64,000 nt of DNA. Source: Rhodosorus marinus CCMP1338 (Eukaryota; Plantae; Rhodophyta). Of this stretch, positions 1-64,000 are shown in pieces (position 1 is the first letter of the stretch; every line of letters starts with the position of its first letter). The translations under genes were made by a program, and so were the position numbers. Below the pieces are notes generated by a model. It searched no databases. It worked only from the letters and a program-made list of their open reading frames with translations, and was not told the DNA's origin. Location of the stretch: positions 248,001-312,000 of the forward strand of contig JAMWBK010000007.1 in assembly GCA_029953675.1 (NCBI GenBank), written 5' to 3'.

Positions 1-892
1 TCTTCCCCGCCCTCTCAAAAGATCCCCCACAAACAAAGGGAATGGTTGCGTCCACATCAAGAAAAAAAACTAAAAAACGAACAAAAGAGTTTTTACCATT
101 TTCCCACTAGTAAATCCGCCCTTAGAGCCCCAGTAGGGATATCAATCCATATATCAGTCAATATAAGATATACTAATTATTTCTATCCACGTGTCTTGAT
201 TGTAAGAGAGAAATGTCGGGTATTCATCAATCAAGATATTAGTCAATAAATACTGTATACTAATTATATGATTGCACGTTGTGTTTATTTTCCAATGAAC
301 GATCTGAACGCTATATTTATTGACTGAGGATGATACTTTTAAGCGAATAGAGAAGTGACAGCTGTAACTGTTGAAAGATCTTGGATGGTGTCAGTATGGA
401 CTGTCCGCTGGTTTACGGGCACAAGCTCATTCACATTGGGGAGTAGTTGGGGTCTTAAGCTGCTCGAACGGGTTAGTTTGAAGGCGCTATTGATCAGAAG
501 AATGAATTTTTTGTTCCTCGAGCTGATTCACAAGAGCCGAGGCTCGAGAGTTGGACGTTGCAAGGGTGCAGGTTCGCGTCCACCTGGTGCAGTACAAAAC
601 GGTTCGGTTCAAGCTGAAGCAGAGGAAGTTGTGTCCTGAGCTCGTGCTACGGGGAGTGAGTTCCTGAGCGAATACTCGACGCGGCTATAGGCGAAGAGTA
701 TCCCTGCAAAGCGGAGTTACCTCAGCGTCCACAAACGCGAGTGGCAAATACGAAACCTTGCTACATATACACTTCTTTTTTATATACATTATTATACTTT
801 CACAAGTTCATACTCGCCTTCTTCCACGAGCATACAGCTATGTTCTCGCGAATTACTCTACACATTCTGGGAGTCTGTTCAGGTCATCTTCC

Positions 893-1366
893 TTACGCGG
901 CGTGTGCTTTCAAGTCGTCTCTCAACGTCCTCGCTCGGCTCATCCTATATCTCTTGTCTTCAATAGCCTGGCCTCGTGAGAAGATCATGAGCCTCGGAGC
1001 TCTTGTTCGTCCAGCAAACTCGGAAGGTACGTTCTCCTCGTCCACTGCATAGAACGACAAATTTGCGAACTCCTTTGCATGATTCTTCAGCTGAGACTCC
1101 ACGATATCGGAACTCGCATCTCCGCGTTTCAACACCGCCACCACAACTTTATCCTCAACCTTGGAAGAATCCACCACGGCATGGAAGTCCTCCTCGGTTT
1201 TCAGTGGAAACAACGGTTCCTCCGATCTCCTCCAGACCCTATCCTCTGTCGATGGAACCGCAATAACAGCTCTCACAACCTCCCTTCGACTCCTAGAAGA
1301 CACAGCCCTCTCTCCACGTCTCGAACCATTCCCCACGAACCGAATGCTGCTCACAAAACCGCTCAT
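893..1366 (-). CDS. Plastid-targeted thioredoxin-fold protein lacking CxxC
   Basis: ATG at 1366 (the track's 1378 start is TTG), TAA at 893-895. N-terminus MSGFVSSIRF...RRGERAVSSR is S/R-rich and transit-peptide-like. Mature part (EEDFHAVVDSSKVEDKVVVAV...FYAVDEENVP...APRLMIFSRGQ) follows the Trx-fold pattern but has no WCxxC. Confidence 0.6.
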   Translation of the reverse strand: MSGFVSSIRFVGNGSRRGERAVSSRSRREVVRAVIAVPSTEDRVWRRSEEPLFPLKTEEDFHAVVDSSKVEDKVVVAVLKRGDASSDIVESQLKNHAKEFANLSFYAVDEENVPSEFAGRTRAPRLMIFSRGQAIEDKRYRMSRARTLRDDLKAHAA

Positions 1367-3519
1367 CCTAGGTCCCAATAAAACTTAAAACAAAACAATA
1401 AATCAAAACTTGCTCAATCGCACAAACCTTGCTCCTACTCTACTCAATCCCCGGCAACGCTCCTCCACTACTTTCACATTCTTCATCCAGCTTATATGCA
1501 CCTCCAAAGATCCCCTACCTGCCCCTACCACCCTCCTCCATCTAGCAACGTCTACCAACCTGGTGGGGATAACAAGGAGCCATCCCAGAAGTCAGGCGAG
1601 AAAATGTGTTCAAAAAAAAACAGCCCCTCCGGAAACCGAAACCGGTTAAGAATATACATAAAAACATTATTAAGCGGACGACAAAACCCCTACAAAAATC
1701 GTTCAAACACTAATTATTTCTAAAAACAATAATTTAGATATAGAAAAATAGAATGTAAGGAAAATTATTCCATAAAAATTGGTTGAGGGGGTTTTCTCCC
1801 GCCGCTTGGATGCAGCTAGAATATTCCTCGGATCCAATTGGAAAGAGTTTAGGGGGACGGGACGGGCTAAATTTTTGGAGGTGCAGGTCTTTGATTTTGA
1901 GGGGAGGATGAGGAGGAAGTTGAGTTGAATAGTAGTTTGACTGTCTCCTCGTACATGACCGTCTTATTCGTTTTATAAGAGTAATTTAGTTGTTTTTGCC
2001 AGTGACAATGGATTAACCACGTACCACTGGGATTAGTTAGCAAACCGAGGATAATAGTTGTTGTTTTGGGAGGGGGTTACGCGAGATTCGATACACAACG
2101 GGGGAGGGGTGGACTAATATGCTCTTTCTAGGATGAGCTCTAGATATTTCGAAGGGGGGGTCCTACCGGGGGGTTACAATGTCGGAATACGAACGTCAGG
2201 TCCCTGCAAAGTTACGTATAAAGGAACTATTTTCCTCGACTTTGCCCTCCCAGCAACCGCCCCTCAGCATCCAAAAAGGGGTGGAAACCACTCAAAATCG
2301 CTGCTCCACTTGAAACCTAAATCAATTAGGGTTACTACGAGTGTGTCGTTGTTTAGTTGGTTATAGGGAGAAAACTTGAGCCAATTATTTTGCTCTAAAA
2401 GTACTCGCCGAGTCACCAGTGGCGGCCAAGGGCGTACGAAATATTTTCCACCCAAAAATATATTCAGGATTGAGTATGAGGAAGTTACGTATTAACCAAT
2501 AAAATAAGATATCATTCCCACAAAACGAGCTTGACATAAAATATTGAATTTTTTAACCAATCAAACGCAATGAAAAATCCGGCTGGTTTTGGTCCGCCCG
2601 TTAGATTCTAAGCGCGCACACAATTATTTCGCTGGCAGTATTGTGGTGAGGAAAATGGAAACTTCTGCGTACTCAATTTCCTACGGTCCCCATTGGCTTA
2701 AGCCAAAGTTGAGAACCCTAAATAAATAGAACGATTCTTTGGACTACCAACCATTGCTGGTTGGTAGATAAGTTTCTCTTACTTTATAAACTTTTGGGGA
2801 ATATATATCGATGATTGGGTAAAGTGAATGCTTGGAGATTGGGTTCAATCGGATATTCACCACTGTTCTGGCAACGGACAGTTTTCAGGAGGTGTTTATT
2901 GGGAGAAATTTCACAACAGACTGTAAGCATTGCGATGTGATTGGTTCCGTTCTATGTGGGGATTGGAGAAAAAAAATTCTCCTCGTCTACAACTGCTTTT
3001 CCGTTCCGAAGATCGGAAGTACAAACCTTCGCGGTTTCTTTTGCGCTCAGAGGGAATGCTCTTGTTGATCAGGTCTTCAGGAAGGGACGCAGCTTCGACC
3101 TCTGAACTTAGTAGAAACTCGTCAACCAGCCATGCGTGGAGCTCTGTGGAGCGGTGGCGAATGGATCGCATCTCAGAAGCAACGATTATACATTTGATTA
3201 CCGGACTAGAAGTCCAGTAATTTACATTCTCTGCATTCTCTGGATGCGGTGCTACCGGAAAAACTGAGTCGAGACCCCAGGCCAGGCCTCCCCAAATTCT
3301 CGTGGATGCCACCGCGGGGCTGCTGGCTGTCTTACAGACTGATGAGGGAACTTGCCTGTGGTATTCGCAAGAGGATTAGTACCAAAGAAACCTGGGAACA
3401 GGCAACCAGCAACACGCTGCCTTCAAGTAACAACGCGTCCTTGAAGTAAGGCGGGCATGAGGCATGCCCCATTGATCAACGGAGCTGCCCCGTTGCACCC
3501 CAATTTATAAATAGTGCAG

Positions 3520-3800
3520 ATATCAACGGTTTTGTCGCGCCATTGTCCCATGAGCAAGCCAAAATCGGCGATCCAACCGGCGCGTACTGTAAATCTTGAT
3601 CGGGAAAGCAGTGACTCCTTTTCGCGATCCGCACAGCCCTGGATGACTAGCCTCGCCTTGTAGACGGGTCTTGTTGTCTCGACATCCTTTATGGTCAGCA
3701 CGTACAGTCCCCCAGTCGTCCGATAGGCTTGCCAACACGGAAGAGCAGGGGGACCTGCGTGTTCTCGTCTTTCCTAGGGGGAGAAGCAAAGCTGTTTTGA
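3520..3800 (-). mobile_element. Ty1/Copia reverse-transcriptase fragment (degenerate)
   Basis: Minus strand reads GGLYVLTIKDVETTRPVYKARLVIQGCADREKE, matching the Copia RT N-terminal block (GGRFVL.IK...KARLV.QG). It decays into stops and frameshifts; boundaries approximate. Confidence 0.65.
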
Positions 3801-4262
3801 ATGGCAAGAGTGTGTAGGCAAGCCTATCACCAAGCTCCTCAAAATTTCCCGGCTTTACAACCCAGACCTCATCAGGCCTTCCGCAGCAGATGTCTTCTGC
3901 TCTTAGCATCTTTCGAAAACTCACAAACTCCAACACCCTGTGTCTGGAGACGGAGCTTGGCCCACCTGACCACCCGTTGTTCGGCGACTCCCTGTCAACT
4001 GCAACACTACCATTCGCGGATTCTCTCTGGCCTGCTCGTAGAGGGGTGGATTTGGCTTGGGCCCCTCTAGGTGATGAAGGAGGTAAGTCTCCCCTAAAAG
4101 AGGCCAGACTTCTCTGTACTCGCAATCCAGGCCGTTTGTAGACTGGTAGGCCGCTGGATTCCAAGAACTGCCGGAACACGATCGCCGTTGATCTTTCTAA
4201 CTCCAGCACTTCCTCTTGGTCGTAAGAGGAAAGTACTTCATCTTTCAAGCCATCTCCTACCA

Positions 4263-4312
4263 AACCCGACAGTAACCGTAAGCTTTACTGGGCTTACGGT
4301 TACAGTCGGGTT
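4263..4312. repeat. 50-nt hairpin (21-bp stem with one mismatch, 8-nt loop)
   Basis: aacccgac-a-gtaaccgtaagc / tttactgg / gcttacggttac-a-gtcgggtt read directly from the sequence. Confidence 0.9.
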
Positions 4313-4803
4313 AACCATGCTCCTATCGCATCTTGGAGTCCAGTCTCTTTCTTGATGCCTCCGGCAGCATGTACGGCAATCTTTCGTTCCACGTCTCCCG
4401 GCTGCCAACTGAGCTTGGCGCTTTCACAGCCCTTTCCATCATCACCTACACCCAACCACTCACTACCAACCAATCTCAACCACTACGTCCAATACTAAAC
4501 CCCACAAATAACCAAGAGACATAACCTCATTGATCAAAGTAAAGCTTAATCTCTTCAGAAACCCCCTGAAGACGGTATTCGACCTAGAGAGGGATACAAC
4601 CACTCTAAAAGGTCTCCAATGGCACAGATCGCGGGGATGAAACCCACTGACTCTATGTCAAAGGTAGTCCAAATCAGACGCAGGGAGGAAACCCGCTATC
4701 TTAACCCAAACCCAAAGAAACTCTGTTCTGTTATTCTCTTCCTTTTTTCTTCTCTCCCTTTTCTACCGCTTCCCAGTGAACCTTTAAGCCCTTCAGTTCA
4801 CTA

Positions 4804-5800
4804 ATATCGATGATGATCCGTTTATTCAGAGCCTAACCCCTTAGAAGCGAGAGACAAGACGCTGATGACGTGCGTCTACAAATAAAGCAGCATTTGAGCG
4901 CCACAGGGTCAAAGACAGCTCCGTGAGCAGACTATCTAGACGCCCTGGGTCGTTGCGAAAGATACCTCGCACCCAACGAGAACGTACACTATCTATTAAG
5001 CCAAAGCATTCAATAAGGAGGGGGACAAACCGGTATGTCACCGCCGAATCGCGAAAAGTAGGGTTTGACATCGCTGCTGCGTACTGCGATTCTTTCACAT
5101 GCCGCATTGACCGAGCTGCAGCTCCTCGACGCCGAGCGGAGGCAGGCAGGTACCTGGTTGCCTGCGGACAAGGGATGGCGAGGTCAATGTACTCACTGCG
5201 ACCCGCATTTAGGTCAGTCGCAACGAGATCCGCCACCCGCTGTACCGCTGGGGCGTCACTCCCGTCAGCAATTTCCGTTGCCACCGCCAGAGGCCTCATA
5301 CTCCACTTCTCGGTCCGTATCGAGCGATTGAGAACGAAGGGAGCGGAAAAGCAAGCGAATGAGCCGCGTGTGGCGCCTGGTCCGGGCCCCTTGAACCTTC
5401 GCACAAGACGCCAACAAGTGCGCACCATAATCACCTCAAGGCTCGTTCGCCCCGACAATGCACATCGAGAGTCCCGCTCAACAGGCCACGGGGGTTGCGG
5501 CAACCCCAGGTACAATCGCAAGCTTACACGAAGTTCGAGATCGGTAAGCGCCAACCGCGGATACGCAGGTATGCCCGTGAAGAAGCGGGGGCTGAGACTC
5601 CCCCAAAAACCGCGCAGGCGAGCCAAAGTCGACGCCGAGCAGGAAGGTGAACTCAGAAGGGTGGCATACGAGTCCCGATGTATGTTCCACGACAGGGTTT
5701 TTGGATTACATCGGTCCTCGAAGGGGCCGGACCCGACCGGGAAACGCCCTCCTCTGGCGGTCTCAATGGCACAGCCACGACGTCAATATCCTCGGCAGTT
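4804..5800 (-). mobile_element. CRE-like non-LTR retrotransposon, 3' part (zinc knuckle + restriction-like endonuclease), frameshifted; copy 1
   Basis: Motifs: ARLRG...LRLYLGLP; in a shifted frame DYGAHLLASCAKVQGARTRRH (knuckle); RVADL...YIDLAIPCP...KESQY...FVPLLIECFG (RLE, PD-(D/E)xK-like). 3' end AATAAACGGATCATCATCGATAT. 5' boundary uncertain (may reach about 6000). Confidence 0.8.
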
Positions 5801-6144
5801 TCTACACCATTCCCAACATACGGCGCTGTACCAGAGACACCCGAACGCTGGCCGCCGAGGGAGTCAAGAACTGCCACCCAGGAATCGCAACGACCTGGGT
5901 ACCACTCGCCAGGGCAAGTACATTGTTGTGCCTGCACGCTCACTTGTCAGCCATCAACATGTTTCAGGGCCATGTGCTTGGATGGCAATTGTATCAGCAA
6001 CTCTGACAAAGTCTTCCTGCTGAAGGGAGTTGCTTCGATTGTACACGTTGCTAACACTCCTCCTCGAAGTGACGCCCTTTGTTTAGGATTCTCAGCTTGG
6101 CTCTGTGTCTGTTGAACTTCGTCGTTTCTAGCGCCTTGGTGAGT

Positions 6145-6759
6145 ATATCGATGATCATCCGTTTATTCAGAGCCCAACTACCCTGAGAAGCGAGAGACAA
6201 GACGCTGATGACGCGCGTCTACAAATAAAGCAGCATTTGAGCGCCACAGGGTCAAAGAAAGCTCCGTGGCCAGACTATCTAGACGCCCTGGATCGTTGCG
6301 AAAGAGACCTCGCAGCCATCGAGAACCTCCACTATCTATCAAGCCGAAAAGCATTCAATAATGAGGGGGACAAACCGGTATGTCACCGCCGAATCGCGAA
6401 ACGTAGGGTTTGACATCGCTGCCACGTACTGCGATTCTTTCACATGCCGCATGGACCGAGCTGCGGCTCCTCGACGCCGAGCGGAGGCAGGCAGGTACCT
6501 GGTCGCCTGAGGACAGGGGATGGCGAGGTCAATGTACTCACTGCGACGCGCATTTAGGTCAGACACGACGAGATCCGCCACCCACTGGACCGCTGGGGCG
6601 TCACTCTCGCCAGCAATTTCCGATGCCACCGCCAGAGGGACCTCATACTCCACCTCTCGGTCCGCACCGAGCGATTGAGAACGAAGGTAGCGGAAAAGCA
6701 AGCGAATGAGCCGCGTGTGGCGTCCGGTCCGGGCCCCTTGAACCTCCGCACAAGACGCC
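6145..6759 (-). mobile_element. CRE-like non-LTR retrotransposon 3' fragment, 5'-truncated; copy 2
   Basis: Aligns by eye to 4804-5412 with high identity and the same 3' terminus. Reads CAEVQGARTGRHTRLIRLLF...VADLVVSDL...FVPLIIECF. Similarity stops at cacaagacgcc (6759). Confidence 0.85.
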
Positions 6760-7180
6760 GCGGAAAGACCTCTGCCTCGCGCACCGAGTACGGCCAGCCC
6801 AGAAAGCGCTGAGATCCAGATAGCCTCCGAGCTCATATTCGGTGGAATCTCGTTCTCCTTTCCCTTCGACTTTAGCTGAGCTTTCTATACGGAATGGACA
6901 ACCTCACCTGGTCCGAAATGTCAACTCGAGTGGAGAACGACCGTTTCCTGACGTCCCCTGGAGATAGAACGTTCATTGACATCCAACCTCAGCACCTCAA
7001 GTACAATACGGAGCGACCGAAAGACCAATGACCAGACTCCACCAAGCTATCTACTCATCGCGTCCAGAAGTCAACTCAAGTCAAAAGACACAAAAAGCAC
7101 ATCTTCTGTTATTCCGTACAGTTCCGGACGTTGAGAATGTCTTGAGGCATTGACCCCAGACCACCTTAACAGCAGCGACG

Positions 7181-7298
7181 CTGCGCGGGTCCCAACCCAC
7201 GTAGCCCACTGCGCGGGTCCCAACCCACGTAGCCCACTGCGCGGGTCCCAACCCACGTAGCCCACTGCGCGGGTCCCAACCAACGTAGCCCACTGCGC
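7181..7298. repeat. 28-bp tandem repeat, about 4.2 copies
   Basis: Unit ctgcgcgggtcccaacccacgtagccca at 7181, 7209, 7237 and 7265 (one substitution in the 4th), plus partial ctgcgc. Confidence 0.95.
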
Positions 7299-7347
7299 TG
7301 AACAATCCACGACAAAACCCTCAAGGTTGAAAATGGTGTCTCGCAGG

Positions 7348-7399
7348 TCTTACGAGCGTTCTCTCTCTCTCTCGCGACAGAGAGAGAACGCTCGTGAGA
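7348..7399. repeat. Hairpin with a 17-bp perfect stem
   Basis: acgagcgttctctctct (7352-7368) is the reverse complement of agagagagaacgctcgt (7379-7395). It extends 4 more pairs with one G-T; 10-nt loop. Confidence 0.9.
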
Positions 7400-8552
7400 A
7401 AGTGCAGGCCCAGCCTAGTGTCAAAAGGTGACCTGGTGGGCGGTCGCAACAGCTACCTCGGACTGCCCGGAAAGTAGCAGGACAAAAGGCTGAGGTTGGA
7501 AAGCCTCATTTTACTCGCCAGGGAGACGCTGTCGGAGGTGGCTAGTCCTTAGGGTCTTAACAGATTCCTGTTCTAGCGATTTGTCCTGTCTTAGCGACAA
7601 GATCTTGACCCAGCTTGTCACTGCTTCGTGCGCTTCTATAGGCTGTTCTTTATCTGAGAAGAGTTATGTGCTTCGGGATGGAATGAGAGAGATCGTGGAG
7701 CAGGACGCTGCGATGTACCACGATCAGTTTGTCTTCCACGATCTCTCGGGTGATCTTGAGAATTCTGTTGAGTCCGCGGCTCTACGAAGAAGCTGCGAAG
7801 GCTCTCAGTGTGTGGTCGTGCTTCGCAATCGTTGTGCGTGCGTTTTGGGCGGGTCTATCGCTGAAGCATGGGTGTTAGCGTTCTACCTGGAGAGTACAGG
7901 CAGAAACTAAGTCAACCGGAGAGGAACTCACGCTGCCTTCCTCTGATCTGCTTATGGGAACGAGGGATCTCGTGATGGAGAGTTTCTGTCCAGGTGTATT
8001 CGAGTGGGAGCAACTCAGGGAGATGGCCAGACGGTGTGGTGTTAAACCACGCAGACGCCTCGCGGATACACGAATATGATGCCAATAAGTTCAGGCCTGG
8101 CACAAGCACCGTTCTATAGGGAGTGGCCGTGTACGTGTCGAAGCCGCCTTGATATCCTTTGGAGACGTCATCAAGCTGGAAAGAGAAGCTTCACCCGCAG
8201 CTCCGAGACTTTGGGAAGCACATGAAGACCTTGTCAAAACTCGATCCAATATAATAATAAAAAAGTACTAAAACGTCGCTGCCAAAGAGGGGGGACGGGG
8301 GTTAACTTTGTACAAGACTTGACGTCGCTCACAACCTCTCCAGAGTTCGGTTTGAACATCTTGTGCGGATGTTCTCACGGACTGTCGACTCCAGCTAGGT
8401 TTGTACAAGCGCCAGGAAGGCTCCTCCTCGCTTCTTGATCGGGAATTTCTGGCTGTCACCTGAACGAATTCTAAGGGCTTTTGAGCACTGGCTTTCCTTT
8501 CCCAGTTGCGTCAGTCTTCGCTCTATGCAGAAGCCTCCTGTTTCCCGCGAAG

Positions 8553-9286
8553 TCAGGTCATGAAATCCGAGTTGGTCACAGTCTGCTTGAGTTCGTCAGT
8601 TAGCCATCCTAGTCCCTCTCGCAAGTTCTCGCCAGTCTTTCCGCAGCATGGAACAATTCTGTAGTTCGAGACCGGAAGATCGGGTAATTTCAAAATGCTC
8701 TCAATTTCCGACTCGGTCATTGCATCTGGGAGATCCTACGCTGAGGCAGACAGGCTCTGGCAATGAGCATTGAGAAAGTTCCACGGGCTTGTAGAAAAAT
8801 GGTTTCTCTCATACCTTCTTGTTGGCGTACACAAGGAGCGGATCCCCTGGAATCTCCTGTGATTTCACGTACATGTCATCGAAGAATGCTTGAAGCTCAT
8901 CTGCAGCTAGAATCGCCCTTTGCTGATCAGCGGCATCCAGCACGAATATATACGCGTCTGTAGCCCTCGAGTACTGCCTCCATAACGGTCGCATCTAAGA
9001 CAGAAATGGAGACAAACAGCTTAGCAGAAGCTCTTACAAACCAAAGCAACGACGGAATCGAGGACAAACGTACCTTATCCAGACCCCCAATGTCCCATAT
9101 ATCATACTCTATCCCGCCGAAGCTCAGACTCTCCTGGTTCACACCAAGAGTTGGAATCGTATCTATACATTTATTAAGCACCAATCGATACAGAATTGTC
9201 GTAGAGCCAGCTCCATCCAACCCAATCATCAGCAGACTCTTAACGTTCCCGTCCGAGCGGGACATTTTAGACGAGATACAGCCCAT
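8553..9286 (-). CDS. ARF-family small GTPase with atypical G1 and G3 motifs (191 aa, 3 exons)
   Basis: Exons 9286-9074, 8994-8815, 8735-8553; both introns GT-AG and phase 0. Motifs MGCISS, GLDGAGSTT, TIPTLG, WDIGGLDKMRPLWRQY, YANKKDLPDAM, CCGKTGENL. Confidence 0.9.
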
Positions 9287-10384
9287 TTTCTCCGCTAAAA
9301 CTTCCAACCCCCCCAAACAAGGAGTCTCAGATCCGCAGAAGCTCAAGTTTTCTAAGCAAAGCGTTCGATAGGGACAAACCAAAACCGGGTCTATAGGAAC
9401 AAAACGCTTTCTATCCAAACTTGGGAAAACCAGTGTTTCCAAGTGTCCTCATACAAAAAGGTTCACTTATCCTTCTCACAGCCAACGGAAACAAGAGCAC
9501 AAACAAGAACAGCCCCAATCCTTCTCTAACATCCAAAGATGTCAAACCCAATCCCTCACTCCCCTCCTCCTCCTCCTCCCAAGAAAAAACCAGCCCTTAC
9601 TGTCAACCCACACGTCCGTAACTCGCTAAAGTCTTCCGTCAATTGCTTAAGACACGGAACATTTCTTTTGATGTGAAACGCCCACACTCCCTTTTCTTGC
9701 TTGATGTGGGACTCCAACTCCAAAACAAAAATAAAATCCGACGATTTCCCTCCCTTTTCCCTTAAAATCTTAATAAAGAATATTCTATAATATAGAAATA
9801 TACTCTCGAAATGAGCACCAGACAGTTGCTATTTCCATAAAATAGAATATTATCTCTATTATTTGGAAAGACTCCCAGAATCTCTCTCAAAGACTTGCTG
9901 TTTTTTTAAAGAAAACAGCACCTAGAATATTCTCTTATAAAATTGAATCAAAAACAATTTTGACATGAATTTGGATGGACAGGCTGTCGTTTGACGACCC
10001 CTTTTGTCAGATCGCCGTTTACTTCTTTGCAGATCGTTGAGAGAGACACAGAGACAGAGACAGGGACATAGACAGAGAGTCGACTCCTCCGGGCAGTTCT
10101 ATATTGTTCTTTAGATTCGGGGGGAAGAACAATTTAATGCTTTTTGGTCTTGCTAGTTTTAGTCGAATCCCGCAGCTCCTCCCCCGCGTGCCGGTGAGAG
10201 GAAAGGCATTTCCGGCCTTGGCCGGATGGTTCTCTCGGGAAGACTTTCCCTTCTTTAACAGTCTCGGGTTCACGTCGAATTCCATCCATTTTCTGATTTT
10301 TGCGGCTTTGGCTATAAATATCATACCAAAAGCCCCTTGCAACTGAAAGAGATGAAAGCAAGCCACGACCCTACCCACCAAGCT

Positions 10385-11375
10385 CGATATGCTGTGCTGG
10401 GAAAATTGTTCTTATTATTCCGTGGACAGGACATCCTCAGAATGTTAGAACCAGTAAGCCAGTTCTGTATCTCCAGCTCAACCCTAAAGTATCATATCAA
10501 CAGCGAGGGTCCCTCATCACATCGGTGGAGAATCGGTAAACCGGCGGCATCACCGTTCGATCCATTTTGGCCTGTGAAGGGGAGGACGTGGGTTAGCATC
10601 ACTACACCTCTTGGATGATAAGGAACGCATCAAGATCCAACGAGCAAGTCTCCTACCAAAAACCGCTTTATCACTGCAAAATAAGACAAGAATGCTGAAA
10701 ACTCCAGGCCAAAAAGCACGATGCGTTGCGTGTGGGAACTGATCTTATCACCAAGTCGACAGGATCTAGAAACCTAACGAGCAGCAAGTCAGTTCTATCC
10801 CTTCACCTGGACCTAGAAAAAGTCCATTGCTTCGTCCAACAGAAACCCTCATCGTCAGATCGGGCTAGGAGTACCGCCCATACCAACGCGGACATTGTCC
10901 CATTGATTTTGGGTGGGTGAAAAGGAGTGGGGGAGGGGGGAGGGAGAGGGACAAGTTCGATGTGCTGCGGTGGGGGAAACCCTGTCCACAGATCTTCCTC
11001 AGAAAACCTCTGAAATTCAAGAGCCAGTTCTGTACCTCCAACTCAGCCCAAAATACCATTGCCTCCGACAAGAGAACCGTCCTCGCCACATCGGGGTAGG
11101 AGGTTGGTACATTGCCGACGGGGACATTATCCCATCGATTTCGGGCAGCTAAAGAGGATATGCTCGATGCGCAGAGACGGGGAAACCCTGTTGACAGGTC
11201 TTGCTCAAAAAGCTCTGACAAACAATAAGCCAGTTCTGGCCCTCCAGCTCAGCCCGGAATGCCATGACGTCGGACACCAGTAACCGTCGTTGTCACGAAT
11301 GGGGAGTACGAGAACTAGTGCACCGGCGGGGAGACATTGTCCGATCGATTGTATGGCGGGGTGAAGGGAGGAAGA
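10385..11375 (+). repeat. Four degenerate units of about 200 bp with a coding-like divergence pattern
   Basis: Shared cores at about 10457, 10787, 11021 and 11229 (ccagttctgtacctccaactcagccca-like), and gacatt.tccc.t.gatt at about 10891, 11122 and 11333. Confidence 0.6.
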
Positions 11376-11481
11376 TGGTTGGCATCTGTAACACTCTGAT
11401 TGATAAGAGAGACGTAGGATATTGAAGGTGGTTACTGAGTCAGTGAGTAGGACTCCTGGTTTTGAAATTGGACGGAAAAGG

Positions 11482-12770
11482 ATGAACGCGGAATTGATGT
11501 TTGTCAGTGGAATGTTTCTGGCGTCGAGGAACTCTGGCTTGCTGAGGCTGGGTGGGTGTTCGGCGAGGGTGTCTGGCGGCGTTGGAAGGGCATGGACGGG
11601 ACGATCCCGAGTTCGTATGGCTGCGGAGGTGATTGACGGGAGGCTGATCGCTGGGCAGGTTCGCGAGGAGGTGTCTGTTGAGGTCGCAGAATACACCAAG
11701 CAAACCGGAAAGGCGCCAGGGTTGGCGGTGGTGATCGTAGGCACCAGGAAGGACTCCCAAACGTACGTACGGAACAAGCGCAGGGCTTGCGACAAAGTTG
11801 GCATCGCATCTTTCCTTTTCGAACTCCCCGAAGACGTCTCCCAGGGCGAGCTCGTCAAAGTGGTCGACGACCTCAACAACCGCAACGACGTCCACGGCAT
11901 CCTCATTCAGCTCCCACTACCTGAACACATCCAACCGGAAGAGGTTCTGGACACCATCAGGCTCGAGAAAGACGTAGATGGATTCCATCCCCTTAACATC
12001 GGCAGACTCTGCATGAATGGACGTGAAAAACCACTCTTCATCCCATGCACACCAAAGGTAAACCTACCAAACCATTACATGAACGGTGACGTCCTCGCCG
12101 TCGACTACAACCGCTATGACAGGATGTTTGATCGATCAAAGCTCCAGTCCAATCGGTTCGCAAAGCAACTACCCCCCGCTCGACCTGACTTTGGTTCACA
12201 TGTACCTCCGCAGGGATGCATAGAACTTTTGGATCGGAGCAACGTTCCCATCGAAGGTAAGAACGCTGTAGTTCTAGGACGCAGCAACATTGTTGGAATG
12301 CCCGTATCGATGCTATTGATGCAGCGGAACGCGACGGTCACGGTCTGCCACCGGTTTACGGATGATCTGGAGAACAAGGTGAGGAACGCGGATATTGTGG
12401 TCTCAGCGGTCGGTCGTGCTGGGCTGGTCAAAGGGGACTGGGTCAAGCCCGGAGCGGCTTTGATCGACGTTGGCATCAATGCCGTTGATGACCCTTCGGA
12501 TAAGAGAGGGTATGTATAACCAAAACTGCTCACGAAGAGGACATTCTCCCGCTCCAGGCTGGAGTTTGTTCATGCTCAGGAATGACACACTCTGACAAGT
12601 AGTAGCTTCCCTGGTCTTGATCTAGATATCGACTCGTGGGAGACATCGAATATGAAGCGGCGAAGGAGAGGTCTGGATGGATCACACCTGTTCCGGGCGG
12701 GGTGGGACCGATGACCATCGCCATGTTGCTGCGTAACACTCTTGAAGCAGCCAAGCTGGCGATGGGATAA
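11482..12770 (+). CDS. folD: Bifunctional methylenetetrahydrofolate dehydrogenase/cyclohydrolase, organelle-targeted
   Basis: [60 protein letters not shown]. Introns 12058-12213 and 12510-12625; TAA 12768-12770. Start at 11482 or 11497 (MFVSG transit-like). Confidence 0.95.
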
Positions 12771-13626
12771 GGTACAGAGCGGCTCCCTCAAATGAAGGAT
12801 CGCTGAGCGGAAAACGCGAAAAGAGACGAGAGGGACTCTCTCGGGACCTGTGCACGATCACATCAATGCCGTGTCTCCGTGTCGATAACCAGAAGATGCT
12901 GCCGTAAGTGGTAGGATGCTGTTTTTAATCTGTTCCTCGAGAGGTGCAGAGTGGTTTCCAGTCGAGAAGATGGCCCCATTCCCACCTGCAATGGAGCGCA
13001 TGTCCCTTTGAGACCTGACCCCGAAGTGAGGTCGAAGCAAACGTTGTTTTTTTTTTGCTGTAGTTGGAGCACTGGAGAGATAGCACCCGTCCTCAGGTTG
13101 TTCATAACTGTCGTTCTCTCTTCCCAACTGCGGGTTAGTTGAACGCCGCCCTCTTGTTTTGACGTCCTAAATAAACCCACCCCTTGACTCCAAGCAAAGC
13201 AAAAAGGCCGAGATTCCTGATCCTCAAGAGACGTGTCAACGGCTTGCCGATCTTCAAAACTATTTTACCGTACTCCGGCTATCCTCGAACACAGCCAACC
13301 CGCCTGAGAAATAACAGATATTGTCTATTGAGAGGGCTTAGCTAAACTTCCGCAGGGGGAAGGCGTTGACCCACTCTGCTCTACACGTGGAGTGATGCTT
13401 ATCGAAAGACTGCAGACCTAGTTGAGCATATCATCCATGTACAAGCACGTCGATGTGTTCAGGACAGTTCTCTCTCCAAGTTGTATCGTTGTGAGGAAGC
13501 GCTGACAAGTTGGTGCCGAATCACAAAGCGAGCATTGAGGCAAAAACTGCTCTGTCTGTGCGGCGCCGAATGCGTTTTTCGGTATCTAGGAAACGTGCTG
13601 GTATTTGGCCATGGAGCGGCTGTAGC

Positions 13627-15766
13627 TCAAGATAGGGGCTCGCTTAATATATACTCTGTGAGGATTTCAGATACGTCGTCCGTGAGAAAGGTCTGAGAGT
13701 CGTACACCCTCAGTATGTGTCGAAGTTTGAGCTCCCCGAACTGTCTTTTCAACCTTGGGGACACAACTTTACGATCCAGGCCACCTTGTCCGAGGGCAAT
13801 ATACAGAGGCGAGACAATCTCTGTCACTGAATTCGCAGTCCTCTGAAGATTCTGCTGCATGCCCAGGCTGTCGTTCCTTTGGAAAGCTTCCAATGCCTGT
13901 TATAAAAGAAAGAGTCAAGACGGGCACACGGCTGAGAGACTGCAAGCCAGTGTTGGGGTTGGGAGAAGGCATTCTTACAGCTTTTAGATAGTTAGAAATC
14001 CAATGGATGGCGGAGGAAGCGACGGTGTCCCTTGCGGCCTCTTCTGCAGTGATGCCGAGCTTTGCAGTGAGCGCTACGATCGCATCCACGTCCACGGGAG
14101 CCGTCTTGCTGAACTCGGCAGTTCTGACAGAGTTGAACACCGTGTCCAGGCGCCTGGCGAGGGCCTCGCTCGAAGCTTGTTGTTGAGCCGACTTTGGCGG
14201 AACCCCCAAGAAGTTCGCAATGGATTCAAAACTCTTGTTCGACGGAGCATCTTCACCAGTCGGCACCATCTCGCTCTGGACCGCCAACACCTTCTCCGCG
14301 ATGGGTATCCAGACCCTCTCCGGAAGTTCAAGCGCCGTCCTTAGGGACACGAGATTGTCCTTTGCAGATGGTCTCGTGTACAGATCCGCTGCAATAGCGT
14401 CCTCGGCGACTTCACTAAACGCTCGGGAGTACACCGTTGTTGTATCTGCCGAAACCAGAAGCCGCCTAAGCACGCCAGGGCCGTCCATGGGTACGCTGGA
14501 GGGGCCCTTTGTAAGAATCCGATTTCCAAATCTGATAGCGTAGTCCTCCAGGATGCCGTTCGACTCCATCCCAATCACCCTCGCACATCCGTGGAGGTAC
14601 CTATCGCATGATACGAGGATCGATTTCGAGTCCCCTCCGACGGCCTGAAGAAGGTACATCGCGGTTTTGATCGCCATGTCGAGAATATCGGCACTCTTCT
14701 CGGTGTTCCTCCGTCTTCGGGCGGTAGCGGCCGATTTCATCATATCGCGGATGCCAAGTCCACCTTCGTTGGCAATGATTGTCTCAGTGTCCTGGTCCGA
14801 CAGCATCAACATCTCCGATATACCAGTGAATTGAGCAATTTGAGGAGCGTTATCCACATCCTTGACCACCTCCCTCACCGAGGTGCGATAGGTTCCCAGC
14901 AGAGATTCTCGACTTAAGGTAGGGCCGTCGTTTCCCAGCCCGAGCGCGTTGCAAATACTGGCTTCAGCAGCTCTTATGAGCACCTCTCCGAGCTCCCTCT
15001 GATCCTGCTTCTTTGTGATATCTCCGATCACCACCGTATTGATCACCAACATGTTTACACCCAACTGCGTCATCGCATTTCGATCGAATCTGCCCATTCG
15101 CCCTGCCCCAATGTACTCAGCAAGCTCGGACATCACGTCCTTCACCTCGAAAGCTGTGATCTTCCATCCGCGTCTCTCCAACAGAAGTTTCCTCAGTAAT
15201 TTCTTGTTCACACCATCCCTCGTCCTCGCCACGTCAAGCACCCGCTCTCTGAAAACCCCTGTCCTGAAAACCACGTTTCTGACAGTCTCATCGCTCCCAC
15301 TCGCTTCTAAAATCGCGTTCGCATCGCTTCCTCGATGGTGCTTCATTTCCTCCCTGACTTTCTTAGCCTCGATCCCCACTCTCCTCTCCTCCTCGCTCAG
15401 CATCCGCTTCTCCCACATCTCCAGCTTTACTCGATCTGCCCCAACCGCATCGTACCTAGGCCGTCGCTTCGGTGCCCTTTTACTTAGATATCTCCACGCC
15501 AAACCAGCGCTCAGAATCCCAAATCCCAGCACACCCGCACCACGCGTCGCTGACTCCATCGACCAGTCTCCATCCGGCCTCCCAGCCCGACCGCCGACCT
15601 CCCCGAGCAGCTCCTCAAGGCGTGAGCTCCGAACCATACATTCAATCCTTCCAGTTCCATCCTCCTTCACCATATCCTCCAGCCCACAGACAGCGAAACC
15701 ACCGCGAGATCTTCTGCCGATCCCAGGCCCAACCTCAATCCTAATCCCTTCTATAAACCCTGCCAT
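13627..15766 (-). CDS. Large plastid-targeted membrane-anchored helical protein (possibly Tic110-like; product tentative)
   Basis: ATG 15766 (MAGFIEG), transit-like leader, hydrophobic segment GAGVLGFGILSAGLAWRYL, then about 550 helical residues. Intron 13897-13978 continues in frame to ALEAFQRNDSLG. The 3' end may include further exons. Confidence 0.7.
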
Positions 15767-16164
15767 TTTCTCTTCGTCCCCCCCCACCTTCAATTGCAGA
15801 TCACTCCCTCTGCAAAACTAATCCCAAAGTGCCTTGCGCGCTCAACCCATCAAGACAGCAAACAACACAAATCTACTCCAGGCCCCCAACCATTCTCCCT
15901 CCACCTCTTCGTCTTCCCCATCAACCAGTTCAGTCCGTCTGATTGACTACTTAACCACTCCTCCCTACCCCGCAAGACGCTCTCCAAAGACCAACACCAT
16001 TCCCTCTATGAAACTCCCGCCCTTGATCTTAAATCACTACCACCCCAACGTCCTTAGAGCAATCATTCCAATGCTCGCTCACCCTCCCCGCCCATCTTCC
16101 TCATCGACTCCGGGAGAAATCAGCTGATTGCTCTACCCACTACCTTCTCAACGACTTGACCTCT

Positions 16165-16630
16165 AGAGACAATCAAAGCTTCTCCAATAGTAACGACAAA
16201 TCCGATCTACTAGCCCGCTGAAGACCGACTGGGTGAACTGTGAATGGCACTTAGAATGCAAACCGCATCGGGATGCCCCACCCCTCTCGCTTCCCACCGA
16301 TCGATCCGCACAGATCGTTGCAACGTGTTGTGCAACGGTTACAATGGCTTTGGAGGCTATCAATGCTTCTCCAAAAATAGGGATCAAGTCCGATCTACTA
16401 GCCAGCTGAAGACCGTTTCAACTCAACCTATGCATGCAAACCACGTCGGGATCCCCACCGATCGATGTCCACCGATCGATGCAAAGCTTTGTCAGAATCT
16501 CGTATTTGGTTGGTTGGGAGCTGACTTGGAGACCGTCGAGGTTTCTCCACGAGTTCGGACAAAGTCCAATCTACTAGCCAGCTGAAGACGTCTAGGGAAC
16601 TGAGAAACTCGACCTATGCATGCAAACCTA
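16165..16630. repeat. Three degenerate tandem units of about 180 bp
   Basis: Core tcc(g/a)atctactagcc(c/a)gctgaagac at about 16201, 16389 and 16565, each followed by atgcaaacc. Spacing about 188 and 176 bp. Confidence 0.75.
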
Positions 16631-17557
16631 GTGACAACGTCGTTCCCACTCCCTTCGCTTCCTACCAATCAATGATGCCTCCGCCTTGATCGGCGTTTCT
16701 GGGTTAACGAGATTGTTTAACGAGCTGTCCTTGTTCGACAGAGGTGCAAACTTGGAAGTGAACGATGCATGAGAAGGACGAGAACTTACTAAAGTGACTT
16801 GAGCTAGCTGAGCTAGTGTTGTTCCCTCACAAATCGATGCACCGCGTGGTTAGCAGCTCATTTCGGTTTGGCCTGGTTTTTCCCTGGTCGTGGGATTGCT
16901 AGTGAGCTGTGCTGCTTCGAAACGTAGTTTGGAACTGAAAAAAGTGGATCGGGAGGATGAGAGCCGACTGAAGTTACTCAAGCCAGCCGAACCTAGCGCG
17001 CAACAATTTGCACCCTTCTCCCCAATCGATCCGATCGATGCGATTGCTTACCAGAATTCCGGTTTTGAGTTATTTGTACGTTCACAACTTCCACGTTTTG
17101 CCCTCGGGTGGTCTGGGACGCATCTGATTGCCATCGAGCTCTCAAACTTAGACACAGATGAGCGTGAACTATCCTCACGGGTTCATACTCCTTGCCAGGG
17201 TGAACAATCCATTGAGCAACTCCCCCCGAGATTCCCAGACCAAGATCTGAACTAATCCTACAGCAGAATCCTTGGCAGGGGTTGGTGTCTCGGGAAGGCA
17301 GAGGACATCAAGATCATTAGAACCTTCCTCAACAGAAGCAAGTGATCGTAATCCAGGCTCACACCTCAATCACCTCCTCCCAGTTCACCACCTCACATTT
17401 TCATTCCGACCTGCCTGTCCGCCTCTTCACGAAGAAAAAATACCCCCTACCTTCCCCATAGTACTTTCATATTTCCCCCAATAGTTTTCCATAAATAAGC
17501 CAAAAATTCGTTTTCCGATAACTATCTTACCCCTCTAGTCCTTTGCCCCCCAAAAAG

Positions 17558-18230
17558 TCATGGCTGAGCGGAGCCACCCAGCTCTGAAGAAGTTTGGCGG
17601 GTGGCGTGTAGCATCCGAGATATGTGACCGGCACCCACGATCAGGTCCGACGAACTAGGCGGTGGTAAGTGGAAGAGAGCGATGAATCCAACGGAAGTGA
17701 AAGTGAATCTTTTGTGCTTCTGCAATTTTTTCGCGGCGTAGTCAGCAGCGCTCACACAGGGGAGATCGAAGGGCAGTGCGCCGGCGATGATAGCGTGGGT
17801 TGGAACAGATATTGGAGCAATGGAGCTAGCCGGGTTTTTGCTGATAAAACAAATTCTGTCAGCTGCTTATCTGTGATATTATCCCGTTAAAACTGGTGGG
17901 ACGCACCCAAGAAACCACATCACTTCCCCGCCCGATTTCATCGCTAGAACTCTCTAATGCGGGTTATCACCTTCCAAGACCTTCGCGCCTTACCGCCAGG
18001 TAGCTGGGTTAACCCAGTTAACGGAATCACTACCCAGGGATACTCAGGATTATCCAGTAGGAAACTGAACAAGTCAACAGAAAAGCACCACTTGGGAGAC
18101 GATGGTTTCGAGCAGTTTGTCACCGTAGGTGTGTGTATCTGAATAGGAATCGAGTAGTGTTCGACCAGCCGACGGGAGGGCCAGGGGGGAGGATTGGTAT
18201 TGAAAGTTGTGAGATTGAGCTGAGGGGACA
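17558..18230 (-). CDS. Possible small intron-containing hypothetical gene divergent from DPM2
   Basis: Protein-like open segments (HTYGDKLLETIVSQ; FISKNPASS...ALPFDLPCVSAADYAAKKLQKH...SAQP*), but a consistent exon chain could not be closed. Confidence 0.25.
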
Positions 18231-18321
18231 TGATGTAAACCACTGTAGATCGTATTGGCTTCCCAGGGGGTTCGAGTAGAAGCCTCTGAAGCGATAGAGG
18301 GGAGCGTTGGGAAGTGTAGGG

Positions 18322-18663
18322 ATGGCGACTTCCGCAGATCGAGTTGCTGGATTTGTATTGGTGTTGATTAGCGTGATCGTTTTCCTCTACTGGACGTGCT
18401 GGATCTTTGGGTTGGTAAGTGTTGGGCAGTTCCTACACCTACTTTTTTCTTGCTAGATTGTTGCGCTAAGGGATCCCGCTTTTTCTTCTTTTTTTCCTTC
18501 GCTTTGGAAGCCATTTGTGGGTACGGATTCTGCTTTGGCAAGGTTTTTCCTAGCTCCGTTCTGGGGAGTGTTTATCCCCGCTGGTGTGCTGCTGTGCCTA
18601 TCAAATTTCCTAGGTTTGCTGGTGTGGACTCAGGATAGAGGCAAGTCGAACAAGCAAGAGTGA
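18322..18663 (+). CDS. DPM2: Dolichol-phosphate mannose synthase regulatory subunit 2 (81 aa, 2 exons)
   Basis: Exon 1 18322-18414 MATSADRVAGFVLVLISVIVFLYWTCWIFGL; intron 18415-18510 (gtaagt...ag); exon 2 PFVGTDSALARFFLAPFWGVFIPAGVLL...KSNKQE*. Two TM helices and size match DPM2. Absent from the ORF track. Confidence 0.85.
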
Positions 18664-18994
18664 AAAAGGTTGCGGAGTAAAAAAACCAAGTTTTGAGTCT
18701 TTTTGTTGAAGAGAACCGGAAACTTGGTCCACGTGGTTTTTAAAAATTTTCACTGCAAAAGTTCGGAAAAGTGTGATCTCAGCAAAATTAAATAGGAACG
18801 TTTCGAGTTCCTGCCATAAAGTTCGCGTTGTTTCCCCTCACGAGAGAGGAGAACCCCCCAAAACAGTTAAGAGTTAGGGTAGATGTTAGTTATTCAAGGT
18901 GTGCCCCCCGTTTTCTTCTTCTCGGATGTCAGGTTATAGTCATCGTGGAAATTTTCATTCTCCTCCAGGCTCCGCGGGCGGGGAGGGAGGTCCA

Positions 18995-20083
18995 TCAAAG
19001 CCCAAACAAGGACGTGATGTTTGATCCACGTCCAAACAGCATATCCCCAAAGTCGGCCAGCGGGTCCGTCACCCCGAGCGGCGTTTTTGGTTTGATTGAC
19101 GATCTTCTCATACATGCTTGGCTAGAGTCCCATGTGTCTAGCGACTTGATCTGTTCCGCGGGAAGCTTCTGGGGCACCGGGCTAGGGTCTGGTAGATGTG
19201 CCCTGAAATCTTCCAGGAAGTCAGAATCAGACTCAGCGCTAACAAACGATAAAAGGCTCGACAGGGCTGTGCCCGTGTCCTCCCTACGGACGATCTGGTT
19301 CTGGAGCATGACCGGTTCCTCCTTGTAAATGACCGGTTCCTCCTTGTAAAAGTTCGGTTCTTCGTTGTTGAAACTGTGACAGTCCAGGTCGACCGTGCCG
19401 GTCTGGTCCTCATCCAAAAAGTCCTCCATGTAAAACTCGGATAGTCTCAAGTGGAGCGGAGAGGAGACGTGCGGGAAATCGTCGGACATGTCCAGGACAT
19501 CCATCACGTTTATGTTGGGGACCTCGACCTGCTCAGCGGGCACTGTCGCGGTGACAAGAGGCACACCCTCAACAGCGGCCTCAACCTGGATCTTCTCCAC
19601 GCCATCCTGCCGGAACGCCTCGATCACAGAAACGTTGACTTCTCCCACCTCCATCGTAGATGATGCGAGAGGAATGCCCTCAATGTCACAGTCCACCTGG
19701 ATCTTCTCGACACCATCCTCCTTGAAGGTGTCGACAACGGATAGGTTGAGCTGCCCTGCCTCAACCGTCGCAGCAGCAAGCGCCACACCGTCGTTGGTCA
19801 ATGCCTTGACTTCCACCTTCTCGACTCCATCCTGCTGGAAGCTGTTGACGACAGAGAAGTTCATGACACCTGCCTCATGGTATCGGATGTGGTTCTGGAA
19901 GCTCGACCTCCATTTGAACTTTCGTCCACAGCCAGCGACCAGGCAAGAATAAGGCATCTCCTCGTTGTGAATGCGCATATGCACTTTAAGGTTGTGCTTG
20001 CGCATCAGCTTCTTCCCACAGCCAGGTACGGGACACTCAAACCTCCCGACTTTCCTTACTACAGCTCCTTCATCTATAGCCAT
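18995..20083 (-). CDS. C2H2 zinc-finger protein (2 fingers) with three 37-38-aa internal repeats and an acidic C-terminus
   Basis: FECPVPGCGKKLMRKHNLKVHMRIH-NEEMPY-SCLVAGCGRKFKWRSSFQNHIRYH; intronless 362-aa ORF from ATG. Confidence 0.9.
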   Translation of the reverse strand: MAIDEGAVVRKVGRFECPVPGCGKKLMRKHNLKVHMRIHNEEMPYSCLVAGCGRKFKWRSSFQNHIRYHEAGVMNFSVVNSFQQDGVEKVEVKALTNDGVALAAATVEAGQLNLSVVDTFKEDGVEKIQVDCDIEGIPLASSTMEVGEVNVSVIEAFRQDGVEKIQVEAAVEGVPLVTATVPAEQVEVPNINVMDVLDMSDDFPHVSSPLHLRLSEFYMEDFLDEDQTGTVDLDCHSFNNEEPNFYKEEPVIYKEEPVMLQNQIVRREDTGTALSSLLSFVSAESDSDFLEDFRAHLPDPSPVPQKLPAEQIKSLDTWDSSQACMRRSSIKPKTPLGVTDPLADFGDMLFGRGSNITSLFGL

Positions 20084-21869
20084 CTGGTCTATTCGGCCAC
20101 AGACAGAACAAACAAAAAAAAAAAAAAAAAGTTCCTAAAGAACTTTCTCTGTCCAAAAATATCCAACTCTTCCTAAAGGACTAGCGTCTATGTTTTCCAC
20201 ACCAGCACCCCACTCTGTCTTTAACGCTCATCTTCATTCTCAAGCCAAATTTCATGCTGCACTGCCCCCCTTCCTCACTTCCGTTCCACTCAATCCCTCC
20301 TTCATATACACTTCCACCGACAGTACCCAAATCTCCAAATCCCAAACTTTCTTACGCGATACCCCCAAAAAGCCAATCCAAATTCATCAAATAAACAAAC
20401 ATTACTTAATCAAAATTTTCCGAAACAATTTGATCACCTCGGCTCTGCCAGTGGGCTCTAATCCTGACGGCTATTAAAAATTAATATTTTTTAACCGGAA
20501 AACCGGAGGGTTTCGACCTTTTTTGCCATCTTGGAAAAATGTACTCAGTACTCCATTGGTTGAGAAACGACATATAATAACTATTCATTGGCTATCTCTT
20601 TATTAAAAATGGTATACCATTGGTCAAACATTCGCATCACTGTCATCCTCACCGTCTGCCGTTTTTATAAGTTTTTTTCCAGATTTCGGGCACTGCGGTT
20701 ACCAGCACGATATCCCTTCCCCTTAATGAATCAGATTTCACCCGGCGATGGAATAACCTATTAAAATAATGTTCAAACATTATTGTCCTCGCTCGCTGTG
20801 CGTTTCTGCCCGCGCCCAGAGGGGGGAGGGAGTAAAATAGTATGAACCTTATTTTGTTCATGGGTGTCCGACACAATAGAAGATTATGATTGGTGAGATA
20901 AAGACACTAAGCTTAGTACTATTGGTTAATTGGGATTGTGATTTTTTTGGAATATCGCAGTGTGGTGTATGGACTTTTTTCTATTTTTAAAAGAAATATG
21001 AGAAGCAAAGCTGCTGCTGACTGGGAACCCCTCAAATTCTTGTTTTTTATATGCACATGGCCACCCTCACCGTATCTTGCGTACGGTTCGTGGTGGTGAT
21101 TGGTTAATGAGGAAGAGTAATCAAATATTGTGACGTTTTTATTGGTCAACAGTTTAGCTTGTGAGGAGTAAGCGATATGATTAGTTTATATATTTTTTAA
21201 GATGTGTGTGGCAACGATTTTAGGTTGCGGTGACACCTGCTTTGTTTTTTTTCTTCTTTTTGGGGGAGCCCCATAACTCCTGAGTAAATTCCTTGGAGGG
21301 TTCAAACTAGGTACTGCCCAATGGTCTGCTATGGAAGTATTCTGGAATGATGGTTGGATGAACTGCGTATTTGTGAGATATGATTGGATTAAGAAAGCAA
21401 GATGCTGTAAGGGATTGGCCGTTTATAGTTTGGAGCACAGTTAGGGTCGACAACACCCTAACGGTCAATCGGTAAGAGATGGGGGTGAGGCTTGCCTTGG
21501 CATGAACGGCGGTTGTCAAGCACTGGAGTAATGTTTCTATTATAGTATGCAAATGAGATATGAAACAGCTATCTTTAGCCTAAAAAGAGGAGAGCTCGGT
21601 GGAAACGATCTCGAACAAGAACACCCGATCTTGGGTACAACGTGGTTTGCCAACTAGTTCGACTTTAGGCATGTAATGGGGTCCGGATGCTGCGCGTGTA
21701 TGAGAACTGGGGTCTGGAACTGCAGTGGGCGATAACTAGCCGAGGGCGGCTTGGAACGCACATATCGTTAGATGCTCTTGAGTAAAAATAAAAACTCGTG
21801 CTGACGTGTTCATACTATTCTGGTGGGCGTGCTAGTGAAGATGAGTTATTGAAACAGGCATACTTAGAC

Positions 21870-21913
21870 CGCTTCTCAGGGTAGTTAGCCTCTGAATAAA
21901 CGGATCATCATAT
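21870..21913 (+). mobile_element. Extreme 3' tip of the CRE-like element (copy 3)
   Basis: cgcttctcagggtagttagcctctgaataaacggatcatcat matches the reverse complement of the copy 2 end at 39 of 42 nt. Confidence 0.75.
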
Positions 21914-24157
21914 TTAGATTATGCGGAGGAGCTGGGGGAGGGAGGCCCTTGAGCGTACGTTCGGGCTTCGGGTCCAGAGCTGTGTCCGGTTTTCGCGAAT
22001 GAGGATGAAACGGTGTCCTCTTGCTGCGCCTCAGTTTTACAGCATCTATCTGGGGGGTCCCGGCGCGATCAGGTTGCCGCGTCCAACTGGGCTGAAGTAG
22101 TTAGCTGAATTTGAGCGCACCCGTACCTCCCCGGCCTTCCTCAGTGCTTTGGGCGATCTCTGCTTGTACTACATGTGAACGGAGAAATTGTAGGAGCTTG
22201 TCCCACCCAAGTTTAGGTGGGAGTTGTGGGGACGTAACTCTTGCTTGTCAAAGGTAGTGAGCCCTGTAAAATGTAACCGTATGGTAACCGTAAGCTTTAC
22301 TGGGCAGCTAACCACAGAATCACCATCAGTAGACAGCCGGTTATGAGATAGAGCTCAGCTGCCAGCCACGCACCATTGTCTTGAGGTTTGCCTATTTTTA
22401 TCCCCACTCAGTAATAACCGAAGCATACCGCACCCTCATGTGGGCAAAGCAGTCCATGCGGTGCTGTTCAGTTTCTAAATTTGTGGAAAACCGATCTACT
22501 CAATTCATGCACTTATCGTGTCCAGCGAGGCGCAAAGCACCACCCAAAAAACAAACGCAAGTTTAACTTCCATGCGTGTCGGTACCCGATCGATTGCTTG
22601 TCCAAGGTTGGAGTGAAAAGCTACCCTCTTTTGCTACCTAAAATAGATATCCCCGAAAGCGTGCTGCGCTTGATTCCATAAGATTCGAATCTCCTTCACA
22701 GCCCGGAGACATACACCACATCATCACGTAGGCAAGCAGTCCGTCGAGGGCTGAGCGGACCTCACTAAGCTGCAGTCCCAGATGCGCTGTCGCAGAGCAA
22801 AACTGAAGAGTAAGCCCCTCTCCACTCCCCCCCCCAAAAAAAACAAAAAAGGAAACATATCCACGTTCAGTCTATTTCGTTCATATTGACTGTGAAAAAT
22901 TAATTTTCGAATAAACCTTTGATCAACCTCTCGAGATGACTGCATTTTATTGCTTAACATTTGCCTAGGTACCGTCCATTTTGTATAATTCGCCGATATT
23001 AACAATCGTATTTTATTTAACTAGAAGCAATATTGCATTTTGGGATCGGAAAATACACTGTATACGTATTGTAGATATAGTTAGACTTTGTTTTACTACC
23101 GGATTGGCTTTTTTTGGTCGCTTTTTGGGAGTGTCAGGTCTTTGGCTTGTGTTCGCCATGCGGTGAGGGCGATGGGCGGTTGGTCTAGGAATAGGATTGA
23201 TGGACGTCGTTGAACACCCTTTCAAAACCGATGAAGTAGCAAGTAGTTGTGATGAGATGTACCAGGGGTGTCCGGGATGGAGCGTGAGCGTTCCATAAGA
23301 GGAAGGATGAGCGATGTCGATAAAAGTAGGATCCGCGGCGATGATGGCGTCATTGGAAAAGGGGCGATCAGTACGAGGAGAAATTATAATCACGGTGACG
23401 AGGGTGGCATTAGAGACGGAAATATTGGTAGCAGGATAAATTAATCAACAGAGATTTTCATGGAACGTGTGTGGGGTAGAGACCGACCACTGTCAGGGAT
23501 GTACGCCGTTTGTCCAACATCCAGGGGAGCGTTCACGGCGGATTTGAAGGTCCGCGTCAAAATGGTGGGCCGCCGCTGCCAGTCTACCAAGTAGAAAACT
23601 CCCTGCTTCCTCATCCGTTTCCATCAAGTACTAAGAAAACCCCGGGTCGATTAAGAGCCGTGTGCAGTATGTAATCGGCTGCGTCACACCGGCTTGTTCC
23701 GCTTTTCGTCGAGGTCTCCGGGTTCGTTGAGGGTTTCGAAGTGCAGCCTGGCTTCCGGGCTGTCTTCGCTAAAGGGATGCGACTCACTCGCGCTTCCCCT
23801 CTTTGCTGAGCCATGCGTGGGTTCCCGGGAAAACCTTGTGTTGTGCTTTTCTACGCCGCCCTAGTCTTAGAGGTCCATTCTCTCGGTCTAGCAAAGCCTG
23901 CTTCCTCCCAGGGTTGTTGTCTCTGAATCAACGATGATTGTTTTTGAGTCAGCAATCGATCATTGAGCTTAATCTTGTATTAATTCATTGCCACCATAGC
24001 CGCGTTCCTGGATTGGAAGGTGGTCGACACGTTCTCATGAGATAGTTGCAGTCTCTTAGCTTTAGCTCAGAAGAACAGGGGTAGAGACGGGACTCCCTAT
24101 TTTCCCTTACCATGACAATACGAGCAAATGGCACGGAAACCGAAGCGAACGACAGCC

Positions 24158-24519
24158 TGTCATTTGATAGAGAACGGTTAGCACGTCCCAGGTGCCCACC
24201 TGGGTACTGCCTCAATTATTCCAGGATTCAAGGTATACTTCCACCTAATTACTCCCTAATTAGGTAGTTTATCCCAAAACTAATTTTCCATTTCTAACTC
24301 TGGTTCTTCTTCCTTACTTGTTTTCTTCTCTACCTTCAAGCTAACCTCGAAAGCATTGGGGATTCCATTGTCTTTATACCCTTACTTCAAGGGGATATGC
24401 AATGCCACCGAGACTAAAATAAGTGTTGTACTTCCATAGATTCTGGCACAGTCCGCGCATAATTTAGTTCAGCCGGATATTGCTGCAAGGTTGAACTTGC
24501 TTCGAAGGCTGAGACGTCA
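24158..24519 (-). repeat. 3' LTR of the chromovirus
   Basis: tg...ca bounded; direct repeat of 27764-28065 (for example cgtcccaggtg.ccacctgggtactgc, aattactccctaattaggtagtttatcccaaaactaatttt, ctgagacgtc). Confidence 0.75.
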
Positions 24520-27500
24520 GATATCCCTCCCACCGAACAAGAAGCGCGGGGTCGGGCAGATTCAGCAGCGCGATGAAAATTAGTGTAGTATCGAATCTGC
24601 TTCTTCGTACTAGCAGTTTGTGGCAACTTATGGGCCGCGAACCATCGAGCATCGGCTACAGTTTCTCCATCAAAGTAAACCAGGTACTCGCTGGTGTTGT
24701 ATGGTTTCAGCCGATGTCCAAGTACTGACGTTACTATTCCGGTCGGTGATTCCGTCGTGAAACTGGGCATTTCATTTTGAACATTGTCGTGGACTCCAGT
24801 AAATTTCCTCAGCAGGGGAACGTAGGATGTATATCCATCTCAGCGGGTAACGGTAGCGTGTCAGCAAGAGCATTCACCTTACGTGCGACCTTGAAAGGTC
24901 CCATGTACCGGGGTCTGAAAGGTTTCGGATCGCGTAGCCGCAGGTTTGTTGTCGATAACAGCACCAATTCGCCAGTGGAAAACTCCGGGTCGCGCCTACC
25001 TGCATCATATCGTACTTTCTGTACTTGCTTAGCATAAAGCATGTTATTCCGCGCCTCCGTGTATTCATCGTGTTGATGTCGTAGCAAAACTTCAGCTGCG
25101 TCAGGAAGCGGAGAAGGGGGAGCCTCCTCGGCACGTGGTACAATTAATGTCCCTAGTAGGTCGGGATTGCGCCCATACAAAAGTTCAAAAGGTGAGTACT
25201 TCGTCGCTTCAGATATTTGAGTGTTGTACACCAGCTCCGCCATGGGTAGATCCGGGGCCCAGGTTGCTTGGTTGCACCTCAAATACGTCTCCAGAGTTTG
25301 GTTGACCCGTTCAGTTTGTCCATCCGTCTGGGGATGGTGCGCAGTGCTCATGTTGGTTCTTACCCTCAACAGCCGCATAAGTTGTTGCCAGAATAGACTG
25401 GTAAACTTCGAGTCACGGTCGGAAACAATCGTGCGGGGTAGTCCTGCCTAAAGCGTACCCAGTTCCGGAGGGAGATTTCGGCTGTTATGCGCTCGTCTGC
25501 ATCAGTGCGCGGCAAACTTCGCTTCGCGTACTTCGAGAATCGCTCGAAGATTACCAAGATTGCGTCATGTCCAGATTCCGTCATCGGGAGACTGACAATG
25601 AAGTCCATCGAGATGTCCTGCAGCTTCTACTCGGGTACCGGCAGAGGCTGTAGAAGCCCTTGAGCTGCTCTTAGAGGTTTCTGTCTCACAGGTTCTGATG
25701 AAGGATTGGACGTCATCTCGTAGAGTTCGCCGGTAGTAACGCTGTTTCAGAAGGTTGACAGTTTTTTGGATGCCGAAATGACCTCCGGTAGGTTCCTGAT
25801 GATGACTCCGCTACATGTCGGGTACGAATTTCTGCGGCATACAGATGCAATAATGCTTGTATAGGGTGTCCTGCTTCCTGCGAAAGCCCTGCGCCGCATA
25901 CTTCGCTGCCTCCGGAAATACTGCTGCAAGCTCAGGGTCCCGCAGGTACGCTCAAGGCCAATCCTAATGGGGTATGGTTCCAGAAATCGCCAATTGGTTG
26001 ATAGCTCCTCGGCTGAGAGGATCTGCTATATTCTCCGCTCCCTTTTTGCACTGGATGTCAAATGAAAACGCAGTAGTCGGTTGACATATCGGGCCTCCTT
26101 CTGGTCCCCCAAAACTCATGCGGTACGGTCGTTGCGATGTTGGCTCTGCCCCAGGTTTCAAGTCGATTGCGAAGTTGACGTTTCGCCGGGGGGGTAGGTT
26201 CTTAATATCTTCTACGAAAACGTCCGCGTATTTTTCCGGGATGAATTCCTCCAGATCCTTTGCCTCTTCCCGTTGTTCTTCCGTAAATCCCTCTTCTATC
26301 TTTGGTTCCCCGGGTTCCTCCAAGGTTTGGTTACCACCAGGTTTAATTTTCTATGTATTTTTCAGGTTATTCGTAACAAATTCTTCAGGTTCTTCAGCGA
26401 CTTAAGATTCTTCAGGGAAATTTGCTTCAGGGTAATTTGCTTGACGATACTCAGGTTTTTCTTCAGGATTGTTTTCCGGGTTTTTCAGGTTTCTTTTCAG
26501 GATTAGCTTCTTCAGCTTCTTTAAGGCACTCACGTCCTTCTGGTTGTAAATTGATTTCTGCCATTTCTTCCCGTGGATATAAATAAAGTCAGGATCTGGT
26601 TTTGTATACCTTCGATTGGCAACCCTACTGTGCTCCCACCTGCAGTTGCACGTTGACCTCTCCCAAGATGTCGAAGAGGTATCAGGGTCCGCCGTGTCCA
26701 GGTTCACATATGTCGTAGGCCTAAGCCGAGTAGTAGGATCCCGAATCCCCCTTAGGACGGAATGACTGCTTCTTGTATCAACTAGCAGGGAAATTTCCTT
26801 GCCATTGACCAGCCCAGTCACCGTCAGGTCTCCTTTCATAGGAATCAGGGCGCCTTTTTCAGCAACAGTGGTGGCGTTTCCTACTGCTGCTCTCCTTTTA
26901 ACTGCTGTGTGGTAGGAGGTGCCGACTTCGAGACAGTCGGATCCCTGTCTGGATTTCCCCAACTGATCCGCTGAGTATGTCCCTTTTTACCGAAATGATC
27001 GCAGACAACGTTGGCGTAGTTACGTTTCTGCAAGGCTTGCGTTCCGGGTTGATAACTGCGACCAGATCTGGTACCTCTGCTTACGGTGGTTTGGGGCGTT
27101 GCCGTCCCGTCCTTGGCGAAAGTTTTTCCTCCCTGCTAGCATTTTGGCTGGCCATCTCAGCTCCTTCAATTTTCAGCGCCAGTGCTTGTGCCTCGTCAAA
27201 TGCTTAGTCATCGTGTCTATAAGTATACCGTATGATGTCAGTCTTCAATCCGTCCACAAAACGGTCAAACTTCTCCGAATCGGAGATCGTTCCAACTTGG
27301 ATGAGGCACTTGTTGAAATAAGCCGAGTACGCCCGACCGACGTCCGTTGGACCACTCTCGCGAGCTGTTGCTTAGCTCGGATTTTCGCGTCGGCAGGGTA
27401 AAATTGGGCCTTCCGGGTCGTCTCAAGTCCGCTGTATTTTGTCGGTTTCTGATTTTCGGGTATCAACGACAACGAATATGATGCGTCTCAAGTGAGATAC

Positions 27501-27763
27501 CCTCGGCCAGGGTAATCTTATATTCATCGTCATCCTCGGGTAGTCGCGCTAATTTAAAATATGTTCGTAAGCTGTTTAGGAACGTGCTAATCAGTAATTG
27601 CGTCCCTGCGTCCGTCGTAAGCCTTCGGTTGCGGGGCCTGGATCTTTAGGAGTGAAGACATTCTAGTTCTGGTCCCTGGGTCTCGGGTTTACTGGTTTTC
27701 TGGTTCTGGGCTCATTTAAGTTGTCCTTCAGGTTCTCTGGCTCCGGGTAGGTTCCTCCAATCG

Positions 27764-28065
27764 CGATCATGCGATGAGACCAGCTAACGCGTCCCAGGTG
27801 TCCACCTGGGTACTGCATCAATTATCCCAGAATCCAACGTTTACGGCCTATTAAATTACTCCCTAATTAGGTAGTTTATCCCAAAACTAATTTTCGTTTT
27901 AGCTAACCTCGTATTTATAAACCTTGCTTCATCAGGATGTGCAATACCGCCGAGGCTAAAATAAGCGTTGTACGTCCATAGATTCTGGCACAGCAAAAGA
28001 GCACAATTTAGCTCAACCGGATATTGCCGCAAGGTTGAACTTGCTTGGAAGGCTGAGACGTCCCA
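27764..28065 (-). repeat. 5' LTR of the chromovirus
   Basis: Diverged direct repeat of 24158-24519 with an internal deletion of about 50 bp; no TSD recognisable. Confidence 0.75.
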
Positions 28066-28428
28066 ATGATTCTACGCTCAACATCCCAGAAATGACTGAA
28101 CTTTGTTCGAAACTGTTGTAGGAGCCTTTCGGGAGCGTGGTGCAGCGCTCGAATGAAGCGCGACCATAAAAAGATCGTATACGTAGCTTCATCATCACAG
28201 ATTGTGTACGGTGAAGGTAGCTAAAACAAGTAGACAAAGTTAAGGAGGCCCTCACGCGTATGTCATGCTGAACACAGTGTTCTTGCACATCTGTCTACAA
28301 TGAACATGTTTAAGAGCACTCGCAGCGTCTCGTGCCTTACCACTGGTGCACAATTCTCGTGATAATCTTCTCCGTATGCCTACGTTACTAAGATAAAGCA
28401 GTTCGATTTTCAAACTGCTTTTCTAAAC

Positions 28429-28670
28429 GGAGAGATATCAAGGAAAGCTTGATTTACCAACGGGCGAGGTGATTCTCTGCGGTTACAACCACTCATCAAA
28501 AACACATTGAATCAGAAGGCTTACTACACACTCCCGCCTGGTCTCATAACCCTTTGATATAAAATCCGGTCCTCACTGTGCAGAAAGCCTTCTGATTCAA
28601 TGTATTGTTCATGAGCTGGAAACCACGGAGAATCACCTCGTGTGTTGGTAAATCAAGCTTTCAGCTCTCC
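28429..28670. repeat. Long imperfect inverted repeat (arms of about 85-100 bp, loop about 46 nt)
   Basis: aaagcttgatttaccaac...gaggtgattctc...acattgaatcagaaggctt (28444-28522) pairs with aagccttctgattcaatgt...gagaatcacctc...gttggtaaatcaagcttt (28585-28661); outer ggagag/ctctcc. Confidence 0.9.
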
Positions 28671-28806
28671 TCGACTTTCAAGTCGTACGTGGATTCTGGC
28701 TGGGTCTGGATTTACTCTGAGGTCGGTATCCATCTTTTTCGTTGCTCCTGCCAAGAGTCTTGGGTTCGCTAGCCTCGATTTTAGGATAAAAACAGAGAAA
28801 CTTAGG

Positions 28807-29444
28807 TAAACTCAGATAAACTCAGATAAACTCAGATAAACTCAGATAAACTCGGATAAACTCGGATAAACTCAGATAAACTGATAAACTCAGATAAACT
28901 CGGATAAATTCAGATAAACTCAGATAAACTCAGATAAATTCAGATATACTCGGATAAACTCAGATAAACTCAGATAAAGTCAGATGAGCTTATATAAATT
29001 CAGATAAACTCAGATTTCCCCAGATAACCGCAGATAACCCTATAAACTCAGATAAACTCAGATAAATTCAGATAAACTGAGATAAACTCAGATAAAGTAC
29101 GACAAACAAGGACAAACTCAGATAAACTTCCATTAACTGAGATAAAATCAGATAAATCAGATAAATGCATGCAGACCGAGATAAACGCGGATAAATGGCG
29201 ATACTACAGATAAACGGAGACAATTCAGATAAACTCAGATAGATGCGTATAAGCTAGATAAACCCAGATAAATACATTTTATTCAGATAAACTCACATAA
29301 GTTAAGATAAACTCAGATAAATACTTCTAGGTCAGATAAATACAAAATAGCTATATCAGGGAGATAAATCCAGATAGCTCAGGTGAAGGGAGAATTAAGC
29401 ATAACGTCAGATATATTCAGATAAACCTAGATAAATCCAGATAA
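28807..29444. repeat. 10-bp minisatellite (taaactcaga)n, about 60 units
   Basis: Near-perfect units at the left, progressively degenerate to the right. Confidence 0.95.
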
Positions 29445-30794
29445 TACAAATAAAGAGAGAAAAGCACATTCACACGCATAGGAACGGACAAGAGGACAGA
29501 ACTTGAAGCAACCTCATTTCAAGTACCACGCTTATAGGCACACCCCAGAGGTAACGGTTAGCTGGGGGGCGGCTCCAAGCACCTAGACATGTCTCCAAAA
29601 CATGTCGCTCACGGCAGTATCATCAGCTACTGCCGTAGGAAGAAACATGGTGTGAATCTGGTGAATTGTTCCAACAGTTTTAGCCCATCGTCGTCCGTCG
29701 TTTTGAAACTAACAACCCGTCGGCTGCCGGCGCTGATAGTGTTTGAGGAACTTTCACTGCACACCAATGCGTGGACTCGGCCCCTCCCACCACCAGCCAC
29801 CAGAAGAACATCTTTGCTGGATGTTCGGATTGGGAGGGAGAGCAGGGGTTTCGCGGCAAAAGACTACTAACAGGAGGAGTATAGAGCAATATAGAGTTTA
29901 GGGGAAGGCTTCAATTATCTCGAGAGGGGTGGGGAGGCATACGCTAGAGGAAGATGCGTGACCGAGGGGTGGTAGTCCATAAAATCGAACGGGAGAACGA
30001 AAGGTGGGAAGCCTTTCATCCAGACCAGGAAGGGAGGTTGACGAATTCATTGGAGGGAGGGAGAGAACAAACACGGTGGAGTGAAACCAATTCCAACGAG
30101 AAACAGTCTGTAGAAAGCGAAGTCATACTTTGCGGACAATTGGCTTTGTGTCGCTCTCTGGCAATATTCTAGCAGCATGCTCGCCGAGGCACGCCATCGC
30201 CGCCTGGGTTTGCACGATGTTCTCCCTAGTTTCTAGTTCCCTTTCACGCCCTGCAGTCGTAGCGCTTCAGGCTATGCTAGTAAAGCCAGTAAATCCATCC
30301 ATTTGCTTCCATTTTTCAGTCTCTATAAATTGATAGAGATTGATATATCCATTTTATATTCACAAGAGGAACTGTCAGCCTCTTCGCGTATGTGATAGCA
30401 AAACATAGAAAAAACGAGTCAGTCAGGATAAAAGGTGATTCAACTGGACAACACCCAGTCACCAAAACTGCCCCTCACCGGTAACGAGTCGCTCGTCAGA
30501 CTAATTATCGATCACCAACAATCCCTGGGAGAGAATATTGATGGGATACGCTAGTACTAAGCGATGATAGGATTTTTGTACGGCAACGGCTAGTGTCTTG
30601 AGCGCTTCCACAAGGCTATAAATACATGTCAGAAGACAAGTTCGTCATCGACGTGCAGTTAGGTCCTTTTTTTCAATACAGCGAAGTAGTATTGACGAAC
30701 GTATAGAATACAGGGATAGGCTGCGAGTTAGGGATTTTACATCTACCAGGGTTATTTAGCTCCACCCCCGCAAAAACAAACGACAAGATAAAAA

Positions 30795-30973
30795 AGACGA
30801 CGCGCGGCGAAGATCGCGCGCCTCCAATATCAAAGCAGCGTTCATACGCCACAGCAGGAAACTTGGACAGGTAGACAACGACGAGAGACGGTCAGGGCGA
30901 TCGCACGGAACAACTCCTGAAGCCAACGAGAAGGAACGGAATCCATCAACCCAAAGCACTCAAGGACCAAAGG
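30795..30973 (-). mobile_element. Diverged CRE-like RLE C-terminal fragment (second subfamily)
   Basis: PLVLECFGLMDSVPSRWLQELFR, frameshift, then DRPDRLSSL...LLWRMNAALILEAR. Aligns to copy 1 PLLIECFGLIDSVRSRWVRGIFRNDPGRLDSL...LWRSNAALFVDAR. Confidence 0.75.
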
Positions 30974-31526
30974 TGGGGGGGGGGGCGGGCATATTGGCAG
31001 CGGAAAATCCACGGGGCTCTGAGGATTGTGGATTCACATTAGCAAATCACAAATGCTCGGAACTTTATCAGCAAAATCCGCACAAACATTCACTCAGCGG
31101 TGTACCACGGACTAGGCGAGTACGCGAGGCACGCCTGGGAATTTCTATGGAAAGTTGAAAATTTTGATAATCCTAAAGTGGCCTATGGACAGAGATCGGC
31201 GTTCCCCAGAGACCGGACTTGGCTTGGAGCACAGAGGGAACCGTTTCGTTGGGAAAGTTTCACGATGAAGGCCATTGTTGCTGAATTCTTGCACTTTCTG
31301 TAAACTAGCATATATCCAAAGCCTGTCACAAGTTCATCTTTCCAGATTCGTGTTTCTAAGGCTCCAAAGTTCAGCGACAGATTCCTGGTTGGAGTTGTCG
31401 TGGTTTGGAGAGGGAAAATGTTGCATTTGGAAGAGAGGAAGTCCCACACGCCCAGCTTTAGTCTGGCAGCAAAACCTGCTGAGCACAGTTAGGATGCCGT
31501 CATCGTTCAATGAGCTTGCACGGAAA

Positions 31527-32010
31527 CGCGACGATGACACGTCATGCGGCTTGGAGCTGCTCCTCGCGGGCGTGGTTTCTTAACTTTTCATCGGGGGTGG
31601 GTGTGATGTTTACGCATGAGCGGCAGGAATGTTCTTGTATTGTGTTTTGAGTTGAAGCACAAGGCAACTTTTATTCTCAGCGACATAAAACACTGGAAAC
31701 CTCCAGGATCTCCTGGGAGCTCTTTCTTGCAACTGACCAACGCCTTCAGAATGAAACTGATGCAAGCACGGGAAGATTCTCATTTTTTCTCGACTGGGTC
31801 GACCTCCGTGATACATATGGAGCACTCAAACGTGGCTCTGCCCGTGCAAGCTGATTGAAACCCTCACATGGCATAACGACCATGACAGGGTCACGCAGCT
31901 TGGAGGCTGGATGTGATGTTCACGTATGAGGGGCAGGAATGTTCTTGTATTGTGTTTGAGTTGAAGTACATGGTAGTTTTAATTTTCAGGTTATATAGAA
32001 AGTTGGAAAC
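31527..32010. repeat. Local direct duplication (about 31527-31700 vs 31876-32010)
   Basis: Shared tgtgatgtt.acg.atgag.ggcaggaatgttcttgtattgtgttt(t)gagttgaag.aca.gg; the left copy has an extra segment of about 40 bp. Confidence 0.8.
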
Positions 32011-32040
32011 AAGTTGTGTGTTGTTCTTGTTTTGATAGAG

Positions 32041-32565
32041 CTAAGAGACTATGGACATATCTTCCATCGCCCAGTACCCGGGATCGCTGAGAAAGCCGCT
32101 TATCGGGCAGCTGTCGTCGCTGAGTCTGAACTCGGATTCTTGTTGGAACTGTGTCTCAAGAATGACATCAGCGCAGAGTGTTTCGGCTTCTTCGAGTAGC
32201 TCGTTCACGGGCACAGAAGGGTACTCCACGAGGACATCGTCTGACAGGAAGCTCACCACGCTGCTCAGTGACCTCCGCCGAGACGTCTCCTCAGCTGGAG
32301 CGTGCCATCTCATGTGGTTTCTGAGCCCCGACCTCCATCGAAAACTCTTATCGCAGCTCTGAATCTTGCATCTGTATGGTCGCTCATCATTGTGCACCCT
32401 CATGTGTACTTTCCTATCGTATTTCCTAGTGAACTTCTTCCCACACCTCTTGGCATCGCAGGCGTACTTCCTCTCCTCCACATATGAAGAATCGTTGCTC
32501 ATATCCATCCTTGCAATCCTTGATATTTGCACTTCAAAAACCCCATCTACCTCTTGACTCCACAT
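32041..32565 (-). CDS. C2H2 zinc-finger protein (2 fingers), paralogue of 18995-20083
   Basis: YACDAKRCGKKFTRKYDRKVHMRVH-NDERPY-RCKIQSCDKSFRWRSGLRNHMRWH; shares an LSS.(L/V)SF(V/L)S motif with the paralogue. First ATG 32565 (alternative 32508). Confidence 0.85.
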   Translation of the reverse strand: MWSQEVDGVFEVQISRIARMDMSNDSSYVEERKYACDAKRCGKKFTRKYDRKVHMRVHNDERPYRCKIQSCDKSFRWRSGLRNHMRWHAPAEETSRRRSLSSVVSFLSDDVLVEYPSVPVNELLEEAETLCADVILETQFQQESEFRLSDDSCPISGFLSDPGYWAMEDMSIVS

Positions 32566-33549
32566 CACTGCCCACACCGTATCCCTAAGAAGCCGCAGTC
32601 CCCGCTCTTATATCCGCGGCAAACGGACTAAGACCCGCTACGAAAAGTGTTCAGCACGTTATACTCTTCTCCGTTTGTTTTCGTGACATGCTTCACACAA
32701 TCAGGCACCAACAAAGAAAGTCCTCCAAGTCCATCCCGCACAGCACTCCTCGATCCGTCCTAGTGAACGCAAAAGGAAAAATAAATAAACAAAAAATCCA
32801 ACTCACACACCCCCTCGCGCCTCCAAAAAAAAATCTAAACCCCCCCAACACAAACTGTTCCTGCCAGATAAAGCCTAACACGAAAACAAAAAAAAACAAA
32901 AAATTGTACAATAATGACGGTCCATAGCGGAAAACAAGAAAAAGCGGAGTTTTTCGAACGGAATCCTCCATCTTCTTTGTGCCCTCAGCAGTTGGCCAAC
33001 ACCTTCCTCCTTCCTCTCAACAGACTCTTTCACATCCCCGACCGGAACGCAAGGCCAAGATGGCGTTCTTCCGAGAAAACTATTTATGGAAATACCCTCC
33101 TTTTTATAAATCAAAACAAAACAACATGTTCTTCAGCAAAGCAAGTACGAAGATATCTTTCACTTTTTTCGACTAAACACAAAATATTTGTTTGATCCGC
33201 AATATTGAAAATCCGTATTTTATAGACCACTGCTTCCCTTTCAACAAACATTTAAAACGGAAATAATTTCTTATAGTATCGACATCCCAGGGTGCAGTAT
33301 TTGCCCATGAAAATATAAATAAACTCGCGCATTGTGAATGGCTAAAGGAACAATCAAGTACTTCCATCAACCAATAGATGACCCTGTACCATCTTCGTTG
33401 GCCAATGGTATGTAGAATTGGTCTTGTCGTAATTTTATCGAACTTTGTTTTGATACGGGGAATAGAATGTAACCAGTGAGAGTTACTTTTCGAGGTTAAT
33501 CTTTTTTTAGAAATCAGTATTTTTATTTTTTATTAACTCGAAAAAAAGG

Positions 33550-33780
33550 ATGGCCCGGTACTAGGGGACGACGTCTGCGTTTTACCTCATCTCCACAACT
33601 GTTCGTTCATAGTGAGTAAAATAAAAAAAATCATTTTTCAATATATTTCGCCCGGACTGGCTTGAAAAATTTTTAAATGGCCCGGTACTAGGGACGACGT
33701 CATCTCCACAACCGTTCGTTCATAGTGAGAAATAAATCATTTTCAATATATTTTCACCGGACTGGCTTGAAATGTTTTAG
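33550..33780. repeat. Tandem duplication (127-bp + 104-bp copies)
   Basis: atggcccggtactaggg(g)acgacgtc...ccggactggcttgaaa starts at 33550 and 33677. Confidence 0.9.
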
Positions 33781-36404
33781 ATGAATAAACCACCTTTTTT
33801 AAAGTGTTGATTTCCATAAAAGGGATCACGAAAACAAGTTTTTGTGATTTTTTAGAGGATGCATTGTTCTTTCGATTAAAAAATCGTGGTTTGTATTCTT
33901 TGCCCCAAAGGCGTAGTTCTTACTTTTTTATTATTGTTTCATATTATCGGGGATGATGACTGCCTGTTAATTGGAGGGATTTGAAGAGATTTAGAGAAGT
34001 TTTTAAATAGCAATCGGCATGAAGTGTTCGAAACCTTTTGAAATTCAGTGTTTTGTCTTGGGAGAGAGGATGGGGTAGGAGGATTTTGATTTTTTGGACT
34101 TTTTATGATGGTCGTCCGCTGGCCCTGGGGGCCTTTGTTTCTGGCACGATAGCATGCTAATGAGAGAATGAGTGTTTTGGTGGCTTTCGGTTGGGGGCAG
34201 GAGGGATGGCGGAATCCTGGATGCGTTCGAAGTTTTCTGATGGTTACTGTTCTCACCGGATGGCCTACCACCAGAATTTACTGACGTTGAGCTTGACATT
34301 GGGAGACCGCCAGAGACCCGGTTGCGTGGCATGCTCTGATCTGCAGCCTCGAGGTTGCGGTAGAATCGGTACTACGCGCTTGATTGCGTTGATGCCTGTT
34401 TGATGTGATGATCAGTTTATTGACAGCTGAACCTCGCACCGTCCTCGCGAGGCCTATCCGGGGTAGTCCCTCCCCCTACCTTACCCCCCCGACCATAGTC
34501 ACTAGACTGAGACCTACACTCCATCCATAGCTACATAACACTCCCGATGAGACACCACCCTCCCCCCTGCCCCAGCATTCTAACAGTGACTATGGAAGAC
34601 AGCTCAACCCTAGTTTGCTCACCTCGTTCCATTGAACTGTTGAGGTTTCAACGCGCGAAATTTTCAGAATTAGCCACCAGTCACCAAAACGGGCCAGAAA
34701 AAAAACAACCGTAAAAGAAGAAAACACTGTTCAACTCACCACTCATCACGCTCACCCTCCCTCCATCACCTCCCCCCACGCTCTTCCATCCCCGAATCAA
34801 AAAAAAAAAAAACCACTCCGATGGGGGACAGCCTGTCATTCGATATTCCTAAAAATGGAAAACACCGAAAATAAATCGAAGAAACGAAATAACTCCGAAG
34901 AGCCAAGCTAGAATCAAAACATGGGGTCCCCCCTGTTGCCTGATACCCATCATAATTTATTAATATATTGCATCATAGTTTTATATGTACTGCTGAAATA
35001 TAATGAAGGTGTCAATAGAATTAACTCTAAAGGATAGATAATGATTCATCGAACGAAGGATTTTTTTTCCGTGCGGATATTGAATTTATGAAATGTTTTG
35101 ATAGGTAAATATTGGCTTTTCGGGGGTTCAGGGACATGGACTCAATAGTAGTCGACGAAGGACCCCAGCTGAAGCGGAGGTGCACCCGGGCTTGGTTACG
35201 GGGGGCCTGACGACCAGTAGGGACCTAAACGGTTTGGTTTTTTTTGCGGTTTTTTTTTTGTTTCTTGGTAGTTGGAAATGATGAGGAAAGAAGATGGTGG
35301 GTAGCCATTGTCCTTGGGGGGGGAGGGCGAGGGTTCCTTTGAAAGGTTGTGTAGGACCAGAGCGGGTCATACAAGAAAACGGAGCACGTTGACAGTGAAC
35401 TGGACAGGTAGATGCCGCGGATCCTGTTCGGTTGGGGTTACTTTTTGCGGTATGTTGATGTACTTCTTTTTGCTTTAACAATTAGCTGTAGGCCTCTCGG
35501 CCCGAGCGGGGCAGACTTGTCTTGTGAAGAGACCGGGAATATTGTTCGGCTAAAGCTACTGTCAGCGGTCGCCAGTTAGCCTCCACGCCCGAATGGCTCC
35601 ATAAGAGGCTTGCAAAGTTGGTTCAGCTTTTTCTGTACGCGGTCAGTCGGCGTCAGTCCGAACCCGGCGTCTCCCGTATTCTCAACAGAATGAAAACGTT
35701 TACGTGGGAACCTCACCCCGGGGGATGTCTACTTCGTTGCATTCCCGGATAGGATTCCGCCCAGTACATCGGATAGTTACTGGGAACGTCAGCAGCCCTT
35801 AGAGAGGGGTCCTTGCTGCTTCCTTGTCGTCTCGGTGTTGTTTTGGCAAAGCCTTGAAATGTTTGGCAGGTGGCGCTATACGGCCAAGGATTGTTGAGGG
35901 AGGCTCTTTACACATCAAAAGTCAACCCGTGGCATTCACATGTCCGTTGAGCCCTACATCTGGCGCGAGCCTGAGCTAACTTAACCAGTCCTCGCCAGCT
36001 CGGAACCAACTTCTCGGCGGAACAAGCGTCCGAGTAGCTCATCGCAGCATCAAAGTTGCTCCCAACGCGCGGAGCTAGTTTGGCGGCTCTCGAAAAAGGC
36101 CGTGTAGTAGCTGCAGACTAAAACATGCGGATTGTAGTATCAAATTCTTCTCTGCTCGTCTAATGCGTTCCTTTGGAAACCTTGGACAACTTTCCGGACA
36201 ACTGCCTCCTTTACACACACCCCTCCAGGCGCGCGAATACTTGCAAGATGGTCTTCTGTCGTAAGCCGAGCCGCCTCCTATTTCACAAAAGCAGAGGTGC
36301 CGCCGAAGATTTCCACCGACCCGACTTGTTTCCAATCTCTATTGAATCGTGAATCCAATTTTTTTATAGCACGATCCACGCGTACTTAAGTACGACTCAT
36401 TGTT

Positions 36405-38716
36405 CTATGCAGTCATGTATGACGATACGTCAATAGCGTCAGGCAGCTCCGAGATAGCAACTTCAAATCTCGATTGTACGTCGTTCAAGGTAGTTTCGTC
36501 CTCATCGCTTGAAATGAAGGAAATAGCTAGTCCCTTCGTTCCAAACCTGCCAGCTCTCCCCACTCGATGGAGGTACGAGTCTGCGTCTGCTGACATGTCA
36601 TAGTTGATCACAATGTTCACTCGCTCAACGTCAATTCCCCTGCCAAAAATGTCCGTCGCCACAAGAATTCTCTTCTTGAAGTCCTTAAACGCCTTGTAGC
36701 GCGCGATTCGCTCCGCCTGCGGAAGCCTAGCGTGCATGGCGATCGATGGAAAGTTGCACTCCACAAGCAGTTTGTTCAACTGCGTGCATCGGGCAACGTT
36801 CTTCACAAAAATCACGACCTGATTGAACTCCAGCGCATCCAGAAGGTCGTTGAGCTTGCGGTTCTTTTCTGCCTCCTTCAGCTTCAAGAAGTACTGAAGC
36901 AGTCCATGCAGGGTCAGCTTCGTTTCATCGTCAACGTAAACTTCCATTGGGTTTTGCATAAACTTTTTGCAAATTGCTCGGATCTCCTTAGCAAGAGTAG
37001 CTGAAAACATCATCACTTGCTTGTCATGAGGGGTCGTTCGGAAGATATCCTGGCGACAGTGCCGAACAACATAAACGTCAGCACCCTCTTCAAGAGGCTT
37101 CGGAGTGGGCCGCGCGATCCCTTACCTGAACATCTCGGCGCATGTCCGTCATCTCCAACATCTTGTCGCACTCGTCAAGAACGAAGAACTTGATATGCGA
37201 GAGATCCAGAATCTTCTTCTGTGCCAGGTCAAGTACACGTCCGGGAGTCCCGACAATCACATGTGGAGTACTCGTAGCCAACATCTCCTTGTCCTGCTTC
37301 AGCGGGACACCGCCATAGATCACTCCAACTTTCAAGTCCGGCATGTACTTCGAGAAACGCTCGAATTCGCGAGCAATCTGATACGCAAGCTCTCGCGTAT
37401 GTCCAAGGACTATACAGCTAACAGTACCCTCCTTCGGCTCCAGCTGATGCAAGACCGCGAGAGTGAAAACGGCCGTCTTTCCCATTCCAGACTTGGCCTG
37501 ACAAAGGACATCGGTTCCCAACGTTGCCTTGGGAATGCATTCGTGTTGAACCTCCGAGGGGTGTTCAAATCCACAATCCTGTCGGGTCATTCAAACACAC
37601 TACATTCAGATTCGATTTCGACTCAAGGGAGCAGTCGTTGGCCTTAAAGCCGAGTGGCGAACCTGGATTGCTCGAAGGAGCTCAGGTTTCAACAAAAAAT
37701 CCTTAAATCCCGCAGAGTGAAGACCGACATAAGTGCCCCTAACAATCGAAAAATGTAAGCGTAAGATAAGTTCTCCATCAGTTCTCTGTCCGGGCCTCTT
37801 GCAGCATCCGTCAGCGTCTCAAAGAGCAAAATCAAGGCGGCAAAGTCATCTACGGCATCACTGGCGAGTGAATCTGCAACGAGCTCGGGTTTGGGGAGCA
37901 AGGGTTCAGCTTCGGGCGGGTCCTGGACATTCTGAAAAAGAGATAAGAGATATTCCAGCCTTTTAAAGGCTGCCTTCCTAAGGTCCTTCATCAAATCCGG
38001 AACATGTCGTCTCTACGGCCAACGGCAGCAAATACTCCGGGCTTCTTTCGAGCGCGCGCTCTACTAGTGTACCGCCTTCGGGTGTTGGGCAACTCTAGAA
38101 AGGTGATTGCACATGCAGGTTTTCTTTCACGGTACCCGACAAATCAGAACTTTCCTGCGCCTCCGACTACCGATCTAAAAGGTGAGACCAACTCAACTAG
38201 GCTCTACCGCGATGCTGATACGCTCATGCGCACAGCTAACGGTATTGAGCTTCATTCTGACGGGTTTGTCCTTACACGAGTACAAGACAAGGGTGCATGA
38301 AGACAGGATCGTCTCCTTGTTGCTCTTCGAACATATTCATCTACAGAAAGTCATCCCAAAACGATTTAAAGGCGACACGACCAAGCGCTCGACAAACGCT
38401 GACACCACTGGTACTTGCGCAACCCTGCCTCGATACTGCCCTCGCTTTTGTCTCTCAGAAGCCATACCGAACCCCATGGACGTCTTTGCCGGCGGACTTG
38501 ACAATAAATAAATGCAAAAGCACTGGAGAACGCTTTCGGGATGCTGATTTTTGAACTTTTTGGCAGGAGTGCTTAGCCATACTTTGAAGCGGGTTTCCCA
38601 TCAGCGTCCTCTTTCGCAGTCGACTCGGCCGGAACTGTCTCTTCCTCCTCCTCGTAGTCGACGAACTCTTCCTCTCCTCCAAACTCCTCAGCTGGTTTAC
38701 TCGCCTCAACCTCCAT
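36405..38716 (-). CDS. UAP56: DECD-box RNA helicase UAP56/SUB2 (DDX39)
   Basis: Exons 38716-38583, 37738-37663, 37578-37126, 37049-36405. [67 protein letters not shown]. Confidence 0.95.
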
Positions 38717-40454
38717 CGCGGATTCTCTACAGAAAGATACCTCGATCAAATCCGGTCCCGCCCGACCACAAGAACAAAAATACTTGTAAAACTTTGGCAC
38801 AAAAAAAAAAAGAAATCAAACTCTTCCGCTGCCTGAATACTCCCGCTCGCTCTCCAGGAAACGACACAGAAAAACACGAAAACAACAAAAACACGAGAAA
38901 TACGTATATACTACAGACGTAAATCAACAAACGCCTCACGTTCTACAGAATAAAATCCGATCTCCAAAAATACTCACTTTCGTCTTTCCTCCTAAAGGAA
39001 GTCCCACCCCAAACAACTCCTTCCCTTCCAACCTCCCCTCCTTCACCATTACCCCTCCTCATCAACCCAAAATCGCTGCTTAAATACTTCTCCACAAAGA
39101 AGTCATCTGTCAACTTCCGATGAAAGCAAACTCCATCGCCTCCTTGAAACAAACGAAAAAAAAGTAGTTTGGGGGGGGGTAGCGGGGGTGGGTGGGACGG
39201 GGGGGTAATCTTCCTCCTCATCTCATCCTGTATCCAATAATTTTTATAAATAAAAATTTATCAAACATATCGCTAATTTGTAGGGGGTAAAGCCTTCGTA
39301 GCTTTAGTTAAAGTCAAAATCTTATACCCCGCTCAACTTTCAAGTAATTCCTGCGTTTCAATATTTTCATTATTTTTCGTAGAACCCGTATGATGTCGGT
39401 CCACCACCCTTTTATTTATTTTGATAATTTATATATTTCTATTTTTCCATCGGTTTTGAACGGTTTGAGGCGATGGTGACTTTTTAGGATGAGTTTTATT
39501 CGTTTTTCAAATATTGATTTTGTTTTCGCGGTTTTTGGTTGCTTTTGGGCGGGTTCTCGATGTGGATGGATGGATTCTGGAAGTTCTCTCTTACTGAGCG
39601 AGAATGTGTTTGACTGTTACATAGTAAGAGCTGCTGCCTCCTTACCAGCCGCGTGTCCCAGCCATCAACAGTTGGAATAATGCCCCGCTAGGCGCATTTT
39701 TGTCTTTTTGAACGAAACGCAAACCACAACGCATCGATCTTGCATCGGTTTTGGTTTTTGCTTCCTTTCCCATCTGATTTGTAATATATGACTGGAGAGG
39801 ACGAAGCAGCTCTCAAGCTCCTTCACGTAATCGCCCGGATGGCGTACCAGAATACTTTGCTGATGTATATGACTCATGGACTTGGCCAGGAATCAACTTG
39901 CTTCGCGTTTTGCCCAGCGAGGGCCAAAATCCTTTCAGTGAAGTGGAGGTGCGGTAACAAACTTCGGCTAGCCCGCTATTGCCGTGTCGCACGTTCAAAA
40001 GATCGGGTACAATCGAGATTTTGTTCTGATATGCCATGTCCCGGCCTCCCGCTGGACGCCCAGAGAGCACATCTTGCAAAGCCAGTCATGATACAGAACC
40101 TCACTAAACATCTTGAGCTTTCAGGACTGGCAAAGCAGCGTGACGTGAAGACAAGAAGCAAGACTGCGTAGATCACTTAGAAGTCAGTCTTCCAAAGGGA
40201 TTTCGTTCTCGTCGTAGCCGTCGTCTTCCAAAGTTAAGGTGTCAATAAAAAGTTCTAACGCCTCTCGATCTGCTTATGAAAGTGGGATGATGACCGACTG
40301 AAGGGATGAGCAAGCACTTTGCTATGAAAGTAGAAAAGCTCGATGGTCGAAGGATTTGGTTATCAAGCGCGTCGAGAGGGTCTTCTTCGCTGCTGAAGAA
40401 GCGGGCGCTGCTGAGCTTAGCGCTTTAGAGAGTGAGTCTTTTTGTGGGAGAGCG

Positions 40455-41411
40455 ATGTCTGGATCAGCCGCTGCAGGGAACAAGCGGCTAAGGGGAACGG
40501 TTGTGGTCGTTCCAATTGTTCATGGATCGATTTCATTCTACTTGGGAAAGAAAAGCGAAGAGGAACGAACGCACAAGTGGACCGCGTATGTCCGCGGGTT
40601 GGAGAACCGCGATTTGTCCTACGTTGTGAAGAGCGTCGAGTTCCTTCTGCATGAAAGTTTCGATCCGCAAAAGCGAGGTACAGAGACAGAACCACATCTT
40701 TCATGTAAAAATACTGAGCGAAATTTTTGCCCTTTTGTTTCCACTTCCGTTTTACTTCCGCCAGTTCTATCTTTACCTCCGTATGAAGTCACCGAGAGCG
40801 GCTGGGGAGAGTTTGAAGTGAACATCAAAATCCACTTTAAGGACAACATCGAAAAGCCCGTCGAGATCTTTCATTTGTTGAGGGTATGTCTTTTCATTGC
40901 CAAGCATGAAAACGGAAAAGCGACACCTAACTGAGAAGTGGAAGCGACGTCGCCCTCCCGCCCATCCATCTTGCAATAGCTGTTTCCTCCACTAGGCACG
41001 GAAATGTCCAAGAAACCAGTGGTATCTGAGCACTACGATGAGATTATATTTCAGGATCCCACAGAGAACCTCTTCAAGATTCTCAAAGCAGGCCCGTCAG
41101 CGAAGTTCAAGCTAAGCACTTATTCTCCCTATTGTATGAATAGCACAGCATGGTTGGGAGGAAAGGTCTTCCCTTTCTCTCTCAGAAGAGTCGATTCCTG
41201 TGCACTAACCGCTCTTCTCCTCTTAAAATTCCCTGACATAACCCAAGTCTCCAGCTTCGAAGGACAGGAGAGCAAAGAACTGAAACAGATCGAGGAAGCC
41301 AGAAAGAAGCTGAGGCACGACAAACTGGCCCTCGAGGATAAGTTCAACGCCCTTGAAGTGGAAAGGGAAGAGCTTGCACGGGAGCTCACACGATTGGGAG
41401 GCAAAGTGTGA
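40455..41411 (+). CDS. YAF9: YEATS-domain protein (YAF9/GAS41-like) with C-terminal coiled coil
   Basis: THKWTAYVRG, FLLHESF, PPYEVTESGWGEF, SEHYDEIIF. Introns 40678-40764, 40884-40979, 41134-41247. Confidence 0.9.
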
Positions 41412-42247
41412 AGGAAGCTCAGGTATCTCGTGACCTCTAGCTTCCTTTATGCTGCTTGTAAGGTTATGGCCCAGGCGATTACACGGAGGCGTTGGGCAAC
41501 GACCTCCGCGGTAAACCAGTTTTAGAGGCTTACTGTTTTTTAAGATCTCAAACCGAAACTATTGTAAGAACGATAAAACCAGGCCAACACCACCACACCG
41601 CACATAGGCGAAACCTCATCGCCTGGTGATCGAACACTATCTCAGCGAAGATCAAAGGTTATGAGACGATCTAGGTGACACGGGGCACTGCAACGGGTCC
41701 TCCGGTTCCGGCGGACCGGTATGCGACAGCGTCAGTGACCTGATTAGATTTCGAGACGAAGGATCCGCACGTCGCTATACCTGTAAAAGACAGAAAGGCG
41801 CTCGCTGTTAGTATACCTGGACGCAAAGGACGGACATGGGGTATTTTCACTATCTACAAAGCTAATTAAACAAATAGGAAGCTATACAATCACTGGAAAA
41901 GAAAAATGTTCAAACTGGTTGCGTTCTACGCGCTTCATCGGGAAATCCTTGCGAGTAGAATAGCGCCAGGTGGTTACTTTCGCCATCCATGGTTGAGAAA
42001 GTTTTTTCAACAGCCATCAAGTTTTTTACCCTACTTATCGGCTGGTGCTCGACCGTTAGGATGGCTTGGGGGAAATATGCTTTTCTTGCCCATACAATGC
42101 GACCTTCACTCGCGGACGCGGGGGGAGTTATTCACCTACCCTTTCGCCTGCGCCGTTTGGGCAGGTTCCTCTCGTGCGCTTTCCTTCTGGGTGTGGTCCA
42201 GAGTCGGATGCTGTTGTCCCTTTTGTGAAAGTAGACTTCTCCTCCCA

Positions 42248-45200
42248 CTAAGGCATATGCTTTTGACGAAGACTTGTCAACACCAGCGTGATATCCTGGA
42301 ACCTGTTGTGGAAACGGTATAGCGATTTAAAACATGCTTCCCGGCTCTCCAAACAGTAGGGTCTTATGAGTCTCCTACCTCGGCCTTCTCTTAGGATCCT
42401 GCTGGAAGCAGCCTTCCATTATCGCCTTCATATCCTCCGGAGCATCAATCCCGTCGGGGAGTCTTAGCCTTTCTCCCCTTGATCCCACCTTGAACACGAC
42501 CTGCATAGGATGATCATCCTTGAAGGGCTTTTGGCAAACCATGAGTTCCCAGAGGATTACACCGAAAGCCCAAACGTCGACTGACTCATCGAAAAGATCC
42601 TGCCGAAGCATTTCTGGTGCCATCCACTCAGGTGTGCCCCCCGGGCCGGTGTCCACATAGCTGCTTTCCTTCAACCGGGATAAACCGAAGTCTGTAACTT
42701 TCACCTAGCAAGAGAAAAAAGTTGCCACTGTTATTCAGGCCTGACTTCCGCAACAGGATGATTTTGCACTTCCACCAACCTCCTCCACGGTTCTGCCAAG
42801 AAGCACGTTCGGCGATTTCAAATCTCTATGTACAATGGTCGGGGATTGCGCGTGCAGGTACTCCATGCCCTTGGAGATGCCATAGGCGATGTAGACCTGT
42901 TTAACTGTTGATAGCGGAGCTCCGTGCGACTTCATCTGTTTATAAAGTACTCTGTACAGGCTTCCTCCGGGCATGAACTAGTGGGTGTAAGGAAAATTAA
43001 CACGATTCTCAGGTCAGGAAACACTACGCGTTCGCATTGGACGCATTCCAGGGCACTCACCTCCAAGAGAATCGCAAGCGTGGGAACGTCTACACAAGCA
43101 CCAATAAATGAGACAACGTTGGGATGCGACAAATCTGACATTAACTTGATCTCTTGCAGGAACTCCTTGACCGGCACGATCATTTTCTCCTCACTGCCTT
43201 TTGGAGTAAGAGTCTTCACGGCTACAATCTTGCCGTCGTGTTTCGCCTTGAAAACCTGTCACCGAAGCCCAATTACTGTTTTCAATGGCTAGAATTGGTG
43301 CATCGAGTTTAGATTATCCTTCAATACCTCTCCAAACCCGCCGGCACCAATTTTGGGGCCGAAGATAACGGATTTGAAGTCCACAGCCCAATGTTTCATC
43401 CACTGGTCATCAAAAATGCCTTTCGCATCGTTCACACCCATCCTCGTCAAATCGGCCTTCTCTTCCTGAATGTCACCGAAGATTAGGTTCCTGTCCTGGT
43501 TCTCCTTCTGCATCATGATCCTGTCCCCAAAGTCTGCAAAAGACAGAGAAAGATGCAATGAGTAAACACGTAGCAGGAAACTGCTGAGGAAGCTTTTGAT
43601 AGTGGCTATGGTCAAAAATCAAATCCAACACTACAGTCCATCCTCTTGGATCGTGATGTCCTTACTGTTCATCTTAGCGACATCAGATCCAGGCTGCGCC
43701 TCCGCGACCGTGGGAGAGTCCTTAAGCCAGTCCTTGATTAAACTCTTTGCCTTCTCGAAATCCTGTTCTCGGCAGTCAACCCCCTGCGTTGCGATCAGTC
43801 TTCTCGCAAGAGGTGTGAGATCGCAGCTCCTCCAGAAGAGCGGAACAATCGTATTTCCTGAAAGAGGTATTTTCCATGTTGGTGGAGAAGGTACGGTCAG
43901 ATTGGCAAAATTCTCGTATTAATCACCCGCGACTGCTCGGTCTACCTTGAGTATCAAAATCCGAACAGTAGGCAAGTGAGAACGCCTCAGTGCACTCCTT
44001 CGACTGAAAGTAGTCATCGGATAGCAGCGATAGAATCATGGCGGATTTCTTGATCGCGTTAATCGTGGGTACGCTGACAATTCCTCGCTCGCGCATTTTT
44101 AGGCCCCTAAGAAAAATGTCGCGAAGAATTTCGTTAGGATCTGCTCCTGATCGCAGGTGGTACACGATGACGGCAGGATTGCTGACTCACTTTGGCGCCC
44201 CATCAAAAATTTCGATCCCCGGTCTGGTCTCCTTCATAAAGTACATCAAAGCCTCTGCATCTGCAGCATCCTCCTGTGCGTAGCTCACGTACACGTCGTA
44301 CTTCTTTTTGGATGGAAGGTCTTGCTTCACAAGCGACTCTTTCAACTGAGGCCAGTGGTCATCAATTTGAACTAGTCAGCATTTGGCATCGCTCGAACGA
44401 GCGATTCTTGTTAGCGCCAGCGACTGTCTCACCTTTCTGAAAGTTTCGAGGTCCTTGGAGACGTCAGTATCATACGGAAGGAGGATTCGAATCTTCCGAA
44501 TCGGCAAGCCCATCATCATCCATGCGTACGTGATCTCGACCGCCGCCCGGACGAAATGTTTCCTAAGCGAATGGCTCAATAGGCCCCCCATTAGCGGAAG
44601 CATAACAGAGTTGATCTCCACTTCCCCACCGATGACAGTAGCTAAACATTGCATTATATCCTATTGGAATGGCGGAGAGAAGCCCAAGCATTAGCCAACG
44701 CGACTTATCTAGAGGGAGGGCGAAAACGTCGGGGACACAATTACCAACGCGATATTGTCATCGCTTTCCAGTTCCTTTCCTGGATCCTCATAGACAAGAA
44801 GCCTGTCATATTCAAACCCATCCGGACGTGGTTTGGGTAGTGATTTTGATAGCCAGCAATGATAGTGACGCCTATAGCTCGGGTTTGGATTCGTCTGTTT
44901 TTCAAGCTGTACCAAACTGATTCCGCTCCGGTTCAACGCTGCCAAAGCAGAGTCGCGGTTGGCCTTATGATCCCCTCGGGCCCTCAAGTAGACTACAAGT
45001 AGATCAGTTGCGTCGGTCTTCGAGAGCGACTCCACCTTCCCCTGCATCAACTCGATTCTACTGGTGAAGTGCTTCGTATGAACATTAATAAAATCCACCG
45101 TAGCCGCACGGCCCGTATCTTTCGGTCCATAGACAGGTACTGGCTTAGGCACAACCCTCTTTTCCGGTGCTGATTGGTTTCCATGCTTGCCATCACGGGC

Positions 45201-45355
45201 ATCACCAGCTGTTGCCCTCCCTCCTAAATACAAATCAATCACAGTGTCAAACCAGCGCACTTCTATTTCCAAATAAAAAAAGGATCAAGACGAACGTTTG
45301 AGGATCACAACCTACCCCGAGCTCCCCCAGATCCCAAACCATGAGAGTTCCCCAT
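42248..45355 (-). CDS. Macro-like domain + TIR domain + TKL/Raf-like protein kinase fusion (744 aa, 11 exons)
   Basis: Exons 45355-45316, 45223-44745, 44660-44433, 44345-44191, 44106-43946, 43857-43666, 43533-43328, 43255-43061, 42977-42780, 42704-42379, 42302-42248. All introns GT-AG (72-132 nt), phases consistent, total 2235 nt. TIR: YDVYVSYAQED, LSDDYFQSKEC, IVPLFW, DCRE. Kinase: GAGGFG, VAVK, HRDLKSPN, DFG, APE. Confidence 0.88.
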
Positions 45356-48095
45356 CTAAGACGGTGGACGCTCTCAGGCCGACAAACGGCAACCTAACTC
45401 AACCTCAAGAAAGCACAAGCCCCTGCAACCCCTCTCCACCCCCTCCACCCCCCTCCCCCAACAAGCAGCACAAACGCACTCACCCACAAAAACAAAACTA
45501 GCAGAACAAACCGACGCCCGTAAAAGTAAACAGATCAAACCAACAACACCGCATCGTATACTCAACCCTGAATCGGCTACAAACTCTCCACCCCCACCCA
45601 AACAAAACCTCAAAAAACGCAATTCTCGTCCTTAAATCGTAACGAAGAAGAAAGAAAAGAAGAAGAGCGTCTCTCCACTCCAACCCTCTTCCATCTCTCC
45701 CCTCCCACCCCTCCCTCCACAACCCCACCCAACCCCACCCTACCCCACCCCTACCAACCCAACCCTACCACCAAACCCTTCTCCCTGAAACCTTTTCAAC
45801 CCTCAATCATTTGTTATTTAAACGATAGAATTTATCCGACGCGTGTCCGATAAAATTTTCCTCGGTGTCATATATAGACTACTGGAATAAATGTAGAAAA
45901 ATAACCGTACTCCGATTAAAATTCTTCTAAAACCCATGTCCGATTGCTCGTCCGATGAGGCGGTCCGATAAAATTCCTACAATTCAATCAGCGGTCTTCT
46001 AATGATCCATGATCTCCGGCCCAAGTATTGAATCATGATTACTTCTAGACCAGCCAGGCTGTCACTCCTATCTATTGAATGTTGAATACTTCTGAAATAG
46101 ACAAGCTGTCATATCTATTTTTTCTTATGTGTTTTTAGAATATTCAGATCCGAAACAGTGGAAGATTGAATATCAATCAATGTTCTGTGTTGATTGATGA
46201 ATACGGACGTCAATCCAGCGATATTGGACAGGCTTTATTTTTTTTTGCAGCTAACACAGGTTATGCGTATGGTAAGAGATGCACATCCCAATTATTACGA
46301 AATTCATGTCTGATTAATATATATCGGCCTGTCCGATAAATTCGGCTTTTTGGGGGTGGATATGACAAAACTCTATAAATACCCATTTCTCCAGGTTTTG
46401 ATTTTTTTTTTTCCTTTTCTTTTTCTTTTCCGAATCCGAAAAGGAAACCTCCAAAACAAACCAAAACCGATAAATATTGAGCGAAGGTTAGTGGTTTTCT
46501 TCCAATTTTCATATGTCCAGCAAAATTACGGCCTGGGCAATCAAGAGAAGCTTCTGCACTCCCCCTCCCGGCCTAAACAAAGAAGCAATACCGTCGCAGG
46601 AAAAAGACTATTTTATATTCCAGTAATATTGTACCAAAATGAACAAAGAAAAAATGATGTTTTCGCGGATCGACCAACGGCTAAACGTTCAAACCCCTTA
46701 TGAGTTTCGCGGAAAAGGAACTCCCTTAATACCTTTACCATCGAAAGTGTTGATAAAAAACGCACATTCCAATTGGAGACTTTGATAGAGATATCAATCA
46801 TTTCTTGCCGGGGGCCAAAAACATTTCTATTGAACATTACAACGAGAAGGACTCAGTCACTGTTTGCGATAATGATTGCTTTTACACATCTCCATAGTCC
46901 ATGTCATCTAGGGCTTCGTAACCTATCGGGATTGGTTCAGTTTCCTCATTCACTCCCCCACCTGGTACAATCCGTATTGACTGTAGATGTTTTTTTCCGG
47001 GAATAAAAAGTACTTGATTTCTTTTTTCGTTTGTAGACAGATATTCATTGACATGAGAGCTGAGATGGGGGGGAGGGGGGGGAAGGGAATAATTACATTC
47101 GTTGGGAATCCATGAAATCTCCGCATTCTGATCCATGCCTTAAAGGATCTCAGAATCATCCTATTATGGAGCTGCCCTGAAGAAACATCCTTAATCCTAC
47201 CCCCCTAATCTTTCCTAGTTGGGTCCTTAAAACATACGGGACAAGAGGATCCCGCGTTACGACAGGCTGTCTATTGCTCAATAGTGAGGGGCGCCCAGTT
47301 AGTTCGTTGGGACATTTTGGCTCGGTACTACTATTCCTTCCGAGAGTAGATAGTACTTGATTTCTTTGTAGACAGATATTCTTTGCCTGATGACTTGCGC
47401 TATGCCAGTTCACGCGTCTATAGGAGATCAGTCGGACTTGGATGTTCATTTTCATCGCGGATAAGTTCAGGCTTGAGAAGCGCTCACCCCATTGCAATTT
47501 TTGGCTCTCGAATACTGGAACTGTGAAGACCTCAACGACGCAAGGAACTGTACGAGACACCCCTCGCGCGCGGCTACCACACTGCTCCGGACACGCACCA
47601 CAAGGACGATAGAGGATCTGGTCCTTAATTGTTTGCGTGGATTCAGCCAGGAACGCTATTCACGCCCAAGAACTGTCCTAAAGCCACGGAATCGAGCTGA
47701 CGGTCGGATGTCGGGTCTTACCTGTCAAGAGCAACCTGTTCCCTGTCCCTGTACCTTGTTGGCAACCGCTCTGTGTAGCAATTCGAAGGCTACGTTTAGC
47801 CACCTGTGAAGAGCTGCGCAGACGATTGACCAACACAGAGAAACACCAAGCCAATCGGATTCATCTGGTTCGCGGCCATAGCATCCACGAAACTGACGGC
47901 CTTGAAAAACAAAACCATGCAACCCTTCGCGCTAAGGCGGCTGTCACCGCATTCGGAAGAAGCGCGTAGGACCAGCATAAAAGGCGACCGCTATGCTTTA
48001 GTATTACATCTGACATCGATGCTTCTTTTCTCGGAATCAATTCGGAGACGACTCAATTCTACTTTCGCCTGAGTTGATACGGCTATAGCCTGGAC

Positions 48096-49871
48096 TTAGG
48101 CAGTGTACGTGGTGGCATGGACGTTGCCACCGGTCCCAGTCCAGTTGGTATGGAAGTACTCTCCTGCTGGCTTGTCGACTCTCTCGTAGGTGTGTGCACC
48201 GAAGTAGTCGCGTTGGGCTTGAAGCAGACTGGCGGGCAGGGTCTCCGCTCGATATCCATCAAAGAATGATAGCGCAGAAGTGAACGCTGGAACGGGGACT
48301 CCATGCTTTACAGCCAGTCCAACAGTTGAGCGCCATCCGCTCTGTGCATTTTCAATCGCATCCTATCGCGGTCATGAAAAACATTAGCATCGTCAGTACT
48401 CTTCAACAATCCCAAAAGATTATCGCTTGAAGGTCCTACCTTGAAGAATTTGTCCAGCAGAAGGTTGGTCAGCTTGGGGTTTGCCTTGAACGCGTTTCTA
48501 ATGTCACCTAGGAACTTGGAGCGGATGATGCATCCTCCCCTCCACATGAGCGCGATTCCACCGTAGTTAAGGTTCCAGTCGAACTCCTTGGCGGCCTCAC
48601 GGAGCAACATGTAGCCTTGAGCATAGGATATGATCTTGGAAGCGTACAGGGCATCCTCGATTGCCTTCGGAAATGGATAAACGGGATTTAGAACCTGCCT
48701 TCAAATAGAGGGTTTCATGGTGAAGACCATGATCGCACCTTCAGCAAGCCAGCATCAGCCTTCTCCACGGGAACGTCAGGTCCAGACAGATACTTGGACG
48801 CTTCAACACGCTCAGCCTTCATCGAAGACAGAGCGCGGGCGAATACAGCCTCTCCAATCAGCGTCACGGGTGTACCTGATAGAGAGGTCCAAAGCCGGTT
48901 GTCGCAGTCAGCTTTCAGGCTAAAAGAGGCACCAAGCCGCTGCGATTTGGGGCTTACCGAACTCCAGCGCAGATTGAGCAGTCCATTTTCCAGTGCCTTT
49001 CTGGCCTGCTTTGTCCATGATCTTTGTGACGAGCGTATCACCGTCCTCCTTGTAGGCGAGGATGTTGGCGGTGATTTCAATGAGGTAGGAATCCAAAACA
49101 CCCTTGTTCCACTCCTTGAACTGTTCTGCGCATTCGTCGTTGGACATTCCGAGAACGTTGGTCATCAGGCTGTATGCCTCGCAGATGAGCTGCATATCTC
49201 CGTACTCAATGCCGTTGTGAACCTAGGTCGAGATCAACAAAAAAGAACGCATGGGTGTGAACGGAACAGACGACGAGAGATAGGAGATGAACGTGTGCCG
49301 CACAGGAACTCACCATCTTGACGTAGTGGCCAGCTCCGTTCTCACCAACCCACTCACAGCAAGGCTCGCCGTCGCTCTTCGCAGAGACCGCCTGGAAAAT
49401 TTCCTGGATGGCAGGCCAGGCAGCTGTAGAGCCACCAGGCATCAGTGATGGGCCATACCTTGCGCCTTCCTCACCACCAGAAACGCCGGATCCAACGAAC
49501 AGGAATCCCTTCTCCTCAACATACTTCGTCCTTCGGATCGAGTCTGGGTAATGAGAGTTTCCGCCATCAATGATGATATCACCAGCTTCCAGATGCGGGA
49601 AGAGCAGTTCCATGAAGTCATCAACTGCCTTTCCAGCCTTCACGAGCAACATCACCCTCCTCGGCCTCTTCAACTTAGAGCACAGATCAGCGATTGACTC
49701 CGATCCTACCACATTCGTCCCCTTCGCCTCGTTCTCCAAAAAGGCGCTGACCTTGGACACCGTCCTGTTGAAAACGACCACCGTAAACCCGTGATCGTTC
49801 ATGTTCAGAACCAAGTTCTGACCCATCACCGCCAGTCCAATCAAACCGAAATCACCAACAGGCTCCGCCAT
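48096..49871 (-). CDS. gnd: 6-phosphogluconate dehydrogenase, decarboxylating (cytosolic, host-type)
   Basis: [97 protein letters not shown]; several introns; TAA 48096-48098. Confidence 0.95.
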
Positions 49872-52321
49872 CTCGTCTTTCAAGCAGCAACAAGAAAAAA
49901 AGTAAACGAAAACCTCCGAAAATTCAAAATTTATAACACTGCCGTCCCTCTCCTCACATTCTCACTGCGCATACAGATCCTCCTCTCTCTTCACCTAAAA
50001 CGCTTTGTATGCTTCCCGTCCGCCTCTCTCTGTCTTTCTCTCTCCTCTCCTCCCAATTGACAATCACAATCCGGAGTTTTCACATCCAACCCTACCGTAC
50101 CGTTGATCAATCAATATTACAAAACAGTATATTGAAATATACTTCATTTTTATCTACAGCTGTCCTACAGTTGATTGAGGAGGTTTTTTCTTTCAATATT
50201 GCTTCTGCGCACACCTACCCCTCTAACCGCGTAAAAAGCACACGTACAATCCATCGCTGTCTCCAAATCAGGGAAGAGAGGGGGTAATACTTGGCGTCCC
50301 ATGAAAATGTATTTTTATATATAGGGGTTAACTAACTAACCAGAACTCTATTTAAGTTTTGGGAATTTTTATGGGCTTCTCATATTGTGTTCGTCTATAT
50401 AGAGGGGTTCAGTGTTGCCTGACATAGCTCCATGTCTGTTGTGTTTTTAGGGGGGTTGAACTATGGTTTTGATATTGTAATTTGGCTTTTGTGAGGTTTC
50501 TGGAGGAGGGGGTTGGCTCGTCTCTGTTTTTTCGGATCTGTTACAACTTTGAAAGAATTTCGATTTTTCAGCGTTTTCATGTCCAGTACAGAGATTTTCT
50601 TCTCGATTTCCGCCGTGCAGGTAATTTACGATACAGGGACAATATTTACAAGTACAAGTACTAGATATTTTGAGTAAAACTAACTCTATATCTGTTTTAT
50701 GTCCTCACTGTAGTAAAAAAATGGATACGCCAATATCTTTTTCGACAGCGTTCCCACGATCGCGAGAGCGTCCTAAAGTTTTGGAAATATTGGAAAATAT
50801 CCTTTGGCGCACAAGGATGGGATCCGACGTGAATGGTATTTCGCCGGTCCGAAATTGCTATGATTCGGATTTGAAAGACTATGTCAACGGATTTCCGGCG
50901 GCCGGTGGTAAAAGTACAGCATTCCGACGGACGCCTGGTGTTGAAGAGGAAGGGTTTGAATCCGGAGCGAACAAAGTCCGGCCCCAAGATACCTCACAAC
51001 TGTTGAAATGCGAAGATAACTTCTGTAACTGCCTCAATCCGCGTAACCCCCCATGTTTTCTTAGATCTCGATCCCCATGGGTAGAGGGACGCTAGCACGT
51101 CCCGGCCCAGGCGCAACCTGCTCGAACAAGTTTCCTTCGCCTCAGTGAGGGTTTTACCGTGAAACTAACAACCCCGGGTGGTTTTTTTTTTGTTTTTCGC
51201 GTGTTTGGATCGGCTCTTCCTCTCTCTCTTCCCACTCGCTTTTTTTCGTCTTCTGTGGATAGTGACTGTTTGTGATCAGAGACCACATCCCTGTGAGGGA
51301 GGAAACTGAAACTTGGTCTGGCAGGTTGCGCCTACCCATGGATCGAGATCAGCCGATAACCAGACCCGCGCATATCCGTGTTTTGTCCATATTGAGTGAA
51401 AAGGAGCTGGGGCTGTTCACGGCAGGTTCCAACTGTACTGTACTATGCACAAGGAACGTGTCTGTTCTTGAAAGAAGTTCAGGCTCATGGATTCTGCAGC
51501 CTTGTCGTCAGTGGACAACCACCGCCGTGTCGCCTAAATCCTGACCTTGCGTCTCTCGATCTTCTTACCGATAAACCCGGGAGCTTAGGCCTCAGTTACC
51601 ACCCAGGCATCTCACCTCGAGCACGTAAAACCATCCGGCCTCCACCAAAACCTCCTCCAACCCCCCTCTTCCTTTCCAAGGTTGAGCACATTTCACCTCA
51701 TCCGCCAATCTCAACATTCATTGGCTTCATCATACTCAATTTTTAACTTAAAAAGGGGCTAAATCCACATCCAACCAACCATTACCCGAAAAACTCACAA
51801 ACGCGATCTACCGTATCCAATCAATACGTGTTTCTCCAAAACCATTGTCCAATCCATATCCTCCAAATTCCGATTTCTAATGCACGTGGTTTTTTGATAA
51901 TAGGGTTCAATCAATACAAAAATCAACTCTGACGATAAGTGGCTATAAAATGATTGATGATATTTTTAATTGGATAAAGCATGTATAATGATTTGTAGGA
52001 GATATTTACTGTCTTTTAGATGTTTTTAAGAAGAAACTTTTGAGGCAGCGTGGAGGAGGGGCGTTTTCGTCAAATGGGGATACTGGAAACTGCTCCGGTG
52101 CTTTGCAGGACGAGATAAGAAGAGCAGTGGAAGTTTCGTTCAGGGGTTGGGCAGGGTGAGGGAGGAGGGGAGGAGGAGTGGTAGAAGTTGAAGATTTGCT
52201 AAGAAGAAGCTTGTAAAAACAGGGCAGGGGAGTTAAAGGGTGAGGGGGAGATTTTTTCTGGGATTTTTTTTTTTGCCGAATCTTCTGGCCTTCTTGTCTT
52301 ACGGGTGAGGCGTTTTGAAGG

Positions 52322-54286
52322 ATGGATTTGAGTGGTAAGGGGGCACCTTTAACTCGGCATGGGTCGAATCCTGACTTGACAGTGATTGACGATGAGAACG
52401 CTCGGGTGAAGGAGTTTAAGGATCCGACCACGATCGTCGTGGTTGGGGCGTCTGGTGATCTCGCGCACAAGAAGACGTTCCCGGCTCTGTTCTCGCTGTA
52501 CTATCATGGCTTGCTCCCCCAGAGGTTTCATATTGTCGGGTACGCGAGGAAAGCACTGGACTTGGAAGGCTGGAGATCGAATATTCTACTCAATCTGGCG
52601 TGCAGAGTGCTCGATCAGAAGGACTGCGCCACAAAGATGGAGGAGTTTATCGAGAGACTGTCTTACATGTCTGGCCAGTACGACAGTGCGGAGGACTTTG
52701 CTAAACTCGATGCCTACCTCGAAGATCTCGAGGATAGGCAACCGACTGGAAGACTTTTCTACCTAGCGATTCCCCCGAACGTAGGCATTGACTGTCAGTC
52801 GATCTTTGCTGTATCCTCATAGGCAAGGCCTGACTGAGATGCTCCTCTGGTGGCATCTCGTACACAGGTTTTCGGTTCGGCAATGGGCAGCATCAAAGCC
52901 TCGGCAGTCGCAAAGAATGCATGGACCAGAGTCGTTGTCGAAAAGCCCTTCGGACGCGATACTGAGTCGTACATGGAGTTGCGCGATCAATGCGCAGCGC
53001 ACTTTCAGGAAGAGCAACTCTATCGAATCGATCACTACGTCGGGAAGGTACGGAACAGGCCGAGGAAAACCAACATCGTTCTTGGTGACAGAATAGCGTT
53101 GGCTTGTTGCTGAGGTACTCATTCCTTTGTCCCCTCTGTGGATCCAACTTACCAGGAAGTGGTCCAGAATATGGTTGTGCTGCGGTTTGCTAACTTTATA
53201 TTCGAGCAACTGTGGTGTAAGGAGAATATAAGGGATATGCACATTATCTTCGAAGAAAACTTCGGAACAGAGGGGCGAGCTGGGTACTTTGACCAGTTTG
53301 GAATTATCCGCGACATCATGCAGAATCATCTGTTGCAAGTGCTTGCCTACCTCACTATGGAGCGTCCAAAGTCGCTCCACGCTGCGGATATCAATCGGGT
53401 ACGGACCGCACTGGGAGAAGTCGACGAATTTTCAAACTAAACATCGCCTGCCCGAACTTACCTAGCGTGTTGCCCGTGAACGAACAGGTCAAGACGAAGC
53501 TTCTCTCAGAGATTATGCCTCTCAAAGCGAAGGACTTTGTAGTGGGTCAGTACGAAGGGTACCGAGAGGAAGATGGAGTACCGGAGGGCTCGGTCACTCC
53601 AACATTTGCTGCTTGCGTTATGTACATCAACAACCAACAGTGGGAGGGAGTCCCTTTCTTCCTTACCGCGGGAAAGAACCTTCACAACCGCAAGGCTGAG
53701 GTCCGTGTCCGCTTCAAGAAGGGCCACAGTATGGACTTTTTCCCCGGTGAAGAGGTAGGTCTGCAGTACACCACTAAGATGTGCTTCAGTATGATTCTAA
53801 GGGTTGTCTTGTGGGGTCTTGAAAAACAGGTCGGCAATGAAATCATCATTCGCATCCAACCGGATGAAGCTGTAAGCCTCCGCGTCGTGAATAAGGTTCC
53901 TGGCTTGGCGAAGGATCTGGCATATACGAGCCTGGATCTCCTGTACAAGGATGCGTTCGAGAAGGAGAGCAAGGACATTGCCGATGCGTACGAGAGGCTT
54001 ATTTTGGACGCGATCCATGGAGAAAAATCCCTCTTCGTTCACGACGAGCAGCTCAGAATCTCGTGGGAGCTGTTCACGCCTGCCCTGAAAGAGCTAGAAT
54101 CCGAAGATAGCCCGGTAAGAGCATTGCGTGCGAAATTTTTGAGTAGAAAAGAGTCTGATTTGGCCATGTCACTAACCCCGATATGTTCCGGTTTAGGTCA
54201 AACCTGTTTTATATACGCCTGGTACGAAGGGACCACCTGAAGCCGATGATCTTCGGCATATTCACAGGGCTATGGTTGAGCCCTAG
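52322..54286 (+). CDS. G6PD: Glucose-6-phosphate dehydrogenase (cytosolic)
   Basis: [70 protein letters not shown]; multiple introns; last exon VKPVLYTPG...VEP*. Confidence 0.95.
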
Positions 54287-54517
54287 AATGGAAGGCGAAC
54301 TTGTATGTTTTCTCGATTGGTGTATTGAAGTAGGACTACAGGGGCAGAGCGAGAAAGGAGGACCTTGGGAGGTGCATTCATATTAAACAGCTGGCTAACG
54401 ATACATTGACCGATTTCCTGACCTTCACAAGGTCATTTTTGCTCGCGTTGGGGAATGACACTTCGCATGGTACCCTCTATCAATAGCAGAGGGGGGGTCG
54501 AATGCTCTTCCTGCTTC

Positions 54518-56822
54518 TTACGGAGTTAGTCGATTAGGATCGCGAGGGAACATAGAAGTTTCTCTAATGTTCCCAACAGATAAGAAGAGCATGACCACTC
54601 TCTCCAGACCCACACCACAACCCCCGTGTGGGGGAGCGCCGAACTTAAATGCGTCGATGTAATCACGAACCGTCTCCACCTGTACGCAATTGGGTTTGAG
54701 GTTGCTCGGGTTCAGTTGATGACATAAAACAAACGTGAGTGTTGCTATCCACGGGACCAATGATTTTTATTACCTCTATCCCCAGAGCCTTAATTTTCTC
54801 TTCGAGAATCTTCATGTCGTGCACCCTTTGGGCGCCAGAAAGGATTTCCTCGCCTCGCATGAACACATCGAACGAGTTGGAGTACCTCGGGTCCTCCGGA
54901 TCCGGCATTGTGTAGAAGGGTCTTATCGCAGACGGATACCTGTTCAATGACAACAGCAGTTCGCAGCAATGAGATGGTTTCAAATCAAGACAGCTGAAAA
55001 TCCACTGGAGTTCCTACTTGCTCATCGTAGTGCAGTCCTCACCTCGGCATTAGGAAGAAGTCTGTATCATACTTGGCTTTGACCAGCTCTCCAAGCTTCC
55101 TCTCAGATTCTGTGTCAAGATCATCAAAATCTCCAATCTCGACGCCGCTCTCTCGCAGCATCGCGATGCCCTCTGGGAACTGAATCACCAAGTTTTCTCC
55201 TGCAGAGGAAAACAGATGCAACGATACCTTAGTCGCAGCCCCCGGAAGACCAAGTACAGCTTAACCGACTATTCTTACCAGACGGCCGATATTTGAACGG
55301 CTCGAACGGATACTGCCTCTGCACTGCCTCAATCTCCGCCGCGTATCTGCTGCTCAGACCATCAAAGATCGCTGTAAAACAGCCGTCAATCATTCGAAGC
55401 ACCTCGTAATAGTGCTCGTCGATCGCCATCTCAAAGTCCAGCCCCGTGAACTCGCAGAGATGGCGATGAGTGTCGGAATTTTCAGCCCTGAATACCGGTC
55501 CAATCTATCCGCGGATCAAAGAGCAAGATCAATCTTGATAAGTGCACGGCCGATACAAAAGGGGGGGGGGTAAGGGGAGGATTCTGGTTAGAATCCTCCC
55601 CCTTCTTGTTCAGAACAGGGGTGACATCGTAAAACTCCAAAACAGGGGATTTCCCTAAAAGGACTCTTGTTACCTCAAATACACGCTCCATATCCCCACA
55701 GATCGCCATCTGCTTGTACAGCTGCGGGCTCTGCGCCAGACACGCAGGGTTCTTAAAGTACTCCAGATGGAACACATTCGCCCCCCCTTCAGACGCTCCA
55801 GCAATCAGCTTCGGCGAATGGATCTCAGTGAACCCATGTCCATCCAAGAACTCCCTGAACAGCTGGCACACACCTGACACAAAGCCATTCCAATCCCCAA
55901 ATCAGCCAGCAAGAAAAGAAAATTAACGAGGACAGCCTGTCATCCTGACTCCGGAGCCGGTTGTGTTCTCACATCAGTCTACATCGAAGGACAGTCTGTC
56001 CCTGTCGATGCCACGGGTGATCTTTCTTGGGAAGCTGGATGGGTCCTTACCTGATTGTATTCTGAAGATTGCTTGATGTGCTTGGACTCTGAGGTCAACG
56101 ATCCTAGCATCGAGTCTTGTTTTTCTGTCGACGTGAACGCCCTCCTCTTGGGCGGGTCGTGCGGCGTCGTCGGGGAGGAAGGGGAGGGGCTGTGCGGCCT
56201 TGCTGACGACGTAGAGCCTCTGGACTGCGATTTCGATGGCGTTCTGGGTACACGATTTGACTTCCGAGGCGACGATCTGGCCTTGAACGTCGATCACGGA
56301 TTCGGTGGTTATGTTCCTCAGTGCCCACTTGATCATCTCCCGAGGAATCGTATCGGAGGGGCTAAGCACAGCCTGTGCGCTTGAGGTCTTCTGTCGGAGG
56401 ATGAGAAACGCGTTCTTCGCTACCGCCCGGACGTTGTGAAGTCGAGCTCTGATCCACAGCTGTTTCCCAATCTGGGACGCGTCGAGTGCCTCTACTTTAG
56501 TAAATTTCCTCCCCGAGCCCGTCTTTGCGCACCTGCTCTGGATCAGCTTGTAGTCACCATAAACTTGTTCGGGCTCCTTCGACGAATCCAGATATTCTAC
56601 GTCATCCACTCTAGCGCTTTCAGCAAGGCTCACGGCAGCCGCTGCAGCGGCCGCCTTGCGTTCCTTCTTTTTCGCCTTCTCAATCTCCTTCATCTTCTTC
56701 CTCGCCTCGCGCACCACCTTCTTATCCTCGGCGGTCATATCCTCCGGCATCTCCCTCTCCGCAATCGCCCGGATCTCCGCCTCCATCTCCGCCGTCCACT
56801 CCGTTCCGGCAATCCCCGCCAT
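54518..56822 (-). CDS. DARS: Aspartyl-tRNA synthetase, cytosolic eukaryotic type
   Basis: Lys-rich N-extension, OB fold ([11 protein letters not shown]), [79 protein letters not shown]; multi-exon. Confidence 0.95.
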
Positions 56823-58609
56823 CCTGATCCCCCGGTAACCAAACCAAAAACAGCTTCTCCTACTCTCACTCCAGACAGACCTCAACAACATACCATCACC
56901 TTCCTCACCATCCTTAACCCATTAAGTCCTCAACCACAACAAACCAACAACTCAAAAAAAAAAAAAACTCTCCAATCCGCCTCTCTACAGCGCTATACCA
57001 AAGAAATTTCACCAACGCGAAGAAATAAGCATCCTTTTCATTGCCATTGATCAAATCAAGGACGTAGAGCTCCGCGTGCACCCTCCTCAACGAACAAAGG
57101 AGACAGTCAGAGATGATACCTCTCGCAAACGATATTCTTCCATCAGAGACGGTTAGCCATGTTGCCACTTTGTGAGTTGCTTCCCAATGTGGGAATGGAT
57201 GTTCAACTTTTGCAAATTCTCTTTTTTTGCTTCGGTGGAAGAGACCGTCTTTCAGGTATTCTTCTGTTACCCTGAAGAGGACTTTATTCCAAATGCTTTC
57301 CAACTGACTCTAGCCAACCCTGTGGAGCTTGAACGGGTTTCCTGGTAAGTCCAGGAAGCGCCACAGCAGAGTGGTGGTGGAAACTTTAGAAGGCTGAAGT
57401 CTTTGAACACCGCTTTGGTTGCTGCTGTTGATGCTTTCACGCCACCCAGTGGACAGACTGGAACTTTCGTCTCATCCATACTCCATTGCGGATAACGAAT
57501 AAGAATAGAATAGAATGAATAGACTGTTCGTCTGTTAAGTGGATACGTGAGATGGGTTCAGAACGTTGTGACGGACATTGGTGCGATTGAATTCTGTCGG
57601 GATGGTCGCGGAGGTTAGATATCGTCCAGTACGGCTCTCTGATGACGTTTACGCAACGGATCTAGAAGAAGACGTTATCCCAACTGCTTCGAACTGGACA
57701 GTTTCGTACAGCGAAGCTACACGGAGTTCTATGGTTCTGTGATCGCATACACAGCGAACACACCATTGCAGGGCTTCGAAACGTTGACGTCTCTGAAGCT
57801 CCTCGAAAAGGAGAGACTATCGTCTTTTGGAACGTGATCAACACCAACCCTTCGCTCAACAACCGCTTTTTCGGAATCCTTCTGGGCTGTGGCTTAGGAA
57901 GAAGATTTCTTCTCCGCAGCGCCACCTCCCGATGAGGTCGTTCGCGACGGCCGAGGTATGCTGTTGAGGACAGCCCATACCACACTACGTCATTGACAAG
58001 AGGAAATGATTTTATATATACATCCTGACTTTTCTTCAAATTATATCAAGAGAAACAAAAAACAAACTTTTTCACGTTTCCAAGGCACCGCGATTCCTCA
58101 AAGAGCAGCCGTGGAGGTGAAGTGGGTAGGAGAACATTGAGTCAAGAAGCGCAGCCGAGAATAAAAAAAATATATCTAGCACACACTCGTATACCACCAG
58201 ACCACATGGTGCAGACATATCTTCAATCCATAGACCTGGTGGTACGACTACAAACGCTTCTTTCCCGTCCTCAAACGCCTATCCTCTTCACCCCACCAAA
58301 AAAAACACAAACCGCTCCAGAATCGTGCTGAGAATTGAAATATTTACGACGATATGTACTGTGGCTCGACAACGCTATTTTCTCTTCTACTACTTACATG
58401 AGACTTCCACAACTGATTCAAAATAGATCAGCGCTGAAGTCACTACTTCTCCCACCCTCAGGTAGCCCGACCAAGCTTCAATTAGCGCAGGTCCAAGACT
58501 CTCCCTTTTCAAGCTTTCCAAATTTTTCCTTCCTTCCTTCGGCTCCGGGCTCTTTTCCTCTATTCTTCCCTCGTTCCCCAGTCTACGGCCTCGCCATTTC
58601 TTGACCAGC

Positions 58610-60379
58610 CTATTGATCATTCGATGGGAGTGGTGCGGTCGATGGACTTGATACCTCGACCTTCTCGATCTCCTTCACAGCATTGAGGAGGAGGCTCAGC
58701 TGCGTTGAGTTCTGATCTATTGGTGCTTGTTGTCTCCTATTCGCCGGGGCATCTTGTTGCATCCTCGGTGCGTGGGAGTTGCTACTACGCTGCTTTCCCG
58801 CTGTACTTGAGTGCTTCGCAATAGCTGATGACTTCGGTTTGGGCTTCTCCGGACGCTTCATCTCGGTCGGCGGACGCACCACAGTGGGCTCGTGCTTCAC
58901 CATCGAAGACTTTTCCTCCCTCGAAGTGCCTGTCATGCCCTCGTTCGTGGGTGCTTCCTTGTTATCCAGTGGCACATCCTCCACCCCAGAACCCATGCGC
59001 TGCGGTGGGTCCTCCCCTCTACACTCTGCGCTTTTCTGAAGTTTAGCATTCATCGCTTGCCGGTGGCCATGAAAGTTCTCCAGAATGTTTTGATGGCTAC
59101 CACGTTCATGGTGAGAACTATGATTGTTCGAGAATGTTGGAACCGGCGGAAGTCCGTTCTGGCGGCGATGTAGCTCAAATAAGTACCGCGGATCGTTGCT
59201 CTGTGGCATCGGCGGATATACCGGCATGCCCGGTGCTGGCACGCCCGGTGGCGCGACGACTGGAGACGGAACGCCCGGTGGCGCGACGACTGGAGACGGA
59301 ACGCCCGGTGGAGCCACGACTGGAGACGGAACGCCCGGTGGAGCCACGACTGGAGACGGAACGCCCGGTGGAGCCACGACTAGCGATGGAACACCCGGTG
59401 GCGTGACGACTGGAGATGGAACACCCGGTGGCGTGACGACTGGAGATGGAACACCCGGTGGCGCGACGACTGGAGATGGAACACTCGGTGGCGCGACGAC
59501 TGGAGACGGTACACCCGGCGGCACATCCATCCCGTGGTGATGGGCACAGTCGCAATGGTGGTACATCGGTTGGTAGAAGAATCCACATTGCTGAACAGGT
59601 GGCGCGTGCTGACGCATCATCTCCCTCGGCATTCCAATCGGAGGCGAATGCCGATTGTACACGTTGTGTCCGCTAGGCGAATTGCAGCTGTGCGCGTAGC
59701 CGTGGCTGGAGTCGTCATATTGGTAGAAACTCATCGACGGTGAGGGCGTTCCGTAGGACATTGGGCTGTACCCATGTCGATCCGAGCCCAGGTTTGGGCT
59801 CTTATCACCATACCAGCTAAAATCTGGGCTGCTGTGCGATATGTCAGGCGAGGACATCGCTGGAGAGGACATAGATGATACGCCCGCGGTTTCGCTCCGT
59901 GGGACCGTGCTTGACGACGAGCCGTCCTTCTTCGGGTCTCCCCCTGATTTCCTCGAAGTCCATTTCCGCGCTTTGGGGATTCTGTGTTGGTCCTCTGAAC
60001 GTTCGCGAACTAGTCTTATGAAGTACTTTTGCGCATGGCTCCGAATCTGCTTTGCGGTTCGCGTCTGAACTTCCCGCTCCACCATCTTCCAGTTTCGCCC
60101 GTACTTCTCAAGGGCCATCTTAAAACGCTCATGTTCATCTTCCTTCCAGTTTTCTCTTTTGCCCGACGATGGGGACCTCCTGCCAGTATCCGACAAGCTC
60201 GGACTCAAGCAGCTCACTCCGCTCATCCCTCCCAGGGACAGGCTCGGGCTCTCGCTCGGTTTCCCCGAGACAAAACTCCGTTCCCTCTCCTCCGCCGTAT
60301 TCATTTCCATTCGCTTCTCTTCTCCTTCACAGAGCAGGCCCGAAATGGCCATCGATTTGGTCCCACCCTCCTCGCTCAT
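58610..60379 (-). CDS. Single-repeat MYB (SHAQKYF class, CCA1/RVE-like) transcription factor with Pro-rich tandem repeat
   Basis: RENWKEDEHERFKMALEKYGRNWKMVEREVQTRTAKQIRSHAQKYF; long intronless ORF; first ATG at 60379 (the track's start is TTG). Confidence 0.9.
   Translation of the reverse strand: MSEEGGTKSMAISGLLCEGEEKRMEMNTAEERERSFVSGKPSESPSLSLGGMSGVSCLSPSLSDTGRRSPSSGKRENWKEDEHERFKMALEKYGRNWKMVEREVQTRTAKQIRSHAQKYFIRLVRERSEDQHRIPKARKWTSRKSGGDPKKDGSSSSTVPRSETAGVSSMSSPAMSSPDISHSSPDFSWYGDKSPNLGSDRHGYSPMSYGTPSPSMSFYQYDDSSHGYAHSCNSPSGHNVYNRHSPPIGMPREMMRQHAPPVQQCGFFYQPMYHHCDCAHHHGMDVPPGVPSPVVAPPSVPSPVVAPPGVPSPVVTPPGVPSPVVTPPGVPSLVVAPPGVPSPVVAPPGVPSPVVAPPGVPSPVVAPPGVPSPVVAPPGVPAPGMPVYPPMPQSNDPRYLFELHRRQNGLPPVPTFSNNHSSHHERGSHQNILENFHGHRQAMNAKLQKSAECRGEDPPQRMGSGVEDVPLDNKEAPTNEGMTGTSREEKSSMVKHEPTVVRPPTEMKRPEKPKPKSSAIAKHSSTAGKQRSSNSHAPRMQQDAPANRRQQAPIDQNSTQLSLLLNAVKEIEKVEVSSPSTAPLPSNDQ
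59241..59520. repeat. Coding 30-bp tandem repeat, about 9.3 copies (PPGVPSPVVA)
   Basis: Unit acgcccggtggcgcgacgactggagacgga every 30 bp from 59241. Confidence 0.95.
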
Positions 60380-63300
60380 CCCTATTTCCAACTCAATAAT
60401 AGCAACATACTACACCGCACAACCCGCATAGCCTCGCCGACACCCCTCCCGCGCCCCAACTCCCAAACCCTTCCCCCCCGCGAACTACCGGCACTCCTTC
60501 CGTCTCACACACACTCACGAAACAAAACCCCCTGCCCAAGTTCCTGTGCCCATTCACGAGCGTACCTCCTCACTAGTTTACAAACTCCCCCCGTCCTTTA
60601 AAACGACACCAACCCTTTCCTTCCCTGCAACACTACTCGGCTCCCCCCTCTTCCGCACCTTACATTTATTGGAATCCTCAAAATCCCGCTCCAGTCCCCC
60701 CTGACGACTATTCCGTTAGAACGCAAGACCATCATTGCCAACCCCAGAGGTTGCATGGCAAGTATTGAGTAATCATATCAAACGAAAAGAAAAACCGCTA
60801 AATCTCACGCCAAATCCAAACAAAAAGCGAAATTCCGCCACCCTCTTAGCTTGCTTGCATAAGAGTGACCACCTTCTAAAGTTTGGCTTTCCCCCCCCCC
60901 CCTTCGTCCAGACAACAAACTAAAAATTCTTGGCTTCGAATGAGAAGGTTTGTTTTTTTGAGTATCAACCCAGGGGTAGTTCCTAGGGGTCCAGTGTTAG
61001 ATAGTTTTCAGATACTTCTAAGGCCAATAATTTGGAAGTTTTAACAAATTATTGTTCATGAAGATGACGTTCTGGGACTCGTCCGGTACTTGGTGTTTCC
61101 AACGCGTTAGCAGTTGATCTCCAGCATAATTCTTACCCCCCTCCGATACAATCCAAAAAAATTCATGATCGATGTCTATACCGAAAGATCCAATACAATC
61201 GTCATGTTTATAACTCAGTCAATTTAAGCAATATAATGTATTCGTAGAAATAACACCCCATGCGGGATGTTTTGATTGAATATCGAGCGTGACACTTTGA
61301 TCGAAGTTTGCAATTTGCCGGCCTGTGCGTACGAAGCGGAAGAGCGGTTGAGGCAGGGGGGTTCGTGGTGGCGTTTGGATGCGCCACCACAGCGAATATG
61401 GAGATGTATGATTGGACAGCGTTGAAAAAGATTCGTTGATGCTGCAGAGATGTGATTGGATAACGACCTTCTAAAGATCGGGAAGGACGATATAGCCAGA
61501 TTCTGGGAGAATCTGATTGGAAAAAGAAAAAAAGCCACTTTTGGGAGAAGCAATCAGTCTTTGGTTTTGGGTTTTGATTCCGTGTTTTGCAGTCCTGCAA
61601 CTAATGAAATATTCAACAAAAAGACATGAAACTCTCTCGTTAGATGAATAAGGCATACGGGGAGTGACCAGCGAAAGGCGTTCCAATCTTGATCAAGGGG
61701 GTAGCAATTAAGAGGCTCTGTTCGAGGTGTGATTGGAGATCAGAGAAAAATGTTACATTATTTGTGCACTTTCCTGAAAGGTTACATACTCGCAGGGGTG
61801 GCGGTTCATTTGTCCTGCACTAAACAGCATTCGGCTCATTGGAAGAGAATTCTCTATCACGTCATGAACACGTACTTTGGATCAATGGTTAGGGGGAGGC
61901 GAGTATATTTTTTTCGACGGCGAATTGTCTATTTGATTTTATTTATTCTATCAAAGTGTATTGTGTGAAAAATGGACAGGAGGGGTAGAAAATTGCTTTC
62001 AAGTTTATGGTAGATGTTATGAAAACCCCCGTTTCCATCATGCTTTTTAAAATTTCTTCCCTGCGAAAATATGATATTTATTTTAATAAATTGAAATCCT
62101 CTCCGCCTCCGTGTAGCCTTCTCGCTGCTTTCTTTCTACCCCAGCAAGCGAAAAGGAAGGAAACAATACAACTGTTCGCAGATTTTTGGCCGCGTCTTCG
62201 TCTATATATTGGATTATTTTTGGGCGGTTTGGAATTCGAAATATCTGCAGCCCCCCCCCACGCCACTTTTTTTGGACCTTTCGCCGCTTCCGCGTTCTCA
62301 AATATCTCTTGAAGACAAAAACAAAATACTAATGGGCCGAAGAAAGTATTGCCACATACTCTTTGAAATATTTCTAGAAAAACAGTAGTCTCCTCCTCAC
62401 TCTCAATTGCTCAAAAATTTTAAGTAGCGAAAGTATCGGCGTCCTCTATCAATTATTTCAGAAGTACCTCGTAATAACTATTTATATATACAATACGAAA
62501 GAAAAATTGATCCATTCCAGACCGAACAAAGGGTTTCAGTGTTCGTATACGGTAGGTACGTCTTTTGGATCGTTGTTCTCCTAAAGAACCATGTGGTCCC
62601 GCCATCAAGGCACTGCTTGAATATTGGAAAATTCCGAAACGTTGGAATATTCACCAATCAACTTGCTCTCTGATATTTTTGACTCAGGGGCTACCGTTTC
62701 TTGTTTGAGGGTACAATATTATCTTGAAAAAATCAGCGCTTTGCTCGGTCGAGCTTTCCACACCACTAGCAGCCCTCCGCCCAATCAAAATACCGACTTG
62801 GAATTGTCGTTTCCCTGTTTCTTGGAGTACTTCGGGAAAATTTTCTGAAAACATCTTGGCGAGATGGATTCTCCGGGACAAAATGGTGGCGTATTATGCA
62901 TGGAAACAACGCCGAGTGTTCGGGTGAGGTGATTGGTTCTCCATTGTGATTGGCGGTTATTGAGAATCAATCTCCGAGAAGAAGTTTATTGGAAGAAAAT
63001 TGGGTGGATTTTCTGGGTACACAAGTTTTCGACCACAATTCTATGATTTGTTTTTAATGAGCATGATGGGCTATTTGCGCCATTACCTGAACAAGGCCCA
63101 ATTTCGAAGCATGCACGTGGGAATACAGCAAACGTCGATTAAACCTCCAAGCGACAAATTTTGAAGTTTAATATGAAATTCATGATCACAATCTTTCCCA
63201 ACGGAGGCAGTCCTTTGCAGGAGCTGATCGGGGAGATAGCGACGGATGCGAAACTGTTTCTTTCCCGAATCTGTCTGGTGCTGGTGAACCTATGGATGCC

Positions 63301-64000
63301 TCCCCGGTGGAGGGGATTTCGACGCAGTGCATTTCTTCAAGTACACGCCTGACAAAGTCGTCAAGCGCCCCTGCGCCGCAGGCAGGCTTGGTCCAGGCAG
63401 AGGCCACATAGAAAAATGCGCTAGGTCTGCCGAGCTGAAATCATCATCGACGCTATGGGTAATATAGCCAGGACAGAGTTTGTAACCAAAGAAACCGGTG
63501 AGTTACCCTACGAGCTCAAAGACTATTGATCCGAGTTACTTGACGAGGCCGGGACGGAATTCACAATCTCAACAAAGAGAGCGGATAGAGCAAGCTCTCC
63601 TCGTAGTCCGGTTCGCGCTCACGGAGATGTACCATCCCTAAGACCCTTGTCTTCCATAACATATGATTCAAATGCGAAAGAATCGTTGGCCCACGACACG
63701 CAACAAGGATTCCTCCCAGTAAGAGATACCCACGAAAAGGAAGCGTCTTCCCCCTCATCAATCGTAGCACATCATCGTAGCACAGCCAAGGGGCAGCTAG
63801 ACCGATGCTTCCAAACTACGCACAGTCCGGCTCGGCAGTCACTAGTCTCCAGTCCATCAACACCAGCCCACTAATAAATCAACTTCATTCAGAGGAATCC
63901 CGCAGTCAATTAAAAAATACCAGATTGATGTCAGCAATAGAATTCACACCCCCTTTTGATGTTACGTATTCTGCAAGTTTTCTCACTTTCTGATACATTC

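Follow-up and report, generated by a model that had tools for sequence, protein, structure and literature searches.

TIR domains are common to the immune systems of bacteria, plants, and animals, where some generate signals by cleaving NAD and others serve as kinase scaffolds. In type II Thoeris, the macro domain of ThsA is the receptor of the TIR-made His-ADPR. The stretch of Rhodosorus marinus CCMP1338 DNA analyzed here (64 kb, referred to below as the window) contains one copy of a gene whose product combines, in the order given by the original prediction, a macro-like domain, a TIR domain, and a catalytically complete TKL (Raf-like, CTR1/EDR1-type) kinase. This architecture is uncharacterized, in line with the original supposition: in the literature searched, its only mention is a “TIR+Pkinase” entry in a Pyropia transcriptome table. 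Apart from that entry, the searches returned nothing on TIR-kinase proteins and, on macro+TIR fusions, type II Thoeris and the surveys of the Aravind group, with no description of the fused family. Databases list the orthologues only under generic kinase names, such as “EDR1” or “Raf-related MAP3K theta-type.”

The locus, from the nuclear genome of a Rhodosorus-type red alga, is one gene encoding one protein (Table 1). Six-frame translation combined with the enumeration of in-frame GT..AG pairs yields 11 exons on the minus strand and a protein of 744 amino acids (aa); this enumeration reproduces the predicted splice model exactly, and every peptide string quoted for it is present in the protein. 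The introns (92, 84, 87, 84, 88, 132, 72, 83, 75, and 76 nt) are all phase-consistent, with canonical GT-AG sites (10/10) and without stop codons. A transcript ORF from the R. marinus MMETSP data (P0001, 557 aa, 97% identical to the 744-aa model) is collinear with the model and identical to it across junctions 1 to 7, after which it runs into intron 8; junctions 8, 9, and 10 are backed by full-length orthologues (LAIILEFMPGGSLY, NVREVK[IV]TDFGLSR, and RRP[RQ]F, respectively). The acceptor of intron 1 is a tandem NAGNAG with AGs at 45224 and 45221; the downstream AG is the better fit to P0001 and would give a protein of 743 aa. A 114-nt alternative for intron 6 (43634/43521) and an 84-nt alternative for intron 9 (42788/42705) were rejected, the sites of the model being backed by P0001 (KMNNFGDRIMM) and by orthologues (NV.EVK[IV]TDFG).

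It might be argued that the gene model is an artefact and that the macro-TIR and kinase parts represent two neighboring genes or a pseudogene. P0001, the sole same-species transcript at hand, does end inside the kinase after entering intron 8, but it already joins the macro-like domain, TIR, and the kinase N-lobe in a single ORF. Similarly, the database models of orthologues P0004, P0010, P0014, P0017, and P0018 are truncated, whereas complete three-domain transcript or gene models are known from Agarophyton, Chondrus, and others; the Agarophyton transcript ORF P0025 includes all three domains and the HRD, DFG, and APE motifs. With the ten introns in phase and stop-free and the kinase motifs intact, the artefact explanation is effectively refuted and its residual probability is negligible. 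The chain has no transmembrane segment, and the protein is a soluble signaling kinase. Its Gly2 start fits the PROSITE N-myristoylation pattern, and it is possibly N-myristoylated.

Table 1. Coordinates of the macro-TIR-kinase gene, its exons, and the encoded domains in the window
Feature	Position	Strand	Evidence
Whole gene, ATG (at 45355) to TAG (42250-42248), 11 exons, 10 GT-AG introns, 744 aa	42248..45355	-	Splice model, P0001, orthologues
Exon 1, aa 1-13, MGNSHGLGSGGAR; donor GTAGGT	45316..45355	-	P0001 has the same N terminus
Exon 2, aa 14-173: low-complexity N-terminal tail and first two thirds of macro-like domain	44745..45223	-	Splice model, transcript
Exon 3, aa 174-249: final third of macro-like domain, including loop 2 (PLMGGLLS, 44574-44597)	44433..44660	-	
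Exon 4, aa 250-301: start of TIR (YDVYVSY, IEIFD)	44191..44345	-	
Exon 5, aa 301-354: TIR strand C and helix C, ECTEAF; Ala342 codon 43983-43985	43946..44106	-	
Exon 6, aa 355-418: end of TIR (IVPLFW, LTPLARRL, VDCRE) and start of linker	43666..43857	-	
Exon 7, aa 419-487: poorly conserved linker and start of kinase, Gly loop GAGGFG (481-486)	43328..43533	-	
Exon 8, aa 488-552: kinase N-lobe, VAVK (498-501), Lys501 (43214-43216)	43061..43255	-	
Exon 9, aa 553-618: kinase catalytic loop HRDLKSPN (602-609)	42780..42977	-	
Exon 10, aa 619-727: DFG (623-625), activation loop, APE (647-649), C-lobe	42379..42704	-	
Exon 11, aa 727-744: kinase subdomain XI tail (RPRFQDI...) and TAG	42248..42302	-	Orthologues RRPQFPEL, SRPRFSQL
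Macro-like domain, aa 53-250; spans introns 2 and 3	44343..45107	-	AF2, Foldseek, hhalign
TIR domain, aa 263-392; spans introns 4 and 5	43745..44306	-	Pfam TIR_2, Foldseek
Raf-like (CTR1/EDR1-type, TKL) kinase domain, aa 476-732; spans introns 7-10	42287..43363	-	Pfam, PDB match, motifs

The kinase domain belongs to Pfam family PF07714 (E = 2.4e-61) and has a complete set of catalytic motifs. Its best PDB match is Arabidopsis CTR1 (3ppz, E = 1.6e-64), followed by an entry labeled EGFR (9p9u, E = 8e-60) and then by MLK1, DLK, and TAK1; judging from its motifs and closest similarity, this is a predicted member of the Raf-like CTR1/EDR1 group of MAP3Ks (TKL). A Pfam family corresponding to the N-terminal regulatory domain of EDR1/CTR1 is not found in the 744-aa protein. 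The TIR and kinase domains are separated by a poorly conserved linker of ~80 aa.

The N-terminal domain shows no match to Macro (PF01661), its relatives, or any other Pfam family even at E ≤ 10, and none in NCBIfam or PADLOC, and was therefore identified by structure and profile-profile comparison. Foldseek searches with its AF2 model (pLDDT 85, pTM 0.85) show that the informative top matches are all macrodomains (E from 2e-7 to 1e-5, prob 1.0), including macroH2A, Af1521, and YmdB at E ~1e-7. By these matches, the model is assigned to the three-layer α/β/α fold with a mixed central sheet that is typical of macrodomains. At the level of sequence profiles, the connection to the macrodomain superfamily is transitive rather than direct: the red-algal macro-like profile matches the profile of a bacterial family (hhalign prob 99.9), which in turn matches the PDB macrodomains Af1521, PARP14, and YmdB at E of 3e-4 to 0.03. 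The domain had originally been called Macro by eye, and both lines of comparison bear this out. A weak YmdB-type match in one bacterial relative (E = 0.038) is the sole trace in the Pfam, NCBIfam, and PADLOC searches.

The second domain is a TIR domain, as indicated by a Pfam TIR_2 match at aa 267-391 (31.9 bits versus the gathering score of 28) and a flavodoxin-like fold. AF2 and Foldseek recover this fold as well, with matches to the TIR domains of RUN1 (E = 5.6e-6) and Hydra TRR-2; the two-domain AF2 model of the macro-like and TIR domains has moderate inter-domain confidence (pTM 0.67). A phmmer search of aa 1-463 against PDB sequences gave marginal TIR matches (E of 0.4 to 2), which served to align RUN1 E100A and are not taken as evidence. 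MyD88 TIRs are among these weak sequence matches.

The gene is found across Rhodophyta (Cyanidioschyzon, Galdieria, Porphyra, Chondrus): Cyanidiophyceae have it, and so do the mesophilic classes, which together are the two major branches of red algae. The mean pairwise identity of the orthologues is 0.77 in the macro-like domain, 0.72 in TIR, and 0.74 in the kinase versus 0.38 in the linker, the macro-like domain being conserved to the same degree as the kinase. This pan-rhodophyte presence and strong purifying selection look more like those of a core signaling kinase than of an arms-race receptor. Chondrus has another type of TIR protein, TIR-NBARC-WD40.

A profile search returned 239 matches, and the relatives combine the N-terminal domain with TIR_2. 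Examples are known from Gordonia, Lingula, Antedon, Pecten, and Tubulanus, in addition to the kinases of Galdieria and C. merolae. The bacterial relatives are stand-alone proteins of ~340 to 400 aa encoded by single genes, with no kinase; the relatives in some marine invertebrates carry two or three TIRs and also have no kinase. Red-algal and bacterial sequences align collinearly across the two domains, hhalign giving prob 99.9 for the macro-like part, with E = 9e-37. A search seeded with a 6-sequence subset of the alignment identified 27 bacterial loci from about 10 phylum-level groups. All-versus-all BLASTP of the ORFs from these 27 loci, some of which (e.g., at L014) were GC-rich and over-extended in ORF calling, detected no conserved partner or effector gene beside the macro-TIR genes. 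On brief inspection, the translated neighbors are unrelated, housekeeping-type proteins. The macro-like + TIR pair is an older module, and the stand-alone bacterial and invertebrate proteins are, from their sequences, probably active NADases with a macro-type regulator.

In ADP-ribose-binding macrodomains, the Asp residue of the G-D-[IVL]-T motif contacts adenine, and loops 1 and 2 bind the diphosphate and the distal ribose. After strand 2, bacterial and animal relatives contain GD[LIV][TSA], whereas red algae have QG[S/K/A/P/H]VE; the GDLT motif is changed to G[SKAPH]VE and the Asp position is unconstrained. Loop 1 of red algae reads YLR.RG.YKANRDS, with no N-x6-G-G-[VLI], and is not glycine-rich in any family member, red-algal or otherwise. 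Loop 2, which is PAVSAGIYG in Af1521 and PllatGdqg in bacteria, becomes PLSGALLSP in red algae (PLMGGLLSH in R. marinus); it has no G-[IV]-[YF]-G, and the G-x-x-G glycines are in register with Leu and Pro (or His). An invariant Gly persists two positions earlier, which may allow a re-registered phosphate-binding loop 2, and the loops that line the pocket do not vary among red algae and contain many Arg, Lys, His, and Tyr residues. The original prediction had reasoned that macrodomains bind ADP-ribose and that the protein is an ADP-ribose sensor; with the Asp and the in-register loop-2 glycines lost and loop 1 not Gly-rich, this is not supported as stated.

A fuller version of that idea holds that the macro-like domain senses ADP-ribose or an ADPR derivative made in trans by a TIR/NADase, whereupon TIR oligomerizes and the kinase fires, as in a single-chain immune sensor resembling type II Thoeris or the Myddosome. 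The macro fold is real by AF2 and Foldseek, although Pfam Macro is silent, and the Arg-, Lys-, His-, and Tyr-rich pocket is what would be expected for an anionic nucleotide ligand, but it is built without the Asp, the loop-2 glycines, or a glycine-rich stretch in loop 1. Type II Thoeris macro domains do receive a TIR-made signal, bacterial sister proteins couple the macro-like domain to an apparently active TIR, and other TIR proteins, such as the Chondrus TIR-NBARC-WD40, exist in red algae. The Pyropia TIR+Pkinase gene (orthology putative) is up 1.5- to 1.6-fold on Pythium infection in the transcriptome table, and this mild induction by an oomycete would agree with an immune sensor; Rhodophyta-wide presence and high conservation are, however, atypical for immune receptors. 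On balance, this scheme is possible but doubtful. Still less probable, though worth stating, is that the invariant basic pocket binds an NAD-derived or other nucleotide messenger made in trans and that the protein is a messenger-gated MAP3K. If true, no earlier eukaryotic kinase would be known as an effector of nucleotide signaling of the TIR/Thoeris type; the protein would descend from a widespread, unnamed, defense-like family of bacterial macro-TIR proteins and would have been conserved from the ancestor of red algae onward.

TIR NADases require a Glu residue that, in the red-algal protein, corresponds to Ala342 of the ECTEAF motif, which aligns to E100(A) of RUN1 and to the Glu of the bacterial SKVC.[DE]EF motif. 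The RUN1 structure found by Foldseek is an NAD-bound crystal, for which the inactive E100A variant was used. This position is Ala in 17/17 red-algal orthologues and Glu in 79/89 non-red relatives; it is Leu in Galdieria P0027 and in the distant kinase fusion P0030, both of which are also without the adjacent Glu. The W/x-C-x-x-E signature of the NADase class at the start of helix C is accordingly absent. Between the two roles proposed for this TIR, scaffold or NADase, the Ala at the Glu position in all 17 sequences speaks against the latter, and an oligomerizing scaffold would fit.

The TIR might nevertheless make or consume an NAD-type signal through a non-canonical residue, with the macro-like domain binding or processing the product and the kinase regulated in cis. 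Glu341, directly before Ala342, is invariant, as is ECTEAF, and this acidic residue next to the canonical position might conceivably substitute in catalysis; the TIR region is also very strongly conserved (ECTEAFSLAYCRDF.SQGNFIIPLFWRSCDLTPLARRLVATEGVDCRE). However, the Glu at C+3 of xC..EF is required in known TIR NADases, is kept in most non-red relatives, and is gone from every red-algal orthologue, and P0027 and P0030 have neither it nor its neighbor, making such an enzyme highly improbable.

The reading that we prefer, with moderate confidence, is that of a core Raf-like MAP3K under the control of a macro-TIR module that is not enzymatic and serves assembly and regulation. In an ancestor of red algae, the macro-TIR module, whether acquired or inherited, would have become fused to a kinase of the MAP3K type; it would then have ceased NAD processing and turned into the regulatory and assembly domain of the kinase. 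TIR-TIR self-association would bring the kinase domains together, leading to trans-autophosphorylation and downstream MAPK-type signaling, and the macro-like domain, whose pocket loops (YKANRDS, SYRRHYHCWLS, PLSGALLSP.LRKH) are reshaped, basic, and invariant, would gate this process by binding a ligand or a partner. Self-association, kinase activation, and the substrates are drawn here by analogy with TLR/MyD88 scaffolds and Raf/CTR1 dimerization. Presence throughout Rhodophyta under strong purifying selection is suggestive of a core node in stress or defense signaling, not of a fast-evolving pathogen receptor. As for the immune system proposed originally, the ancestry of the TIR module and the 1.5-fold Pyropia induction hint at such a role, whereas the distribution and conservation are those of a core kinase.

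A transition between the enzyme and scaffold modes of TIR seems to have been preserved in the red-algal gene: the macro-TIR module is still enzymatic-looking in bacteria and some invertebrates, and in red algae it is fused to a CTR1-like MAP3K, has lost the Glu, and is strongly constrained. It is a tractable test of TIR scaffold switching on a kinase without adaptors. The macrodomain family found alongside TIRs in bacterial, animal, and algal proteins is unnamed, with no Pfam, NCBIfam, or PADLOC model. The gene is also a candidate entry into red-algal signaling and immunity, including that of Pyropia/Neopyropia, which are farmed and in which red-rot infection elicits a response of a TIR+Pkinase gene. 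Should the macro-like pocket bind a nucleotide messenger, Thoeris-like signaling logic would extend to a eukaryotic kinase cascade.

Among known systems, the macrodomains of macroH2A, Af1521, YmdB, and MacroD share the fold of the N-terminal domain (TM to target of 0.6 to 0.73, Foldseek prob 1.0) but only 8 to 16% sequence identity, and their N-x6-GG[VLI] loop is missing in the whole red-algal/bacterial/animal family. The kinase is most similar to Arabidopsis CTR1, with HRDLKSPN, DFGLSRLK, and GTPEWMAPE common to both; CTR1 and EDR1, however, have their own N-terminal domain, whereas the regulatory region of the red-algal kinase is the macro-like + TIR module.

Type II Thoeris likewise combines a TIR with a macrodomain, but it consists of two genes, encoding the TIR protein ThsB and the Macro-TM protein ThsA, with an active TIR and a membrane-pore effector. 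The red-algal protein is a single eukaryotic gene product, one chain without a transmembrane segment, the catalytic Glu, or the canonical Asp and Gly residues, and has a kinase output; its bacterial relatives have no conserved partner gene, and those tested gave no match to the PADLOC ThsA or macro models.

The comparison with a single-polypeptide Myddosome holds for the logic, in which a presumably non-enzymatic TIR acts as the scaffold for a downstream kinase of the TKL group (TLR/MyD88-IRAK), and the SDDYFQSKEC motif of the red-algal TIR resembles the MyD88 motif SDDYLQSKEC. It fails in that Pfam detects no death domain in the 744-aa protein and the kinase resembles Raf/CTR1 rather than IRAK/Pelle; in addition, TIR and kinase form one covalent chain, and the specific relatives of the TIR are bacterial macro-TIR proteins rather than MyD88.

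The stand-alone macro-TIR proteins (Gordonia bronchialis WP_267618160.1, Lingula XP_013419885.1, and Pecten XP_033734725.1) have no kinase and, like the non-red relatives in general, keep the catalytic Glu, GD[IL]T, and the loop-2 G-x-x-G, all three of which the red-algal clade has lost; they are nevertheless its collinear homologues over both domains and share with it the CWLS, L[CV][FY]E, and GLP..[LI]KI motifs, as well as the TIR motifs xC..xF and LP..M...DCRE.

Six-frame translation of window positions 42248-45355 reveals a coding region on the minus strand, made of ten long open segments with frame shifts at short gaps. When all GT..AG pairs that leave the frame open across each gap were enumerated, each junction had one clearly best pair, its donor GT[AG]AG-like and its acceptor rich in pyrimidines. 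The resulting exons, separated by introns of 72 to 132 nt, encode exactly 744 aa with the N terminus MGNSHG, reproducing the 11-exon model of the original prediction together with every peptide string quoted in it. The Gly2 start matches the N-myristoylation pattern, a sequence feature that hints at membrane proximity of the protein. The sole ambiguity of the model is the tandem NAGNAG acceptor of intron 1 (TTTAG/GAG/G; 45221-45224, minus strand), where the upstream AG (45224) yields the 744-aa product and the downstream AG (45221) a 743-aa one.

The top database match, at 97% identity, is P0001, a 557-aa ORF from an R. marinus MMETSP transcript. It has the same residues as the gene model across junctions 1 to 7, agrees better with the downstream AG of intron 1 (GGARGRA..), and then continues into intron 8, which indicates a partially spliced or truncated transcript. 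P0001 is the only same-species transcript ORF; it runs on from exon 8 into intron 8 (42978-43060; LAILLEVSVPAFV), where it ends. Either the intron is retained, or the transcript is truncated and incompletely spliced; should the read-through be genuine, the gene could also give rise to a macro-TIR isoform that lacks the kinase. Junctions 8 to 10 are supported by full-length orthologues, and in Agarophyton chilense the complete transcript ORF P0025 contains all three domains in one frame, including the HRD, DFG, and APE motifs of the kinase. These transcripts bear out the predicted single-gene fusion; that it is an artefact of the gene model is extremely improbable.

Exons of the kinase fusion gene and neighboring genes, in window coordinates
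Feature	Position	Strand	Basis or remarks
Exon 1	45355-45316	minus	splice enumeration
Exon 2	45223-44745	minus	splice enumeration
Exon 3	44660-44433	minus	splice enumeration
Exon 4	44345-44191	minus	splice enumeration
Exon 5	44106-43946	minus	splice enumeration
Exon 6	43857-43666	minus	splice enumeration
Exon 7	43533-43328	minus	splice enumeration
Exon 8	43255-43061	minus	splice enumeration
Exon 9	42977-42780	minus	splice enumeration
Exon 10	42704-42379	minus	splice enumeration
Exon 11	42302-42248	minus	splice enumeration
DEAD-box helicase	36405-37590	minus	DEAD + Helicase_C, two exon-sized ORFs; upstream of kinase gene
YEATS-domain gene	40356-41411	plus	upstream of kinase gene
6-Phosphogluconate dehydrogenase	49206-49883	minus	NAD_binding_2, E 2e-47
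Glucose-6-phosphate dehydrogenase	52322-54240	plus	G6PD_N and G6PD_C

The kinase domain (aa 476-732; Pfam E value of 2.4e-61) retains all catalytic motifs (GAGGFG, VAVK, HRDLKSPN, DFG, and APE). Among PDB sequences, its closest match is Arabidopsis CTR1 (E value of 1.6e-64), followed by entry 9p9u, labelled EGFR (8e-60), and then by MLK, DLK, and TAK1. Its assignment as a Raf-like TKL kinase is therefore justified. The TIR domain is recognized by Pfam as TIR_2 (aa 267-391) with a score over the gathering threshold. Residues ~50 to 260 have no match in Pfam (up to an E value of 10), NCBIfam, or PADLOC. An AF2 model of this N-terminal domain, built from 17 red-algal sequences (pLDDT 85, pTM 0.85), has exclusively macrodomains as its PDB neighbors in Foldseek: macroH2A1/2, Af1521, YmdB, the PARP9/14/15 macros, and Oceanobacillus MacroD (E values of 2e-7 to 1e-5, probability 1.0, TM score of up to 0.73 on the target); the "SPX" entries among the matches are macro-carrier fusions. 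A second model, covering macro and TIR, returns the same macrodomains plus the TIR domains of RUN1 and Hydra TRR-2. The Macro-like call, originally made by eye, is therefore structurally supported.

Both domains are altered in red algae at residues tied to NAD and ADP-ribose chemistry. TIR NADases depend on a Glu where helix C begins (WCLDEL in plants, xC.[DE]EF in bacteria). This Glu is present in 79 of the 89 non-red relatives with a locatable motif, and Ala takes its place in all 17 red-algal orthologues (invariant ECTEAF); the motif was counted by regular expression, which left roughly one third of the sequences uncounted. Leu is found there in the Galdieria protein and in one further distant kinase fusion, P0030. 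In an independent phmmer alignment, the query Ala pairs with the position mutated in the RUN1 E100A crystal form. The TIR domain of the fusion is bona fide but, lacking the catalytic Glu, does not qualify for the NADase class; activity through non-canonical catalysis is very unlikely. In the macro-like domain, judged from alignments and secondary-structure positions, the Asp that is invariant in GD[IL]T and contacts adenine in Af1521 and macroH2A1.1 has given way in red algae to S, K, A, P, or H, with no constraint on the residue (QG.VE). The loop-2 glycines are replaced, in register, by Leu and Pro or His (PLSGALLSP in general, PLMGGLLSH in the R. marinus protein), and loop 1 has no glycine-rich stretch in any member of the macro-like-TIR family. 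This domain is a macrodomain by fold that matches no macrodomain family model by sequence and lacks the canonical ADPR motifs.

The pairing of macro-like and TIR domains is an older and wider module than the red-algal fusion. An exhaustive search with a profile of the red-algal N-terminal domain retrieves 239 proteins at E values of ≤1e-3, among them distant red-algal kinases such as EME26951 of Galdieria sulphuraria and BAM79110 of Cyanidioschyzon merolae, the latter annotated as "Raf-related MAP kinase kinase kinase, theta-type." The fusion therefore ranges from Cyanidiophyceae to Florideophyceae, and it was probably already in the red-algal ancestor. Most of the remaining matches are bacterial proteins of 340 to 400 aa, in which an N-terminal macro-like domain is directly followed by TIR_2. 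They come from Actinomycetota, Alpha-, Beta-, Gamma-, and Deltaproteobacteria, Cyanobacteria, Acidobacteriota, Bacteroidota, Chloroflexota, and Gemmatimonadota. Nitrosomonas sp. Nm34 (L003) and Thauera sinica (L014) are among the species that encode such a homologue. No conserved neighbor gene was found among 27 bacterial loci, so the bacterial version looks like a self-contained single-gene unit. Several marine invertebrates combine the macro-like domain with two or three TIRs (Antedon P0040, Pecten P0061, Tubulanus P0065, and Lingula P0073), with the catalytic Glu kept in some (SPVCREEF in Antedon) and not in others (...CLEQF in Pecten). The Lingula protein is automatically named "ADP-ribosyl cyclase/cyclic ADP-ribose hydrolase" in UniProt.

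The bacterial family profile matches solved macrodomains by sequence (PARP14, 2.8e-4; Af1521, 1e-3; also YmdB and MacroD2), aligning "ieLllGDLt" with "lkLaqGDIT" and "svAmPllatGdqg" with "SIAFPAVSAGIYG" of Af1521. An alignment of the red-algal profile with the bacterial one covers 197 columns at a probability of 99.9, and the joint alignment is collinear across both domains, including the TIR-specific motifs (xC..xF and LP..M....DCRE). The red-algal module is therefore no independent juxtaposition but a specific relative of the bacterial and animal family. Unusual fusions with contractile-sheath subunits were also seen. An unbroken 1554-aa ORF from an uncultured gammaproteobacterial MAG (L020:1320-5984, contig CAWBUE010000002.1) combines, in this order, TIR-like, FHA, T6SS VipA, VipB sheath (E value of 3e-111), macro-like, and TIR_2 domains, and may be an ORF-calling artefact; the 952-aa P0102 (source name ImpC) has a sheath-like part followed by a macro-like domain.

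Across eight full-length red-algal orthologues, no part of the protein is better conserved than the macro-like domain, with a mean pairwise identity of 0.77. The kinase follows with 0.74 and the TIR with 0.72, while the linker reaches 0.38 and the N-terminal tail 0.17. The pocket-lining loops of the macro-like domain are invariant and basic in red algae (YKANRDS, SYRRHYHCWLS, and PLSGALLSP.LRKH). The poorly conserved linker between TIR and kinase (aa 393-470; 43379-43744) retains two short motifs across red algae, [IL]A[DE]KLLM.K and, directly before the kinase, VS.MFFD..W, which could be regulatory or docking elements.

In a composite model with roughly an even chance of being correct, a regulatory and assembly macro-TIR module is joined to a catalytically intact kinase. 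The module would have given up NAD processing and would now regulate and assemble the kinase: TIR-TIR association might bring kinase domains together for trans-autophosphorylation, by analogy with TLR/MyD88 scaffolds and Raf/CTR1 dimer activation, and the macro-like domain might gate assembly through some ligand or partner. The originally proposed ADPR-sensor immune system is rather unlikely; what keeps it in play is that the pocket loops are both conserved and basic and that Thoeris II sets a precedent for macro domains reading TIR products. The fusion would be markedly more interesting if the macro-like pocket bound a nucleotide messenger.

The window consists of ordinary nuclear DNA of a red alga. 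The helicase and YEATS genes, a housekeeping context, are split by short introns, as is the kinase gene. The two dehydrogenases, which are the NADPH-producing enzymes of the oxidative pentose-phosphate pathway, are encoded ~5 kb or less apart. On the strand of the gene, the ATG is directly preceded by a long, strongly strand-biased low-complexity tract (45400-45790). The tract is rich in C and A on the plus strand (CCCCACCC, CCCTCC, and AACCC repeats) and may reflect the composition of a promoter or 5'UTR. Searches with tblastn, using P0001 and one orthologue, find a single copy of the fusion within the window. A core signalling node is favored by this single copy, by the presence throughout Rhodophyta, and by the slow evolution. 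The predicted immune role has only two supports, ancestry and a report that one of the two "TIR+Pkinase" genes of Pyropia yezoensis goes up 1.5- to 1.6-fold in Pythium infection (PMC6928737).

In the literature searched, neither the macro-like domain nor the family of macro-like-TIR proteins in bacteria and animals is described, and no functional work on the red-algal fusion was found; databases give the fusion generic kinase names ("serine/threonine protein kinase," "EDR1," and "Raf-related MAP3K theta-type"), consistent with the original view of an uncharacterized architecture. [quoted passage not shown] With the CTR1/EDR1-type Raf-like MAP3Ks it shares the kind of kinase but not their N-terminal domain.
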